Positions 1 to 64,000 of a stretch of 64,000 nt of DNA are shown here, piece by piece. How positions within the stretch are numbered: the stretch's first letter is position 1; every line of letters begins with the position of its first letter. Under the pieces are notes generated by a model that saw nothing but the letters and a program-made list of their open reading frames with translations, was not told the origin of the DNA and searched no databases. The translations under genes were made by a program, and so were the position numbers. Source of the stretch: an uncultured Pseudomonadota bacterium (GTDB lineage Bacteria > Desulfobacterota > Binatia > Binatales > Binataceae); assembly GCA_963837035.1 (NCBI GenBank), contig CAWIMH010000015.1, forward strand, positions 669,863-733,862, read 5' to 3'.

Positions 1-1833
1 GGTATCGAGTCCGCCGCCGGGACCGCCACCACCGACGCTCGAGAAGAAGGTAAGGGTATTGGGATCGCGCGCGATCAGGTGATTCAGCACCTCCTGGTGG
101 CGCACCATCGCATCGAAGGAGATGCCCTGTGCAGCTTGCGTGAACATCAGGACCTGGCCCGCATCTTCCTCGGGTAAAAAGCCCTTGGGGATCGCGTAGA
201 AGCCATAGCCGGTGCCCACGAAGAGCAGCAGCAGCACGAGCATCGTCAACCGCCGACGGCGCATCACCCACGCAAGGCTTGTGCGATACCCTTCCAGGAT
301 GGCCTGGAAGCGACGCTCAACAACCTGATAGAGCGCGCCGTGCTGTTCGCTGGAGGGCGGACGGAGGAAACGGCTACACAGCATCGGGGTCAGTGTGAGA
401 GAGACGAAACCGGAGACCAGGATCGCGGCGGCGATGGTAACGGCAAACTCATGCAGCAGGCGCCCGATGACGCCGCCGAGAAAGATTACCGGGATGAAGA
501 CCGCGGCCAGCGAGATCGTCATCGAGAGAATCGTGAACGCGATTTCCCCTGAGCCCGAGAACGCCGCGGCCATCACGCCTTCGCCCATCTCCATGTGGCG
601 CACGATGTTTTCGAGCATCACGATCGCGTCGTCGACCACGAATCCGACCGAGAGCGTGATCGCCAGCAGCGACAGGTTGTCGAGGCTGTAGTCGAGCGCC
701 CACATAGCGGCGAAAGTGCCGAGAATCGCCATCGGCAGAGCCAGGCTGGGAATAATCGTGGCGGAGACGTTACGCAGAAATAGAAAGATCACGAGCACGA
801 CCAGAATGATCGTCAGCAACAAGGTGAACTGGACGTCGTTGACCGAGGCGCGGATCGACTGTGAGCGGTCGTAGAGGACGTTCAATTCGATCGAGCGCGG
901 CAATTCGGCACGGAACGTCGGCAACAGACGCCGGATGTTGTCGACGACCTCGACCGTATTGGTGCCCGGCTGGCGTTGGATTGCGAGCACGACCGCGCGG
1001 TTGCCCTTGACCCAGCCGGCGGTCTTATCGTTCTGCACGCTGTCGAGAACCTCGCCGACGTCGCCCAAGCGCACCGGCGTGCCTTTGCGATAAGTGATGA
1101 TTACCGGGCGGTAGGCTGCGGCATTCTTCAACTGGCCGTTGGCCTGCACGGTGTAGGCCTGGTGTTCGCCGAAGAGCGTGCCGGTAGGGAGGTTGACGTT
1201 GGCGTTGCCGATCGCGTCGGCGACTTCGTTGATGCCGATACTGCGCGAGGCCAGTGCCCAGGGGTCGATCTGCACGCGCACCGCGTACTTCTGCGCGCCA
1301 TACACCTGCACCTGGGCCACTCCGCTGATCATCGAGATGCGTTCGCCGAGATTGGTCTCGGCGTACTCGTCGACCGTCGACAGCGGCAACGTCGGCGAAC
1401 TCATACCGATGTAGAGGATTGCCTTATCGGCGGGGTTGACCTTCTGATACGACGGCGGGTTGGGCATCCCCTTGGGCAGTTCCGACTCCGCCGAGGAGAT
1501 TTTCGATTGTACGTCCTGCGCCGCCGCGTCGAGATCGCGGCTAAGATCGAATTCGAGTGAGATGGTGCTGGCGCCCTGAACGCTTTGCGAGGTCATCTCC
1601 TTGAGCCCGGCGATGGTCGAGAACTCGCGTTCGAGCGGGGTGGCGACCGAAGACGCCATGGTCTCGGGGCTCGCGCCGGGGAGCGACGCCTGCACGAGGA
1701 TAACCGGGAAATCTACGTTCGGCAGATCGCTGACCGGCAAGAAGCGATACGCGGCGAAGCCGAAAATGACGATCGCGACCGAGATCAGCGTCGTCGTGAC
1801 GGGGCGGCGGACAAAGACTTCCGAAAGATTCAT
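1..1833 (-). CDS. RND efflux transporter permease (AcrB/HAE1 family). N-terminal 611 aa only; the gene continues beyond the window start.
   Basis: Reverse-strand translation from the ATG at 1833 gives MNLSEVFVRRPVTTTLISVAIVIFGFAAYRFLPVSDLPNVDFPVILVQASLPGASPETMASSVATPLE..., a classic RND N-terminus. It lies 13 nt downstream of the membrane fusion gene on the same strand. The ORF track missed it because it runs off the window. Confidence 0.85.
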   Translation of the reverse strand, partial: MNLSEVFVRRPVTTTLISVAIVIFGFAAYRFLPVSDLPNVDFPVILVQASLPGASPETMASSVATPLEREFSTIAGLKEMTSQSVQGASTISLEFDLSRDLDAAAQDVQSKISSAESELPKGMPNPPSYQKVNPADKAILYIGMSSPTLPLSTVDEYAETNLGERISMISGVAQVQVYGAQKYAVRVQIDPWALASRSIGINEVADAIGNANVNLPTGTLFGEHQAYTVQANGQLKNAAAYRPVIITYRKGTPVRLGDVGEVLDSVQNDKTAGWVKGNRAVVLAIQRQPGTNTVEVVDNIRRLLPTFRAELPRSIELNVLYDRSQSIRASVNDVQFTLLLTIILVVLVIFLFLRNVSATIIPSLALPMAILGTFAAMWALDYSLDNLSLLAITLSVGFVVDDAIVMLENIVRHMEMGEGVMAAAFSGSGEIAFTILSMTISLAAVFIPVIFLGGVIGRLLHEFAVTIAAAILVSGFVSLTLTPMLCSRFLRPPSSEQHGALYQVVERRFQAILEGYRTSLAWVMRRRRLTMLVLLLLFVGTGYGFYAIPKGFLPEEDAGQVLMFTQAAQGISFDAMVRHQEVLNHLIARDPNTLTFFSSVGGGGPGGGLDT

Positions 1834-1846
1834 TGCGCGGCAATTC

Positions 1847-2986
1847 TTACAGTGAAGTTTTTATCCTGACCGCTGCGCCCGGCGCCAGGCGCAACTGCCC
1901 GTCGGTGACGACCGTTTCACCGGCCGCGAGGCCGTCGCGAACAATGATGTCCTTCTCGAACGGCGCCCCCGCGACAATCGGCCGCATAGTGACTTTCATG
2001 CCGCTTCCCACGACGAAGACGAAGGATCCCTGTTGACCGTTCTGGACCGCCTGTGAGGGCACCAGAATCGCGTGCTCGATCCAGTTAAGAGTCAGGCTCG
2101 CGCTGACGAACTGCCCGGGCCATAACCGGTGATTTTCATTTTGAAACAATCCCTTGAGTAGGATCGTTCCGGTCGTTCTGTCCACCGTATTGTCGACGAA
2201 GCTGAGGATCCCGTGTTCGGCCGGATCCTGAGAGCCCGGGATGGTTACGTCGACTTCGAGCTGGCGCGAGGCCATATTCTGCCGGACGTCGGCGAGCCTG
2301 GCTTCGGCAATCGAAAAATCGACATAAATCGGTTGCACCTGGTTGATCACCACCATCGGGTTGTCGGCGTCGGCCTTTATCAGATCGCCGATATGGACTT
2401 GCAGGTTACCGGTGCGGCCGTCGATCGGCGAATGGATCTGGGTGTATTGCAGGTTGAGCCGCGCGGTCTCGATGGCCGCACGATCGGCTCCGAGCGTGCC
2501 GCGCAAAGCGCCAGCGGTGGCATGCGCCAGATCGAACTGCGCCTGCGATCCGACCTGCTCGTGGAGCAAAACACCGTAGCGCCGTTCATCGGCCTGGGCT
2601 TGCTCGTATTGGGCCCGGTCTTTGGCCAAGCCCGCCTGGGCCTGATGAAGTGCCGCCTCGAATGGGCGCGGGTCGAGGTTGAATAGGAGCTGGTCCTTGG
2701 AAACGTAGTCGCCCTCTTTGAAGTGGATGGCTATAAGCTGGCCCTCGACACGGGCCTTGACGTTGACGGTCGAGAAGGCTTCGACAGTGCCGATTTCGTG
2801 CAATTGATTAGGCACATTTTTTTGCACGACCTTCGCTACCAGCACCGGTGCCGCCGACTGCGCGGTCATGCCGGACGGTTCTTTCTTGGAGCAGCCGCCG
2901 ATGACGATCGTGGCGGCAATTATCGCCGCTATTGCGCAGGCGCCATGAGTCTTCGCGCCTATCGCTCGTGACACGCGTTGATCCAT
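1847..2986 (-). CDS. RND efflux membrane fusion protein (periplasmic adaptor subunit, lipoprotein)
   Basis: I place the start at the internal ATG at 2986 (MDQRVSRAIGAKTHGACAIAAIIAATIVIGGCSKK), which gives a lipobox-type signal peptide. The HlyD/AcrA-like body then follows (QLIAIHFKEGDYVSKDQLLFNLD ... GQFVSASLTLN). The 208-aa upstream extension of the track ORF has no homology. Confidence 0.85.
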   Translation of the reverse strand: MDQRVSRAIGAKTHGACAIAAIIAATIVIGGCSKKEPSGMTAQSAAPVLVAKVVQKNVPNQLHEIGTVEAFSTVNVKARVEGQLIAIHFKEGDYVSKDQLLFNLDPRPFEAALHQAQAGLAKDRAQYEQAQADERRYGVLLHEQVGSQAQFDLAHATAGALRGTLGADRAAIETARLNLQYTQIHSPIDGRTGNLQVHIGDLIKADADNPMVVINQVQPIYVDFSIAEARLADVRQNMASRQLEVDVTIPGSQDPAEHGILSFVDNTVDRTTGTILLKGLFQNENHRLWPGQFVSASLTLNWIEHAILVPSQAVQNGQQGSFVFVVGSGMKVTMRPIVAGAPFEKDIIVRDGLAAGETVVTDGQLRLAPGAAVRIKTSL

Positions 2987-3289
2987 CCGGAAGAGGGCAC
3001 CTCTCTGGCCGGCATCGCCGATCCGAACGGGAAGGGTGATTCGCCGACTCTCTCGGTAAATCTTATCAGGGGCCTGCCGTAGCAGAGAACCCCGTCCAAA
3101 ATGGGAGCAGCCGGTGGTTTCCCGGCAGCTCTTCGCAACGTGCAGGCCCGTGCGGTCAGCGCGGGATGACTCGGAGTACTGTATCGTAAAGAGAAAAAAG
3201 GGCTTTCTGGACAAATTGCCCCGAGTGACGGTAAGCCTGTCGTTCATGAGAACCAAGTCGTCGACGGTTCCCACAGGGAGAAGCTTAAG

Positions 3290-4291
3290 ATGGCGCGCAA
3301 GATCACGATCGGGATCAACTGGCAGGGCAAATTCGATTTCAAGGCGCTGATCGAACGCGCACGGATCGCCGATCAGTCCGGCATCCACTCGATCTGGGTG
3401 GCTGAAGCGTGGGGCCGCGACGCGTTCACCCTGCTGACCCTGATCGCCGAGCACACCACGCGGACCCAACTCGCCACGTCGATCGTCAACACCTATTCGC
3501 GAACTCCGGCGGCGCTCGCGCAGCATTTCGCCACGCTCGACGAGTTGAGCAACGGCCGCATGATCGCGGGATTCGGCACCAGCGGGCCCAACGTGATCGA
3601 GCATTTCCACGGCGTCAAGTTCAATCCGCCACTAACCCGGATGCGCGAGTACGTCGATATTTTCAACATGCTGATGGCGGGTATGCCGCTCAACTATGAC
3701 GGTAAGATCTTCAAACTGGGGCGCGGCTTCACCCTGCGCTTCGACCCCGTCCGTAAGCACATTCCGGTTTTCATCGCGTCGCTCAACCGTAAAAGTGTCG
3801 AATTCACAGCCCAAGCCGCGGACGGTTGGATGCCCGTCATGATCCCGCTCAGCGGACTCAAGGGATCGATCGCGGAGTTCCGCAACATGGCCGTCGCGGC
3901 CGGACGCGATCCGATGGCCGTCGCCGTGAAGGCGCCGGGATCGGTCCAGGTTACGAGCGACGTGGCGCGGGGCAAGGCGGGCCACGCCGGCAACCTCGCG
4001 TTCTATGCGGCGCGGATGGGTACTTTCTACGCCGAACAGCTTACGCGGTTTGGTTTCGGTGACGAGGTCAACCGGATCAAGGAGGCGTGGAACACGGGTG
4101 GGGCCAAGGCCGGTACCGAAGCGGTCGCGCCGCGGCTGCTCAACGAGATCGCGTATATTGGCGATGTCAACGGTGCGATCGAGCAAATCAAGGCCCAGGA
4201 GGAAGCCGGCGCGGACCTGCATCCGGTGGAAATCGATGCTGGTCCCGATTCTCACGCTTTCGAACGGACGGTGGCGAAGCTGATCGCATAG
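3290..4291 (+). CDS. LLM-class (luciferase-like) F420-dependent oxidoreductase
   Basis: 333 aa. It has the typical LLM family signature (WVAEAWGRDAFTLL ... MIAGFGTSGP ... HPVEID). Confidence 0.75.
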   Translation: MARKITIGINWQGKFDFKALIERARIADQSGIHSIWVAEAWGRDAFTLLTLIAEHTTRTQLATSIVNTYSRTPAALAQHFATLDELSNGRMIAGFGTSGPNVIEHFHGVKFNPPLTRMREYVDIFNMLMAGMPLNYDGKIFKLGRGFTLRFDPVRKHIPVFIASLNRKSVEFTAQAADGWMPVMIPLSGLKGSIAEFRNMAVAAGRDPMAVAVKAPGSVQVTSDVARGKAGHAGNLAFYAARMGTFYAEQLTRFGFGDEVNRIKEAWNTGGAKAGTEAVAPRLLNEIAYIGDVNGAIEQIKAQEEAGADLHPVEIDAGPDSHAFERTVAKLIA

Positions 4292-4350
4292 CGGGCGCCG
4301 CACCCGCATCGGGATTGCGAAAAGCGGGCAGGGGCAGCGCCCGGCAATTG

Positions 4351-5433
4351 TTACGGCCGCACCTCGTAGTACGCGTTGATCGGGTTGCCGAAATCGCGCG
4401 GGACGAACCGCGTGAACCCGGCTTCAGCGGTCATTTTGTGCGCGACCGGCTCGGGAAAACCAAGCGTTCCCAGGCCCAAACCTCCCGGCTCCGACAGCGA
4501 CGAAGACATGCATCAGAGGACCGAGGCTCCGTACATGAACGGCGCGAGCGGATTGTCGGTGAGATTCTGCTCGAAGGTCGGCATGCCGTGAACGTCGGCG
4601 ATTAGCCACGTGCCATCCGGCTTGATGGCCTGGCGAATCGCGCGCATCACCAGGTCCGGGCGCGTCATATCGTGGAGGCAATCGAAGGTGGTGATGAAGT
4701 CGAAGGTCGCATCCGCGGGCAGCGCATCGGCGCGAGCGTCGTGCCACGTGACATTCCGCACAGCGGCGCGCCGCGCGTTTTCTGACGCGCGCGCTAGTGC
4801 AATCTGCGCGATGTCATAGCCGTGGAACACCGAGCGTGGATAGGCCTTGGCCATTTCGATCAGAGCAACTCCTGAGCCGCACCCCACGTCCGCGACTTTG
4901 GCTCCGGCTTCGAGCCGGCTGACGACGCCGTCGAGCTTGGGCAGTGCGACCGGGACGAGTTGTGTCCGGAACCAGGGTGCGAGCAGCCGTTCGACACCGC
5001 GGTTGACCTCGGGTCCGAGGGCGTCGTAGTTGAGGCCGATACCGGTCTTGAAGGCCTGCGGCAGTCGATCGAGTACGGCCATCTGTTGAGGCAGGCTGCA
5101 GAATCCCCCGGCGAGAAACATGGGACTGTTCTCGTCGGCGAGCACCAGGGCGGCCTCGGGCGTCATCTCGAAGCGGCCTTCACCGCGATAGCTGATGAGG
5201 TCAGCCGCCGCCTGCCCCATGAGCCATTCGCGAATCCATCGCTCGTGGAGCCCGGTTTTGCGCGCAAGCTCATCGCTGGTCAACGGGCCGGCGCCGTTCA
5301 TGACCTGGTAAAGACCCATGCGGTCGCCGAGATAGATCATGGCTGAAACGAATGCACCGCCGAGCATACCAAAAACATGCTCCGCGGTTTTCTTAAGTTT
5401 TTCCGGATCAACTTGAGCATTAGCCGTTGCCAT
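4351..5433 (-). pseudogene. Class I SAM-dependent methyltransferase with an internal in-frame TGA (codon 307 of 360)
   Basis: The track ORF 4513..5433 (306 aa, VADVGCGSGVALIEMAK SAM motif) stops at TGA 4510-4512. The same frame continues with the conserved C-terminus CMSSSLSEPGGLGLGTLGFPEPVAHKMTAEAGFTRFVPRDFGNPINAYYEVRP to TAA at 4351-4353. The length 4351..5433 is 1083 nt, which is 361 codons with no frameshift. Confidence 0.6.
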
Positions 5434-5711
5434 TATCGAACTCCTCGTCCGCGTGGGTGTTTGTCGATTTTCGCGATGCCGACGCGTTCAGTTCGCCCCA
5501 ACGCGGGGACTTTTGCAAGCCGTGCGGTTTCTACCGCGGGAGACCGCGAAAGCTGGCATGCCGGCGGACTTCCTACCCGGGCGGGCGACCAATTCCCATT
5601 GCCGGGGCGGGGCGCATAGCGCTATACCATCGGTCTGGGATGCCACTCGAGCGGTCGCCGCCGGGTCGGCGTGCTACAGCAAATCGGACAACCGTAATCC
5701 TGGAGGTCGCC

Positions 5712-6764
5712 ATGAGAGCTGCAGTTATGGAAGCGGTCCGCAAGCCGCTCGTCGTCAAAGATATGCCCGATCCCGCGTGCCCACCGAACGGCATAATCCT
5801 GCGCGCGGAGGCCGAGGGCATCTGCCGCTCTGACTGGCATGCCTGGTCGGGAGACTGGGCCTGGATCGGCTTGAGCCCCCCGATGCCGCTGGTTATGGGC
5901 CATGAGTTCTGCGGCGTGATCGAGGAAGTCGGCAAAGAAGTCAAGAGTTTCAAGAAGGGACAGCGCGTGCTGGTGCCGTTCAGCCAGGGCGACGGCGTCT
6001 GCGAATATTGCCGCAACGGGCATTCCAACGTCTGCGCGAACGCCTCGATTCCCGGATTTTCTTACTGGGGCGGATATGGCCGCTACGTCGGCGTCCCCAA
6101 CGCGGACCAGAATCTCGTGCCTATGCCGGACAATGTCGGCTTTCTCGAAGGCGCGTCTCTGGGCTGCCGCTTCATGACCTCCTATCACGGCATTGTGGAC
6201 CGCGCGCAGGTGCGGCCGGGCGAATGGGTCGCCGTGCATGGATGCGGGGGCATTGGTCTATCCGCGATTCACGTGGCCGCGGCGATCGGCGCGAACGTTA
6301 TCGCGGTGGACCTTGACGGCCGCAAGCTCGAACTCGCCAAGTCGGTCGGCGCAACCCATATAGTCAACGCGAAGAACGGCGATCCGACGCTGCAGATCAT
6401 GGATATCACGCAGGGCGGAGCACATGTCTCGGTGGATGCGCTGGGAATCGCCATTACGTGTCAAAACTCGATCAACAGCCTGCGCAAACAGGGGCGTTCG
6501 CTTCAGATCGGGCTCACCACGGCGGCCGAGAAGGGCGAAGTCAAGGTGCCGATCGATCGAATGGTCACGATGGAGCTCCAGCTAATCGCGTCGCTCGGGA
6601 TGCCGGCGTCGCGCTACCCCTCGATGCTGCAAATGGTCGAGTCGAAGAAGCTGAACCCCAAGGCAATGATCACCGAAACGGTCGGGCTCGAAGGGGCCTC
6701 GGCGGTGCTGGAACAGATGACGAACTTCCAGAACGTCGGCGTTTCGATTATCGACAAGTACTGA
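5712..6764 (+). CDS. Zinc-dependent alcohol dehydrogenase (MDR superfamily)
   Basis: Start is at the ATG at 5712, after a GGAGG RBS (MRAAVMEAVRKPLVV...). Motifs: GICRSDWHAW, GHEFCGVIEEVG, CEYCRNGHSNVC, GCGGIGL. Confidence 0.85.
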   Translation: MRAAVMEAVRKPLVVKDMPDPACPPNGIILRAEAEGICRSDWHAWSGDWAWIGLSPPMPLVMGHEFCGVIEEVGKEVKSFKKGQRVLVPFSQGDGVCEYCRNGHSNVCANASIPGFSYWGGYGRYVGVPNADQNLVPMPDNVGFLEGASLGCRFMTSYHGIVDRAQVRPGEWVAVHGCGGIGLSAIHVAAAIGANVIAVDLDGRKLELAKSVGATHIVNAKNGDPTLQIMDITQGGAHVSVDALGIAITCQNSINSLRKQGRSLQIGLTTAAEKGEVKVPIDRMVTMELQLIASLGMPASRYPSMLQMVESKKLNPKAMITETVGLEGASAVLEQMTNFQNVGVSIIDKY

Positions 6765-6787
6765 GGCGCAGGTCGCGCAATGAATGG

Positions 6788-6818
6788 GGGCCCGCGTTCG
6801 CGGGCCCTCTTCGTTTTC
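6788..6818 (+). terminator. Putative rho-independent terminator after the ADH gene
   Basis: GGGCCCGC-gttc-GCGGGCCC stem-loop followed by tcttcgttttc. It lies inside the non-homologous 5' extension of the next track ORF, which supports the later start at 6852. Confidence 0.45.
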
Positions 6819-6851
6819 ACGAATAAAATTGTGAACCGCATCGAGAGAGCA

Positions 6852-7829
6852 ATGAAAGCCATCCTGATCGAGAAGCCAGGCGACGAGACGGTCCTCAAGA
6901 TAGGCGAATTCCCCGAACCCGCGCCCGGCCCCGAAGACCTCCTGATCGATGTCAAATACGCCGCACTGAACCGCGCCGACCTCATGCAGCGTCAGGGCTT
7001 CTATCCGCCGCCGCCCGGAGCGTCGCCGATCCTGGGCCTCGAATGCTCGGGGACGGTCGCGGCAGTCGGCGCCGCGGTCACGGGATGGCGTGTGGGCGAA
7101 CGGGCGATGGCGCTGCTCGCAGGCGGCGGCTACGCCGAGAAGGCGGCGGTCCATCATGGCTCCGCGATGCATGTTCCGGCTGCGCTAAGTGATGAAGAGG
7201 CCGCGGCGATTCCCGAAGTCTTTCTTACGGCATTCGTCAACCTGTTCATGCTTGCCGAGGTCAAAAGCGGAGAGTCGGTCTTGATTCACGGTGGCGGCAG
7301 CGGGGTCGGCACCGCATCGATTCAATTGCTGCGTGAGGCGGGCGCTCGATCGATCGTGACCGCGGGGTCCGATGCGAAGTGCGACCAATGCCTGCGTTTC
7401 GGCGCTGACCTCGCGATCAACTACAATGCCGGGCCCTTTGCGCCAAAGGTCAAGGCCGCGACCAACGATCGCGGCGCGGATATCATTCTCGACAGTATCG
7501 GTGGGGCTTACCTGATGCCGAATCTCGAGGCTCTTGCCCACAGCGGCAGACTCGTATTGATCGGTCTGATGAAGGGGGCGAAGGCTGAAATCGATCTCGG
7601 GGTGGTCCTGCGCCACCATCTCAAAATCTTTGGGTCCACCTTGCGCGCACGTCCGACAAGCGAAAAAGCGAGGATCGTCACGGCCTTTCTCGCGCGGTTC
7701 GGCGCGGCGCTCGAAGCCGGGAAGCTGCGGCCGCCGATCCATAAGACGCTGACTCTCGCGGAAGCCGCCGAGGGCCATCGAATGATGCAAGCGAGTGAGC
7801 ATTTCGGCAAAATCGTTTTGCGCGTCTAG
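6852..7829 (+). CDS. NADPH:quinone oxidoreductase (Qor-like MDR family)
   Basis: Starts MKAILIEKPGDETVLKIGEFPEPAPGPEDLLIDV. Rossmann motif HGGGSGVGTASIQL. 325 aa. Confidence 0.8.
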   Translation: MKAILIEKPGDETVLKIGEFPEPAPGPEDLLIDVKYAALNRADLMQRQGFYPPPPGASPILGLECSGTVAAVGAAVTGWRVGERAMALLAGGGYAEKAAVHHGSAMHVPAALSDEEAAAIPEVFLTAFVNLFMLAEVKSGESVLIHGGGSGVGTASIQLLREAGARSIVTAGSDAKCDQCLRFGADLAINYNAGPFAPKVKAATNDRGADIILDSIGGAYLMPNLEALAHSGRLVLIGLMKGAKAEIDLGVVLRHHLKIFGSTLRARPTSEKARIVTAFLARFGAALEAGKLRPPIHKTLTLAEAAEGHRMMQASEHFGKIVLRV

Positions 7830-7977
7830 TCAAGTTCCGGCGCTTGCTTCGAGTGCGTCAGCCTGGCGGCGCTATCCGGGCATTGGCCATCTGGTGTTGC
7901 TTCGTCACGAAGCGTAATTTTTACCAGTCGTAGGCGAGTTCTGAACTTATCGTACCGCCTGCCGCCGAGGAGGACGG

Positions 7978-9816
7978 GTGGAGGGGATGGCGAAGATGAA
8001 GTCGGCGCTGCCGTGGGGCACGGTCGTGCTCTTCGGCGCGTTATTCCTCGTCGCATGGTGGATCGAGGATTGCCTGATTTACTCTGTCGCGTGGAGCGAG
8101 CTCGCCCCCGTCCGTTTCGCGATCACGGCTGCCGACAGCCTCGGTCTGATTTTCTTGGCGCATCTCGTTGGCCAATCAATTTGGTTTGTCGGGCACATTG
8201 TCGCTGTACTGATCTCATTCATCGTCGAGGCAATTGTCGCAGGCTTCGACGCGATACCGACGGATCTACGCGAAACCCTTCCATTCAGACTCGCAGCACG
8301 CGCCGGCAATAGTATCGTCGCGACCTATGGCGGCGATGCGATTGGAGGCTTGGGGGCGACTCTCGCAAATGGTGTGGGCTGGCTGCTTAGACTGCTTATC
8401 GCGCTCAATGGCGCCGGATGGCTCTATAATCTTCTTCGCCGATCGGCAAGACATCTGGAGCAAGTGATCGAAGCTCCGCTCAGATTTTTCAGCGAACGTT
8501 CAGAGCACGAAGCACAGGAAGAGATTGCTGAGCGGTTTGCGCCCCCGGACTTGTCGCCACTGAGTCCGCGCACTCCCGGCGGCCTGAGTAAGCGGCGGAG
8601 CGAGTGTATCCAGTTTTTCGACAGCCAGGTCCAGAGTATCGGGATCGTGCTAGGTGGCGGCGGTGCCAAAGGCGCGTACCAGGCGGGCGCGCTCAAAGCG
8701 ATCTATGAGTTTCTTCAGGGCTACAACGCGCTCGGCAAAGTCAAAATGATCACTGGAACGGCGGCCGGAGCATGGAATGCGATGTTCTGGCTGGCGGGCA
8801 TGATGGAGCCCGTGGCGCAAGGGTCACCCGATATCGAGCGCTGGTGGAAATCCATCAGTTTCGGTGGATTGATCGATTTCCCGTGGTTTCATCTACCTTT
8901 TTGGAGCAATTCGCTGTTGCGCGTAACGCCCTGGCGCGAGACTTTCTTCGAGTTGTTCGGCCGGCGCCTGGAACATCTCTTTGCCGAGGATCCCCCGATC
9001 CATTTCTATTTCACCCGATCCGACGTGAGCGCCGGTGTAACCAGCTACGTGACCAACTGGCCTGGAATCAGCCGACGTGTCGACGAACTCGGCCTCGACA
9101 AGGACGACAAGTATCGTTTCTTCGACGTCGTGGACGCGGGCGAAACCGCGGCTGTGCGTGTGGCCGATGCGATATTTTCGTCGATGAGTCTGCCGCCTCT
9201 GTGCGCGACCGCTCAAGCCCACGGCGCCTTATATGAGGAGGGGACCGCAGGCGAGAGCTTGCCGCTGCGCTTCGCGATCCCGCTGGAGAAATGCGACCTG
9301 GTGTTCGTCCTGCCGGTCGATGGAGGGCATGGATGGGACCGTGTGGGGCGCCCGATCTTCAGCCGAATGTTGCGGTTCATGGATTCGCGCAAGGATGCCC
9401 TGGGACACTGGGTACTGAGGAACGCCGAACTGATCAACCGGTTCTGCGAGCGGATGGAGCGAATCGAATTCGGCATCAGGACACTTGCCCCGGAGATTCG
9501 TGGCGAGGGTTTGGCCGCCGAAGCGCTCGCGGGTCTGCACGAGGAAGTGGCGGAATTCAACCACGAATACCGTCGCCTCTACATGTTCACTATCGCACCG
9601 TCGGGCAGGCTTGAACTGGGCGACTTCGGCCTGTGGCAGAGGCGCGCGGCCGAGAACGCCTTTGATCTAATGTACGTCCAGACGCGCCGTGAACTGGCGA
9701 CACGCTTCTTCGAGGATATCGAACTCGAGGACGGGCGCGTCGTGATGGTTGACGGGATCGCGCCGACCGGTGACGAGCTGCCGCGGCCGCAATACCGCCG
9801 CCCTTCGCAGTGGTAG
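7978..9816 (+). CDS. Patatin-like phospholipase domain protein with an N-terminal multi-pass membrane domain. The GxSxG serine is replaced by alanine.
   Basis: About 150 aa of hydrophobic helices, then patatin block I GIVLGGGGAKGAYQAG and a DGG block VLPVDGGHGWD. The nucleophile elbow reads ITGTAAGAWNA, that is GTAAG instead of GTSAG. Confidence 0.65.
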   Translation: MEGMAKMKSALPWGTVVLFGALFLVAWWIEDCLIYSVAWSELAPVRFAITAADSLGLIFLAHLVGQSIWFVGHIVAVLISFIVEAIVAGFDAIPTDLRETLPFRLAARAGNSIVATYGGDAIGGLGATLANGVGWLLRLLIALNGAGWLYNLLRRSARHLEQVIEAPLRFFSERSEHEAQEEIAERFAPPDLSPLSPRTPGGLSKRRSECIQFFDSQVQSIGIVLGGGGAKGAYQAGALKAIYEFLQGYNALGKVKMITGTAAGAWNAMFWLAGMMEPVAQGSPDIERWWKSISFGGLIDFPWFHLPFWSNSLLRVTPWRETFFELFGRRLEHLFAEDPPIHFYFTRSDVSAGVTSYVTNWPGISRRVDELGLDKDDKYRFFDVVDAGETAAVRVADAIFSSMSLPPLCATAQAHGALYEEGTAGESLPLRFAIPLEKCDLVFVLPVDGGHGWDRVGRPIFSRMLRFMDSRKDALGHWVLRNAELINRFCERMERIEFGIRTLAPEIRGEGLAAEALAGLHEEVAEFNHEYRRLYMFTIAPSGRLELGDFGLWQRRAAENAFDLMYVQTRRELATRFFEDIELEDGRVVMVDGIAPTGDELPRPQYRRPSQW

Positions 9817-9958
9817 CGCCGGCGGACCTCCCGCCAGACCGGCCTCCGACCGCTTTTCTCGCGTCTCCCACGCGGTATCCGTGACGGCGTCTGCGATGGT
9901 AATCTGTCCCGTGGCGGGATTGCGGCGGCGTCGGCTGTAGGCGCTAGCCTTCGGCACG

Positions 9959-12478
<2,520 letters not shown>

Positions 12479-14311
12479 TCGTGCGGCAGTACCCGCAGTT
12501 TCTGAGATCAGCGAAAGAATTCCAGTGGAAAACGCGACCCAAAACCCGATCCCCATAGCGGTACTCCTGACCCTCGCGGTCGTCTTTCTCTACCTGCATT
12601 TCACCAACGGCAGCGGCACACTGCGGCTGGCCTTGGCTGGCGCACTGGTGGTCGCGGCGGTCGCGCTTATCCTCCCGAGCTTCCGGCTACCGCTGCCCGA
12701 CCCGCTGCGTTTCTTCGATAACCTGCCCAAGATTCAACTTGGACTCGACCTCCAGGGCGGCACGCACCTACTCCTCGAGGTTAAGCTTGACGATGCGGTG
12801 GCGACGGCGCTGCGCCGGCGGGGCGAAGATCTCAAGCGCGAACTGAAGGACAACAAGCTCGATGCCGATATCAGCCAGGCCAAGGATGGTTCGCTGCTAG
12901 CGACATTAACCGGGGGCACGACGCGCACGGGCTTCCTCGACCTGATAGGGAAGTCGTTCACGGATTTGCTGGTCGCAACGCCCGCAAACGCACCTGGCAA
13001 TGTCTTTTCGCTTACCTATCAGCCCCGCGAAGGAATCCAGGTACGCACTAATGCGATGGACCAGGCGCTCGAGACGATTCGCAATCGTATCGACCAGCTC
13101 GGCGTCCGCGAAACCACGGTCGTCAAAGAAGGCGACAACGATATTTTGGTACAGTTGCCCGGTATCCAGGACCCTGAGCGGGCCAAGGATCTGATCGGCA
13201 AAACGGCGGTGCTCGAATTCAAAATGGTCGATGACAAGCATCCGCTCGCCGATGCGTTGCGTGACGGGCCGCCGCCGGGCGACGAGATCCTCAACGGGCA
13301 AGCCCAAGCCGGCGGCGCTCCCCGGTATCTGATCGAAACGCCGGTTCTGATGACGGGGGATGTCGTTACCGATGCGCGCGTTCGTGTAGGCAGTCGTCTC
13401 GAGGGTCCATACGTGCAGGTCACGCTGGATCGGCGCGGCACTGCTGTCTTTGGAGCGATTACGGCCGAGAACGTGGGTCGCGAGATCGCGATCGTGCTCG
13501 ACAATACGGTCTACTCCGCCCCCGTAATCAAGGAGCCGATTCCGGGCGGCGACGTACAAATCACCGGCAACTTCACCTTTGAAGAGGCCCACGAGCTTGC
13601 GATCGTACTGCGCTCGGGCGCACTGCCCGCACCGGTCGAGATTATCGAGGAACGCACGGTCGGTCCTTCACTCGGCCGCGATTCGATTCGCCAGGGCGAG
13701 ATGTCATTCGTCGTCGGCGCGCTCGCGGTGCTGGCTTTCATGGCAATCTACTACAGCGGCGCCGGCATCCTGGCGGACCTGGGCCTGACGCTCAACATCC
13801 TGCTGCTGGTCTGCGTGATGGCAGCGCTGCAGGCAACGCTGACCCTACCCGGCATCGCCGGTATCGTGCTGACATTGGGGATGTCGGTGGACGCCAATGT
13901 GCTGGTGAACGAACGGATGCGCGAGGAGCTGCGCGCGGGTAAATCGCCACGAGAGGCGGTCAAGGTAGGCTATGAGCGGGCATGGTCGGCGATTCGTGAC
14001 TCAAACATCTCGACCTTTGCGGCCGGGCTCATTCTGTTCCAATTCGGGACGGGGCCGGTGAAGGGTTTTGCTGTTACCTTATGTGTGGGAGTGCTCACGG
14101 GGGTGTTCTCGTGCTTTGTGGTGACCCGCGCGTGGTATGATTACAAGATAAGAGCGCGCCGACTTAACACAATTAGCGTCTAATCAAATCTATAAACAGG
14201 TAAAGAGTGGCACAGACGCGATGATCCAATCCGTGTCGCGTCAGGCCATAAGACCTGTTGGTAGATGTACCGCGCGCAATGGGAATCGATAGCACTGGCG
14301 CGGTCGATTTG

Positions 14312-14339
14312 TCAGAATTGCTTGACTTTATTTACGGTA
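14312..14339 (+). promoter_or_regulatory. Putative sigma70-type promoter upstream of the HTH gene
   Basis: TTGACT (14312-14317), a 16-nt spacer, then TATTAC (14334-14339), in an AT-richer 200-bp intergenic stretch. Confidence 0.3.
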
Positions 14340-14389
14340 CCGTATTACAAAGGCGCGCGTTTGTAGTTTCAAGCAACAACAGGACGATA

Positions 14390-14584
14390 ATGGCCGATAA
14401 GGACGACACCCTGTTGAACTCGCGCGAGGTCGCCTTTTTGTTGGACCTCAGTCCGGACACGGTTAACGAATTCGCGCGACGCAGCATTTTTCCTGCTTTC
14501 AAAAAGGGCCGTCAATGGCGCTTCCGCAAGCGCGATATCGCTTCTTTCAAACGTCATCTGCGCGGTCTCAACGCCGCGGCCTGA
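14390..14584 (+). CDS. Small helix-turn-helix DNA-binding protein (excisionase/Xis-AlpA-like HTH family)
   Basis: 64 aa: MADKDDTLLNSREVAFLLDLSPDTVNEFARRSIFPAFKKGRQWRFRKRDIASFKRHL. I take the start at the internal ATG of track ORF 14258..14584. Confidence 0.55.
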   Translation: MADKDDTLLNSREVAFLLDLSPDTVNEFARRSIFPAFKKGRQWRFRKRDIASFKRHLRGLNAAA

Positions 14585-14680
14585 CCGGCATGGACGAGGA
14601 ATGTGGGGGGTGTGGTTGAAGTGCTGGTGTCGTGGACATAGCCCGCACGCTCCCGTGACGAAAAACCGAGGTGAGAGCTG

Positions 14681-15298
14681 ATGTCTGAACCGCACGAGAG
14701 CCGTGTCTACTCCGATCTTGCACATCTTTACGATTCCCTCTTTGGGCGGGTCTTTGTCGATCACGAGCATGAGGTGATCGAGTCGTTGCCATTCCGGCCG
14801 GATCAAAAGGTACTGGAAGTCGGGGTTGGCACCGGGATCTCCCTCGACGCGTACCCGCCGTATGTACACGTCGTCGGTATCGATCCTTCAGAGGATATGC
14901 TGCAGCACGCGGTGGCAAAGACGCGCGAGAATGCCTGGGGTCATATCGAGTTGCACCCCGGCGACGCTCAACGGCTGGAGTTTCCCGACAACACCTTTGA
15001 GTGGGTTACAACTTTCCACGTGATGACGGTGGTGCCGGATGCGCGGCGGATGATGAACGAGATGGTCCGCGTATGCAAACCCGGTGGCCATATCGTGGTC
15101 GTCAGCCACTTCGCCAGCGTCAATCCATTGCTTTATCTGCTCGGATCGATCGTCAACCCGGTGACCAAGATGCTCGGATGGACGACGCGCCTCCGCGCTC
15201 GCGACGTACTCGACGGGCAGCCGATCAAGGTTGAACGGATGGAACGCTTTTCGCCGATCGCTGTTCACTACATTATTGTGGCGCGCAAGCTGGACTGA
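14681..15298 (+). CDS. Class I SAM-dependent methyltransferase (UbiE/PEM-type)
   Basis: 205 aa, SAM motif VLEVGVGTGIS, Methyltransf_11-like. Confidence 0.75.
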   Translation: MSEPHESRVYSDLAHLYDSLFGRVFVDHEHEVIESLPFRPDQKVLEVGVGTGISLDAYPPYVHVVGIDPSEDMLQHAVAKTRENAWGHIELHPGDAQRLEFPDNTFEWVTTFHVMTVVPDARRMMNEMVRVCKPGGHIVVVSHFASVNPLLYLLGSIVNPVTKMLGWTTRLRARDVLDGQPIKVERMERFSPIAVHYIIVARKLD

Positions 15299-15338
15299 GG
15301 CCGGTACACGCGGCGCTCCGGCCGTCGTTTTTGGGCCG

Positions 15339-16079
15339 ATGTGGAGAATCTGGTCGAGAAGCGTGGCGTGGCTGTTTGCCGCCGCCGTCGTCGGAATTTC
15401 AAGTGCTCCGCCCGGCGTGGTCTTTGCCTACGAGGCAGGACCCGTGGTCAACGGGGGAACTGTCGCGGGTGTGGTAAGGCTCGCGGGGACCCCCTCCAAA
15501 CCGGTTCTTCTCGCAGTCAGCAAGGACATCGAGACGTGCGGAAAGCGTCCCTTGTACGACCAGTCACTGGTCGTAGGCAGGGATGGCGGAGTACAGTTTG
15601 CCGTCGTAACCCTCACCGACATCTCAAAAGGCGAGCCGATGCAGCCGGCGAGAATTAAATTCGACCAGAAAGGCTGCGAATATGATCCGCACGTGGCGGC
15701 TTTTCCGATGGGCAGCAGTGTCGAGATACTCAATTCCGATGGCATTCTGCACAGTATCCACACAATGTCCAAAGTTAACCCGGTGATCGATATGGCCCAA
15801 CCTGGGTTCAAGAAGATCATCAGGGTCACCGTCGCGAAGCCCGAGGTGATCGAGGTCACCTGCGACGCGCATAACTGGATGGTGGGATGGTGGTACGTTA
15901 CCGCAAACCCGTACTATGCAGTCACGGACACCGATGGGCATTTCACGATTGCGAATATCCCTCCGGGGACCTACACGGTACAGGTGTGGCAAGAAAAGCT
16001 GGGCACGCTGAACAGAAAGGTCACGGTCAAGCCGTCCGCAACGACCACGGCAGATTTCGCATGGAAGTCGGGGCGGTAG
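15339..16079 (+). CDS. Secreted cupredoxin-like (type 1 copper, amicyanin-like) protein
   Basis: Signal peptide MWRIWSRSVAWLFAAAVVGISSA. C-terminal copper ligand loop TCDAHNWMVGWWYV (Cys-X2-His-X2-Met) with an upstream His (LHSIH) about 40 residues before it. Confidence 0.5.
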   Translation: MWRIWSRSVAWLFAAAVVGISSAPPGVVFAYEAGPVVNGGTVAGVVRLAGTPSKPVLLAVSKDIETCGKRPLYDQSLVVGRDGGVQFAVVTLTDISKGEPMQPARIKFDQKGCEYDPHVAAFPMGSSVEILNSDGILHSIHTMSKVNPVIDMAQPGFKKIIRVTVAKPEVIEVTCDAHNWMVGWWYVTANPYYAVTDTDGHFTIANIPPGTYTVQVWQEKLGTLNRKVTVKPSATTTADFAWKSGR

Positions 16080-16095
16080 TCCCGGAATCACCCTG

Positions 16096-16464
16096 ATGAT
16101 CAAGCGACTTGATCGGATCGACGTCTCCACCACCGATCTTGAAGATGCCAAGGCGATCTTCGAACGGAATTTCGGCTTCACCGTGCATCGTGTCACCGGG
16201 TCGGATGACGGCACAATCGTGATCGGTGATGCGGAGATTCGCTTACGTTCGGGAGCATCCGTCGCCAATGTAATTGCGGGGGCCGGGGAAGGGCTCGCGG
16301 CCGTCTGGCTGGAAGCCGAAGATCTGGACCAAATCCAGGCGGCGCTTCAGTCTGCCGGTCTTGGCTACAAGCCGCCGCGTACCGAAGGGGGCCGTCGCAT
16401 CATCGAGATCGACGCCAGCGTGGCCAACATGGTGCCGCTGCTTATCTTTGACCGTCGTGTCTAG
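16096..16464 (+). CDS. VOC family protein (glyoxalase/bleomycin-resistance fold)
   Basis: 122 aa, MIKRLDRIDVSTTDLEDAKAIFERNFGF. Confidence 0.65.
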   Translation: MIKRLDRIDVSTTDLEDAKAIFERNFGFTVHRVTGSDDGTIVIGDAEIRLRSGASVANVIAGAGEGLAAVWLEAEDLDQIQAALQSAGLGYKPPRTEGGRRIIEIDASVANMVPLLIFDRRV

Positions 16465-16525
16465 GCCTCTCGAGCTGGTAGAGCAACCTGCGACGGTCGG
16501 TCGGTGACGGTAGCCTCTGCGGGAA

Positions 16526-17302
16526 TTAGACTTCGGCGCGGAACGCCGCACGAACCTCCATTTCGAGGCGGCGCGTCAACTCGATGCGATCGGCGCTGCG
16601 CATTCCTTTCGTTTCGATAGGGCGGCCGATAGCGATCTTCACCCGGTGACCTGGACTTACAAATTTTGCTCCGCGCGGCATCAGCGCGCTGGTTCCGCTG
16701 ATCGCCATCGGCACGCAGGGAAGCTTCGAGACGATTCCCAGCCACGCGGCGCCCTCACTGAACGGGTGCACGGTGTCATCGTTGAAGCGGCGGCCCTCGC
16801 CAAAGACGCAGATGCTGTAGCCGTCGCTAATGACTTCCAGCGCGCGGCGAATCTCGCGTCCTCCGCTCTCGCGGTCGATCACGATATTGCCGCAACGTTC
16901 GATGGCGAACCCGACGACCGGGATCTTCCTGAGCTCGCGCTTGGCGACAAAGCGCATCTCGCGCGGTATCAAATCGATTATCGCCATGATGTCGAACATG
17001 CTCTTGTGATTTGAGACCAGCACAAATGATTCGAGATCATCGAGGTTTTCCATCCCTTCGACTTCGAACCTGACGCCGCAAGTGCGCAGTATGAGCCAGC
17101 TCCACAGTTTCATCACATAGGTTGCCGGGTGTCCTCGCCGGAACAACGCCAGGGTCGCGGCGGGCACCGCTAGAATCACCGTGTAGGTCACCGACAGGAC
17201 CGTAGCGGCGAAACCCCACAGCCGGTTGAAGATGCCGAGCTTTCGCGTCGCGACGATTCGCGCGGCGTCGGTACTCTGATCGATCAACGTTTCATTCGGC
17301 AT
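16526..17302 (-). CDS. plsC: 1-acyl-sn-glycerol-3-phosphate acyltransferase
   Basis: 258 aa, HX4D motif VSNHKSMFD, and FGEGRR. Confidence 0.8.
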   Translation of the reverse strand: MPNETLIDQSTDAARIVATRKLGIFNRLWGFAATVLSVTYTVILAVPAATLALFRRGHPATYVMKLWSWLILRTCGVRFEVEGMENLDDLESFVLVSNHKSMFDIMAIIDLIPREMRFVAKRELRKIPVVGFAIERCGNIVIDRESGGREIRRALEVISDGYSICVFGEGRRFNDDTVHPFSEGAAWLGIVSKLPCVPMAISGTSALMPRGAKFVSPGHRVKIAIGRPIETKGMRSADRIELTRRLEMEVRAAFRAEV

Positions 17303-17495
17303 TGCGCGCAGACAGTAGACCGAAAACGGTATTTGTTCCAGTCGAAACAGGGAGATTGCTTAATTTTAGATGAAGATTTGTGACCTTTTAAGGGGAAATC
17401 ACGCGCGTTGTAGCGGCTATAAGAGAACCGACGTGCTCGACCGGCGGAACAAACTGCGGAGCGCAAACAGTCCCGGTCGGCCCAACTACGAAATG

Positions 17496-18341
17496 TCAGG
17501 TCGTATGAGGCTGCGGGCCGGCAGTGGATTTGTTGGGCTCGATCCGAATCCGCCGCGCCATCGGGACAATAAGCGCAGCCAAAGCGAGTATCAGAAGGAT
17601 CGCTTGCGCCGCGATTGTCTGCACGGTCGGAAAGAAACCGATCATCGGGACGGTTGGCAAGTGAGCAATGAAGGTAGCGCTCACTAGACCCGATTCCTGG
17701 AAGCTTGCGATTCCCTGTCCGGCAAAAATGACCGCAAGGCCGTAGAGCAGAACCGAAGTGACCGAAAACACGGGACCGATCGGGATCAGCCGGGTGAGCC
17801 GACGGAGCACCACGAACGTAGCCGCCAATGCGATCGCACCAGCGACAATGCCCACGGTCACCGCGTGACGCTCGGCCTGCTCCGTTGCACCGGCCAGCAG
17901 CGCCTGAAAGAAGACGATGGTCTCCGCACCCTCGCGCATCACCGCGAGAAAGGCCGTCAGACCGAGCGCGATCGAGGCGCCGTCGCCTCGTTGAGCCGCG
18001 GCGACCTTTGCGTTGATGAAACTCCGCCAATGCCGCGCTTGCATCTTGGCGGTGATCCACGAACTGACGTAAAAAAGCGTTGCCGCCGCGAGGAGTTGGA
18101 AGACGCCCTCGAGGGTGTCGCTGGTGTTGTCCCCAATGACGTGATTGACCACCCAAGCCAGCCCGAGGCTGAGCACAATTGCGATCAGGGCACCGGCATA
18201 GATATCTCGCGCTCGGGATTGCTGGCCGGCTTCTCGGGTTGCGGCCACCAATGCAATAATTACAAGTAGCGCTTCAAGTCCCTCGCGGAACAAGATACCG
18301 CAGGAGTAAAGGAAATAGGGCAGAGCGGTCGAAGTCGTCAT
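17496..18341 (-). CDS. FTR1-family high-affinity iron permease
   Basis: Starts MTTSTALPYFLYSCGILFREGLEALLV (REGLE = RExxE iron-binding motif) and has multiple TM helices. The ORF track starts 10 codons earlier at a TTG. Confidence 0.8.
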   Translation of the reverse strand: MTTSTALPYFLYSCGILFREGLEALLVIIALVAATREAGQQSRARDIYAGALIAIVLSLGLAWVVNHVIGDNTSDTLEGVFQLLAAATLFYVSSWITAKMQARHWRSFINAKVAAAQRGDGASIALGLTAFLAVMREGAETIVFFQALLAGATEQAERHAVTVGIVAGAIALAATFVVLRRLTRLIPIGPVFSVTSVLLYGLAVIFAGQGIASFQESGLVSATFIAHLPTVPMIGFFPTVQTIAAQAILLILALAALIVPMARRIRIEPNKSTAGPQPHTT

Positions 18342-18354
18342 AACGAGATTGAAT

Positions 18355-18373
18355 TTGATAACGATTCTCAATT
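18355..18373. promoter_or_regulatory. Fur-box-like sequence immediately upstream of the FTR1 permease start
   Basis: GATAACGATTCTCAATTCC matches GATAATGATAATCATTATC at 13 of 19 positions. It sits 14 nt upstream of the ATG of an iron-uptake gene. Confidence 0.3.
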
Positions 18374-18643
18374 CCGATACTAGTTCCCGGCGCCATCTAG
18401 TGTCAAGCCAAACTTCCGGCGACTTCTATGGCCGTCGCGATTCCAATCGGATACTTGAATCTTCCTGCGGCCTTTCATGGCCGAGCCCCGCTTGCCGCCT
18501 CGCCGATCGCAGTGTAACGTTGCTAACGAAGCGAGGCGGTTCAGCGCGCCCGCTTCATCGCTTTTAATGGAGAGAAGAGTACTCGCCTGAAGTATGGATC
18601 CTGCTGCGATTGGCCGCGAAAGCCGGTCCTGACCAGAGGCGCA

Positions 18644-19006
18644 ATGCGTTGTATCTATTGCAGGGAGCCCGCGGGCCTGTTGCGAAAGGTTTGTGGGACG
18701 TGCGGGCGCGTAGTCGCGGTGGTGGATCGTGCAGCAGGACAAGTGGGTTGGACGGATTTGGTCGATCTCTTCGCCGCGGAGGGCCTTACCCGCGCGGACG
18801 TCGATCGCGTGCTGAACGCCGAGGTTGCCGGTCAGCCAACGATGAAGGATCGTCTGACATCAAGGATGGCGAACGAGTTGATGCGGAATCTCGGGATGCC
18901 TGGGCGGCAATCACCTGAAGATGTGCAACGGATCCGTGCCGCGGTTGCCTCCGGTGGCGGGGAGGGCACATGGAAAGCGGGCGAAAAGCCTCCCGGATCC
19001 TCATGA
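18644..19006 (+). CDS. Hypothetical protein with an N-terminal CxxC...CxxC zinc ribbon
   Basis: MRCIYCREPAGLLRKVCGTCGR. 120 aa. No family recognised. Confidence 0.35.
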   Translation: MRCIYCREPAGLLRKVCGTCGRVVAVVDRAAGQVGWTDLVDLFAAEGLTRADVDRVLNAEVAGQPTMKDRLTSRMANELMRNLGMPGRQSPEDVQRIRAAVASGGGEGTWKAGEKPPGSS

Positions 19007-19084
19007 CGAGTGTATCGATTAGCGGATACGCTGTTCGGAGTGTGAGCGGCGTTCCTTGAGACGACGTTTCTTTTTGGAGTGTTG

Positions 19085-19975
19085 ATGAGCATAGGAACAT
19101 TGGGCATTATCGGCGCCGGCCAAATGGGCGCAGGGGTGGCGCAGGTGGCGTCTCAGGCCGGACTCAGCGTGCTTCTCAACGACGTCTCCATCGACCTTTG
19201 TGAGCGTGGGCTCGAGAGCATCGATCGCAATCTCGAACGCATGATCCAGCGCGGGCGCTTCAAGCCAGACGAGCGCGACCGGGTTCTGCACCGAATCGGC
19301 GCGAGCGCCAAGCTGGAGGACCTGGCGGGAGTCGATTTTGTGCTCGAAGCCGTGGTCGAGAATGAAGAAGCCAAGATTGCGCTTTTTCAGAAACTCGACA
19401 AAATCTGCCCGCCCGACGTCATCTTTGCCTCCAATACCTCTTCGATATCGATCACCCGGATGGCTGCACGCACGAGCCGCGCCGACCGCTTTATCGGAAT
19501 GCACTTCATGAACCCGGTGCCGGCGATGAAACTGGTCGAGATAATCCGGGGGCTGGCGACTTCGGCCGATACTTACGAAGCCACCCGCGCGCTCGCCGAG
19601 CGTCTCGGCAAGAACACCATGACGGCCGAGGACTTTCCGGGCTTTATCGTCAACCGCATCCTGCTGCCAATGATCAATGAGGCGATCTATACGTTGTATG
19701 AGGGCGTCGGCGGCGTCACCGACATCGACACCGCGATGAAGCTCGGCACCAACCAGCCGATGGGTCCGCTCGAGCTTGCCGATTTGATTGGACTGGACAC
19801 CTGTCTGGCAATCATGGAAGTGATGCATCGGGTATTTGGCGATGACAAGTATCGGCCCTGTCCGCTGTTGAAGAAGTACGTAGATGCCGGCTATCTGGGC
19901 CGTAAAGCCGGCCGCGGCTTCTACCTGTACGACGCCCGCGGCAATCTAATCCCGCCAGCGGTACCGGGCCGTTAG
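19085..19975 (+). CDS. hbd: 3-hydroxybutyryl-CoA / 3-hydroxyacyl-CoA dehydrogenase
   Basis: Motifs IGAGQMGAGVAQV, NTSSISIT and the HADH C-terminal domain. Starts at ATG 19085, 5 nt after GGAG. Confidence 0.85.
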   Translation: MSIGTLGIIGAGQMGAGVAQVASQAGLSVLLNDVSIDLCERGLESIDRNLERMIQRGRFKPDERDRVLHRIGASAKLEDLAGVDFVLEAVVENEEAKIALFQKLDKICPPDVIFASNTSSISITRMAARTSRADRFIGMHFMNPVPAMKLVEIIRGLATSADTYEATRALAERLGKNTMTAEDFPGFIVNRILLPMINEAIYTLYEGVGGVTDIDTAMKLGTNQPMGPLELADLIGLDTCLAIMEVMHRVFGDDKYRPCPLLKKYVDAGYLGRKAGRGFYLYDARGNLIPPAVPGR

Positions 19976-20020
19976 CCATTTGCGAGCGCACGCGAACGTT
20001 CGCTCCGGGGAGGAAGGCTC

Positions 20021-20251
20021 ATGGTCAAGGCTTTCGTGCTCATCGATACTTCACCGGGAAAGGCCAAGGAAGTTGCGCAAAAGCTGCGGCAAGTAGACGG
20101 GGTTTCAGCCGCACATGCGGTAACTGGACCGCATGACATAATTGCCATAGCTGAGGCTGCCGATGTGTCCAGCCTCGGCGAACTGGTGGTGCAGAAGATC
20201 CAGAGTGTAGTTGGGGTTAACCGTAGTCTTACTTCGATCGTAGCGGACTGA
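20021..20251 (+). CDS. Stand-alone Lrp/AsnC C-terminal ligand-binding (RAM) domain protein
   Basis: 76 aa: MVKAFVLIDTSPGKAKEVAQKLRQVDGVSAAHAVTGPHDIIAIAEAADVSSLGELVV. No N-terminal HTH domain. Confidence 0.55.
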   Translation: MVKAFVLIDTSPGKAKEVAQKLRQVDGVSAAHAVTGPHDIIAIAEAADVSSLGELVVQKIQSVVGVNRSLTSIVAD

Positions 20252-20322
20252 GGTACGCTCGGTGTCTCCGCGAAATCAGAGTATTTCAAAACCAAACGCG
20301 AGCCGCGAATGATGAGGCATCG

Positions 20323-20823
20323 ATGGCTGAGCTACCGGTAGTCAAGCGTCTGCGCAAGGACATGGAAATCCTCAAGCGCGAGTTGACCGTCGACTTACCC
20401 AAGGAGTTGGAACGTGCTCGCGCCCACGGCGATCTTTCGGAAAACGCTGAATGGGCGATGGCCAAACAGCGCCAGGAGTTTTTGCGGGCGCGCCTGTCGA
20501 ATCTCGAAGCGCGCGTCGCCGAACTCGCCATGATTAACCTGGAGTCGATTCCGCGCGATACCGTGGGTCTTGGCAGCAGGGTCGAACTCGAAGACCTGGA
20601 TGAGGGTGTGCGCACCGAGTACGAAATTGTGGTGCCCGAGGAGGTCGACGGCGCACAAAACCGGATTTCGCTCTCCTCTCCGCTCGGCCGGGCGCTGATC
20701 GGCAAGGCTACCGAAGACGATATCGAAGTACATACGCCGCGCGGCAAGCGATCGTACGTGGTCTGCCGGCTCGTCACGATCCACGAGATCTTGATCCTGG
20801 AAAATGGCCAGGAACGTAAGTAG
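20323..20823 (+). CDS. greA: Transcription elongation factor GreA
   Basis: 166 aa. DLSENAEWAMAKQRQEFLRARLSNLEARV, then an FKBP-like C-terminal domain. Confidence 0.9.
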   Translation: MAELPVVKRLRKDMEILKRELTVDLPKELERARAHGDLSENAEWAMAKQRQEFLRARLSNLEARVAELAMINLESIPRDTVGLGSRVELEDLDEGVRTEYEIVVPEEVDGAQNRISLSSPLGRALIGKATEDDIEVHTPRGKRSYVVCRLVTIHEILILENGQERK

Positions 20824-20967
20824 ATCGCGGCTTCCCGCAGGCGTGTGGCCGCGCAGACGGCCTCGAAAGCAAAAGAGGCCATAGCCGCACCTGCGCCTCG
20901 CCGAGAGACCGGAACGATTTTCGGCCCGCGACGCTACCTACCAACCGGCGGGCGGTAAGGGAGAACT

Positions 20968-22194
20968 ATGAGAAGCAGGTCCGATACTGGTACTAGTCCG
21001 GGGGCCGCTGCCGGTCCTCGCACGCTTTCGAGTCTGATCGATCGCGCCAGAGCGATGGCGCCCAAGCTGCGCGAACGTACAGCGGAAACCAATAAACTGC
21101 GTCGCCTGCCAGATAGCACCTGGGAAGAGCTGGTTCAGGCCGGTATTGTTCGCGGACTCCAACCGACCCAATGGGGAGGTGGCGAAACCCACCCGCGCGA
21201 ATTCTACAGCGCGGTTATGGAGGTCGCGCGCGCCGAGGGATGTGCTGGCTGGGTGGCGGGAATCGTTGGGGTCCATCCGTGGCAAACCGCGCTCTATCCG
21301 AAGGAGGCCCAGCAGGAGGTGTGGGGCGAAGATCCGACCACGATGAGTTCGTCGTCCTATGCCCCAACCGGCAAGGTCGAACGCATCTCTGGGGGCTACA
21401 GACTTAGCGGCCGATGGTCGTTCTCGAGCGGCTGCGACCATTGCAAATGGGTGAATCTTGGCGCGATTGCGGGCGGTATCGAAATCAACGGACGGCAGTT
21501 GGCGGATTTCCGATCATTTCTCCTGCCTCGGAGCGATTATCAGATCGACGACAACTGGCATGTCGCGGGCCTCGCGGGTACCGGCAGCAAGGATATCGTC
21601 GTCGCCGACGCTTTCGTTCCGGAACATCGCAGCATGTCGCATTGGGACTACACGTTCGGGCGCGAGCTTCCCGGATGGGAAATCAACCCGGGGCCACTCT
21701 ATCGCCTCCCCTTCGCGGTCGTCTTCATCAATACACTGAGCGCGGCGGTCCTTGGCGCTTCCGCGGGATTCCTCGACGAATGGAACGAGATCAGTCGGAC
21801 GCGAAAAGGCGGCATGGGACTAACGGTCGCCGAAGATCCCTACAGTCAGAAGCTTGCGGCCGAAGCGAGCTACGCGATCAAGAGCGCAACCCTAAAATTT
21901 CTGGACGACTGCGACGTGATGATGGAGATGGCGGTGACAGGCAGGGGCTTCGACCTCGGGCAGCGGGCGGAATTGCGCTACAACTCGACGCGATCGGCGC
22001 AGCTCGCGGCCCGCGCCATCGACCGTCTTTTCGAGGCTGGAGGCGGCCATTCGATCTTTCTCGACCACCCCCTGCAACGCCGCTTTCAAGATCTCAAAGC
22101 GATGATGGCGCACGCCGCGATGGACCCCAATCCTGCAGCCAAGCTGTACGGAGCTGCGCTGCTGGGAGTCCCCATCCTCGATCTGTTTCTATAA
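20968..22194 (+). CDS. Acyl-CoA dehydrogenase-fold flavin-dependent monooxygenase/oxidoreductase
   Basis: 408 aa with the ACAD N, middle and C-terminal domain pattern (GCAGWVAGIVGVHPW ... WHVAGLAGTGSKDI). Confidence 0.65.
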   Translation: MRSRSDTGTSPGAAAGPRTLSSLIDRARAMAPKLRERTAETNKLRRLPDSTWEELVQAGIVRGLQPTQWGGGETHPREFYSAVMEVARAEGCAGWVAGIVGVHPWQTALYPKEAQQEVWGEDPTTMSSSSYAPTGKVERISGGYRLSGRWSFSSGCDHCKWVNLGAIAGGIEINGRQLADFRSFLLPRSDYQIDDNWHVAGLAGTGSKDIVVADAFVPEHRSMSHWDYTFGRELPGWEINPGPLYRLPFAVVFINTLSAAVLGASAGFLDEWNEISRTRKGGMGLTVAEDPYSQKLAAEASYAIKSATLKFLDDCDVMMEMAVTGRGFDLGQRAELRYNSTRSAQLAARAIDRLFEAGGGHSIFLDHPLQRRFQDLKAMMAHAAMDPNPAAKLYGAALLGVPILDLFL

Positions 22195-22259
22195 CAGGCT
22201 AACCCCGCCGTGCTGCGTCACACGTCCCGCTCAATGCGTAAGAGATTTTCCCGTGCTCG

Positions 22260-22835
22260 TTATGCGTTTCGGCCCGAGCCAACGGTCGCATTTTTGCGCG
22301 GACGCCCCGAACGGCGGGCCTGGGTGGGTGGTTCGGCCTCCAGATCGTCATCGAAGACAAAAGCACTCGTGAATTCGGAAGAATCGTCGGAATTGATGTC
22401 GGCAAGGCCTTTGGATCCACCGCTTTCGACGACTTCGCGACCGCCTTCCCATCGCTCGACCGTTTTACCGGCCGACGGGCGGCTGCCGCGCAGTCGTTCG
22501 AGCTTGCCCTGGCAATCGACGCAAAACAGGACAAACGGCAGCAACTTCAACCGCTGCGGCAGAATTTCTTCGCCGCATTCGTCGCAACTGCCGTATTCTC
22601 CGGTGCCCAATCGGTTGAAAGCACCGTCAATTGCACGCAAGCGCTGTTCGGAGCGTTCGATCAAGCTCGCATGCAACTCGGTTTGGGTCTGCGCGCGGGC
22701 GATTTCCATGTCGTCCCCGGGGTCAGTGAGGCTTTCGCCTTCCTGTTCGCGGCGCAATTGGCGAACCCGCATCAGCTCAGTGTTCCTAAGCTGATTGAGT
22801 AGCTCGCGCAGGGTTTCTGTCCGATCCCGGTTCAT
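22260..22835 (-). CDS. DksA/TraR-family C4 zinc-finger regulator with an extended acidic C-terminal tail
   Basis: Start at internal ATG 22835 (MNRDRTETLRELLNQLRN), zinc finger CDECGEEI...CVDCQ, then about 70 aa of acidic, Ser-rich tail ending in SGRPRK (AT-hook-like). Confidence 0.6.
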   Translation of the reverse strand: MNRDRTETLRELLNQLRNTELMRVRQLRREQEGESLTDPGDDMEIARAQTQTELHASLIERSEQRLRAIDGAFNRLGTGEYGSCDECGEEILPQRLKLLPFVLFCVDCQGKLERLRGSRPSAGKTVERWEGGREVVESGGSKGLADINSDDSSEFTSAFVFDDDLEAEPPTQARRSGRPRKNATVGSGRNA

Positions 22836-23134
22836 TGGGTCTCTCCGCGCCAGTGACTGGCGGCGTGGAGGCTTGGTGCACAGGCCGTGCCGCGTTTGGA
22901 AGTCGTTAAATGCTCTTATTTCTCTCTTTTTGACTCTTGATATGTTGCATAAGTGCAACGCACGCGAGGCACTTTGGGACGCGTGCGTGAGATCTCGTGT
23001 TTGACGACTTCCAGAATGAACAGCCTCAGGATGAGAAGGGCAGGTAGAGCTGTAAAACGGGCGTCACGCAGTGCGGCGCCCGCGTGGGCGCAGTTCGCTC
23101 AGCCGCCTGGTGTTGACCACGTCTGACGGTCCAT

Positions 23135-23185
23135 GCCATGCGGTGGTTTATGCCATGCGGCGGTTTATGCCATGCGGCGGTTTAT
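23135..23185. repeat. Tandem direct repeat, 17 bp x 3 (GCCATGCGGYGGTTTAT)
   Basis: Copies at 23135-23151, 23152-23168 and 23169-23185, with one T/C difference in copy 1. It lies inside about 690 bp of non-coding DNA. Confidence 0.9.
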
Positions 23186-23347
23186 GGAAGATATGGATCG
23201 TCCGCATCACCGCCTGGTTTCAAATCCAAGCCCGGTCGGTCCGCTTCGCGGAGGACCTCAACTCCATCATCCGCTTTGAACAGCTCAATGAATAGCAGCA
23301 ATGGTTTCGGTCTGGGTCCCGGCGCAATCCTGACCTCGAGCCTTGTC

Positions 23348-24754
23348 CTATTTCGGCCCGAAGGCCGGATGCTTTGCAGCGGCCGGAAAAGGCGCGGAGA
23401 CCCCCTTGGGATAGATTGACGGGTTGGAAGGCGCGACCGCCCGGCTCCCACTTCCGGATGGAAGCGGACACTGGGCGGTTTTCGATGAAGCTTGTCGCTG
23501 GCGTCGGTCAGGCGCCAAGCCGCGCAATAGCTCGATGCCGGAGACCTCCGCGGCGACCGCCTCGATCTCTCGGGCCTGATCACGCAAACGCGCGGCGTCG
23601 AGACCATGCACCATCGAAAAGTGTGGTGAATGGTCCGTGACCGCGAAGTATTCGAGTCCATCGGCGGCGGCCTGATGTGCTATCTCGCGAATGGTTGCCC
23701 GCCCGTCGGTCCAGATGGAATGGGTGTGCAGATCGCCGCGCAAATCGGAACGTTCCAGCAAACGGGGCAACTGGCGATCGAGTGCCGCCCCGATCTCGCC
23801 CCGATCCTCGCGCAGATCGGGCGGAATCCAGTTCATGCGCAGAGCGCCGTAAACGTCGGATTCCTCGGCTCCCGCGATCGCCCTGCCACCCTGAAACAGC
23901 CCGTACTCATTGAGGAGTAGCCCATGCGTTTGCGCAATGCGGCGGAGATGAGCGGTGTGCGCCTTCGAGCCGGTAAAATACACCAGGGCCGCCCCCCAGC
24001 TCGCGCGCGGAACCACGCGGAGATCGATCTGCAGGTTGTTGCTCATGACTAAGGTCGCCTTGGTGTCGCCTGACCCGAGCTTTTCACTAACACCGGGAAA
24101 CCTGAGGAAGTGGCGGATGGCAGATTCAGCGTCGGCAGCGGCAACCAGCACGTCCAAGTCGCCGACTGTCTCCCTTCCGACGGCGAAAGCTGCCGGCGAT
24201 TTCGAGACAGTCGACACTGGGGCAACCGCGCAGATGGGCTATAAGGTCCGCGGCTAGCGAGGCAACCTCGCGGCATGCCGTATACGGTGGTCTGCCGCAT
24301 CCACCGGGTGCTCGAGCGCCCTGATTAAGCGCTCTTCGAATTTAGGGCCAAATCCACGAATAGTGCGCACCTGCGAGGCTTGGGCTGCTCGCAGAAGGTC
24401 ATCGCGGTTGCGGATGTGAAGCCGCTCGGCCAGCATCCTGATTCGCTTGGGTCCAAGGCCCCCGACATTGCGCAGATCAAGCAGAGAGGCGGGGAACTTG
24501 TGTCTCAGTTCGGCTCGGAGCGGCAGGTCGCCGGTCGCAGCCAGAGTCGCGATCTTGTCGGCCAGATCGGTACCGATTCCGGGGATCTGGTCGAGCTTCT
24601 TTCGTGAAAGGGTGGCCACCTGTTCGGGATAGTCGCGGACGATGCGAGCCGCGTTCCGATAGGCGCGCACCCGAAAAAAATTCTCGCCGCCGAGTTCAAG
24701 CAAATCAGCAATCTCGTCGAAGACGCTTGCTATATCTTCGTTGCGCATCGTCAC
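23348..24754 (-). pseudogene. DNA polymerase X family (PolX). Frameshifted and C-terminally truncated, so the PHP domain is incomplete.
   Basis: ORF 24254..24754 encodes the 8-kDa and fingers domain (MTMRNEDIASVFDEIADLLELGGENFFRVRAYRNAARIV). ORF 23348..24217 carries the palm (GDLDVLVAAAD) and the PHP start (DLHTHSIWTDGRATIREIAHQAAADGLEYFAVTDHSPHF...GIELLRG), then degenerates. No frame encodes the remaining roughly 170 aa of PHP. Confidence 0.6.
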
Positions 24755-25244
24755 TTTTAGGCGGGCATTTAATGGGTGCTGGAACCAGGATCCTGACGAG
24801 ACCCCTGACGATTTTCAACTCGAACCGATTCGCCTGCTTTCAGACCTGAGTCAGCCCGCGTTGTTTGATGTCAAACTTATCTGTGTTCACTTCTCAATAG
24901 GTGAAACGTATTCAGACTGACTTCGTCATCGAATCTCGTGCCTCGAGAAGTACTCCGCGATACAGTTAAACACGCCCACGCAGATCCGCCTGTGGGGACA
25001 TCTGGAGTAAACATCACCGCTAAACTCACGTAGAATATTTCATAACTGCACTTAGAGATGTCTTGACACATGTTAGACAAACATTTATTTCTAAAAAGGC
25101 AGACGAGAATCAGTAACACTCTCTAGTACTACACGGAGGCAAGGACGCTGCGAGGGTGTGATGCGCTCCTCCGGGTGGGTGAATGACAGGCGAATACGGG
25201 GAGCGTTAGTATCGAAATTCTCTCTGGGGGAGGGCACGATCGAA

Positions 25245-25424
25245 ATGGAGTTAGTCAGAAAGGTCGCAGTGAAGGTGGGTGAGTGGCGCAAAGGACAGAC
25301 CATGACGGAGTACGCGCTAATTCTGGCGGCAGTCGCCATAGTGGTCTTCGTGACCTACGAGGTTCTCGGGCAGGATATCAACTCGTTGGTTAATACGGTC
25401 GACAAGAGCCTCACCGCATCGTAA
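25245..25424 (+). CDS. flp: Flp/Fap-family type IVb pilin (Tad pilus subunit), copy 1
   Basis: 59 aa: MELVRKVAVKVGEWRKGQTMTEYALILAAVAIVVFVTYEVLGQDINSLVNTVDKSLTAS. It has the Flp leader-G/xxxEY motif and a hydrophobic helix, with a GGGGAGGG RBS upstream. Confidence 0.75.
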   Translation: MELVRKVAVKVGEWRKGQTMTEYALILAAVAIVVFVTYEVLGQDINSLVNTVDKSLTAS

Positions 25425-25543
25425 ATCGGCGCATGAGGCAGTAACAGACCCTTTATGGAAGGGTTTCCAGAGCAGGGCGATTCGATCAGAGCAGCAATGC
25501 CTGACGTTGAGCGGATACGAAATTATACCGGAGGACTCGAAGA

Positions 25544-25723
25544 ATGGAGTTTCTAACCAAGTGGTTCGTGAAGGCGCGTGAGTGGCACAAGGGCCAGACG
25601 ATGACGGAGTACGCCCTGATTTTGGCGGCCGTCGCGGTCGTAGTGTTCGTGACCTACGAGGTTCTGGGCCAGGATATCAACTCGCTCGTTAAGACGATCG
25701 ACACCGATTTGACCGCGAGCTGA
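25544..25723 (+). CDS. flp: Flp/Fap-family type IVb pilin, copy 2 (not in the ORF track, 59 aa)
   Basis: MEFLTKWFVKAREWHKGQTMTEYALILAAVAVVVFVTYEVLGQDINSLVKTIDTDLTAS. GGAGG RBS 10 nt upstream. The mature region is about 90% identical to copy 1. Confidence 0.75.
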   Translation: MEFLTKWFVKAREWHKGQTMTEYALILAAVAVVVFVTYEVLGQDINSLVKTIDTDLTAS

Positions 25724-25801
25724 TCACGGCGGCGAAGGAACGTTCTCGGTTCCTCCGTGCAGGTTCCAGGTGGGGGCTTCGGCCCCCGCCGGTTCCCACG
25801 T

Positions 25802-27019
25802 CTAGACCAGAACGCCTGCCTTGCGTAGCTGATCGACCTTATCGCGGGTGTAGCCGAGTAAGGTCTTCAGCACTTCCTCGGTGTCAGCGCCGCGCATAGG
25901 AGCTGGGCTCCTTACGGCGCATGGTGTTCCCGACATTTTCCACGGAATCCCGGCGTGAACGCGAGGGCCGACCTCGGGATGCGGCAGGCGAACGAGATAC
26001 CCACGCTGTTCGAGGTGCGGATCCTCGGCGATGTCCTTGTTAGTCATTGCCGGGAAGGCGGCGACGCCCGCAGCCTGCAGAACTTGTGTGATCGCCCAAC
26101 GATCGCGTGACAAGGTCCACGCGGCGACTATTTGATCAAGTGCAGCCTCGTGCTGTTTTCTTAATGCCGCGGTGGCAAAACGTGGATCTTGAGCAAGTTC
26201 AGGCTGTTGCATTGCCACGCACAGTGCCTTCCATTCCGTCTCGTTAGCCACGGCTATAGATACCCATTGGTCGTCGCCGGCGGTCCGATAGCACTCATTC
26301 GGCGCCATCAGGGAGTCATGATTACCGTGGCGTACGGGTTCGCGCCCGTTGATAGCGTGCTCGAGCAATCCTTCCGGCATCATCACCAGCGCGGTCTCCA
26401 GCTGCGACTGATCGATATACTGACCCTCGCCGGTTAGCGCGCGATGCGTCAGGGCCGCGATCAGCGCGAATGCGCCGAAAACACCGGCGTTGGGGTCTGG
26501 GTAGGAGACTCCGATTTCGCCGGGTTCGCCGCCTTCGTAGCCGGTGCCAAAGAACATTCCTGATGCCGCGGAAGCCGGCGGACCATAGCCAACGAAGCCC
26601 TTGAAGGGTCCCGTTTGTCCGTACCCGGACATCGAGATCATGATGAGGTCGGCCTTGAATTTCCGCAGCTTGTCATAGCCGAATCCGAGCTTGTCCATCA
26701 CACTGGCAGCAAAATTATCGGCGACGATATCGCATTGCTTGACCATTTCGCTCACCAGCTCGACGGCTTCGGGCCGGGCGAGGTTCATCGCAATCGACTT
26801 TTTGCCCTGGTTGTACTGGTTGAAGTATCCGGCGCGGTTTGGCCCAGGGATATCATCGGCGAAGGGGGGAATCACGCGGGTAACGCAGGGCGGGCGCGCG
26901 GTGGTCTCGATGCGAATCACTTCCGCACCGAGATGTGCCAGCTGCATCGTACAAAAGGGACCGGCCCAGGCCCAGGTGAAATCGAGTACGCGGACTCCGG
27001 CAAGCGGTAGATCAGCCAT
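25802..27019 (-). CDS. Family III CoA-transferase (CaiB/BaiF family)
   Basis: Start at internal ATG 27019 (MADLPLAGVRVLDFTWAWAGPFCTMQLAHLGAEVIRIE). CoA_transf_3 signature. Confidence 0.85.
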   Translation of the reverse strand: MADLPLAGVRVLDFTWAWAGPFCTMQLAHLGAEVIRIETTARPPCVTRVIPPFADDIPGPNRAGYFNQYNQGKKSIAMNLARPEAVELVSEMVKQCDIVADNFAASVMDKLGFGYDKLRKFKADLIMISMSGYGQTGPFKGFVGYGPPASAASGMFFGTGYEGGEPGEIGVSYPDPNAGVFGAFALIAALTHRALTGEGQYIDQSQLETALVMMPEGLLEHAINGREPVRHGNHDSLMAPNECYRTAGDDQWVSIAVANETEWKALCVAMQQPELAQDPRFATAALRKQHEAALDQIVAAWTLSRDRWAITQVLQAAGVAAFPAMTNKDIAEDPHLEQRGYLVRLPHPEVGPRVHAGIPWKMSGTPCAVRSPAPMRGADTEEVLKTLLGYTRDKVDQLRKAGVLV

Positions 27020-27038
27020 CGTTCTGCTCTCCTCGAAA

Positions 27039-28256
27039 TCAGATGATCCCTGACCGGTGCAGGGCGGCGTATCGATCCTTGCCCAGCCCCAAGTCGCCGC
27101 AGAAAACCTCTTCACCATGCTCGCCAAGGCGCGGCGCGGCCCGGCGCAGTGCCCACGGCGTTACGCCGTAACGCGAAGGCATGCCGGGGAGCTTCAGCGT
27201 GCCCATGCCGGGCTGTACCAGTTGGACAAAAAAATCACGCTCACGAAAATGCGGCGTCTCGTACAGTTGGCGCATCGTGTTGACCGGGGCGAAGGGAATC
27301 CGCCGATTCTGCGCTTCGATGTACAGATCCTGCACCTTCCAGCCGCTCAGCCATTCGCTCATCAACGCCTTTAGCGCATCCATGTTCTGGCCACGGGCCA
27401 AACGATCCCTGAACAGATCGTCGTTAGCCCACTCGGGATTTCCCATAAGCTCGACGAGGCGCTTCCACTGATCTTCTTCGACTGCGAGGACGAAAATCTT
27501 GCCGTCAAGACAATCGGCGATGAACCACGGTCCGAGCGCACGCGCGCCCAGCCGCGAGGTCACGCGGCCGGCATATGTATAATGCATGAGATTCATTTCG
27601 AGCATTGCCGCGATCACTTCCTGCTCGGAGACGTCGATCGCCTGACCGCGCCCCGTTTTGAGCCGGTGAAAATAAGCGGCGAGCGTGGTGATCGCGGCGT
27701 GCGCTCCACCCTGAAGATCGCATTGGCTGCCGAAGCATTTGAGCGGGGGTAGATCGGGGTAGGGCGAGGCGCCAGGACTGAGGGTGGCCCAACCGGAGGC
27801 GGTGCTCGCGGTCAACTCGTAGCCCCTATAGTTGCCGTAGGGTCCCGTATCGCCGAACATCGAGACCGAGGTCACGATCAATCGCGGGTACCTCGCGCAT
27901 AGGGTGGCGCTGTCGAGCCCGCGTGCCGCGCGATCCGGAGGGGCAACGTTATGGATCAGCACGTCGGCGCGTTCGAGCAAGCCCGCCATCAGTTGCTGAC
28001 CCTCAGGGTGCGTGAGATCCGCAACCACGCCGCGCTTGTTTGTGTTCAGGTAGACGAAAAGCCCGCTTTTCTCGGGGTCCGGACGGTCATCGGGGAAGGG
28101 ACCGCGCCGGCGGGTCAGGTCGCCGCCGGGCGGTTCAACCTTGACCACCTCCGCGCCGAGATCGGCGATGAGCTTGGCGCCGAACGCGGCCGACACACCT
28201 TCACCGCACTCGACAATTTTGATCGCGCTGAACGGCGATCGCGAATTTGCCTCCAC
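27039..28256 (-). CDS. Family III CoA-transferase (CaiB/BaiF family), second paralog
   Basis: 405 aa. IKIVECGEGVSAAFGAKLIADLGAEVVKVEPPGG, and the catalytic Asp region. Confidence 0.85.
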   Translation of the reverse strand: MEANSRSPFSAIKIVECGEGVSAAFGAKLIADLGAEVVKVEPPGGDLTRRRGPFPDDRPDPEKSGLFVYLNTNKRGVVADLTHPEGQQLMAGLLERADVLIHNVAPPDRAARGLDSATLCARYPRLIVTSVSMFGDTGPYGNYRGYELTASTASGWATLSPGASPYPDLPPLKCFGSQCDLQGGAHAAITTLAAYFHRLKTGRGQAIDVSEQEVIAAMLEMNLMHYTYAGRVTSRLGARALGPWFIADCLDGKIFVLAVEEDQWKRLVELMGNPEWANDDLFRDRLARGQNMDALKALMSEWLSGWKVQDLYIEAQNRRIPFAPVNTMRQLYETPHFRERDFFVQLVQPGMGTLKLPGMPSRYGVTPWALRRAAPRLGEHGEEVFCGDLGLGKDRYAALHRSGII

Positions 28257-28331
28257 GGCCTTACCCCCTGAATCGATTTAATCGCACGCGTACGTTTGTT
28301 TCATTCCACTTCGTTCACTAGCAGGAGCGCG

Positions 28332-30008
28332 TCAATTCCGGCCGATCGACTGCATTTTCTCCCGCATTTTCTCGAGTTCGCGCTCGCGCAGGTCGCGACG
28401 ACGGATCTTACCGGTAACGGTCATCGGGAACTCGTCGATAAATTCGAGTTCCCTTGGATATTCATGCGCTGCGAGACGGTTCTTTACATGCTGCTGGATT
28501 TCCTCGATTAGCTGCTTGCTGGGCTGGTGCCCGGGTAGCAATTTGACGAAAGCCTTGATCGATTGCCCGCGCCGCTCGTCTGGCACACCGATGACCGCGC
28601 ACGAGGATACTGCGGGGTGCTCGATTATCTTGGCCTCGACTTCGGCCGGACCGACGCGATAACCCGAGGTTTTGATCACATCGTCGCCGCGACCCTGGAA
28701 ATACACGTAGCCATCGCCGTCCATGTGCCCGATATCGCCTGTGAGGCACCATTGGCCAGTGAACTTCTCGCTCATCGCCGCTGGATTTTTCCAATATTCC
28801 TTCATTACCACCGGGCTGTCCCGGCGAATCGCGATTTCGCCAGTCTCACCGGGTCCGGCCGGTACGCCGTCGCGGATGATCGCGACATCGTGGCCGGGGA
28901 AGGCCTTGCCAAGGGGCTCGAGCATGGGCTTTTCGAGTGCGGAGCAGTTGCCAATGAAATAGTTCGCTTCAGTCTGGCCAAAGGCCTGGTTGAATTGAAC
29001 CTGCAGTTGTTCGTCGACCCAGCGAGCGAGTTCCGGACTGACCGGCTCGGCGCCGCTCACGACGCAGCGCAGGCGTAGATTGCGGTATTTTTCGCGCGGG
29101 TTCTTGATTTCGCGCAGCCCCTTCAGGACGGTGGGTGGATACAGACCGACCGTAGCGCCGTATTTTTCGACCAACCGGAGCATCACGTCGGGATTGAAAC
29201 GCTCCTTGCTGCGATAGGCGAGCACCGGGATGCCATAGGGCCAGATCGCGAGCAGGCCATCGAGCAGACCACCCGCCCAGGCCCAATCGGCCGGGCTGTA
29301 GTAGAGATCTCCAGCGCGCAGGAAGTTGTAGGAGTAGTCGATGCCATTGTGGCCGATCACGTATCGCGCTGCGTGCAGAACCCCCTTGGGATCACCCGTG
29401 GTGCCCGAGGTGTACATCAACAGCAACGGGTCTTCGGCATTGCTTTTGGGCATAGTGAAGTTATCGGAAGCGGCACCGATCAGATCGTCAAAGCCGAGCC
29501 CTCCGCGCTTTCCGCCGGCGATAATCAGGTGCTTGAGATCGGGCAGTTCGCTCCGAATCGGCTCGATTTTCTCAAGGCTCTCCGGTTCGAGCATCAGGAT
29601 GCGGGCAGAGCTATTGGTCAGGCGATAGCGCAAGGCGTCGGTGCCGAAGAGCTTTGAAATCGGTAGCGCGATGGCACCGATGCGATAGCACGCGATATGC
29701 GCAATCGCAGTCTCGGGCCGTTGCGGCAGATGAATCGCGACGACGTCTCCGCGCCTGACCCCGAGCCCGGACAGCGCGTTGGCGAAACGCCGGCTGAGCG
29801 CGCCGATTTGGCCGAACGTATACTGCGCCGCCTGGCCGTCGTCATCTTCATAAAAGAGGGCGGGTTGATCGCGCAGGCTGGTATGGCGGTCGATACAATC
29901 GATCGCGACGTTGTAATCCGTTGGGATGTTCCAGCGGTGGCGGGCGCGCGCGTCGGCCACGCTGGTAGCACCCTTTACGGTCTGTTCACGAAGCCCGATC
30001 AGAGACAT
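28332..30008 (-). CDS. AMP-dependent acyl-CoA synthetase/ligase
   Basis: 558 aa. AMP-binding motif YTSGTTGDPKGV, plus GQTE and the C-terminal GKIRRRDLRE. Confidence 0.85.
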   Translation of the reverse strand: MSLIGLREQTVKGATSVADARARHRWNIPTDYNVAIDCIDRHTSLRDQPALFYEDDDGQAAQYTFGQIGALSRRFANALSGLGVRRGDVVAIHLPQRPETAIAHIACYRIGAIALPISKLFGTDALRYRLTNSSARILMLEPESLEKIEPIRSELPDLKHLIIAGGKRGGLGFDDLIGAASDNFTMPKSNAEDPLLLMYTSGTTGDPKGVLHAARYVIGHNGIDYSYNFLRAGDLYYSPADWAWAGGLLDGLLAIWPYGIPVLAYRSKERFNPDVMLRLVEKYGATVGLYPPTVLKGLREIKNPREKYRNLRLRCVVSGAEPVSPELARWVDEQLQVQFNQAFGQTEANYFIGNCSALEKPMLEPLGKAFPGHDVAIIRDGVPAGPGETGEIAIRRDSPVVMKEYWKNPAAMSEKFTGQWCLTGDIGHMDGDGYVYFQGRGDDVIKTSGYRVGPAEVEAKIIEHPAVSSCAVIGVPDERRGQSIKAFVKLLPGHQPSKQLIEEIQQHVKNRLAAHEYPRELEFIDEFPMTVTGKIRRRDLRERELEKMREKMQSIGRN

Positions 30009-30135
30009 GATGCAGTCCTCCGGTCTCCGGCGCGTTGCCGGCCGACCTGCGTTCTGACCCGTAATTCTTAGCCCAGCGGCCCGGTGATGTTAACCTCGTC
30101 GTAGGTACCAAGCCGGGGCATCCGCGGAGTCGAAT

Positions 30136-30843
30136 ATGGCGAAAATCCTGGTTTTGCAACACCATCCGGCGGAGAACCTTGGAGCGATCGCGGACGCGCT
30201 CGAGGAAGCGGCGCTTGCCTGGCAATATCTGCGCATATTCGACGGTCATGCGATACCGGACCAGATAAAGGGGGCCGGCGGCCTTATTGTTATGGGCGGT
30301 TCAGAGACCGTCTATCAACTCGATCGCTATCCGTACCTCCGGGAGGAGATGCGGCTGATCGAGAGTGCCCTCAAGGAAAACAAGCCGGTCATGGGGGTCT
30401 GTCTCGGCAGTCAACTCCTGGCTGCAACCTTGGGTTCGACCGTCCGGCGCGGTGAGACCAGGGAGATCGGATGGTATCCGGTGCGGCTGACAGCCGCCGC
30501 CACGGAAGACCGCCTCCTGCATGGCCTTCCCCAGGAATTCGTCGCGGCGCACTGGCATAGCGACGTCTTCGACCTGCCTGCCGGCGCGATCGGACTGGCG
30601 TCGTCGGAGAAGACTCCGATCCAGGCTTTTCGGTACGGCGAGAAGGCTTATGGAATGCTGTTCCACGCCGAAATGACGCAGGAGATTCTCACCTCTCTGA
30701 TTGGCGAATTTCGTGAGGGGCTCGGGCGCGTAGGCATCGACAGCGATTCGATTCTCGCGGCAGCCCCGTCCCACCTACCGGCCCTGGGCGAAATCGCGGC
30801 GAAGATTTTCAGCCGTTGGGCCAGCCCCATCCAGGGGACGTAG
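30136..30843 (+). CDS. Class I glutamine amidotransferase-like protein (GATase1)
   Basis: 235 aa. MAKILVLQHH..., nucleophile elbow GVCLGSQLL, and the His region MLFHAE. Confidence 0.7.
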   Translation: MAKILVLQHHPAENLGAIADALEEAALAWQYLRIFDGHAIPDQIKGAGGLIVMGGSETVYQLDRYPYLREEMRLIESALKENKPVMGVCLGSQLLAATLGSTVRRGETREIGWYPVRLTAAATEDRLLHGLPQEFVAAHWHSDVFDLPAGAIGLASSEKTPIQAFRYGEKAYGMLFHAEMTQEILTSLIGEFREGLGRVGIDSDSILAAAPSHLPALGEIAAKIFSRWASPIQGT

Positions 30844-30940
30844 GGAGATTGGCGGATGCCTGCGAATCCACGCTGGCGATCGCAATGTTAACGACGCAAG
30901 ATTTCGCTGCTCTCGAAAAGCACGGTGGCGGGGATGGAGA

Positions 30941-32176
30941 CTAGGCCGTCCGTTCCGCCAGCGGGCGCGACGGAGTAAAGCGGACCGGCATGTGCTTGAT
31001 ACCTGCGACGAAGTTCGAGCGCAGCCGTTCCGGGGTTCCCGCCAACTCGAGGTCGCGCATGCGCCGCATCACCTGATCGACCATCACGCGCATTTCGAGC
31101 CGCGCCAGGTGCGAGCCAATGCAAAAGTGCTCGCCATGTCCGAACGCGAGATGGTCGTTGGGCGTGCGGGCGACGTCGAAGACGTCAGCCGCCTGAAACA
31201 CCGCCTCATCGCGATTGGCCGAGGCATTCCAGACCACGATCTTGTCGCCTTCGCGTATCTTCTCACCGCGCAGTTCGGTGTCCTTGCGGGCGGTGCGCAG
31301 GATGTGTGTCACCGGCGTGGTCCAGCGCAGAAACTCCTCGATCGCCGTCGGCAGGATCGATGGGTCATCACGTAGCCTGGTGCGCTGCACGGGATGATTG
31401 ATCACGGCGAGGATACCGCCCGAGGTCGCGTTGCGGGTGGTTTCCTGACCTCCAATGATCAGCAGGAAGCAATTGAACAGAATCTCGAGGTCGGTGAGGC
31501 GGGTGCCGTCGACGTCGCCGAGTGTGAAGGCGCTGATCAGGTCGCTGCCAGGATTCTTGCGGCGCTCGTCGATCAGTCTGGCGAAATAGCTGAAAAACTC
31601 CGCCTGCGCTGCGCGGCCGGTCTCCATAGCGCTGCGACCCTGGTTGTACTCGGGATCCTGGGTACCGATAGACATATTGCCCAGTGCGTACATCTGGTCG
31701 CGGAACTCAGCCGGAATTCCCAACATCTCGCAAATCGCCGCGGTGGGCAGCTTGCCTGCCACATCAAGCACGAAATCGCATTGGCCGTGTTCGATCACGG
31801 AGTCGATGATCTCATCGCAGATCTTCCTGACTTCCGGCGCGTAGGCGTTGATCGCGCGTGGGGTGAAGCGGCGGCTGACGACCTGGCGGATTTTGTTGTG
31901 GCGCGGAGGGTCGGTCAGGATCATCATCATCCCGGCCCCCGCCTGGTCGGGGATCACGTTGTCGAACTGTAACGAGATGCCGCGCTCCGAGCTGAAAGTT
32001 CCAGGATCATGATAGACGCGAAGCGCATCTTCGTACCGGGTTATCGCCCAGAATCCGCGCTGGTTGCGCTCGTGCCAATACACCGGCGCTTCGCGCCGTA
32101 ATTGTGCGAACGCGAGGTGCGGGTCGCCATGGAGAAAGAGGTCGAGGTCCGTGAGGTCGATCTGCTCGAGCTTCAT
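30941..32176 (-). CDS. Cytochrome P450
   Basis: 411 aa. Heme-binding loop FGHGEHFCIGSHLARLE, the EEFLRW (ExxR) motif, and an I-helix GGQETT. Confidence 0.9.
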   Translation of the reverse strand: MKLEQIDLTDLDLFLHGDPHLAFAQLRREAPVYWHERNQRGFWAITRYEDALRVYHDPGTFSSERGISLQFDNVIPDQAGAGMMMILTDPPRHNKIRQVVSRRFTPRAINAYAPEVRKICDEIIDSVIEHGQCDFVLDVAGKLPTAAICEMLGIPAEFRDQMYALGNMSIGTQDPEYNQGRSAMETGRAAQAEFFSYFARLIDERRKNPGSDLISAFTLGDVDGTRLTDLEILFNCFLLIIGGQETTRNATSGGILAVINHPVQRTRLRDDPSILPTAIEEFLRWTTPVTHILRTARKDTELRGEKIREGDKIVVWNASANRDEAVFQAADVFDVARTPNDHLAFGHGEHFCIGSHLARLEMRVMVDQVMRRMRDLELAGTPERLRSNFVAGIKHMPVRFTPSRPLAERTA

Positions 32177-32185
32177 CGGCTGCCT

Positions 32186-32389
32186 TCACTTGCCTTCGGC
32201 AATCGAGATCGCCTGCTTCGGACACACTCGAATCGCCTTCAGGACACGCTCACGAGCGGATTCCGGCGGATTCTCGATGAGGACGTAAAGCTTGTCATCG
32301 TCCCGCACCTCGAAGATCTCCGGTGCAACCTGCATGCAGCGGGCGTTACTCTCGCAACGATTGTAGTCGACAACGATTTTCGTAGTGAT
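32186..32389 (-). CDS. Small [3Fe-4S]/[4Fe-4S] ferredoxin (P450 redox partner). Start codon unresolved.
   Basis: Reverse-strand frame (VQRGA)ITTKIVVDYNRCESNARCMQVAPEIFEVRDDDKLYVLIENPPESARERVLKAIRVCPKQAISIAEGK*. It ends 9 nt before the P450 ATG. A GGAG motif sits 8 nt before an ACG where homologs have ATG. Confidence 0.55.
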   Translation of the reverse strand: MTTKIVVDYNRCESNARCMQVAPEIFEVRDDDKLYVLIENPPESARERVLKAIRVCPKQAISIAEGK

Positions 32390-32478
32390 AGCTCCGCGTT
32401 GGACTTCAAAGCGGAATGTTAAGCTATCCGCGGGTAGCTAGCCAAGCGACAGTTGCATCGTATTCCGTCGGAACCCCT

Positions 32479-33120
32479 TCAAGGAAATGGCAGCGAAGGC
32501 TGGTTCGCGGACGACGGTTTGATCCGCATCACCGCACGCTCATATTCCAATAGCCGCCGTTTGCACTCGAGCCCCCAGCGGTATCCCGTGAGCGATCCGT
32601 CCGCGCCAAGCGCACGATGACACGGGACCACGATCGCGATGGGATTGGACCCGTTTGCGTGACCCACCGCTCGCGCCGCGTCCGGGCGCCCGATCCGGCG
32701 TGTGATTTCCCCGTATGATCGGGTGGCGCCCCGGGGAATAGCGCACAATTCGCTCCAAACCGCACCTTGAAAAGCCGTGGCACGAATATCGATCGGAAGT
32801 TCCAGTTCCGCGGTCTCGCCGGTCACGAATTTGAAGATGTCACGAACCAGCGCCTCGGTCGCCCGGTCACCGGATAGAAACTCGGCTCCGGGATAGTCTT
32901 CGTGAAGTTCCGACTCCAGATGGGTGGTTGATTCGTGAATACCCAGCCAGGTCAAGCCACTAGGGGTCGCCGCCGCCAGAACCGGGCCAAAGGGTGAGTC
33001 GGCTATCGCCCAGCCCATTCGGGCTCCTCTACCACCGTAGCCGTAACTCGCCGCGCCGAGTCGCAATTGGCCAATCCCATCTCTGCCGAAATAGTGCAGA
33101 GCACCTCGATTCGTGTCCAT
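32479..33120 (-). CDS. ogt: Methylated-DNA--protein-cysteine methyltransferase
   Basis: Active-site motif IVVPCHRAL. The start at 33120 or at 33021 is uncertain. Confidence 0.8.
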   Translation of the reverse strand: MDTNRGALHYFGRDGIGQLRLGAASYGYGGRGARMGWAIADSPFGPVLAAATPSGLTWLGIHESTTHLESELHEDYPGAEFLSGDRATEALVRDIFKFVTGETAELELPIDIRATAFQGAVWSELCAIPRGATRSYGEITRRIGRPDAARAVGHANGSNPIAIVVPCHRALGADGSLTGYRWGLECKRRLLEYERAVMRIKPSSANQPSLPFP

Positions 33121-33337
33121 GTCCGCCTTCCTTTGCGCCACCCGGCCCCTCATCCGTGTTGATTAGGCCGGCAATGTTTAGCTTCTAGCGTGTACTACGT
33201 TGGATAATCGGTCGAGAGTATGTCTGTGAATAGATGTAACCCCGCGCGGTCGCGCCTGTGAACAGACTGACGCAAGAGGGGTTAAGCTTGAATACTCATA
33301 CCTGATAAATTCAATGCCAAAGTCGGCTGGACGGGGC

Positions 33338-34498
33338 ATGTTACGGACTAGAGAAGATCTCGAAGACATCGAAGCGCAAACCCTCGCGCCGTATGCCATG
33401 CGCGCACGGGAAAGCCGGGGACGGCGCTTTTCCCAGCCGCCCCATCCGATGCGCACCTGTTTCCAACGCGACCGAGACCGAGTGATTCATTCGGCGGCCT
33501 TTCGCCGCCTGGAATACAAGACCCAGGTATTCGTCAACCATGAGGGCGATTACTACCGCACTCGCCTAACTCATACGATGGAAGCGGCGCAGATTACGCG
33601 CACGGTCGCGCGCGCGCTCGCGCTCAACCAGGACCTGGCTGAGGCAGTGGCCCTGGCGCACGATCTGGGCCATACCCCGTTTGGTCATGCCGGCGAGCGC
33701 GTTCTCAACGATCTCATGCGACCGCACGGCGGGTTCGACCATAATGCACAAAGCCTGCGGACCGTGGATTGGATTGAGGTGCGCTACCCGGAATTTCGCG
33801 GACTCAACCTGAGCTACGAGGTTCGCGAGGGTATCGTCAAACATTCCGCCTTTAAAGGACGGGCCGAGGCCGTGGAATTCGACGAGCAGCTATATCCGTG
33901 TCTCGAGGCGCAGATTGTCGATCTTGCCGACGAGATCGCCTACCTCGCCCATGACGTCGATGACGGTCTAAAAGCCCAGATGCTGACGGCAGGAGACCTC
34001 GAAGCCTCGCGTCTTTACTGTGAGGCGGTCGCCGATGTGAGTGCCAGCGGTCTACCGATGGCCGACAGTGTCGCCCGCTACCAGACCGTTATCCGGATGA
34101 TCAATGTGATGGTGACCGACCTGGTCTCCAACATCGATCGCGAAATTGATCGGACCGGGGTTGCAAGCGTGCAGGAAGTCAGGAATGCGGGCATCGCGCT
34201 GGCTTGCTTCAGTCCGCAGGTTGCGAAGCAGGTCACCGAACTAAAGCAAATCATGCGCGATCGTCTCTATCGCCATTACCGAGTGATCCGGATGACCGAG
34301 AAAGCGGGGAGGGTGCTCGCGCGCTTGTTCGAGTCCTATATGAGTGAACCGCGGCAATTGCCTGATCATGTGCTGGTGCGGACCGAGGGCGAGGGAGAGC
34401 CCCTCGCACGGGTGGTTGCCGATTACATAGCTGGGATGACGGATCGGTTCGCGATGGACGAATATCGCAAGCTATTCGATCCTGACGAACGTGTATGA
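33338..34498 (+). CDS. dgt: dGTPase-like deoxynucleoside triphosphate triphosphohydrolase (HD domain)
   Basis: HD motif AHDLGHTPFGHAGE and the dGTP triphosphohydrolase family layout. Confidence 0.8.
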   Translation: MLRTREDLEDIEAQTLAPYAMRARESRGRRFSQPPHPMRTCFQRDRDRVIHSAAFRRLEYKTQVFVNHEGDYYRTRLTHTMEAAQITRTVARALALNQDLAEAVALAHDLGHTPFGHAGERVLNDLMRPHGGFDHNAQSLRTVDWIEVRYPEFRGLNLSYEVREGIVKHSAFKGRAEAVEFDEQLYPCLEAQIVDLADEIAYLAHDVDDGLKAQMLTAGDLEASRLYCEAVADVSASGLPMADSVARYQTVIRMINVMVTDLVSNIDREIDRTGVASVQEVRNAGIALACFSPQVAKQVTELKQIMRDRLYRHYRVIRMTEKAGRVLARLFESYMSEPRQLPDHVLVRTEGEGEPLARVVADYIAGMTDRFAMDEYRKLFDPDERV

Positions 34499-34504
34499 AC
34501 GCAA

Positions 34505-35173
34505 ATGGGGGAGCGGGGTGGGGCGGTGATCAAGGTTCGCCAACGCAAAACAATTACGATCCTACGCGACGATCATATCGGCGACTCGATTGGTGCCATG
34601 TTTCTCGATTGCTCGCCCGAGTATCAGGACACGATCCTCGAGCGCCTCGGCGCCTACCTCGGCCCCCGTGTCAAAATCCTGAAGCTCGAACTCGCTCAGG
34701 ATCGCGCAGAAGTGGAGATCGAGGTGCGATCCTTCGTGGAAGAGTCGACCCGGCTCGCCGCCACGGCTCGTGAGCTGAGCCGCAAGGGTGCCCGCCGCAG
34801 CTCTTTGTCGATGTATCGCGACGCGCTCGATCTCGACCCCGTCAACTACAAGGCCGCCCTCGGCTTGGGCCTCCTGCTCGCCGAACTCGAACAATGCGCT
34901 GAATCTCTAAAGTATCTCAAGCTGGCGCGTGAGTGCGGAACCGACGATCCCCAGTTGCTCTACTCGCTAGGCCGCGTTTCCCTGAAAATGGACCGCACGG
35001 CAGCCGCGATCGAATACTTTGAGCGCGCCTTTGAAATCGATCCTGGCCACTTCGCCGTCCGGCGCGCCCTTGCTGAACTCGGCCGGAAGCCCAGGCCGCA
35101 TCTACAACGGCCGCGATCAGACAAGCCTCAGACCTTCACCGTCGTCGCCGCGAAAAAGGAACATCCCGCCTGA
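34505..35173 (+). CDS. Tetratricopeptide-repeat protein
   Basis: 222 aa with TPR-like helices (YKAALGLGLLLAELEQ, AIEYFERAFEIDPGH). Confidence 0.45.
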   Translation: MGERGGAVIKVRQRKTITILRDDHIGDSIGAMFLDCSPEYQDTILERLGAYLGPRVKILKLELAQDRAEVEIEVRSFVEESTRLAATARELSRKGARRSSLSMYRDALDLDPVNYKAALGLGLLLAELEQCAESLKYLKLARECGTDDPQLLYSLGRVSLKMDRTAAAIEYFERAFEIDPGHFAVRRALAELGRKPRPHLQRPRSDKPQTFTVVAAKKEHPA

Positions 35174-35285
35174 ACGGCCTGTATGCGTGAACGCGCTCCG
35201 AATCCGCCCATACGGCGGAGACTGCCCCATCTAGCGGCGCAGCCGGGTAGCGCGTTGCCCGGTGCCTCTCTATGATTGGTGCGCT

Positions 35286-36293
35286 ATGGGATTAAAGAGT
35301 TTCCTGGCAAAAGTCGGCAACTGCGCACTGGCCCTTAGCGTAATCGCGGTTACAACGGCAAGTTTACATAATATATCTTATGCGAAGTTGAACGCAGCGT
35401 GGGATTCTTATCGGGGGACCGCCTGGGCGGCTGATCAATCTGCGGCCAAATCCACCTCAGCCGCCAAAAAACTCGATCCCGCGCATCCGGATACCGCAAC
35501 TGAAGCACAGCTCAAGGCCGCCTTGCAGAAGCGCCTCCTCGTGCCGAACCCAGGCGATTTGTCCATCGGCGCTCCATCGCCGGGACCGTTCCCGGGAACA
35601 ATCAGCCGCACCGTGACGATTAATGGTCCGGACGGCCAGAAGTTCGAAGTCGAGTACTTCAGCAATACCGCCGGCGATAGGGGCGTATTGGCGCAACGGT
35701 TTGCGCTGTTTGACCTGGCGCACCCATGGGAACACGCCGATATGAAGACTATTCATCTCGACAACCGCGCCACGCTGGGCCCTGCCGATGCGCCGATACA
35801 GGTCGTGGAATTTGCCGATTTCGAATGTCCCTATTGCGCGCGCGCGTTTACCGAAGTCGAAACCCTGGTCAATACGACCTACAAAGGCCGCGTACATCTG
35901 ACTTGGAAGAACTTTCCCCTGGGGGTTCATCCGTGGGCAGAGCAAGCGGCCATTGCCGCGGAGTGCGTCCGTCAGCAGAATCCCGCCGCCTTCTGGAGTA
36001 TAGCCGGCGACTTCTACCGCGATCAGAGCGACATCAGCGTGCAGAACCTGCGCGACCATATCTACGGCTACGCCAAGAACCTGGGGCTGGATGCGAAGGC
36101 GCTCAACGCCTGCATCCTAGGCAACGATGCCGAGGCTCGCGTCGCGGAGGATAAAAAGGATGGTGCCGCGATCCATCTCAATTCGACACCGACGTTCCTC
36201 GTCAATGGCGTACCAGTGGTAGGGCTGCCCAGCAGCAACGTCTTTGATTTCGTGATCACGTCGCAGTTGCACGAACGTAACGCGACCCGCTAG
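35286..36293 (+). CDS. DsbA-family thiol:disulfide oxidoreductase (thioredoxin fold, CPYC active site), secreted
   Basis: Signal peptide MGLKSFLAKVGNCALALSVIAVTTA. Active site FADFECPYCARAF. N-terminal low-complexity extension. Confidence 0.7.
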   Translation: MGLKSFLAKVGNCALALSVIAVTTASLHNISYAKLNAAWDSYRGTAWAADQSAAKSTSAAKKLDPAHPDTATEAQLKAALQKRLLVPNPGDLSIGAPSPGPFPGTISRTVTINGPDGQKFEVEYFSNTAGDRGVLAQRFALFDLAHPWEHADMKTIHLDNRATLGPADAPIQVVEFADFECPYCARAFTEVETLVNTTYKGRVHLTWKNFPLGVHPWAEQAAIAAECVRQQNPAAFWSIAGDFYRDQSDISVQNLRDHIYGYAKNLGLDAKALNACILGNDAEARVAEDKKDGAAIHLNSTPTFLVNGVPVVGLPSSNVFDFVITSQLHERNATR

Positions 36294-36382
36294 CCGAGCG
36301 TCCGATCGTCGCCGCGAGGGCGAACGGCTCTCAGGGTACGTTGCATTTTTGCAACAGGCTGTTAGCGACCCAGGACTTCGAG

Positions 36383-37189
36383 CTAATGTGCAACGGCCGT
36401 GTGTGTGGACGCTCCCGGTGTGGCGCTAACGCCCGCCGTTGACGTTACGATCTTGTTAGATGGATTTACGGACGATTCAGTAACGACCGCGCCATTCGTG
36501 GGCTTCATGCCTTCTGGTGGGGCGCCCAAGTTAGCGAGCGCCTCAACCACGTCCGGGCGCTGCTCAGCATAGGGATTGGTTTTCAGAAACGCCTGGTACG
36601 CTGCGATCGCGCCCCGGCGGTCGCCCAGCAGAGCGAGCATGCGCGCACTGTCCAGCGCAGCCCGCGCTCGCTCTGGACCCTCTATCGCCGCCGCGCGAGC
36701 GTACGCGTCGCGCGCCTTTTTGAAGTCCCCAAGGTCTTCGTTGGCGGAGCCCAGTTGGCAAAGGGCAAGCTGCGTGAATGGCGGCGTGCCGCCAGCCTGA
36801 ATATAAGCCGCGAAAGCGTCCCGGGCCTTCGACGGTTGTGCCAGGTCCAGGTAGGTGCTCCCTAGGTAGAAAAGTGCCATGCGGCCAAGACTCTGACCGG
36901 GTTGACTGTCGGCAAGCTGCTTGAAACCCTGCTCCGCCGCCTTGTAGTCCTTGCGTTCGAGCGCGCTGACGGCAGTGTAAAAATCCTCGGCCGCGATGCG
37001 CTGTTGATGCTGATAATAGAAGCGAAATGCGAAAATGATCCCGAGAAGGGCAACGAGTGCGACCGCACCGAAGATGACGCGGCTGAGGTTCCCCTCAACA
37101 AAGGCAAGAGCTTGGTCGAGAAAACTGATGAACTCGTCGGGTTGCTTCAGCTCCTTGCGCGAGAGCTTGGGACGCGTCGTAGTTGCCAT
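36383..37189 (-). CDS. Membrane-anchored TPR-repeat protein (YfgM-like)
   Basis: 268 aa. A single TM helix (VIFGAVALVALLGIIFAF) followed by TPR repeats. Confidence 0.5.
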   Translation of the reverse strand: MATTTRPKLSRKELKQPDEFISFLDQALAFVEGNLSRVIFGAVALVALLGIIFAFRFYYQHQQRIAAEDFYTAVSALERKDYKAAEQGFKQLADSQPGQSLGRMALFYLGSTYLDLAQPSKARDAFAAYIQAGGTPPFTQLALCQLGSANEDLGDFKKARDAYARAAAIEGPERARAALDSARMLALLGDRRGAIAAYQAFLKTNPYAEQRPDVVEALANLGAPPEGMKPTNGAVVTESSVNPSNKIVTSTAGVSATPGASTHTAVAH

Positions 37190-37257
37190 CGAGTGAATTC
37201 AGGCCAGACCAGGCCTGAGACTGGGACTTGGAGCGTTGCTGCTCCGCGACGCAGAGG

Positions 37258-37765
37258 TCACATCTTGTACTTGAAGTCGTCGGGCGACATTTTCTCGAGA
37301 ATCTCCGACCATTTGTCGCGTGAAACCCCAGCGAGGTTGTGGTCCGTGGTCTCAGCGCCCTGCTCTGCCGCCTCGTGTAATTCGCTCGAAACCTCGAGCA
37401 CTGCTTTAGCGACATAGATCGGTGACTTGGTGCGCAATGCAACCGAGATTGCATCGCTCGGACGTGCGTCGATATGCAGCGGATTGCCTTCGCGCGTCTT
37501 CACTTCGATCCGCGCGAAGTAAGTATTCTCCCGCAACTCGGTGATCTCGATCGCTTCGACGGTCGCGCCAAGCTCGCCCAGAATGTTGCGCAGCAGATCA
37601 TGGGTCATCGGGCGCTGCGGCTTGATCCCCTCGATTTCCGTCGCCATCGAGGCCGCTTCGAGCGGTCCGATCCAGATAGGCAGGTTGAGTCTTATTGTCG
37701 GGATCCTTGAGCACTACGATCGGCATCTTGGTCGTGGGATCGAGCGTAAGTCCGCCAACCATCAT
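37258..37765 (-). pseudogene. Bifunctional nuclease (BFN/DUF151) family protein with an apparent single frameshift near 37675
   Basis: Frame A reads MMVGGLTLDPTTKMPIVVLKDPDNK. Frame B reads LPIWIGPLEAASMATEIEGIKPQRPMTHDLLRNILGELG... through to the stop at 37258. Together the two frames reconstruct a canonical BFN protein. Confidence 0.6.
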
Positions 37766-37932
37766 CAGAATAAATCTTCCTTCGGACCGGTCATAGCAGG
37801 TCTCTTTGATGAAAGCCCCCGAAAGGCCGGCGTGCGCAAAAGCGCCTGATCGTGCATCTCGAACCTCAATTTTGGACGAAAGCGCCCGCACGGTCAACCG
37901 GACCCACGACGCGACGGTCTCGACCAGCCACT

Positions 37933-39362
37933 TTAGCGCGGCACCAACTGATCGATAACCCGATACAGCTGATTCAGGTTGCGGCACTCCTCCACCAGGT
38001 CGCAGTGAATTGCGTACCGCTCCATCTCGCTGTCGCCGAATCCCCACGTGTTGCGGCTTTCCGGATTGAGCCAGATTATGCGCCGGGCGCGCTGTTTGAT
38101 TTCGCGCAGGCACCAGTCATGCGGCAGATTGTAGTTGTTGCGCGCATCGCCAAGAATAATGACCGTAGTCCGTTTGTTAACCGCGCCCAGATGATCGGTG
38201 ACGAAATTGCGGAACGACCGGCCGAAATCCGAGTGCGCGTACACGTTGATGATATCACCCTTCAAGCGCTACGTCGAGCGCTTCCTTTACATCGTTGGTG
38301 CGAAAATGTTCTCGGTGACTTCACCGACATCCGAAACGAACACAAAGCTGCGCACTCGCGAGTAAAGATCCTGCAACGAATAGACGAACTGCAGCATGAA
38401 GCGCGACGCATTGCGTACCGAATCCGAAACGTCGCACATGATCAGAATCTGCGGCTTTTCGCGCTTGCGCTTCTCGAAACGCAGCTTGAACGGCACACCG
38501 CCGTTGACCAGGTTCACCCGTAGCGTGCGCTTGATGTCGAAGCGGCCTTTCTTCATCCGCTTGCGCCGCACGGCGATGATGTTCTTCAGGCGCTGCGCCA
38601 GCCGGGTCACCGCTTCGCGCATCTTGTCCAGCTCTTCATCGCTCAGGTAGTAGAAGCTCTTGTCGGCGAGCTGGTTCATCCGCTGACTCTTCGCGCGACT
38701 TCATGTCGCGCTTCTCGCGCTCCTGCCGCACGTACTTGCGGATGATGTCGTCGAGCATCTTGAGCCGGCGATCGAGATACTCCTCCATCTTGGCGCGCAG
38801 GGCAGAGCCCAGGTCGAGCTTGGAGAGTTGCTCGCGCAGCTCCTTGATCTCCTGCTCGAGCTTGTCGAAGCCGAGCGCGCGGGCCAGTGCGCGCGCGAAG
38901 TAATTCTCCTCGATCGTGCGCTGAATTCCCTGCATGCGGACGGCGCGGGCCGCCTCGCGCATCATGCGCTCGAGCTGGCCGTCGCTGATTCTGCAGCAGT
39001 TGCTTGGCCAGCTCGGAGAGCTCGTCGCCATGCTCCTTGAGCATCTCCTCCATCTGGTCGAGAAACTGCTGGAAGTCCTGGTCCGACATCGAGAGCGCGT
39101 CCTGCACCGCCTTGCTGGCGCCCTTGATGATCTCGCCGAGTCCGGTGAAATAGACGTCAAAGAGCTCTTCGAACACCGGCAGCTCGTTGGCCCGCTTGAT
39201 CATGGTCGTGCGCAACGCCGAGCGGAACGAGATCGCGCTCGCCCAGACCGGTCACATCCGCGGCGCTAATCGCGTCGAGCGTTTCGGCGAGCGAGACCCT
39301 GATCGCCGTTCTGGCGCAGCAGATTGGCGAATTCGACCAGCTTTTCTTCCATTCGGCGTACA
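37933..39362 (-). pseudogene. vWA-domain protein (CoxE/VWA-MoxR-associated family) with multiple frameshifts and two in-frame stops
   Basis: Pieces found in different frames: MEEKLVEFANLLRQNGDQ | RVSLAETLDAISAADVTGL | ...MIKRANELPVFEELFDVYFTGLGE... | ...KPQILIMCDVSDSVRNASRF...IFAPTM | LKGDIINVYAHSDFGRSF...ILGDARNNY (vWA MIDAS-type). Between IFAPTM and LKGDI the same frame reads taa agg aag cgc tcg acg tag. Confidence 0.6.
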
Positions 39363-39423
39363 TCCGCCCGTGATGCCGCCCGCGGCGATGCGCGCGGTGC
39401 GGCCTCCCGGCTAAGCTCTTCAG

Positions 39424-40406
39424 TTAAGTAGATCCTTGTCGCTGCTGCTGCCGCCGGCCGGCGCCTTTTCGGTGCCTGCCGCGCCGCGTCCGCACCCGCC
39501 GCATGTATTCCTTGAGCTCCTCCTGCGCCTTGCGCACGTCGCCCTCGTACTTGACGATCGTGTCGAGCGTCTCGTCGACCAGCGCGCTGTCGAGGTTCTG
39601 CACATTGAGCAGCGTCAGCGCCTTGACCCAATCCAGCGTCTCGCTGATACCGGGGGTCTTTTTCGAGATCGAGCTTGCGCAGCGACTGCACCACCTGACG
39701 ACTTCCTCGGCCAGCGCTGTCCGCGGCCTCCGGTACTTTGAGCTTGACGATCGCGAGCTCCTGGTCCTTGGTCGGGGAAATCGATGTACAGATGCAGGCA
39801 GCGGCGCTTGAGCGCGTCGGACATCTCGCGCGCGTTGTTGGAGGTCAGGATGACCAGCGGAATTTGCTTGGCCTTGAAGGTGCCGATTTCCGGCACCGTC
39901 ACCTGAAAGTCGGAGAGCAGTTCGAGCAGGAAGGCCTCGAACTCGGCATCGGCTTTGTCGATTTCGTCGATCAGCAGCACGACCGGCTTGTCCGAAGTGA
40001 TCGCCTTCATCAGCGGCCGCGGCAACACGAAACGCTCGGAGAAGAACACCTCGTCTTCGGCCGCAATTTTGTCGACCGCTTGCGCCAGACCCTTGCGTGC
40101 CGACCAGCACCTCGCTGATCTTGTCCTTGAGGATCTGCGTATAGAGCAGCTGCTTGGCGTACTCCCATTCGTATAGCGCCTTGCCTTCGTCGAGACCCTC
40201 GTAACACTGCAGACGGATCAGGTCGTGCTTCGAGCGGCGGCCGCAAGCACTTTGGCGAGATCGGTCTTGCCGACACCCGCGGGCCCTTCGACCAGCACCG
40301 GCTTTTGCATCGCGCTTGCCAGATAGACGACCGTCGCGATGCGACGGCTGGCGATGTAGTTGTTCGCGGCGAAGCGCTCGATAACCTCGTCGATCGATGA
40401 AAACAT
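39424..40406 (-). pseudogene. MoxR-family AAA+ ATPase (CbbQ/NorQ-like, AAA_5) with three or more frameshifts
   Basis: Fragments: MFSSIDEVIERFAANNYIASRRIATVVYLASAMQKPVLVEGPAGVGKTDLAKVLA | DLIRLQCYEGLDEGKALYEWEYAKQLLYTQ | VFFSERFVLPRPLMKAITSDKPVVLLIDEIDKADAEFEAFLLELLSDFQVTVPEIG...VILTSNNAREMSDALKRRCLHLYIDFP | C-terminal ETLDWVKALTLL. Confidence 0.6.
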
Positions 40407-40521
40407 TAAGCCTCCTCGTTCGCTGCGGCTGGCGCACCCCTGCCGCGCAATTGAAGTTCAATATCACGACGGCTGCGCTGGGGGAAACTGGTATTGAAGT
40501 TAGATTCCAGACCCGCCCGGC

Positions 40522-41739
40522 TCAAATGTGCAGTTCTTCGGGGACCAGCCGGTCAAGATCGAAGCGTTCGCGGGACAGCGCGGCCGCGTCGAACATCCCG
40601 AACGATCCATTGGCGATTAAATTCGCCAGCGCTTGCCCAGCCCCATACGACTGCATCACGCCGCGTCCGCTGAACGAATGCGCCTCGTAGATCCGCGGCG
40701 CCGCCAGTCCCAGAATCGCGCTGCGGTCCGGGCTGACCTCGTACAGGCCCGCCCAACCGGTCACATGGCGCAGTCGCTCGCAACAACTCATCCGCGCATA
40801 CATCCGCGGCCAGATTTCGTCGACAAAAAACGGCTCGCCGTCGTAGTTGAAGTGATGCCCCGGTGGCGTATCGGGCGGCGAATAGCCGGCCAGGATGTGT
40901 TGCCCCTCGTTATGGAAATAGATTCCGGAGGTATCGACGATCATCCCGTACGCCGAAAAGTTCGTGATCCGATTATCGACCAGGCAAATCTGCCGCCGGA
41001 TCGGCTCGCTATAATTCTTGAGCCCGAACAACGTCATCGCATTGTCGGACCAGGCTCCCGCGGTGATCGCCACCGCTCCTGCCTGCAGTTCGAACAGATG
41101 CCCCGCCGCGGCCTCCCCCGGCCCGTCTTCAGTCATCATCCGGATCAGCCCTGCGTCGCTCAAGGCGTGTTCCGACTGCCAACATTGCAGCCGCACACCG
41201 TTGGCATCGGCCGCCGCCTGGTGCACGTATGCGTGGTCAAAGTAGACCGCCCCGAGCCCGCGCGAACGCGCCCGGTAGTGCTCCTTGAGCAGGTTGGGGT
41301 TGATCAGTCCGTCTCCCGGAGAGAAGGTCGCGCCAGCGATTCCGTCGAGCCTATCGATCTCCGGAACGCGACGATGCACCTGTAGCGCTGTCAGTGGTTC
41401 GATCGAATGGCCGAGTGATTGCTGCAATTTCAGATGTTGGCAGGCCTTCGGCCAGGTTTCCGCGTCATAGAGCCACAGATAGCCGCTCTGCCTGAAACCG
41501 ACTTCCGCGCGAATCGTCTCATAGTACCGAATCGAGGCCTGGCACAGGCGGATATTCACCGGTTGCCACCATGTCGCGCGCACGCCGCCCGCGTTCTTTT
41601 CGCTGGAGCTCAGCCGTCCGCTGAGGTCGATGTCAACCACCGCGGTACGCAGCCCACGCTCGGCCAACCCCATCGCTGCGGAACTACCGATAATCCCGCC
41701 GCCGATTATGACCACATCGTAGCGTTCGTTGGCCGGCAC
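40522..41739 (-). CDS. FAD-dependent oxidoreductase (DAO family)
   Basis: 405 aa. Dinucleotide-binding motif DVVIIGGGIIGSSAAMGLAERG. Glycine/sarcosine oxidase-like. Confidence 0.8.
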   Translation of the reverse strand: MPANERYDVVIIGGGIIGSSAAMGLAERGLRTAVVDIDLSGRLSSSEKNAGGVRATWWQPVNIRLCQASIRYYETIRAEVGFRQSGYLWLYDAETWPKACQHLKLQQSLGHSIEPLTALQVHRRVPEIDRLDGIAGATFSPGDGLINPNLLKEHYRARSRGLGAVYFDHAYVHQAAADANGVRLQCWQSEHALSDAGLIRMMTEDGPGEAAAGHLFELQAGAVAITAGAWSDNAMTLFGLKNYSEPIRRQICLVDNRITNFSAYGMIVDTSGIYFHNEGQHILAGYSPPDTPPGHHFNYDGEPFFVDEIWPRMYARMSCCERLRHVTGWAGLYEVSPDRSAILGLAAPRIYEAHSFSGRGVMQSYGAGQALANLIANGSFGMFDAAALSRERFDLDRLVPEELHI

Positions 41740-41814
41740 ACCTCTATTTTACCAGATGGGCGCAGTCAGTCGCCCCCCTTGTGCTTCGCCCGTCCGATTT
41801 GCAATTTTTCACTT

Positions 41815-42630
41815 ATGTGCACGCTCGCCATCTACTTCAAGACGTTCGCGGACTATCCCGTCGTGGTAGCCGCCAATCGCGACGAGTATCTGGCGCGGCC
41901 GGCGCTGCCGCCGACCACACTGGAGGAGACCCCACATATCATTGGCGGCAAGGATTTGCGCGCCAGCGGAACCTGGCTGGGTATCAACCAGCACGGCGTC
42001 GTCGCGGGTCTGCTTAACCGCCGCAATGGCGCCCAAGAGAACGACCTTGCGCTGCGTTCGCGGGGGTTGCTCTGTCTCGATGCATTGCGCCGTGCCAGCG
42101 CGTCAGAGGCGGTCCGTTTCGTGGAGGGTCAGAACGGTGCGGATTACAACCCGTTCAATCTGCTGATCGCCTCTCGCGAGGAAAGCTTCGTTGCCTACAA
42201 TCGCTGGGGCAAGATCGAAACGGTGCGTCTCACCCCGGGCCTTCATCTGCTGACCAATATCGACATCGACGATTTCGAGTGTCCACGCATCAGCCGCTCC
42301 CACGGCCGGTTCGCGCAACTCGGAGCGCGTGAAGACTTTGCCCGCGATCCGGTCGCCCTGCGCGGCGAACTTCACAAGTTGCTCGCCGACCACTCGACCC
42401 AGCTCGATCCGCGATCGGGGCGACCGAATTCGCTCTGTCTCCACCTGACGATCCCCTTGCCCGAGAGCGGCTATGCGAAGCATGGCGAATACGGCACCCG
42501 CTCATCGAGCCTGATCTTCATGGACCGGGCAGGCCGCCGCATAGAGCATTTCTTTGCTGCTGGTCCCCCCTGCACCACCTCCTACGAACCGGCGATAGTG
42601 CCGCGGACGATCGCAGTTGCATCGCCGTAG
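41815..42630 (+). CDS. NRDE-family protein (DUF833)
   Basis: Starts MCTLAIYFKTFADYPVVVAANRDEY (NRDE motif). 271 aa. The track ORF begins 132 codons earlier without homology. Confidence 0.7.
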   Translation: MCTLAIYFKTFADYPVVVAANRDEYLARPALPPTTLEETPHIIGGKDLRASGTWLGINQHGVVAGLLNRRNGAQENDLALRSRGLLCLDALRRASASEAVRFVEGQNGADYNPFNLLIASREESFVAYNRWGKIETVRLTPGLHLLTNIDIDDFECPRISRSHGRFAQLGAREDFARDPVALRGELHKLLADHSTQLDPRSGRPNSLCLHLTIPLPESGYAKHGEYGTRSSSLIFMDRAGRRIEHFFAAGPPCTTSYEPAIVPRTIAVASP

Positions 42631-43353
42631 CTAGTGTTGCGGTCCGGGACGCGCGGGCTTGCGTGCATAGAGCGTGGGATCGGGTACGCCCGCCTCGAGG
42701 AATCCGGCGACTCGCTCGGCACATTTGGTGCACTTGCCGCAATGGACGTTGCCATGGGGCCGCGCACATGAAACGGTCAGCTCGAGCCGCATGCCCTCGC
42801 CGCGCCGGACCACGTCGGCCTTGCTCAAGCCCGCGAAAGGCGTGCGGATCCTCAGCTTGATACCGACGCCGAGTTCGACCGCGCGCGCGAAGGCCCGGAA
42901 GAATTCCGGCCGCGCGTCCGGGAAGGGATTGCTCTCGAGCGGCGCCATCGCGATTTCGCCGACCCGGTTGTACGCGCAAAAGATCGCGGCCTTGCACAGG
43001 AGGCTCAAATTACGCCCAAGAATGTAGTTGGAGGACACGGTGGCGTTGTAACCCGGCACGTTACGTCCCGTTATCGACCAATGGCCGGCCGCGAGGTCGC
43101 TCATCGGCAGACGCAGCATCGTCACCGGCTGAACATTGTCGCGTCCCAGCGCACGCGCGAAACGGCGGAGTGTACGGAGTTCGTCCGGCTCCCATCGGAG
43201 GCCGGCTCGGATATAGACCGGGAATACCATGCGGCCAGTCCGTGCGGTTTGACCGAGCATGACCGAGCTGTCGAGCCCACCGCTGGCGAGGACCACGATT
43301 CGTCCGGGGAGCGGCACGATCGAATAATCGTCGGATGGAGGCTGTACGGCCAC
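42631..43353 (-). CDS. queC: 7-cyano-7-deazaguanine synthase
   Basis: 240 aa. PP-loop VVLASGGLDSS, and the zinc motif CARPHGNVHCGKCTKCAER. Confidence 0.85.
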   Translation of the reverse strand: MAVQPPSDDYSIVPLPGRIVVLASGGLDSSVMLGQTARTGRMVFPVYIRAGLRWEPDELRTLRRFARALGRDNVQPVTMLRLPMSDLAAGHWSITGRNVPGYNATVSSNYILGRNLSLLCKAAIFCAYNRVGEIAMAPLESNPFPDARPEFFRAFARAVELGVGIKLRIRTPFAGLSKADVVRRGEGMRLELTVSCARPHGNVHCGKCTKCAERVAGFLEAGVPDPTLYARKPARPGPQH

Positions 43354-43378
43354 GCGTGTCAGAATTGTTTTTGGCGCG

Positions 43379-44119
43379 TCAAATCAGTTGATCAGGCGGC
43401 CGCCGTCGAGCATCAGAGTGGCCCCGGTTGCGAAGTCCGTGCCCTCGCAGAAAAACAATACCGCACGCGCCACGTCCTCGGGCGAACCTAGCGACTTGGT
43501 CAGCGTGGCGAGGCGCAGCCGCTCGACTTCCTCTTCCCCGTAGTCTTCGGGCGGCATCACCGGACCGATCGCGACGCAATTCACCTGGACCTCTGGCGCC
43601 AGCGCCTTGGCTAACGCAGCGCGTGAGCCCGATCAGCCCGGCCTTGGAGACCGTGTAGGGCAGATAGTTGTTATACGGCCGCACACCGGCCCAGTCGCCG
43701 ATATTGACGATTTTGCCGGCGCCCTGGCGGCGCATCGCGACCGCGGCGGCTTTCGCCAGGAAAAACGGCGCCTTCAGGTTCGTGTCGAGGTTGATGTCCC
43801 AGTCGCGTTCCGTCAACTCCTCGAGCGGCTTGCGGTAGAAGACCGACGCTGAATTCACCAGAATATCGATTCGGCCGAAGGTCGCGATTATGTCCGCGAC
43901 CATTCGTTCAATTGCGGCCACGCTTTCCAGGTCCGCGGGAAAAGCCTGTGCGCGCCCGCCGGCGGCGACGATTCGCGCGACACCCTCGTCGGCCTCGGCG
44001 CGCGAATTCCGGTAGTGGATCGCCGCGACGGCCCCGCGTTCAGCCAGTTTAAGCGCGATCGCACGCCCGATGCGTTTGCCCGCGCCTGTAACCAGCGCGA
44101 CTTTGCCCTTGATTTCCAT
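43379..44119 (-). pseudogene. SDR-family oxidoreductase (FolM/pteridine-reductase-like) with an apparent frameshift near 43590-43620
   Basis: N-terminal part in one frame: GKVALVTGAGKRIGRAIA ... NSAS ... YTVSKAGL. The C-terminus is in another frame: NCVAIGPVMPPEDYGEEEVERL...ATGATLMLDGG. Confidence 0.6.
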
Positions 44120-44172
44120 CGCTTAGAAGGACGGCAACCGCCGCCCGAATGGTGATCCCCAAACCCGGGGGC

Positions 44173-45489
44173 TTATAGAGTACTGGCGATCGCCCTGAGC
44201 AAGGCCAGGTTGTCGGAGTGGCCAGTCCTCGAAGCGGTGACATGACCGATGATCGGCCGCCCCAGCAGATATAGGTCACCAATCATATCCAGTATCTTGT
44301 GCCGCGCGAATTCGTCGGGAAATCGCAGTTCGGTGTTCACTACTCGCTCGTCGTCAACCAGGATCAGGTTGTCGAGCCGCCCGCCTTTCGCCAGGCCCAT
44401 CTCGGCGAATTTGTGGAATTCGCGCACAAAGCCGAACGTCCGCGCCGGCGCAATTTCCTTTTCATAGGCTTCCGGTGACGTGAGCTCGAAATGCACGATT
44501 TGCTCACCAATCGGATGCGGATAGTGCAATCGATAGTCGACAATCAGATGATCGGCCGGCGTGATCTGAATATACTCGCCGCCCTGCCCTACCCGAATCT
44601 TTTCTCGCACCTCGATCGGCTCGACGAAGCCGGCTTGACGCTGGATACCGGTCTCGCGCAGATGCCTGCAGAACTCCGCGGCCGATCCATCGAGTGCGGG
44701 CACCTCGTCATCCGTCTTGACCATCAGGTTGGTAATACCGAGCGCGTGCAACGCTGACGTCAGATGCTCAACTGTACGGACCGAATGGCCGCCGGCACTG
44801 AGCGTGGTGTTGTACCCGGTTTCGGTCACGTTCTCCAGGCGCGCCGGAATGGCGGACTGATCCGCCAGGGACGCAAAAACGATCCCGGTGCCGGGGGGTG
44901 CAGGATGCAATATGACTCCGGTCTTGAGCCCCGAGTGAAGTCCCTGTCCTCCGATCACTACCGGATGGCGCACCGTACGCTGCGGACGTGCCGCGGCGCT
45001 TGGACGGACGGCGGTTGCTTGCGTACCTGGCGGAGCATCGTTGGGAACACGGGCGCCGCCGGTTTCGCCGGTCAGCACGCGCTCAATCGAGGCAAGCAGG
45101 CCGTTGACGGAGAACGGCTTCTCGATGAAATCCTCCGCGCCGAGACGGGTCGCGGCGACCGCGTTCTGGATATTCGCGTGCCCCGAAATCATGATTACAT
45201 GGGTTGCCGGCGTTTCGCTTTTAATTCGCCGGAGAAGCTCGATGCCGTCCAATTCGGGCATCCAGACATCGAGCAGAACCACCGTGGGTTTCTCCCGCGC
45301 GATGATTTCCATCACCCCGGGAGCGTTGCCGGTATCGAGCACCCGAAACCCTTCGTCGCTCAGAATTCCGCGCAGGGAGGACCGAATCCGCTCCTCGTCA
45401 TCCACCACCAATACGGTCGCGTTCACTCTTTGGTTCCTATTATCCTGCTTGTCCGAAAGGTTCGATCCGTCCGCGAGGACCACCGCCAC
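44173..45489 (-). CDS. lpxC: Response-regulator receiver domain fused to a full-length UDP-3-O-acyl-N-acetylglucosamine deacetylase (REC-LpxC)
   Basis: Single 438-aa ORF. Residues about 20-140 are a CheY-like REC domain (LVVDDEERIRSSL, VVLLDVWMPELDG, VIMISG, EKPF). Residues about 150-438 are a complete LpxC (RTVEHL, PALDGSAAEF, ARTFGF, FARHKILDMIGDLY, SRTGHSDN). Confidence 0.8.
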   Translation of the reverse strand: MAVVLADGSNLSDKQDNRNQRVNATVLVVDDEERIRSSLRGILSDEGFRVLDTGNAPGVMEIIAREKPTVVLLDVWMPELDGIELLRRIKSETPATHVIMISGHANIQNAVAATRLGAEDFIEKPFSVNGLLASIERVLTGETGGARVPNDAPPGTQATAVRPSAAARPQRTVRHPVVIGGQGLHSGLKTGVILHPAPPGTGIVFASLADQSAIPARLENVTETGYNTTLSAGGHSVRTVEHLTSALHALGITNLMVKTDDEVPALDGSAAEFCRHLRETGIQRQAGFVEPIEVREKIRVGQGGEYIQITPADHLIVDYRLHYPHPIGEQIVHFELTSPEAYEKEIAPARTFGFVREFHKFAEMGLAKGGRLDNLILVDDERVVNTELRFPDEFARHKILDMIGDLYLLGRPIIGHVTASRTGHSDNLALLRAIASTL

Positions 45490-45511
45490 CCCAATCTCAT
45501 CCGTTTGCAGT

Positions 45512-47735
45512 TCAGCCCAAGGCCTTGCCGAATTGCTGCTCTTTTATCGGAAATTCGAGGATGAATCTACTTCCGCGCGGCCGGTTATCCCGAACCCGGA
45601 CGAACCCGCGATGGTCGGTGACGATGGTCGAAACGATGGCCAGGCCCAGTCCCGTTCCGCCATTTTTGGTCGAAAAGTAGGGCTCAAAAATTCGGGTGCG
45701 CAGGCGTGGGTCGATTCCCGGTCCATTGTCGGCAACTTCCAGAGTGATGACACCAGCGCCGTCCGCGCTGGTGCTGACTTCGATCCGCGGGGGCTCGCCG
45801 TCATGGCCTGCGGCGATAGCCGCCACCGCGTTATCCAGCAGGTTGACCAACGCGCGCTTGAGGGCCTCGCGATCAATCGCGATCGAAGGCAGGGCCGGTG
45901 CCAGTGCCAAATCGAAATTGACGCCGGGATGGGCGCCGCGAAAATTGGTGACCGCTTCCTCGGCCAGGGCATTCAGGTCGCCCGGTACGGGATTGATCTG
46001 CGGCATGCGGGCGAAGCCCGAGAACTCGTTGACCAGCCGTTTCAGGTCCTCGACCTCGCCGATTATAGTGTGAGTACATTCATCGAGCAGGCGCGCGTCG
46101 CCGTCCGATCGCGTTGCGAGTTGGCGGCGCAGGCGCTCGGCCGATAGCTGGATCGGTGTCAGCGGGTTCTTGATTTCGTGGGCGATGCGCCGCGCCACTT
46201 CGCGCCAGGCCTCCATCCGCTCGACCTTGGCGATCTGGCTGACGTCTTCGAAAAACAGCACCATCCCGAGGTCGTTGCCGGCCTCATCGCCGAGCGGGGC
46301 TCGCGGTCATCATCAGCTCGGCTTCGGTTCCGCCCGATTCGAGCTTGAGCGAAGACCGGAGCTCCGGCGGCCTCGGTGCTGCGGTGAGGAATTCGTCCAG
46401 CGCGCGCACCAATTCCGGGCCAAAGCATTCGCGGTATGGCCGTCCCAGCACCTCGCGCGCATGCAGTCCGAGCATCCGCTCGGCGCACGGGTTAATCGCG
46501 GTGACGCGGCTTTCCGGGTCGAGCCCGACCACCCCCGCGGAAACGTTGCGCAGCAGCGTTTCGGTGTAGCGGCGGCGGCGCTCGAGTTCGGCGCGAGACG
46601 CGCGCAGGTCGGTCGTCATCTGGTTGAAAGACTCGACCAGTTGCCCGATCTCGTCGTCGCCGACTTCGGGAATCTCGTGGTTGAGGTTCCCGCCCGCAAT
46701 CTCGTGCGTTCCCTGCGCCAACAAGTTGAATCGGTCCCGTGATGCCGCGCGCCAGATAAATTCCAAACCAGCTCGCGAGCAGCACCACCGCCAGACCGAT
46801 CAGCACCAGCGCCAGGATATAGCTGTGCATGATCGGCTGGCGCAGGATGCGCAATTGGAAGATAATCCTCGAACGTACGGGAAATTCCTGCCGCGCGCGA
46901 AGCCAGGCTCTTGGGCAGGTAGTAGTCGATCACGATCGCGCCCTCCACCTAGTCGGAACTCGGACGAGGAATAGATCGGCGCGCTGCCGCGAATGACGTC
47001 CGACTTGCCCAGGCGATCGGTGCGCGTCATCGGCTTGCCCTTCAGCGTCCCCTTGACGATCTCCGAATCCGGCGAGACCCCGATTCCGGTCGGAGTGCGC
47101 GGGCTCAGCACCAGCATCATCAATCTTGCGTTTGCGCGAAAAAATCTCGATCGTGCCCAGGTTGTATTGCTGCTGAGTCTTTCGAGAAATGCGCGCAGCC
47201 GGGCGTGCCGGTCCGGTTCGAGTAGCTGGTCGCGCTGAATCCGCTCGGCCAGAACGCGCGCGAAATGCGCGGCATTGTTGGCTGAGTTGAGATAGTAGAC
47301 CTTGGCGATCTCCAGTGAATCGTCGAGCACGCGCTCGTATTCGGGGTTGAACCAGCTATCGACGTCCGCGCGCAGAAACGTGCCCGCGACATAGAGCATG
47401 AAGGCACTGGGCACCAGCGCGACCGCGATGAATCCGAAAACCAGCCGCGCCTGCAGCTTGGAGCCGATCAGACCGCGGCGGCGCTCGAAAATGGCTTTGG
47501 CCAGGTTGCGCCCGACCAGCAACAGCATCAGGCCGAGCAGCAGGAAGCTCAGGTCGAACAGCAGGATTACGACCAGGTTCGATACCAGCGAAGTGTGCGA
47601 ACTGAGCGGCGGGAGTTCGGTTTGCGCCAGGACGAAAGCGATCAGCGTGGCCGACGCGGCTGCGACCGCGACCAGTTCGCGCCGCCGGCGCTTCAATTCG
47701 GAGCGTCTCAGTTGGAGTTCGACGGTATCTGCCAT
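45512..47735 (-). pseudogene. NtrY-like sensor histidine kinase (TM-HAMP-PAS-HisKA-HATPase) with about three frameshifts. It is the cognate kinase of REC-LpxC.
   Basis: N-terminal frame MADTVELQLRRSELKRRRRELVAV plus TM helices (46800..47735). HAMP/PAS fragment EIPEVGDDEIGQLVESFNQMTTDLRAS (46284..46766). HisKA/HATPase HEIKNPLTPIQLSAERL...NGGTGLGLAIV (45512..46264). Confidence 0.6.
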
Positions 47736-47962
47736 CCGCCTAACGCCTGCAGCCAGGCGAGCATGAGGGACAGCATGATGCTCACTACTGATCGCAGTGG
47801 TGATCGGAAAGTAGAAGTGAAGTTGCCGCGCCGAATGTAAATATCGCCGGGCAGCCGGCCAAGCCGCGCCAGGATCGGGACGGATGACGCCGCCCATACG
47901 ACCAGCCCGACCGCGATCATGACTGCTCCCATCAGGACGATGGTCTTTCCCACGGATGCCAT
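47708..47962 (-). CDS. DUF2905-family small membrane protein
   Basis: MASVGKTIVLMGAVMIAVGLVVW...LGRLPGDIYIRRGNFTSTF. Its 3' end overlaps the annotated kinase start. Confidence 0.45.
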   Translation of the reverse strand: MASVGKTIVLMGAVMIAVGLVVWAASSVPILARLGRLPGDIYIRRGNFTSTFRSPLRSVVSIMLSLMLAWLQALGGWQIPSNSN

Positions 47963-48100
47963 CAGCAAGGCCCAAGGCGCGAGCCATCTACACAATCTAC
48001 CCCGCGCACGGCTCGACGCCGAGGGTGAAATGTTTCACCCATGCTAGCAACGAGCCAGGGGAGCGCGACCACCCATCGCGATCCTCCCCGATGCTACGAC

Positions 48101-50207
48101 TCAAGCCTGCGCGCGATGGGCTTCCTTCGCGTCTTTCGCTTCCTTCACCACCTTTTCGGCGATCGGTGGCGGCACTTCGTCGTAATGCGAGAAGCGTGCT
48201 TCGAATGACCCGCGCCCCGAAGTGATCGAGCGCAAGTCGGGCGCGTATTTGAGAATCTCGGACATCGGCACCAGCGCCTTGATCACCTGCCCGCTGCCCT
48301 TGCGTGTCCATCCCGAGCACACGGCCGCGGCGCGAGTTGAGGTCGCCGATGACGTCGCCCATGCATTCGTCGGGACAGGTGACATCGACCGCCATCACCG
48401 GTTCGAGCAGGATCGGCCTGGCCTTTTCGAAGGCGTTCTTGAAGCCCCATCGAGGCCGCGATCTGAAAGGCCATGTCTGAGGAATCGACGTCATGGTAGC
48501 TGCCGTCGTAAACGGTGACCTTGACGTCGACCATCGGGAACCCGGCCAGGAAGCCCTCGACCAGCGTGTTGCGCACGCCCTTTTCGACCGACGGGATGAA
48601 CTGGCGCGGGATCGAGCCGCCGACGATATCATCGACGAACTCGAAGCCGCCGCCGCGCGGTAGCGGTTCGACCTTGAGCCAGCAATCGCCGTACTGGCCG
48701 CGCCCGCCGGACTGGCGTTTGTATTTGCCCTGGGCTTCGGCGCGGCCCTTGATGGTCTCCTTGTAGGGGACCTTGGGCGCCTGCAACTCGACGTCAACAT
48801 TAAACTTGCGCTTGAGCTTTTCGACCGTGACCTCGATATGCATCTGGCCGGTGCCGGACAGGATAATCTCGTGGGTCTGCGGGTCGCGATGGGTTTCCAG
48901 AGCGGGGTCTTCCTCGACCAGGCGCTGCAGCGCCTGTCGAGGCCTTTTCTTCGTCGCCGCGGGTCTTGGGCCGGATCGCGAACGAGATGACCGGCATAGG
49001 GCTTCTCGGTCGCGGGGAAGATAACCGGCGCCTTCTCGTCACACAGCGTATCGCCGGTGGTGGTGTCCTTGAGCTTCGCGACGGCGACGATCTCGCCGGG
49101 TAGCGCGACCGCGAGCGGCGATTGCTTCTTGCCCTCGAGCCGCAGCAACTGGCCGAAGCGCTCCTTGGACCGATGCGTGGAATTGAGCACGGTGGCGTCG
49201 CTGATGCGCGCGTGCCCGAGACCACGCGGAAGATCGAGAGCTTGCCCGCAAACGGATCGATCACGGTCTTGAAGACGAACGCGCAGAACGGCGCGGCGGG
49301 ATCGGGCGCGCGTTCGACCGACTGCCGTTGTCGGCGCTTGCGCCTTGATCGGCGGGCCGTTCGTTGGGCGCCGGCATCAAGCGTCGCGATCGCGTCGAGC
49401 AGCGGGCCGATACCGATATTTTTCGCGCCGGAGCCGCAAAGCACCGGCGTCAGCTTGCCCGCCAGCACCGCCGCACGCAGCGCCGGCCGCAGATCGCCGT
49501 CGTCCAGAGTTCGCCCTGCTCGAGATATTTTTCGAGCAGCGCGTCGTCGGTCTCCGCGACGGCCTCGCAAAGCTTGGCGCGCGCTTCCTCGGCGCGGGTC
49601 TTCGAGTTCGCCGCTCAGTTCTTCTTCTTTCGCCTTGCCCGAGGCGTCGGCGATGGACGCAGCGCCTTCATCGCGAGCACGTCGATCACGCCGTTGAAAG
49701 CGAGTCTCATCGCCGATCGGCAGGGTCAGCGCGACCGGTTTCGCCGGCCAGCGCTTTTCGAGATCCGCCAGCGCGGCGTCAAAGCTCATCCGCTCGCGAT
49801 CGAGCCGCGAAACAAAGGCGATATGCGGCAGGCCAGCTGTTGATTTGCTCGAAGATCTTTTCCGACTCGACCTTCAGGTCGCCGCCGGCGCTGGCGACAA
49901 AAACCACGCCGTCGACCGCGTCGCATCGTCGCGAGGCTGTCGGCAGAAAAGCGGTGTAGCCGGGGGTGTTGGCGAGAATTACTTCGGTCTTTTTCCAGTT
50001 GAGATGATGAAATGACGAGCTGATCGAAATATGCCGGCTGATCTCCTCGGGCTCCGAATCCATCAGCGCCGTACCGTCGTCAGGACGGCCGAGACGATTG
50101 GTCGCCCCGGCGGTAAAGAGCATCGCCTCGGCCAACTGCGTTTTGCCGGTGCCGCCCTGGCCGACGATCGCGATGGTTCTAAGCCGTCCGATTTCCTCCA
50201 CTGCCAT
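48101..50207 (-). pseudogene. Elongation factor G family translational GTPase with four or more frameshifts
   Basis: G-domain IAIVGQGGTGKTQLAEAMLF...ANTPGYTAF (49779..50207). Domain [22 protein letters not shown]...[18 protein letters not shown] (48283..48843). Domain [41 protein letters not shown] (48101..48385). The 397-aa R/S/A-rich track ORF is a wrong frame. Confidence 0.6.
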
Positions 50208-50311
50208 ATCGGTTCACCTCTGCTGTAACGTTTACATAATCAACATTTGCGCAAGACCTCTCGCGGCCACTACTGGGCGTAGCTGCCGAAGCGGGCTGCG
50301 CTCGCTAACTC

Positions 50312-51111
50312 CTAATCGTAGGCGCCGGCGACACTGACTTCGCCGGCCAGAATCCGCTGTGCGCCTTGGTTCGTCTCCAGCATCAGAGCACCTTCGGCGT
50401 CAACTCCGCGTAACGCAACCGCTGACCCGGGTACTCCGCTGTCACTCACCGTGACGTTCTTCCCGGTCAACGCGAAGTACCTCTCATAGTCCGGGCGCAT
50501 CGCGGCAAAGCCGTGCGCCTCTGCCTCCATATAGCGAGAGTCCAGTCGATTAAAAAGCGTTGCGGCGATCGCGATCCGATCGCAGCGCGGCCTGTCGCGA
50601 TGCGCACCGAGGTCGCCTTAGCGCGCAGCTCTTCCGGGATATCGTCAGCGGCGAGATTGAGGTTGAGCCCGATTCCGAGCAGGACGCAGACCAGCTTCTG
50701 CGCGCTATCCGCGATCGCCTCGGCGATTATCCCGCCCGCCTTGCGCCCCTTGAGCCAGACGTCGTTGGGCCACTTGAGCGCCACCATGCCGGGCGCGACA
50801 GTCGCGAGCGCGTCGGCCGCCGCCACGCCCGCGACGAGGCTCAGGCGGGGCACCTCCGCGAGCGGGATCCGGGGTCGCAGGATAAAGGTCGCGTAGAGGT
50901 TCAAGCCCGGCGGCGAGTGCCATGAGCGGCCCAACCGTCCGCGCCCCGCGGTCTGCTGCTCGGCGATCACGACCGTACCCTGCGCGGCGCCCGCTTCGAC
51001 CATCTCCGCGGCGACCTTCTGGGTCGAGCCGACCTCGTCGAAATAGTGAATCCGCCAACCGATCGTGCCGGGCGCCCCGTGTTCAACCCCTGCGTACGGA
51101 TTACGCGACAT
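50312..51111 (-). pseudogene. birA: Biotin--[acetyl-CoA-carboxylase] ligase with an apparent frameshift near 50540-50580
   Basis: Catalytic part GTVVIAEQQTAGRGRLGRSWHSPPGLNLY...LKWPNDVWL (50467..51111). C-terminal domain MEAEAHGFAAMRPDYERYFALTGKNVTVS in another frame (50312..50530). Confidence 0.6.
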
Positions 51112-51118
51112 CGGTCCC

Positions 51119-51795
51119 TCAGACGGTCATCATGGAATCGAAGCCCTTCCAGAAGAAATGCGCCAGGCAGCGCGCCTCGGCCAGGAATTCCTCTTCGCGG
51201 CCGGTCCCGGTCACGAAATGGTCGATGCTCGCGTGCCCCGCTTCGCCGTGCTCCTTGTCGGCCTCGTAATGGACAGAGAGGAAGCGCAGATGCTCCGGCT
51301 TGAACCCGTAATTCCGCTCCATACCCTTCCATCAGCGTCTTGTAGGCCTCGACTTCGATCTCCTCCATCAGGCCGATTGCGCCGATAAACTGCGGCTTCA
51401 AACGGATGATGCGATACATGCAGGCGTTGAAGGCCGCGACGTCGGAGGCGATCGCGTCGATAAGCTGTTGGCGCGGCAATCCGAGACCGCCTTCCCAGAG
51501 CTCGAACAGCAGTTCGGTATGACCGGCGGAATGGCTGTAAAGGCCGAGCGCCTCCTCGGCAAACCCCTTGGCGGCGCCCTGTCCGGCTTTCTCGTCGAGT
51601 TCGTGCAACCGCAGGTAGACCGGCCGAAAGCGGCGCGGAGTCGCGCACGGTCATCTCGTAATGCTGGATCGGATAACCCTTGAGCTGCTCGCGCGTAGCC
51701 TTGCCGCTCGCAATCAGGTCAACATAGGGATGCTGGTTCAGGCGGTATTCGGAAACGATTTGGTTAATCTGCTTATGGAACGTCGCTGTATCCAT
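51119..51795 (-). pseudogene. PqqC/TenA/CADD-like heme-oxygenase-fold (iron-containing redox enzyme family) protein with two frameshifts
   Basis: MDTATFHKQINQIVSEYRLNQHPYVDLIASGKATREQLKGYPIQHYEMT | ...FAEEALGLYSHSAGHTELLFELWEGG...IGLMEEIEVEAYKTLMEGYGAE | MERNYGFKPEHLRFLSVHYEADKEHGEAGHASIDHFV. Confidence 0.5.
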
Positions 51796-51812
51796 CGATT
51801 CACCTCGCTCGA

Positions 51813-52009
51813 AATTGCTGAACTTAAGATTTTTGACGCGGCTCACACAGTCTTAACTTTGGCCGCGCCTTGCGGACTCAGCTGTCCCCTGTGCTCGCTT
51901 CGCCTTCGGCTCCATTGACTTAAGATTTTTGACGCGGCTCGCACAGTTTTAACTTTGGCCGCGCCCCGCGTGATCAACCGCCCCTGCGCATCGCTCCGCC
52001 TTCGGCCCA

Positions 52010-52013
<4 letters not shown>
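51813..52013. repeat. Diverged tandem duplication, about 105 bp x 2, between the nadC stop and the PqqC-like start
   Basis: Unit 1 is 51813-51918 and unit 2 is 51919-52013. The first 47 bp are near-identical (CTTAAGATTTTTGACGCGGCTCRCACAGTYTTAACTTTGGCCGCGCC). The rest is similar with indels, including a GCCTTCGGC tetraloop-like hairpin. Confidence 0.8.
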
Positions 52014-52955
<942 letters not shown>

Positions 52956-52967
52956 CCCGATTCAGAA

Positions 52968-55783
<2,816 letters not shown>

Positions 55784-55821
55784 ATCTAACCGGGACGCTG
55801 TAACCAACCGGGATGGGGGGA

Positions 55822-55907
55822 TGGTGCGAGAGGGGGGACTTGAACCCCCACGAAGTTGCCTTCACAAGGTCCTGAGCCTTGCGCGTCTGCCATTCCGCCA
55901 CTCTCGC
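55822..55907 (-). tRNA. tRNA-Leu (anticodon CAG), 86 nt, with an encoded CCA end
   Basis: Reverse strand: GCGAGAG-TG-GCGGAATGGCAGACGC-G-CAAGG-CTCAGGA-CCTTG-TGAAGGCAACTTCG (long variable arm)-TGGGGGTTCAAGTCCCCC-CTCTCGC-ACCA. It has a 7-bp acceptor stem, a T-loop TTCAAGT and a type II structure. Confidence 0.9.
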
Positions 55908-56011
55908 GGTCCTGCAAAAGATGAAGATTTATTCGGCTGCGCGGCGGCAATTCAAGCACAGCGGCGGCCGATCCTGTTACCACGCGGCGGCATTTGAAAA
56001 TTTGAAGTCCA

Positions 56012-56906
56012 TTGAAAGTTTCGATCATTATCGCGACGCATGCGCGGCCGCTTTCGCTGGAACGGCTGATCGCAGCCTCGCGCCCCAGATTGTTCCCGGC
56101 GATCCACGAAGTGTTCATTGCCGAAAATGGCACGCCCGTGCCGTCTAAGGGCGAAGGCGCCGGGGCTCGCACCGATGCACCTGCACGATCCGCGCGGCCG
56201 GGCAAATGCCGGGTGCAGAATCGCGCGATCGCGCAGGCGCGCGGCGAGATCATCGTATGCCTCGACGACGACCTTGTGGTGTCGCCCGGAGTACGTCGCT
56301 GAGGTAGAAAAGTTCTTCGCTTCTCATTCCGAGTATGCCGCGATGAAGGGCCGGATTCTGCCCGCCGAGGATCCGATCGCGAAGGCCGGTCCGGCGGCTG
56401 CCTATCTGGATTTGCCGATCGTCGATCATGGCGACGAAGTGATCGAGGTGCGCGGCGTGATCGGCGCGAACATGGCGTTTCGCGCGCCGCATTGCGCCAG
56501 GCGGGCCCATTCGACGAGCGGCTTGGTCCTGGGGCGGCCGGACACGAAGAGGAAACCGAGATGTCGCAGCGGTTGCGGCGAGCTGGCTTCCGGATTGGCT
56601 ATGCGCCGCGAGCCTCGCTTATCACGAAGTCGACCGGCGCGAGCGGACCGCGATCGTTTCACTCGGATCGCGCGCGAGCGAGGCTATTGCCGCACGCTAC
56701 ATGAGGCTCATTCACCCATCAAGGCGGGCTTTGACGCGGCAATTGCGGTCATAAGATTGTTGGTTGTGCGGGTTTCGAACGTGCCGATCGATCGGCGCGC
56801 GCGCGCCGAAAAGCGGCTGGCGATCGCGCTGGGCATCCTTGACGGATTGCGCGCACAGCGAGGGCGTAAGCGGAGCGAATCGGGCAACTCTGTGGAACAA
56901 CGATGA
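56012..56906 (+). pseudogene. Family 2 glycosyltransferase with two or more frameshifts
   Basis: MKVSIIIATHARPLSLERLI...IVCLDDDLVV, then YVAEVEKFFASHSEYAAMKGRILPAE in a second frame, and ETEMSQRLRRAGFRIGYAPRA in a third. Confidence 0.55.
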
Positions 56907-56940
56907 TAGAACTTGGCGGCGTAGATATCGCGCAGTGCGG

Positions 56941-58059
56941 TTATAGTCGGCGGAGCAAATCGAGCAGCCCGGCGCCGTAGCGATCCCAGGTGAATTGCTC
57001 CGCGGTGGTGCGTGCGACTCTGGCGAGGTCGCCGCGCACTTGCAGCACCGCGGCGAGCCGCATCGCGAGTTCGCGGCGATCGGTCGGGTCCGCGACTACG
57101 AAATGGCCGAACTCAGCGGGCAGCGTCTCCATGACGCCGCAGGCCGCACTGCATAGCACTGGCAGTCCCGCAGCCATAGCCTCCATGACCACGTTGCCGA
57201 AGGGCTCGAACAGCGAGGGCAGGACCAGCGCGTCGGCCGCGGCAAAAAGATGCTCGATACGTTCCTGCTGGCCCACGAAGTGCACGCGTCCGGCAACTCC
57301 GAGCCGCGTCGCGAGGCGGCGGAAAGAATTAGTGTGACGATCGGCGCCGGCGACGATTAGGTGCGCGTCGGTGCCCAGCGCCGGCCAGGCCTCGAGGAGA
57401 AACCGCAAGCCTTTGCGGGCGAAGCCGTTACCGACAAAGACCGCCGTCCGCGCGCGCTCGGAAATATCCAGCTCACGCCGTACCTGGGAGCGGATCGCAC
57501 GATCGGGTTCTGGGCGGAACCGCTCGAGATCGACACCGTTGTAGATGGTCACGACCCGGGACGGGTCGAGGGCGAAGGTGCGAATCAGGTCCCGGCGCAC
57601 GAGGGCGGAGACGGCGATGGCGCATTTCAGCCGCGATGACGCGAAGCCGCGCCGTTCAACCGCGATCTGGATGCGGTGATACGGGCTGAGGCGCATCGTG
57701 ACGGCTCCGGCCGAGCCGCGCCAGCGCGCGGCCGACTGCAGGTAGCTCGAATGCGCGGCGCCGCCGGAACGGAGGACATCCGCATCCGCGATGCGCGCGA
57801 AGCTCAGGACGATCTCCGCGCCGAGGTCGCGGGCCATCGATCCGGCGCGGCGAGCGAACGACCACAGGCGCAGCGCGCGGCCGAGCGGGATTGCGTCGAC
57901 CCGTCGGGGGCGCCATTCCCGGGACTCGTTGCGGATGTCGTCGGCATAGATGGCGACCTCGTGACCCGCGCGGCCGAGAATGCGGGCGGTGATGACGAGA
58001 TCGCGTTCGGTGCCGCCGCCGGCCGGATCGAAGCGGCGACCTATCAGTGCTACACGCAT
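56941..58059 (-). CDS. Family 4 (GT-B) glycosyltransferase
   Basis: 372 aa. MRVALIGRRFDPAGGGTERD... and the C-terminal Glycos_transf_1 signature EPFGNVVMEAMAAGLPV. Confidence 0.8.
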   Translation of the reverse strand: MRVALIGRRFDPAGGGTERDLVITARILGRAGHEVAIYADDIRNESREWRPRRVDAIPLGRALRLWSFARRAGSMARDLGAEIVLSFARIADADVLRSGGAAHSSYLQSAARWRGSAGAVTMRLSPYHRIQIAVERRGFASSRLKCAIAVSALVRRDLIRTFALDPSRVVTIYNGVDLERFRPEPDRAIRSQVRRELDISERARTAVFVGNGFARKGLRFLLEAWPALGTDAHLIVAGADRHTNSFRRLATRLGVAGRVHFVGQQERIEHLFAAADALVLPSLFEPFGNVVMEAMAAGLPVLCSAACGVMETLPAEFGHFVVADPTDRRELAMRLAAVLQVRGDLARVARTTAEQFTWDRYGAGLLDLLRRL

Positions 58060-58171
58060 CGGGATGGCGATCAGCGATCGAATGTAGGAATGTTCAACAC
58101 TTTGGGCCGTCTACCGCCTGAACTCGATCGCAGCATATGATACTTTTGTGCCGCGGATGAGAGGAGAGGCG

Positions 58172-59452
58172 ATGATCGAGGTTCAGTGCACCAGTTGCCA
58201 TACCCGCTACCGGATCGATGAGCAGGTTCTGCCGGACGGGACGCCGACATTCAAGTGCTCGCGATGCGGGCACGTTTTCAGTATCGACCCGCGACGCGGC
58301 GAAAAGGCGGCCGCGCCGGTGCGGTCCGCGGGGCAACGACTCATGCGGCCGCGCTCGGAGGCGAAGCTGCGACCCCCAGCGGAAGAAACCCCCGCTCCGA
58401 CCTCGTCCGCGGCGGTTAATGGAATACGCGGTGCATTCTCGCCTGAGGGAACGCCCGGCACACCCGTCGCGGGGGTTTCCGCCGTGCCGGTCGCGCCGGA
58501 GCCGGCGTCGCCCGCCGAGACAATCGTACCTAAAGGACCCACGACCGACGAGTTGATGTCGAAACCGTTCGCGGAGACGCCAACGGAGGTGAAGCCGAGC
58601 GAGCACCCCGCGTTTGAATTCAGGGAAGAGCCCGGGCCGACCGAGACCGCATCGGCGGATCCGGCGGCGGCCGCGGCCAATTGGGAAACGCGGGCGGATG
58701 ATGATTTCAGTCCGCTGGTGAGCGCGGCGGAACCGGCCGCAGCATCCGCAAGCCAGGAGATCCCTTTCGCGCCCGCTGCGGACGGGTTTTCGCCGGCACG
58801 ATCGGCGGCTGACGAGTCCGCGTCGTCGGTGGCGCACGCCGGCGAGTTCATGCGGGCGGAAGCGGCAGCACCGATCTACAACCAGGCGGTGACGCATTCG
58901 GCGCGGCTATTTCTGTTGTTATTTCTAATCGTCGGGCTGGGGTTCGCCACGACGACGATGGCGGTGCATAACGCGCCGGCGCCGACCGCGGAGTTACTCA
59001 GCCAGTTTCCGCTAGTCGGGGAGCGCTTTACACCGGCGACGGTACCGGCGCGGCTGGTGGCACTACGCGACGTCCATGCGGACTACCAGCGCACGCGGAG
59101 CGGACAGACCGCGCTGGTGATCGCGGGAACGGCGGAAAACGTCGGCATGCGGCCGCTGCATCTGGTGCAGATCGCGGTGAACCTGAGGCAACGCGGCGGC
59201 CCGCGGGTCGTCGCCAGCGAGGCCGTCTACTGCGGCAACAGTCTTTCGGCGCGGACGATCGCGCAGATGACGCCGCATGAGATCGAGTTTTTCCAAAGAC
59301 TCTATCCGCAGAAGGGCTTCGTGGTCGCGCCGTCGGGCGCTTGCCCCTTCCTGGTGGTTTTCGTCGGTCCGCCGGCGGGACTGAACGGATTCGACATTTC
59401 GGTGGCGCAGGCGATCGCGGCGTCGGGCGCGGGCGCAGTGCCGGGAGTGTGA
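58172..59452 (+). CDS. MJ0042-type zinc-ribbon protein with a Pro/Ala-rich linker, one TM helix and a DUF3426 C-terminal domain
   Basis: MIEVQCTSCHTRYRIDEQVLPDGTPTFKCSRCGHVF, then a low-complexity linker, TM helix LFLLLFLIVGLGFATT, then a DUF3426-like domain. Confidence 0.65.
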   Translation: MIEVQCTSCHTRYRIDEQVLPDGTPTFKCSRCGHVFSIDPRRGEKAAAPVRSAGQRLMRPRSEAKLRPPAEETPAPTSSAAVNGIRGAFSPEGTPGTPVAGVSAVPVAPEPASPAETIVPKGPTTDELMSKPFAETPTEVKPSEHPAFEFREEPGPTETASADPAAAAANWETRADDDFSPLVSAAEPAAASASQEIPFAPAADGFSPARSAADESASSVAHAGEFMRAEAAAPIYNQAVTHSARLFLLLFLIVGLGFATTTMAVHNAPAPTAELLSQFPLVGERFTPATVPARLVALRDVHADYQRTRSGQTALVIAGTAENVGMRPLHLVQIAVNLRQRGGPRVVASEAVYCGNSLSARTIAQMTPHEIEFFQRLYPQKGFVVAPSGACPFLVVFVGPPAGLNGFDISVAQAIAASGAGAVPGV

Positions 59453-59725
59453 ACGCGCCGACGCGCACCCCAAGGGCCATCGCGATGTATGGATTGTGAT
59501 AGTGACTCTCACTCGGTGAAATCGGCTGCCACATCACCGGAGACTGCTCTTAATTTCACACACGTCAACTAGGGAGGACCTTTCTCCCGTGTTGATGTCG
59601 ACCTATAAAAGCGTGTGTTCTTGGTGGGACCGAACGCCTCGCGCAAGTCGTGACGGACTCTACTTCTAAACTGTTGGGCGCGCGGGAGGCAGGCCACCAT
59701 GCGACTCGCTCGAAAAGGTGCTCAG

Positions 59726-61786
59726 TCACTTGTCCAGGTGGACCTTTTTCAGCAGTGTGATGAAACGGGGCTCGGAGCGCAGCGGATCGTAGATCCGATC
59801 AACTTTGAGAAAAGTCAGCCACTGGGAGCGCACCGCATAGGTCTTCTCCAATCCGTCCAATGCCCGCTGTTTGTCGCCAAGACCGAGGTAGACTATCGCG
59901 GTGCAAAAGGGCGAGACGAATCGGCGCGATGACGTCTGGTCCAGTTCCGCGATCATAGCCTCCGCTTTGTCGCGTTCGCCGGCCGCCGCGTAGGCGTAAC
60001 CGAGCCATCCTGCGATGAAGGGAGGAGAATCCACTACCCGCGACTTCTCTATTTCGGCGATTGCTTCGCTCAAATTACCGGCCTCGATGTCGGCCCACCC
60101 AAGAGCCCAGTGAGCAAGGTAGAAATTCGGATCCAATTCCAGTGCCTTGCGGAATTGCTCCTTGGCTGCTTCGTACCTTGCCTGCAACGTAAGCGGAAAC
60201 GCCACGTCATTCGTGATCCCGGCGGAAAGCGGGTCCAGTTCGCTTGCGCGCTTCATCTCTGCCAGGCTCTCATCGAATCGCCCTCGGAACGCCAACAAAT
60301 AGCCGAACTGATGATGAGCGTCGGCGTAATTGGGGTTCAGGGCGAACGCTCGATGATACTCGCTCTCGCCGCCTACCCAATCGAAATCGTATTGCCACTT
60401 GATGAAGGCTAGCGAGGCGTGAGCTTCCGCCAGGGAATCGTCCAGTTGCAAGGCTTTCTCAACCGCCGCCTTCGCCTTCGGCATCACTTCGTTTGCAGGA
60501 AAGTACCAGTCATCGCCGTAGCTATAGGCGTCGGCCAGACCTGTATAAGGCAGGGGGAAGCTCGGATCTAGTTTGATAGATTGCTCGAACTGCTCTATTG
60601 CTTTAGTGACTCCTTCCCGAGTGAAACTGCTCAGAAAGTAGCGACCTTTCAGATAAGCATCGTGCGCCGCGGGATTTACCGCGGGAGCAGTGGTCAGCCG
60701 AACCTGCTCGCTCGGCGTCAACTGGACATTGACCTCATGTGCGATCGCCGAAGCAATTTCATCCTGCAAGCCCAGCACATCGCGTGAGTTGCGTTCGTAG
60801 CTCTTGGCCCACAGATGTTTGTCCGCCGGCGCATCGATCAATTGCGCCGTGATCCGCACACGGTCGCCCTCCCGAATCACCGAACCTTCTATCACCGCAT
60901 CGACGTTAAGAGCCTTCGCGATTTCGGGGGATGGCGGCCTGTGCGCACCCTTGTACTGCATCACCGAACCGCGCGAGATCACTCGCAGCGCACTGATGTT
61001 GGCCAGGTCGGTGGTGAGTTCGTCAGTCATGCCGTCGGCAAAGTACTCTTGGCCTGGGTCGCCCGAGAAATTGTCGAGCGGCAGCACGGCAATCGATCGG
61101 ATCTGCCTCGGTGCGGCGGGCTGTAGCGTACCAACCGGAGCAAGCAATCTGCTCCGGGTAGTTACATATACAATTGCTGCCAGCGCCAGCACGCCCGCAA
61201 CAATCGCCGAAGCGCGGCCCTTCGCGCTCCTGATCCACGGGATAGATGGCGCGACCCTCGTGCCATTGAGTACCAAAGCGTAAACCCTGATCGGTCGCGA
61301 TACGTTCTTTAGCTTCTGCTCGCCCAGATCATTCGTTGCCATCCCTGGCTTGTTGCGAATCGCGTCGTGGACGTGTTCCGAAATACAAACGCCACCTGGC
61401 GGCGCAAGGGCGTGGATGCGGGATGCGACGTTTACCCCATCGCCGATAACCGTGTTGTTGGTGAATACAACGTCGCCGAGATGGATTCCGATACGCAAGC
61501 GGAGTTCGGGATCGCCGTCCGCAAGTGCCTGCACCTCGCGGGCACAATTTACTGCGTCCATAGCGCTACGAAAGCTGCTCAGCGTACCGTCGCCGATCTC
61601 GCCGACTAAGCGACCGTTGAAGCGTGGGAGAAGAGTGCGAAGCATTTGACGATGCGAATCCAGCGCGCGCATCGCCGCTCCCTCGTCCCGGCCCATGATC
61701 GCGGTGTAGCCGACCACGTCGCTGAACATGATCGCGGCAAGCTCGCGCGTTGGGTTTTCAGTCGATGTCTCGGATCGACTTGGCAT
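59726..61786 (-). CDS. Class III adenylate/guanylate cyclase fused to a TM segment and a C-terminal TPR array
   Basis: Cyclase domain FSDVVGYTAIMGR...GEIGDGTLSSF...GIHLGDVVF...GDGVNVASR, a TM helix, then at least 8 TPR-like repeats. Confidence 0.8.
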   Translation of the reverse strand: MPSRSETSTENPTRELAAIMFSDVVGYTAIMGRDEGAAMRALDSHRQMLRTLLPRFNGRLVGEIGDGTLSSFRSAMDAVNCAREVQALADGDPELRLRIGIHLGDVVFTNNTVIGDGVNVASRIHALAPPGGVCISEHVHDAIRNKPGMATNDLGEQKLKNVSRPIRVYALVLNGTRVAPSIPWIRSAKGRASAIVAGVLALAAIVYVTTRSRLLAPVGTLQPAAPRQIRSIAVLPLDNFSGDPGQEYFADGMTDELTTDLANISALRVISRGSVMQYKGAHRPPSPEIAKALNVDAVIEGSVIREGDRVRITAQLIDAPADKHLWAKSYERNSRDVLGLQDEIASAIAHEVNVQLTPSEQVRLTTAPAVNPAAHDAYLKGRYFLSSFTREGVTKAIEQFEQSIKLDPSFPLPYTGLADAYSYGDDWYFPANEVMPKAKAAVEKALQLDDSLAEAHASLAFIKWQYDFDWVGGESEYHRAFALNPNYADAHHQFGYLLAFRGRFDESLAEMKRASELDPLSAGITNDVAFPLTLQARYEAAKEQFRKALELDPNFYLAHWALGWADIEAGNLSEAIAEIEKSRVVDSPPFIAGWLGYAYAAAGERDKAEAMIAELDQTSSRRFVSPFCTAIVYLGLGDKQRALDGLEKTYAVRSQWLTFLKVDRIYDPLRSEPRFITLLKKVHLDK

Positions 61787-62266
61787 CCAAATCCCCCGGC
61801 TCTATCAAGCCAACGTGCGCTAAGCGCGCATAAAACTCTATTCTAGCTCTATATGGCGCAAAAGCACGGCAGTGGTTCCAAGATCGGAATCGGCTGGTTT
61901 GAGACAACACCCGAGCGCAACTGTTGCCTCTCGCCAAGTATCAGGCCGAGGGCGAGGCATTGATGCTGCCGTGGGCAAGCAGGGCAATGCGGTCTGTTTG
62001 GCGAGTCGATGTGGTTCTTTAAGAATTGCGGCGGTATTCTTTGCGATGCGTTACGGCGCGTCGTTCCGAGAACCTTCTGACTGCGGTCGAGAGTGGATGG
62101 GACTGAGGCTGACGCTCTGGGATGGTGTGTATCCGTCCGCCGGGAATGGGACGGTCCATATCACAAGACGCTCTATGTCTGTCCCCGACAATGGGAACGG
62201 TGCTATGATTCGTGCAGTAGGTGGATTTTCTTCGTAAAGAGTCCTAGACCTGCCACCGCCTAACTA

Positions 62267-62914
62267 ATGAAGTCCAAATCAATTTCGTTATCGTGGATCG
62301 GAGCCGCGTTCGTGGTGTCGTTCGCTCTAGCCGCGGCCGTTATTGTCACCCATGGAACCGACCTGGATAGTCTAAAGTTGGGCCTGCGCGTAACGGCGCG
62401 ATGGTCGTTCCTCTTCTTTTGGATAGCATACACGGGCAAAGCACTGACCACACTATTCGGGCCGGTCCTCGCCCCGCTCGGACGCGGTCGAGATTTTGGT
62501 CTCGCCTACGCCGCTGCGATGTTGAGTCATGTCGTCATTCTTGTCTGGATGTATCTGATTACTTCCCATGCGCCGCTGGCTGGCAACGCGCTGATTTTGT
62601 TTGTTGTCGGGATCATCTTTACCTACCTGTTAGCGGTATTATCTTTTGGACGACTCGCCGAGGCGCTGGGCCCTGTAGGTTGGCGCGCGGTGCGTTTCTT
62701 TGGGTTAAACTACATTCTGTTCGCCTTCTCAGTCGACTTTGTACCCGCCTTGTTCCGCCCCGGAAATAGCCATCCCGGAGTCCTGCGCTTCTTCTCGTAC
62801 GCACCGTTTGCAGCGATGTGTATCGTCGCTCCACTTCTTGTCATCGCAGCCTCAGCACATCGCCGTTGGGAAATTAGATACAGTCGCGCGCGGCTTGGAT
62901 CCGTCGCCGATTGA
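62267..62914 (+). CDS. Hypothetical integral membrane protein (6 predicted TM helices)
   Basis: 215 aa, strongly hydrophobic. No family recognised. Confidence 0.45.
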   Translation: MKSKSISLSWIGAAFVVSFALAAAVIVTHGTDLDSLKLGLRVTARWSFLFFWIAYTGKALTTLFGPVLAPLGRGRDFGLAYAAAMLSHVVILVWMYLITSHAPLAGNALILFVVGIIFTYLLAVLSFGRLAEALGPVGWRAVRFFGLNYILFAFSVDFVPALFRPGNSHPGVLRFFSYAPFAAMCIVAPLLVIAASAHRRWEIRYSRARLGSVAD

Positions 62915-63045
62915 CGGATACTTCATGGGTCGCATCGATCCTCCCAGACCTGGGGTGATCGGTTGAACCCACAATGGCGGTCTTGCGCGTGTACACAAGA
63001 CCGTCGACTCTGCAGGCCCGGCCAACGGATAGTCTGAAATGAAAC

Positions 63046-63080
63046 GGGCGCGGACCAAGCGGTCGCGCCCGCATCTTTTG
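63046..63080 (+). terminator. Rho-independent terminator (possibly bidirectional) between convergent genes
   Basis: GGGCGCG-gaccaagcggt-CGCGCCC followed by GCATCTTTTGAG. Confidence 0.5.
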
Positions 63081-63098
63081 AGATAAACCGAATCGCCG

Positions 63099-63983
63099 TT
63101 AGGAGGTGTGCGCGATTACGAATTTTCCAATCTTGTCGATAGCCTGCTGGCCTTCCGGCAAAATCTTGGCGAACACATGCCAGACATGCATCATCTCGTC
63201 CCACACTTCCAGATCGACCTTAACTCCCGCCGCCTTGGCACGTTCGGAAACGCGCGTAGAATCATCGAGCAGGACCTCCGCGTCACCGACCTGAATCAGT
63301 AGAGGCGGCAGGCCGTGATAGTCGCCGTGGAGCGGCGAAGCGAGCGGATTTTTCGGATCCTGGTTCCCGACATACATCTGCGCCATCGGCAATAGATTGG
63401 CCGATCCGACCATCGGATCTTTATCTGCTCGGGTCTTGACCGACGCACCGGTACCTTCCATGTCGGTCCAGGGCGAGATCGGAGCGGCCGCGGCCGGCAA
63501 CGGAGTGCCGGCATCGCGCAGCGCGAGCAGAGTCGCGAGGGCCAGCCCGCCACCAGCCGAATCGCCGGAAATGACAATCTTATTGGGCTTGTAGCCCTGG
63601 GCGAGCAGCCAGCGATAGGCGGCGGTAGAATCTTCGACCGCAGCGGGGAAGGGAGCCTCAGGAGCCATCCGGTAGTCGAGTGCGAGGGCTCGGGCCTGCG
63701 AGGCGCGGGCGATTCGCGCGATCATTGCACGATGAGTGTTGATTGAGCCCATCACATACCCACCGCCGTGGAGATACAGGACTACCCGGTCGTCGGCGGC
63801 ACCGGGCGGTACGATCCATTCGGCCTTGACGCCGCCAGCATTGACCGGCTCACATTTGACGTCGCTGGCGACCCGTTCGGCGACTTTCTCCATGCCACCG
63901 CGCATCTGGCCTACAGTCGCGGTCGGATTGCGTGGTTGGGACTTGATGATGTCGAGTACTTTGGCGAGTTGAGCGCTGGCCAT
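63099..63983 (-). CDS. Alpha/beta-hydrolase fold esterase/lipase (HSL family)
   Basis: Motifs HGGGYVMGS (oxyanion HGGG), nucleophile GDSAGG, and the catalytic His region. Confidence 0.8.
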   Translation of the reverse strand: MASAQLAKVLDIIKSQPRNPTATVGQMRGGMEKVAERVASDVKCEPVNAGGVKAEWIVPPGAADDRVVLYLHGGGYVMGSINTHRAMIARIARASQARALALDYRMAPEAPFPAAVEDSTAAYRWLLAQGYKPNKIVISGDSAGGGLALATLLALRDAGTPLPAAAAPISPWTDMEGTGASVKTRADKDPMVGSANLLPMAQMYVGNQDPKNPLASPLHGDYHGLPPLLIQVGDAEVLLDDSTRVSERAKAAGVKVDLEVWDEMMHVWHVFAKILPEGQQAIDKIGKFVIAHTS

Positions 63984-64000
63984 GCTTTAGTTCCCTCCCG

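Follow-up and report, generated by a model that had tools for sequence, protein, structure and literature searches.

LpxC catalyses the committed step of lipopolysaccharide (lipid A) synthesis, is the control point of that pathway and is a major antibiotic target. To our knowledge, all known controls of the enzyme act in trans, either through FtsH/LapB/YejM, MurA and Lon or through transcription via NtrYX and ChvGI. Response regulators that join a receiver to an enzyme are represented by CheB, PleD, WspR and RpfG. In E. coli, the C-terminal tail of LpxC carries the FtsH degron (review PMC12444477). At the level of transcription, NtrYX represses lpxC in R. sphaeroides and C. crescentus (PMC7240162, PMC12444477), and in D. 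vulgaris the NtrC-type regulator DVU2934 has lpxC as its single bound target (PMC3333781). In S. fumaroxidans, lpxC adjoins an operon orthologous to the DVU2931/DVU2934 system (PMC3333781). Here we describe a locus from a soil bacterium of an uncultured Binatia group in which a receiver domain (REC) and LpxC are joined within one protein. The REC-LpxC architecture is real and conserved, and its placement behind an NtrY-type kinase suggests direct signal control of outer-membrane building.

The fusion gene lies in a window of 64 kb, which is the whole stretch of DNA analysed (Table 1). The original prediction read here a single 438-aa frame joining a receiver to a full-length LpxC, and both the open reading frame and the domain searches bear this out. 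The Pfam scan that it proposed places Response_reg (PF00072; 103 bits, cut-off 30.2; E 1.3e-29) at aa 26-135 and LpxC (PF03331; 291 bits, cut-off 27; E 9e-87; profile covered from 1 to 267 of its 268 positions) at aa 170-435, and the NCBIfam lpxC equivalog TIGR00325 matches with 257 bits against a cut-off of 187. The NCBIfam model for bifunctional LpxC-FabZ, NF009667, scores below its cut-off on the same protein, and Pfam detects neither an AAA+ nor an HTH domain within its 438 aa. Databases list REC-LpxC proteins under the plain name 'UDP-3-O-acyl-N-acetylglucosamine deacetylase'. Alignment with 27 homologues, together with the sequence around the 5' end, points to GTG 45426 (V22, 'VNATV') as the likely start, with AGGA located approximately 10 nt upstream; the protein made from this codon would probably be about 417 aa long. 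At its other end the protein stops 3 aa past the LpxC domain and so has no C-terminal tail. A promoter and terminator scan of 43.3-48.3 kb returned nothing exceeding shuffled expectation.

Table 1. Features of the REC-LpxC locus, in positions of the window
Feature	Position	Strand	Details
REC-LpxC fusion gene	44173..45489	-	maximal ORF of 438 aa; Pfam Response_reg and LpxC; NCBIfam TIGR00325 above cut-off
LpxC domain	44185..44982	-	aa 170-435; E241, H242, T351, H397, K398, D401, D405, H424
Interdomain linker	44986..45072	-	about aa 140-168; variable in sequence and length (alignment), predicted disordered
Receiver (REC) domain, NtrX type	45085..45414	-	aa 26-135; D30, D31, D74 (phospho-acceptor), S102, F121, K124
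NtrY-like sensor histidine kinase	45512..47735	-	NtrY_N, HAMP, PAS, HisKA, HATPase_c; interrupted by six 1-nt indels
Small membrane protein, DUF2905	47747..47962	-	directly upstream of the kinase; 3' end frameshifted in the window; tblastn match

The best solved or curated relatives of the receiver are NtrX receivers, namely those of Brucella NtrX (4d6x and 5m7n). The NCBIfam NtrX model NF051870 reaches 115.6 bits against a cut-off of 600 and covers the receiver only (profile positions 3-120 of 452). Given that nothing beyond the receiver matches this model and that AAA+ and HTH domains are absent, the fusion is best regarded as NtrX-derived rather than as an NtrX. All six of its key receiver residues, D30, D31, D74, S102, F121 and K124, are invariant in 28 aligned Binataceae proteins. 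Across a more diverse set of 59 fusions the phospho-acceptor D74 is retained in 56 and K124 in 58, and the acidic pocket, the Ser/Thr, the aromatic switch residue and the Lys are kept down to 33% identity. A missing acceptor Asp, which the original prediction named as grounds for its own rejection, is therefore not what the alignments reveal. The acidic pair D30/D31, D74 and K124 all sit where it had placed them, whereas the hydroxyl residue of the VIMISG motif is a Ser (S102) and not the Thr that had been assigned.

In the LpxC domain the predicted zinc ligands H242, H397 and D401 and the catalytic residues E241, H424, T351 and K398 are all present. These were mapped on a P. aeruginosa LpxC sequence, in which we take the equivalent positions to be H78/H237/D241 and E77/H264/T190/K238, and the mapping agrees with a HMMER alignment to PDB chains. 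The motifs expected of LpxC are found as predicted, with RTVEHL supplying E241-H242, HKILDMIGD supplying H397-K398-D401-D405 and GHSDN supplying H424. All 59 fusions have E241, H242, H397, K398, D401, D405 and H424, and 58 of them have T351. Judged by sequence, both domains retain every residue that is predicted to be needed for phospho-acceptance and for zinc-dependent deacetylation. An AlphaFold2 model of the fusion, of moderate quality (pLDDT 73.7), matches solved LpxC chains in Foldseek with E values of about 1e-25 and TM-scores of 0.67-0.77 normalised to target, which confirms the LpxC fold. Linker residues 144-159 have pLDDT values below 50.

The fusion is not confined to this genome. 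Homologues drawn from JGI, ENA, NCBI and Logan contigs comprise more than 120 independent proteins of 71-97% identity, mostly from Binataceae, with PF00072 and PF03331 present in all of the best 120, and the fused architecture was confirmed in loci L001-L020. The original prediction would have stood refuted had the architecture turned out to be common and already characterised; common it is, while a characterisation was not found in the literature searched. Neither the full-text literature searched, which lacks most subscription journals, nor a 2025 review of LpxC regulation contains a description of a REC-LpxC fusion, an architecture that is widespread and apparently unstudied.

The original prediction also placed an NtrY-like kinase upstream on the same strand. 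Its domains are there, but in the window they do not form an open frame. NtrY_N, HAMP, PAS, HisKA and HATPase_c are all detectable by Pfam both in the kinase fragments and in the intact orthologues of L001-L003, which are 739-751 aa long; the NtrY_N matches are weak, at 30 bits for a cut-off of 23, and the sequence contains an H box (HEIKNPL) as well as the G boxes. The coding sequence is split over several frames (45512-46264, 46284-46766, 46800-47735 and others) by 1-nt indels at 47177, 47127, 46958, 46860, 46722 and 46299 relative to a 93%-identical contig. After removal of the indels, the kinase is 96.6% identical in protein sequence to that of L001; 84 of the codon differences are synonymous and 24 non-synonymous. 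No stop codon remains that is independent of the indels: the only one is 7 nt away from an indel and can be put down to ambiguity in the alignment. A pseudogenised kinase was rejected as the main reading because synonymous changes far exceed non-synonymous changes in both the kinase and its neighbours once the indels are removed, and the kinase indels in the window look technical. The predicted gap of 22 nt between kinase and fusion requires translation to begin at the first GTG (45489); with the likely start at GTG 45426 the gap is 85 nt.

The same arrangement recurs in related loci. Of the 19 fused loci whose upstream flank is long enough, 14 have an NtrY-like kinase directly upstream of the fusion; the exceptions are L014, L015, L018, L019 and L052, and such a kinase is also not alongside the fusion in L085. 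DUF2905, found by Pfam in L001-L003, is directly upstream of the kinase in L001-L004, L006, L008, L009, L012, L017 and L030. The proposal that the fusion takes the place of NtrX behind the kinase is upheld by the NtrX-like receiver, the NtrY-like kinase and the synteny of the pair in these 14 loci. Two further neighbours, an SDR and an EF-G paralogue, were considered as parts of the system and rejected, their conservation being confined to Binataceae.

Our results make it fairly probable that the DUF2905 protein, the NtrY-like kinase and the LpxC-output regulator constitute a conserved two-component module in which LpxC is under phospho-control. The kinase would phosphorylate D74, and the phosphorylation state of the receiver would in turn set LpxC activity. 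The most likely working analogy is with regulators of the CheB type, in which phosphorylation relieves inhibition or drives dimerisation. Most plausibly the tethered receiver would dock on the catalytic domain as in CheB and be freed on phosphorylation; alternatively, phosphorylation may drive dimerisation through the alpha4-beta5-alpha5 face. The linker of the fusion is variable and predicted to be disordered, as in tethered-domain regulators. Lipid A flux would then respond to what the kinase senses with no transcription in between, and control could take the form of either activation or inhibition. If correct, the coupling of a receiver in cis with a dedicated sensor kinase would provide a direct and fast link from signal to enzyme for outer-membrane biogenesis.

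The receiver might instead govern how much LpxC there is or where it is located and leave catalysis alone, acting as a phospho-dependent degron, as a handle for a protease adaptor in the manner of RssB or CpdR, or as a dock for the membrane or a partner, and so replace the enterobacterial FtsH/LapB route. In most of the receiver-enzyme fusions known to date it is catalysis that is controlled, which argues against this. The linker is long and disordered, and LpxC is controlled through proteolysis in the best-studied systems (review PMC12444477). Where P. aeruginosa LpxC has approximately 29 further residues after the LpxC domain the fusion has no tail, so that proteolysis would require a different handle. 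The conserved neighbours of the fusion include no protease or adaptor gene, however, and the likeness to RssB and CpdR is generic REC similarity, weaker than that to NtrX. We therefore consider control of amount or location unlikely and favour direct phospho-control of the enzyme.

In a neighbour-joining tree of 163 LpxC domains, the fused domains, Nitrospinota forms included, make up one well-supported clade, with at least 60 of 64 grouped in 100 of 100 bootstrap replicates, and this clade excludes every stand-alone lpxC adjoining a two-component system in 100 of 100 replicates. The fusion could in principle be an accessory paralogue that supplies conditional capacity or acts on another substrate, with housekeeping left to a canonical stand-alone lpxC elsewhere, and it works in favour of such a division that our tblastn search, in which no second lpxC and no second receiver were found, covered the 64-kb window only. 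Several observations nevertheless make an accessory paralogue distinctly improbable. The LpxC domain exceeds the lpxC equivalog cut-off and its catalytic residues are invariant or nearly so across the 59 fusions. When the sequences are clustered at 50% identity, every stand-alone LpxC among the representatives is at most about 50% identical to this fused domain, and the named clusters nearest to it, from Manganitrophaceae and NC10, include none from Binatia. In unfused relatives, the lpxC that adjoins a two-component system is of ordinary length. The unfused-looking members of the fused clade that were checked also fail to provide a stand-alone enzyme: P0154 and P0157 come from contigs of approximately 1-4 kb, and P0168, a 292-aa 'stand-alone' LpxC for which fission was considered and rejected, has a fragmented kinase, a missing receiver and a frameshifted assembly that indicate a broken fusion. 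The check covered these three among the unfused members of the clade, the remaining six being P0187, P0219, P0245, P0252, P0257 and P0266.

A receiver that does not regulate LpxC at all, serving as a phosphate sink or as a structural appendage independent of phosphorylation, is very improbable: some fused loci have no adjoining kinase, but the adjacency is kept in most, and the acidic pocket, Ser/Thr, aromatic switch and Lys persist in fusions down to 33% identity. An assembly or indel artefact joining two separate genes into one frame can be dismissed, already refuted by the independent contigs that carry the fused frame: indels do separate the window from a close relative, at approximately 30 per 6.85 kb, and frameshifts affect many of the neighbouring genes, but 43617-45492 is free of indels against that relative, the gene has no internal indel against L001, the same fused frame recurs in 21 genome-contig loci (one genome per species) and, across samples and sequencing sources that are independent of one another, in more than 120 clusters formed at 90% identity, independent fused homologues number in the hundreds, and the linker is stop-free in 28 of 28 aligned sequences.

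The likely origin of the fusion is suggested by stand-alone lpxC genes that neighbour NtrYX-like systems. The gene order lpxC, NtrY-like kinase and REC-AAA+ (NtrC/NtrX-like) regulator is found in 22-23 other species, a linkage frequency biased upward because loci were ranked by similarity to an LpxC-containing query. Upstream of lpxC, 6 of 22 such loci have a sigma-54-type site compared with 2.5% of control segments (p = 1.3e-5, at a site score threshold of 8 chosen after the data had been seen), and the presence of the site goes with that of GAFTGA in the regulator (9/10 against 0/11, p = 3.4e-5). Nitrospinota contain the intermediate architectures REC-AAA+(degenerate)-HTH_8-LpxC and REC-HTH_8-LpxC. 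An ancestor may thus have carried lpxC beside an NtrY/NtrX-like pair that controlled its transcription; lpxC would next have been appended to the regulator at its C-terminus, an arrangement kept in Nitrospinota as REC-AAA+-HTH-LpxC, and the AAA+ and HTH domains would last have been lost to give the Binataceae REC-LpxC. The single fused clade with its Nitrospinota intermediates, taken together with the unfused lpxC-kinase-regulator loci, indicates that, with the fusion, direct control of the enzyme probably took over from control of lpxC transcription by a two-component system. The comparative series, from lpxC beside a two-component system with a sigma-54 promoter through REC-AAA-HTH-LpxC and REC-HTH-LpxC to REC-LpxC, ties NtrYX-type systems to lpxC across several phyla and offers a concrete example of gene fusion exchanging transcriptional for post-translational control. 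More tentatively, REC-LpxC may add to proteolysis, MurA activation and transcription a fourth way of controlling LpxC, new in its mechanism, and may be a 'Rosetta stone' for an ancestral core role of NtrYX in setting LPS output; we hold this as a possibility somewhat short of an even chance. Such an ancestral role would explain the envelope phenotypes of alphaproteobacterial ntrYX mutants.

Among the closest described systems is NtrY/NtrX of Brucella, R. sphaeroides and C. crescentus, with which the locus shares the kinase architecture NtrY_N-HAMP-PAS-HisKA-HATPase_c and a receiver that is most NtrX-like. A link to lpxC and the cell envelope is likewise shared, given the repression of lpxC transcription by NtrYX (PMC7240162, PMC12444477). 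However, NtrX is a REC-AAA+-HTH protein that acts on DNA and controls dozens of genes, whereas the Binataceae output is the LpxC enzyme itself, without AAA+ or HTH, and is limited to one reaction. DVU2931/DVU2934 of D. vulgaris is similarly a two-component system dedicated to lpxC, and the lpxC adjacency in S. fumaroxidans fits the lpxC, kinase, regulator order of the unfused species (PMC3333781); its control is transcriptional, its lpxC is a separate gene, and we liken it to the present regulators as a functional parallel. CheB, PleD, WspR and RpfG have the same plan of receiver, flexible linker and catalytic domain, with a catalytic domain that is unrelated. Bifunctional LpxC-FabZ (NF009667) is also a natural LpxC fusion, but its partner is a metabolic enzyme at the C-terminus and not an N-terminal signalling domain. 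Finally, FtsH/LapB/YejM proteolysis in E. coli and MurA activation in P. aeruginosa act on LpxC in trans via a C-terminal degron or a partner enzyme, whereas in REC-LpxC, where the C-terminal tail is absent, control would be exerted in cis via the fused phospho-receiver.

The minus-strand reading frame found by ORF analysis of the window encodes a 438-residue protein whose real start, from alignment with homologues, is probably GTG 45426 (V22, 'VNATV'). The original prediction of a receiver (REC) joined to a complete LpxC is borne out by Pfam, which finds both PF00072 and PF03331 in this protein, the latter over profile positions 1-267 of 268. The NCBIfam lpxC equivalog TIGR00325 scores it at 257 bits (cut-off 187). 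The motifs that the original prediction quoted are there; the receiver residues are D30/D31, D74, S102, F121 and K124, and the LpxC residues E241-H242, T351, H397-K398-D401-D405 and H424. The latter align with E77/H78, T190, H237/K238/D241/D245 and H264 of P. aeruginosa LpxC, and an HMMER alignment to PDB chains gives the same motifs. An AlphaFold2 model (pLDDT 73.7, pTM 0.73) matches solved LpxC structures with a TM-score of 0.67-0.77, normalised to target, and has a linker disordered at residues 144-159. In all the sequence tests that could be applied, the protein qualifies as a genuine LpxC and as a genuine receiver. The best solved relatives of the receiver are Brucella NtrX receivers (4d6x, 5m7n) and its best curated match is NtrX (NCBIfam). 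The protein is NtrX-derived; it is not itself an NtrX, as AAA+ and HTH are absent and its score falls far below cut-off.

Features of the window, the fusion protein and loci on other contigs retrieved for comparison (L numbers)
Feature	Position	Strand	Comment
REC-LpxC fusion gene	window 44173..45489	-	438 aa
Response_reg (PF00072)	fusion aa 26-135	-	Pfam, E 1.3e-29
LpxC (PF03331)	fusion aa 170-435	-	Pfam, E 9e-87, whole profile
NtrY-like kinase	window 45512..47735	-	upstream of fusion gene
DUF2905	window 47747-47962; L001 1782-2003; L003 7442-7666	- in window	predicted membrane protein, 73-74 aa
EF-G paralogue	window 47997-50207	-	at least 5 frames in window; ~700 aa in relatives
SDR, pteridine-reductase-like	window 43379-44119	-	directly 3' of fusion gene
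queC	window 42631-43353	-	adjoins SDR
queA + tgt	window 9959-12123	+	tandem queuosine genes
Possible catabolic island	window 25802-32176	-	two tandem family III CoA-transferases, AMP-binding acyl-CoA synthetase, cytochrome P450 nearby
Stand-alone lpxC, NtrY-like kinase, REC-AAA+ regulator	L021-L032, L034, L041, L046, L047, L050, L055, L057, L061, L062, L070, L071, L073		

The phospho-acceptor pocket and the LpxC active site of the fusion are intact, the tether is flexible and a cognate-type kinase is conserved. We infer that the NtrY-like kinase would phosphorylate D74 and that this would modulate LpxC output, most likely with the receiver docking and being released as in CheB, or through dimerisation driven by phosphorylation. 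Some credence, if a minor share, goes to a receiver that instead controls LpxC stability or localisation. Only 3 residues follow the LpxC domain in the fusion, P. aeruginosa LpxC runs ~29 residues further, and the C-terminal tail of E. coli LpxC carries the FtsH degron (PMC12444477). It is rather improbable that the fusion is an accessory paralogue beside a housekeeping lpxC elsewhere; the seven core catalytic and zinc residues are present in all 59 receiver-bearing fusions. An inert receiver is very unlikely, with D74 conserved in 56 and K124 in 58 of the same 59.

The possibility of an artefact has to be weighed, since the window abounds in indels: relative to L001, a 93%-identical JGI contig, there are 30 per 6.85 kb, and in 25 of these the window has one extra nucleotide. 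None falls between 43617 and 45492, so the fusion gene is untouched, and the best 120 database matches (71-97% identity, ~420 aa), from JGI, ENA, NCBI and Logan and many named Candidatus Binataceae, all carry PF00072 and PF03331; with the fusion upheld by independent contigs, we discount an artefact almost entirely. Compared with close relatives, the indel-dense stretch (window 46299-52850, plus 43617) holds 1-nt indels, mostly insertions and outside homopolymers, which shift the frame of nadC, birA, the EF-G paralogue, DUF2905, the kinase and, downstream of the fusion gene, the SDR. Once the indels are taken out, the encoded proteins share 89-98% identity with those of L001, synonymous differences exceed non-synonymous ones by far (84 versus 24 in the kinase), and the sole stop codon lies 7 nt from an indel, with no independent stops. 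The underlying sequence still shows purifying selection, and for these reasons the indels look technical, pointing to local errors of assembly or sequencing and not to pseudogene decay.

The predicted NtrY-like kinase upstream of the fusion stands as to domain order and synteny, although the window copy is broken by six indels. In L001-L003 the kinase has 739-751 residues with NtrY_N, HAMP, PAS, HisKA and HATPase_c, and gene order is as in the window: EF-G paralogue, DUF2905, kinase, REC-LpxC, SDR. The EF-G paralogue upstream of the module and the SDR are conserved within Binataceae only, where the SDR-queC pairing is also kept. The conserved core is DUF2905-kinase-fusion. In most fused loci the gene immediately preceding the NtrY-like kinase is DUF2905, which in L022 is instead found upstream of the stand-alone lpxC; the DUF2905 protein may assist the kinase as an accessory partner.

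A family search, exhaustive over cluster representatives at 50% identity, added many REC-LpxC clusters, with identity as low as 33%. The same search gave LpxC proteins of ~700-736 aa (REC, Sigma54_activat, AAA_lid, LpxC; Pfam) and a 505-aa form (REC-HTH_8-LpxC; Pfam), all bearing Nitrospina or Nitrospinota names. Among these Nitrospinota proteins (P0122-P0140, P0132), the long form (733 aa) has a degenerate AAA+ domain that keeps Walker A and lacks GAFTGA and Walker B, and a Fis-type HTH precedes LpxC. The long forms amount to an entire NtrX to which LpxC has been added. Proteins of this group may bind DNA as well as act as enzymes. A scan of genome contigs, one genome per species and with a ranking that favours loci with LpxC, gave 80 loci. 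Domain mapping classed 21 as fused, with an NtrY-like kinase directly upstream in 14, none in five and too short a flank in two; 23 have the unfused order of stand-alone lpxC, NtrY-like kinase and REC-AAA+ regulator, and 19 are kinase-regulator pairs without lpxC. Submitters' record titles of fused loci include Binataceae/Binatia, Syntrophobacter(aceae), Thermodesulfobacteriota, Acidiferrales and Bdellovibrionota. In L014, L015, L018, L019, L052 and L085 the REC-LpxC gene is an 'orphan', as no NtrY-like kinase adjoins it. An unrelated kinase is encoded on the other strand in L014, and in L085 the gene is flanked by genes for an OMP decarboxylase and a RecN-like protein on a contig of 1.8 Mb. 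One REC-LpxC locus (L013) sits on contig CAZGUU010000404.1, whose record is titled 'uncultured Enterobacteriaceae bacterium'; mislabelling or mis-binning of the MAG is the most likely reason.

In a tree of 163 LpxC domains, whose topology is from neighbour-joining only, a single split separates all 64 fused domains, together with nine apparently unfused sequences, from the rest; three of the nine were looked at. At least 60 of the 64 group together, and every two-component-adjacent stand-alone lpxC is excluded, in 100/100 bootstrap replicates. Two of the three, P0154 and P0157, come from ~1-4 kb contigs. The third, P0168 (L084 4818-6879), was rejected as a true stand-alone LpxC: it sits behind a fragmented kinase and its receiver is lost to frameshifts, so that it is a broken fusion, and the contig is error-prone. 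On assemblies of this kind the architecture can be masked by the gene calls. In the tree REC-AAA-LpxC is interspersed with shorter forms, a pattern suggesting that AAA+ and HTH were lost repeatedly.

Full-text literature searches and a 2025 review (PMC12444477) returned no description of REC-LpxC, in keeping with the original prediction; the architecture is common in uncultured lineages yet uncharacterised in those sources. Databases label the fusion simply as LpxC, and NCBIfam holds no dedicated model. We rate it as a putative response regulator whose output is an enzyme, and as what would be a new way of controlling LpxC.

The unfused loci, by record title from Desulfobacterales, Geobacteraceae, Desulfuromonas, Rokubacteria and others, suggest an ancestral link between this type of two-component system and lpxC. 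Six of 22 have a sigma-54-type -24/-12 element, matching 9 or more of the 11 consensus positions, at 49-134 nt upstream of lpxC, against 2.5% of control segments (p = 1.3e-5). Sites scoring at least 8, a threshold chosen post hoc, co-occur with GAFTGA in the adjacent regulator (9/10 versus 0/11, p = 3.4e-5). In D. vulgaris, lpxC is the sole mapped target of the NtrC-type regulator DVU2934, and in S. fumaroxidans it adjoins the orthologous operon (PMC3333781). Loss of NtrYX in R. sphaeroides raises lpxC mRNA ~9-fold (PMC7240162), and the 2025 review counts NtrYX among LpxC regulators (PMC12444477). The sigma-54/GAFTGA pattern of the unfused loci fits these published DVU2934 and NtrYX experiments.
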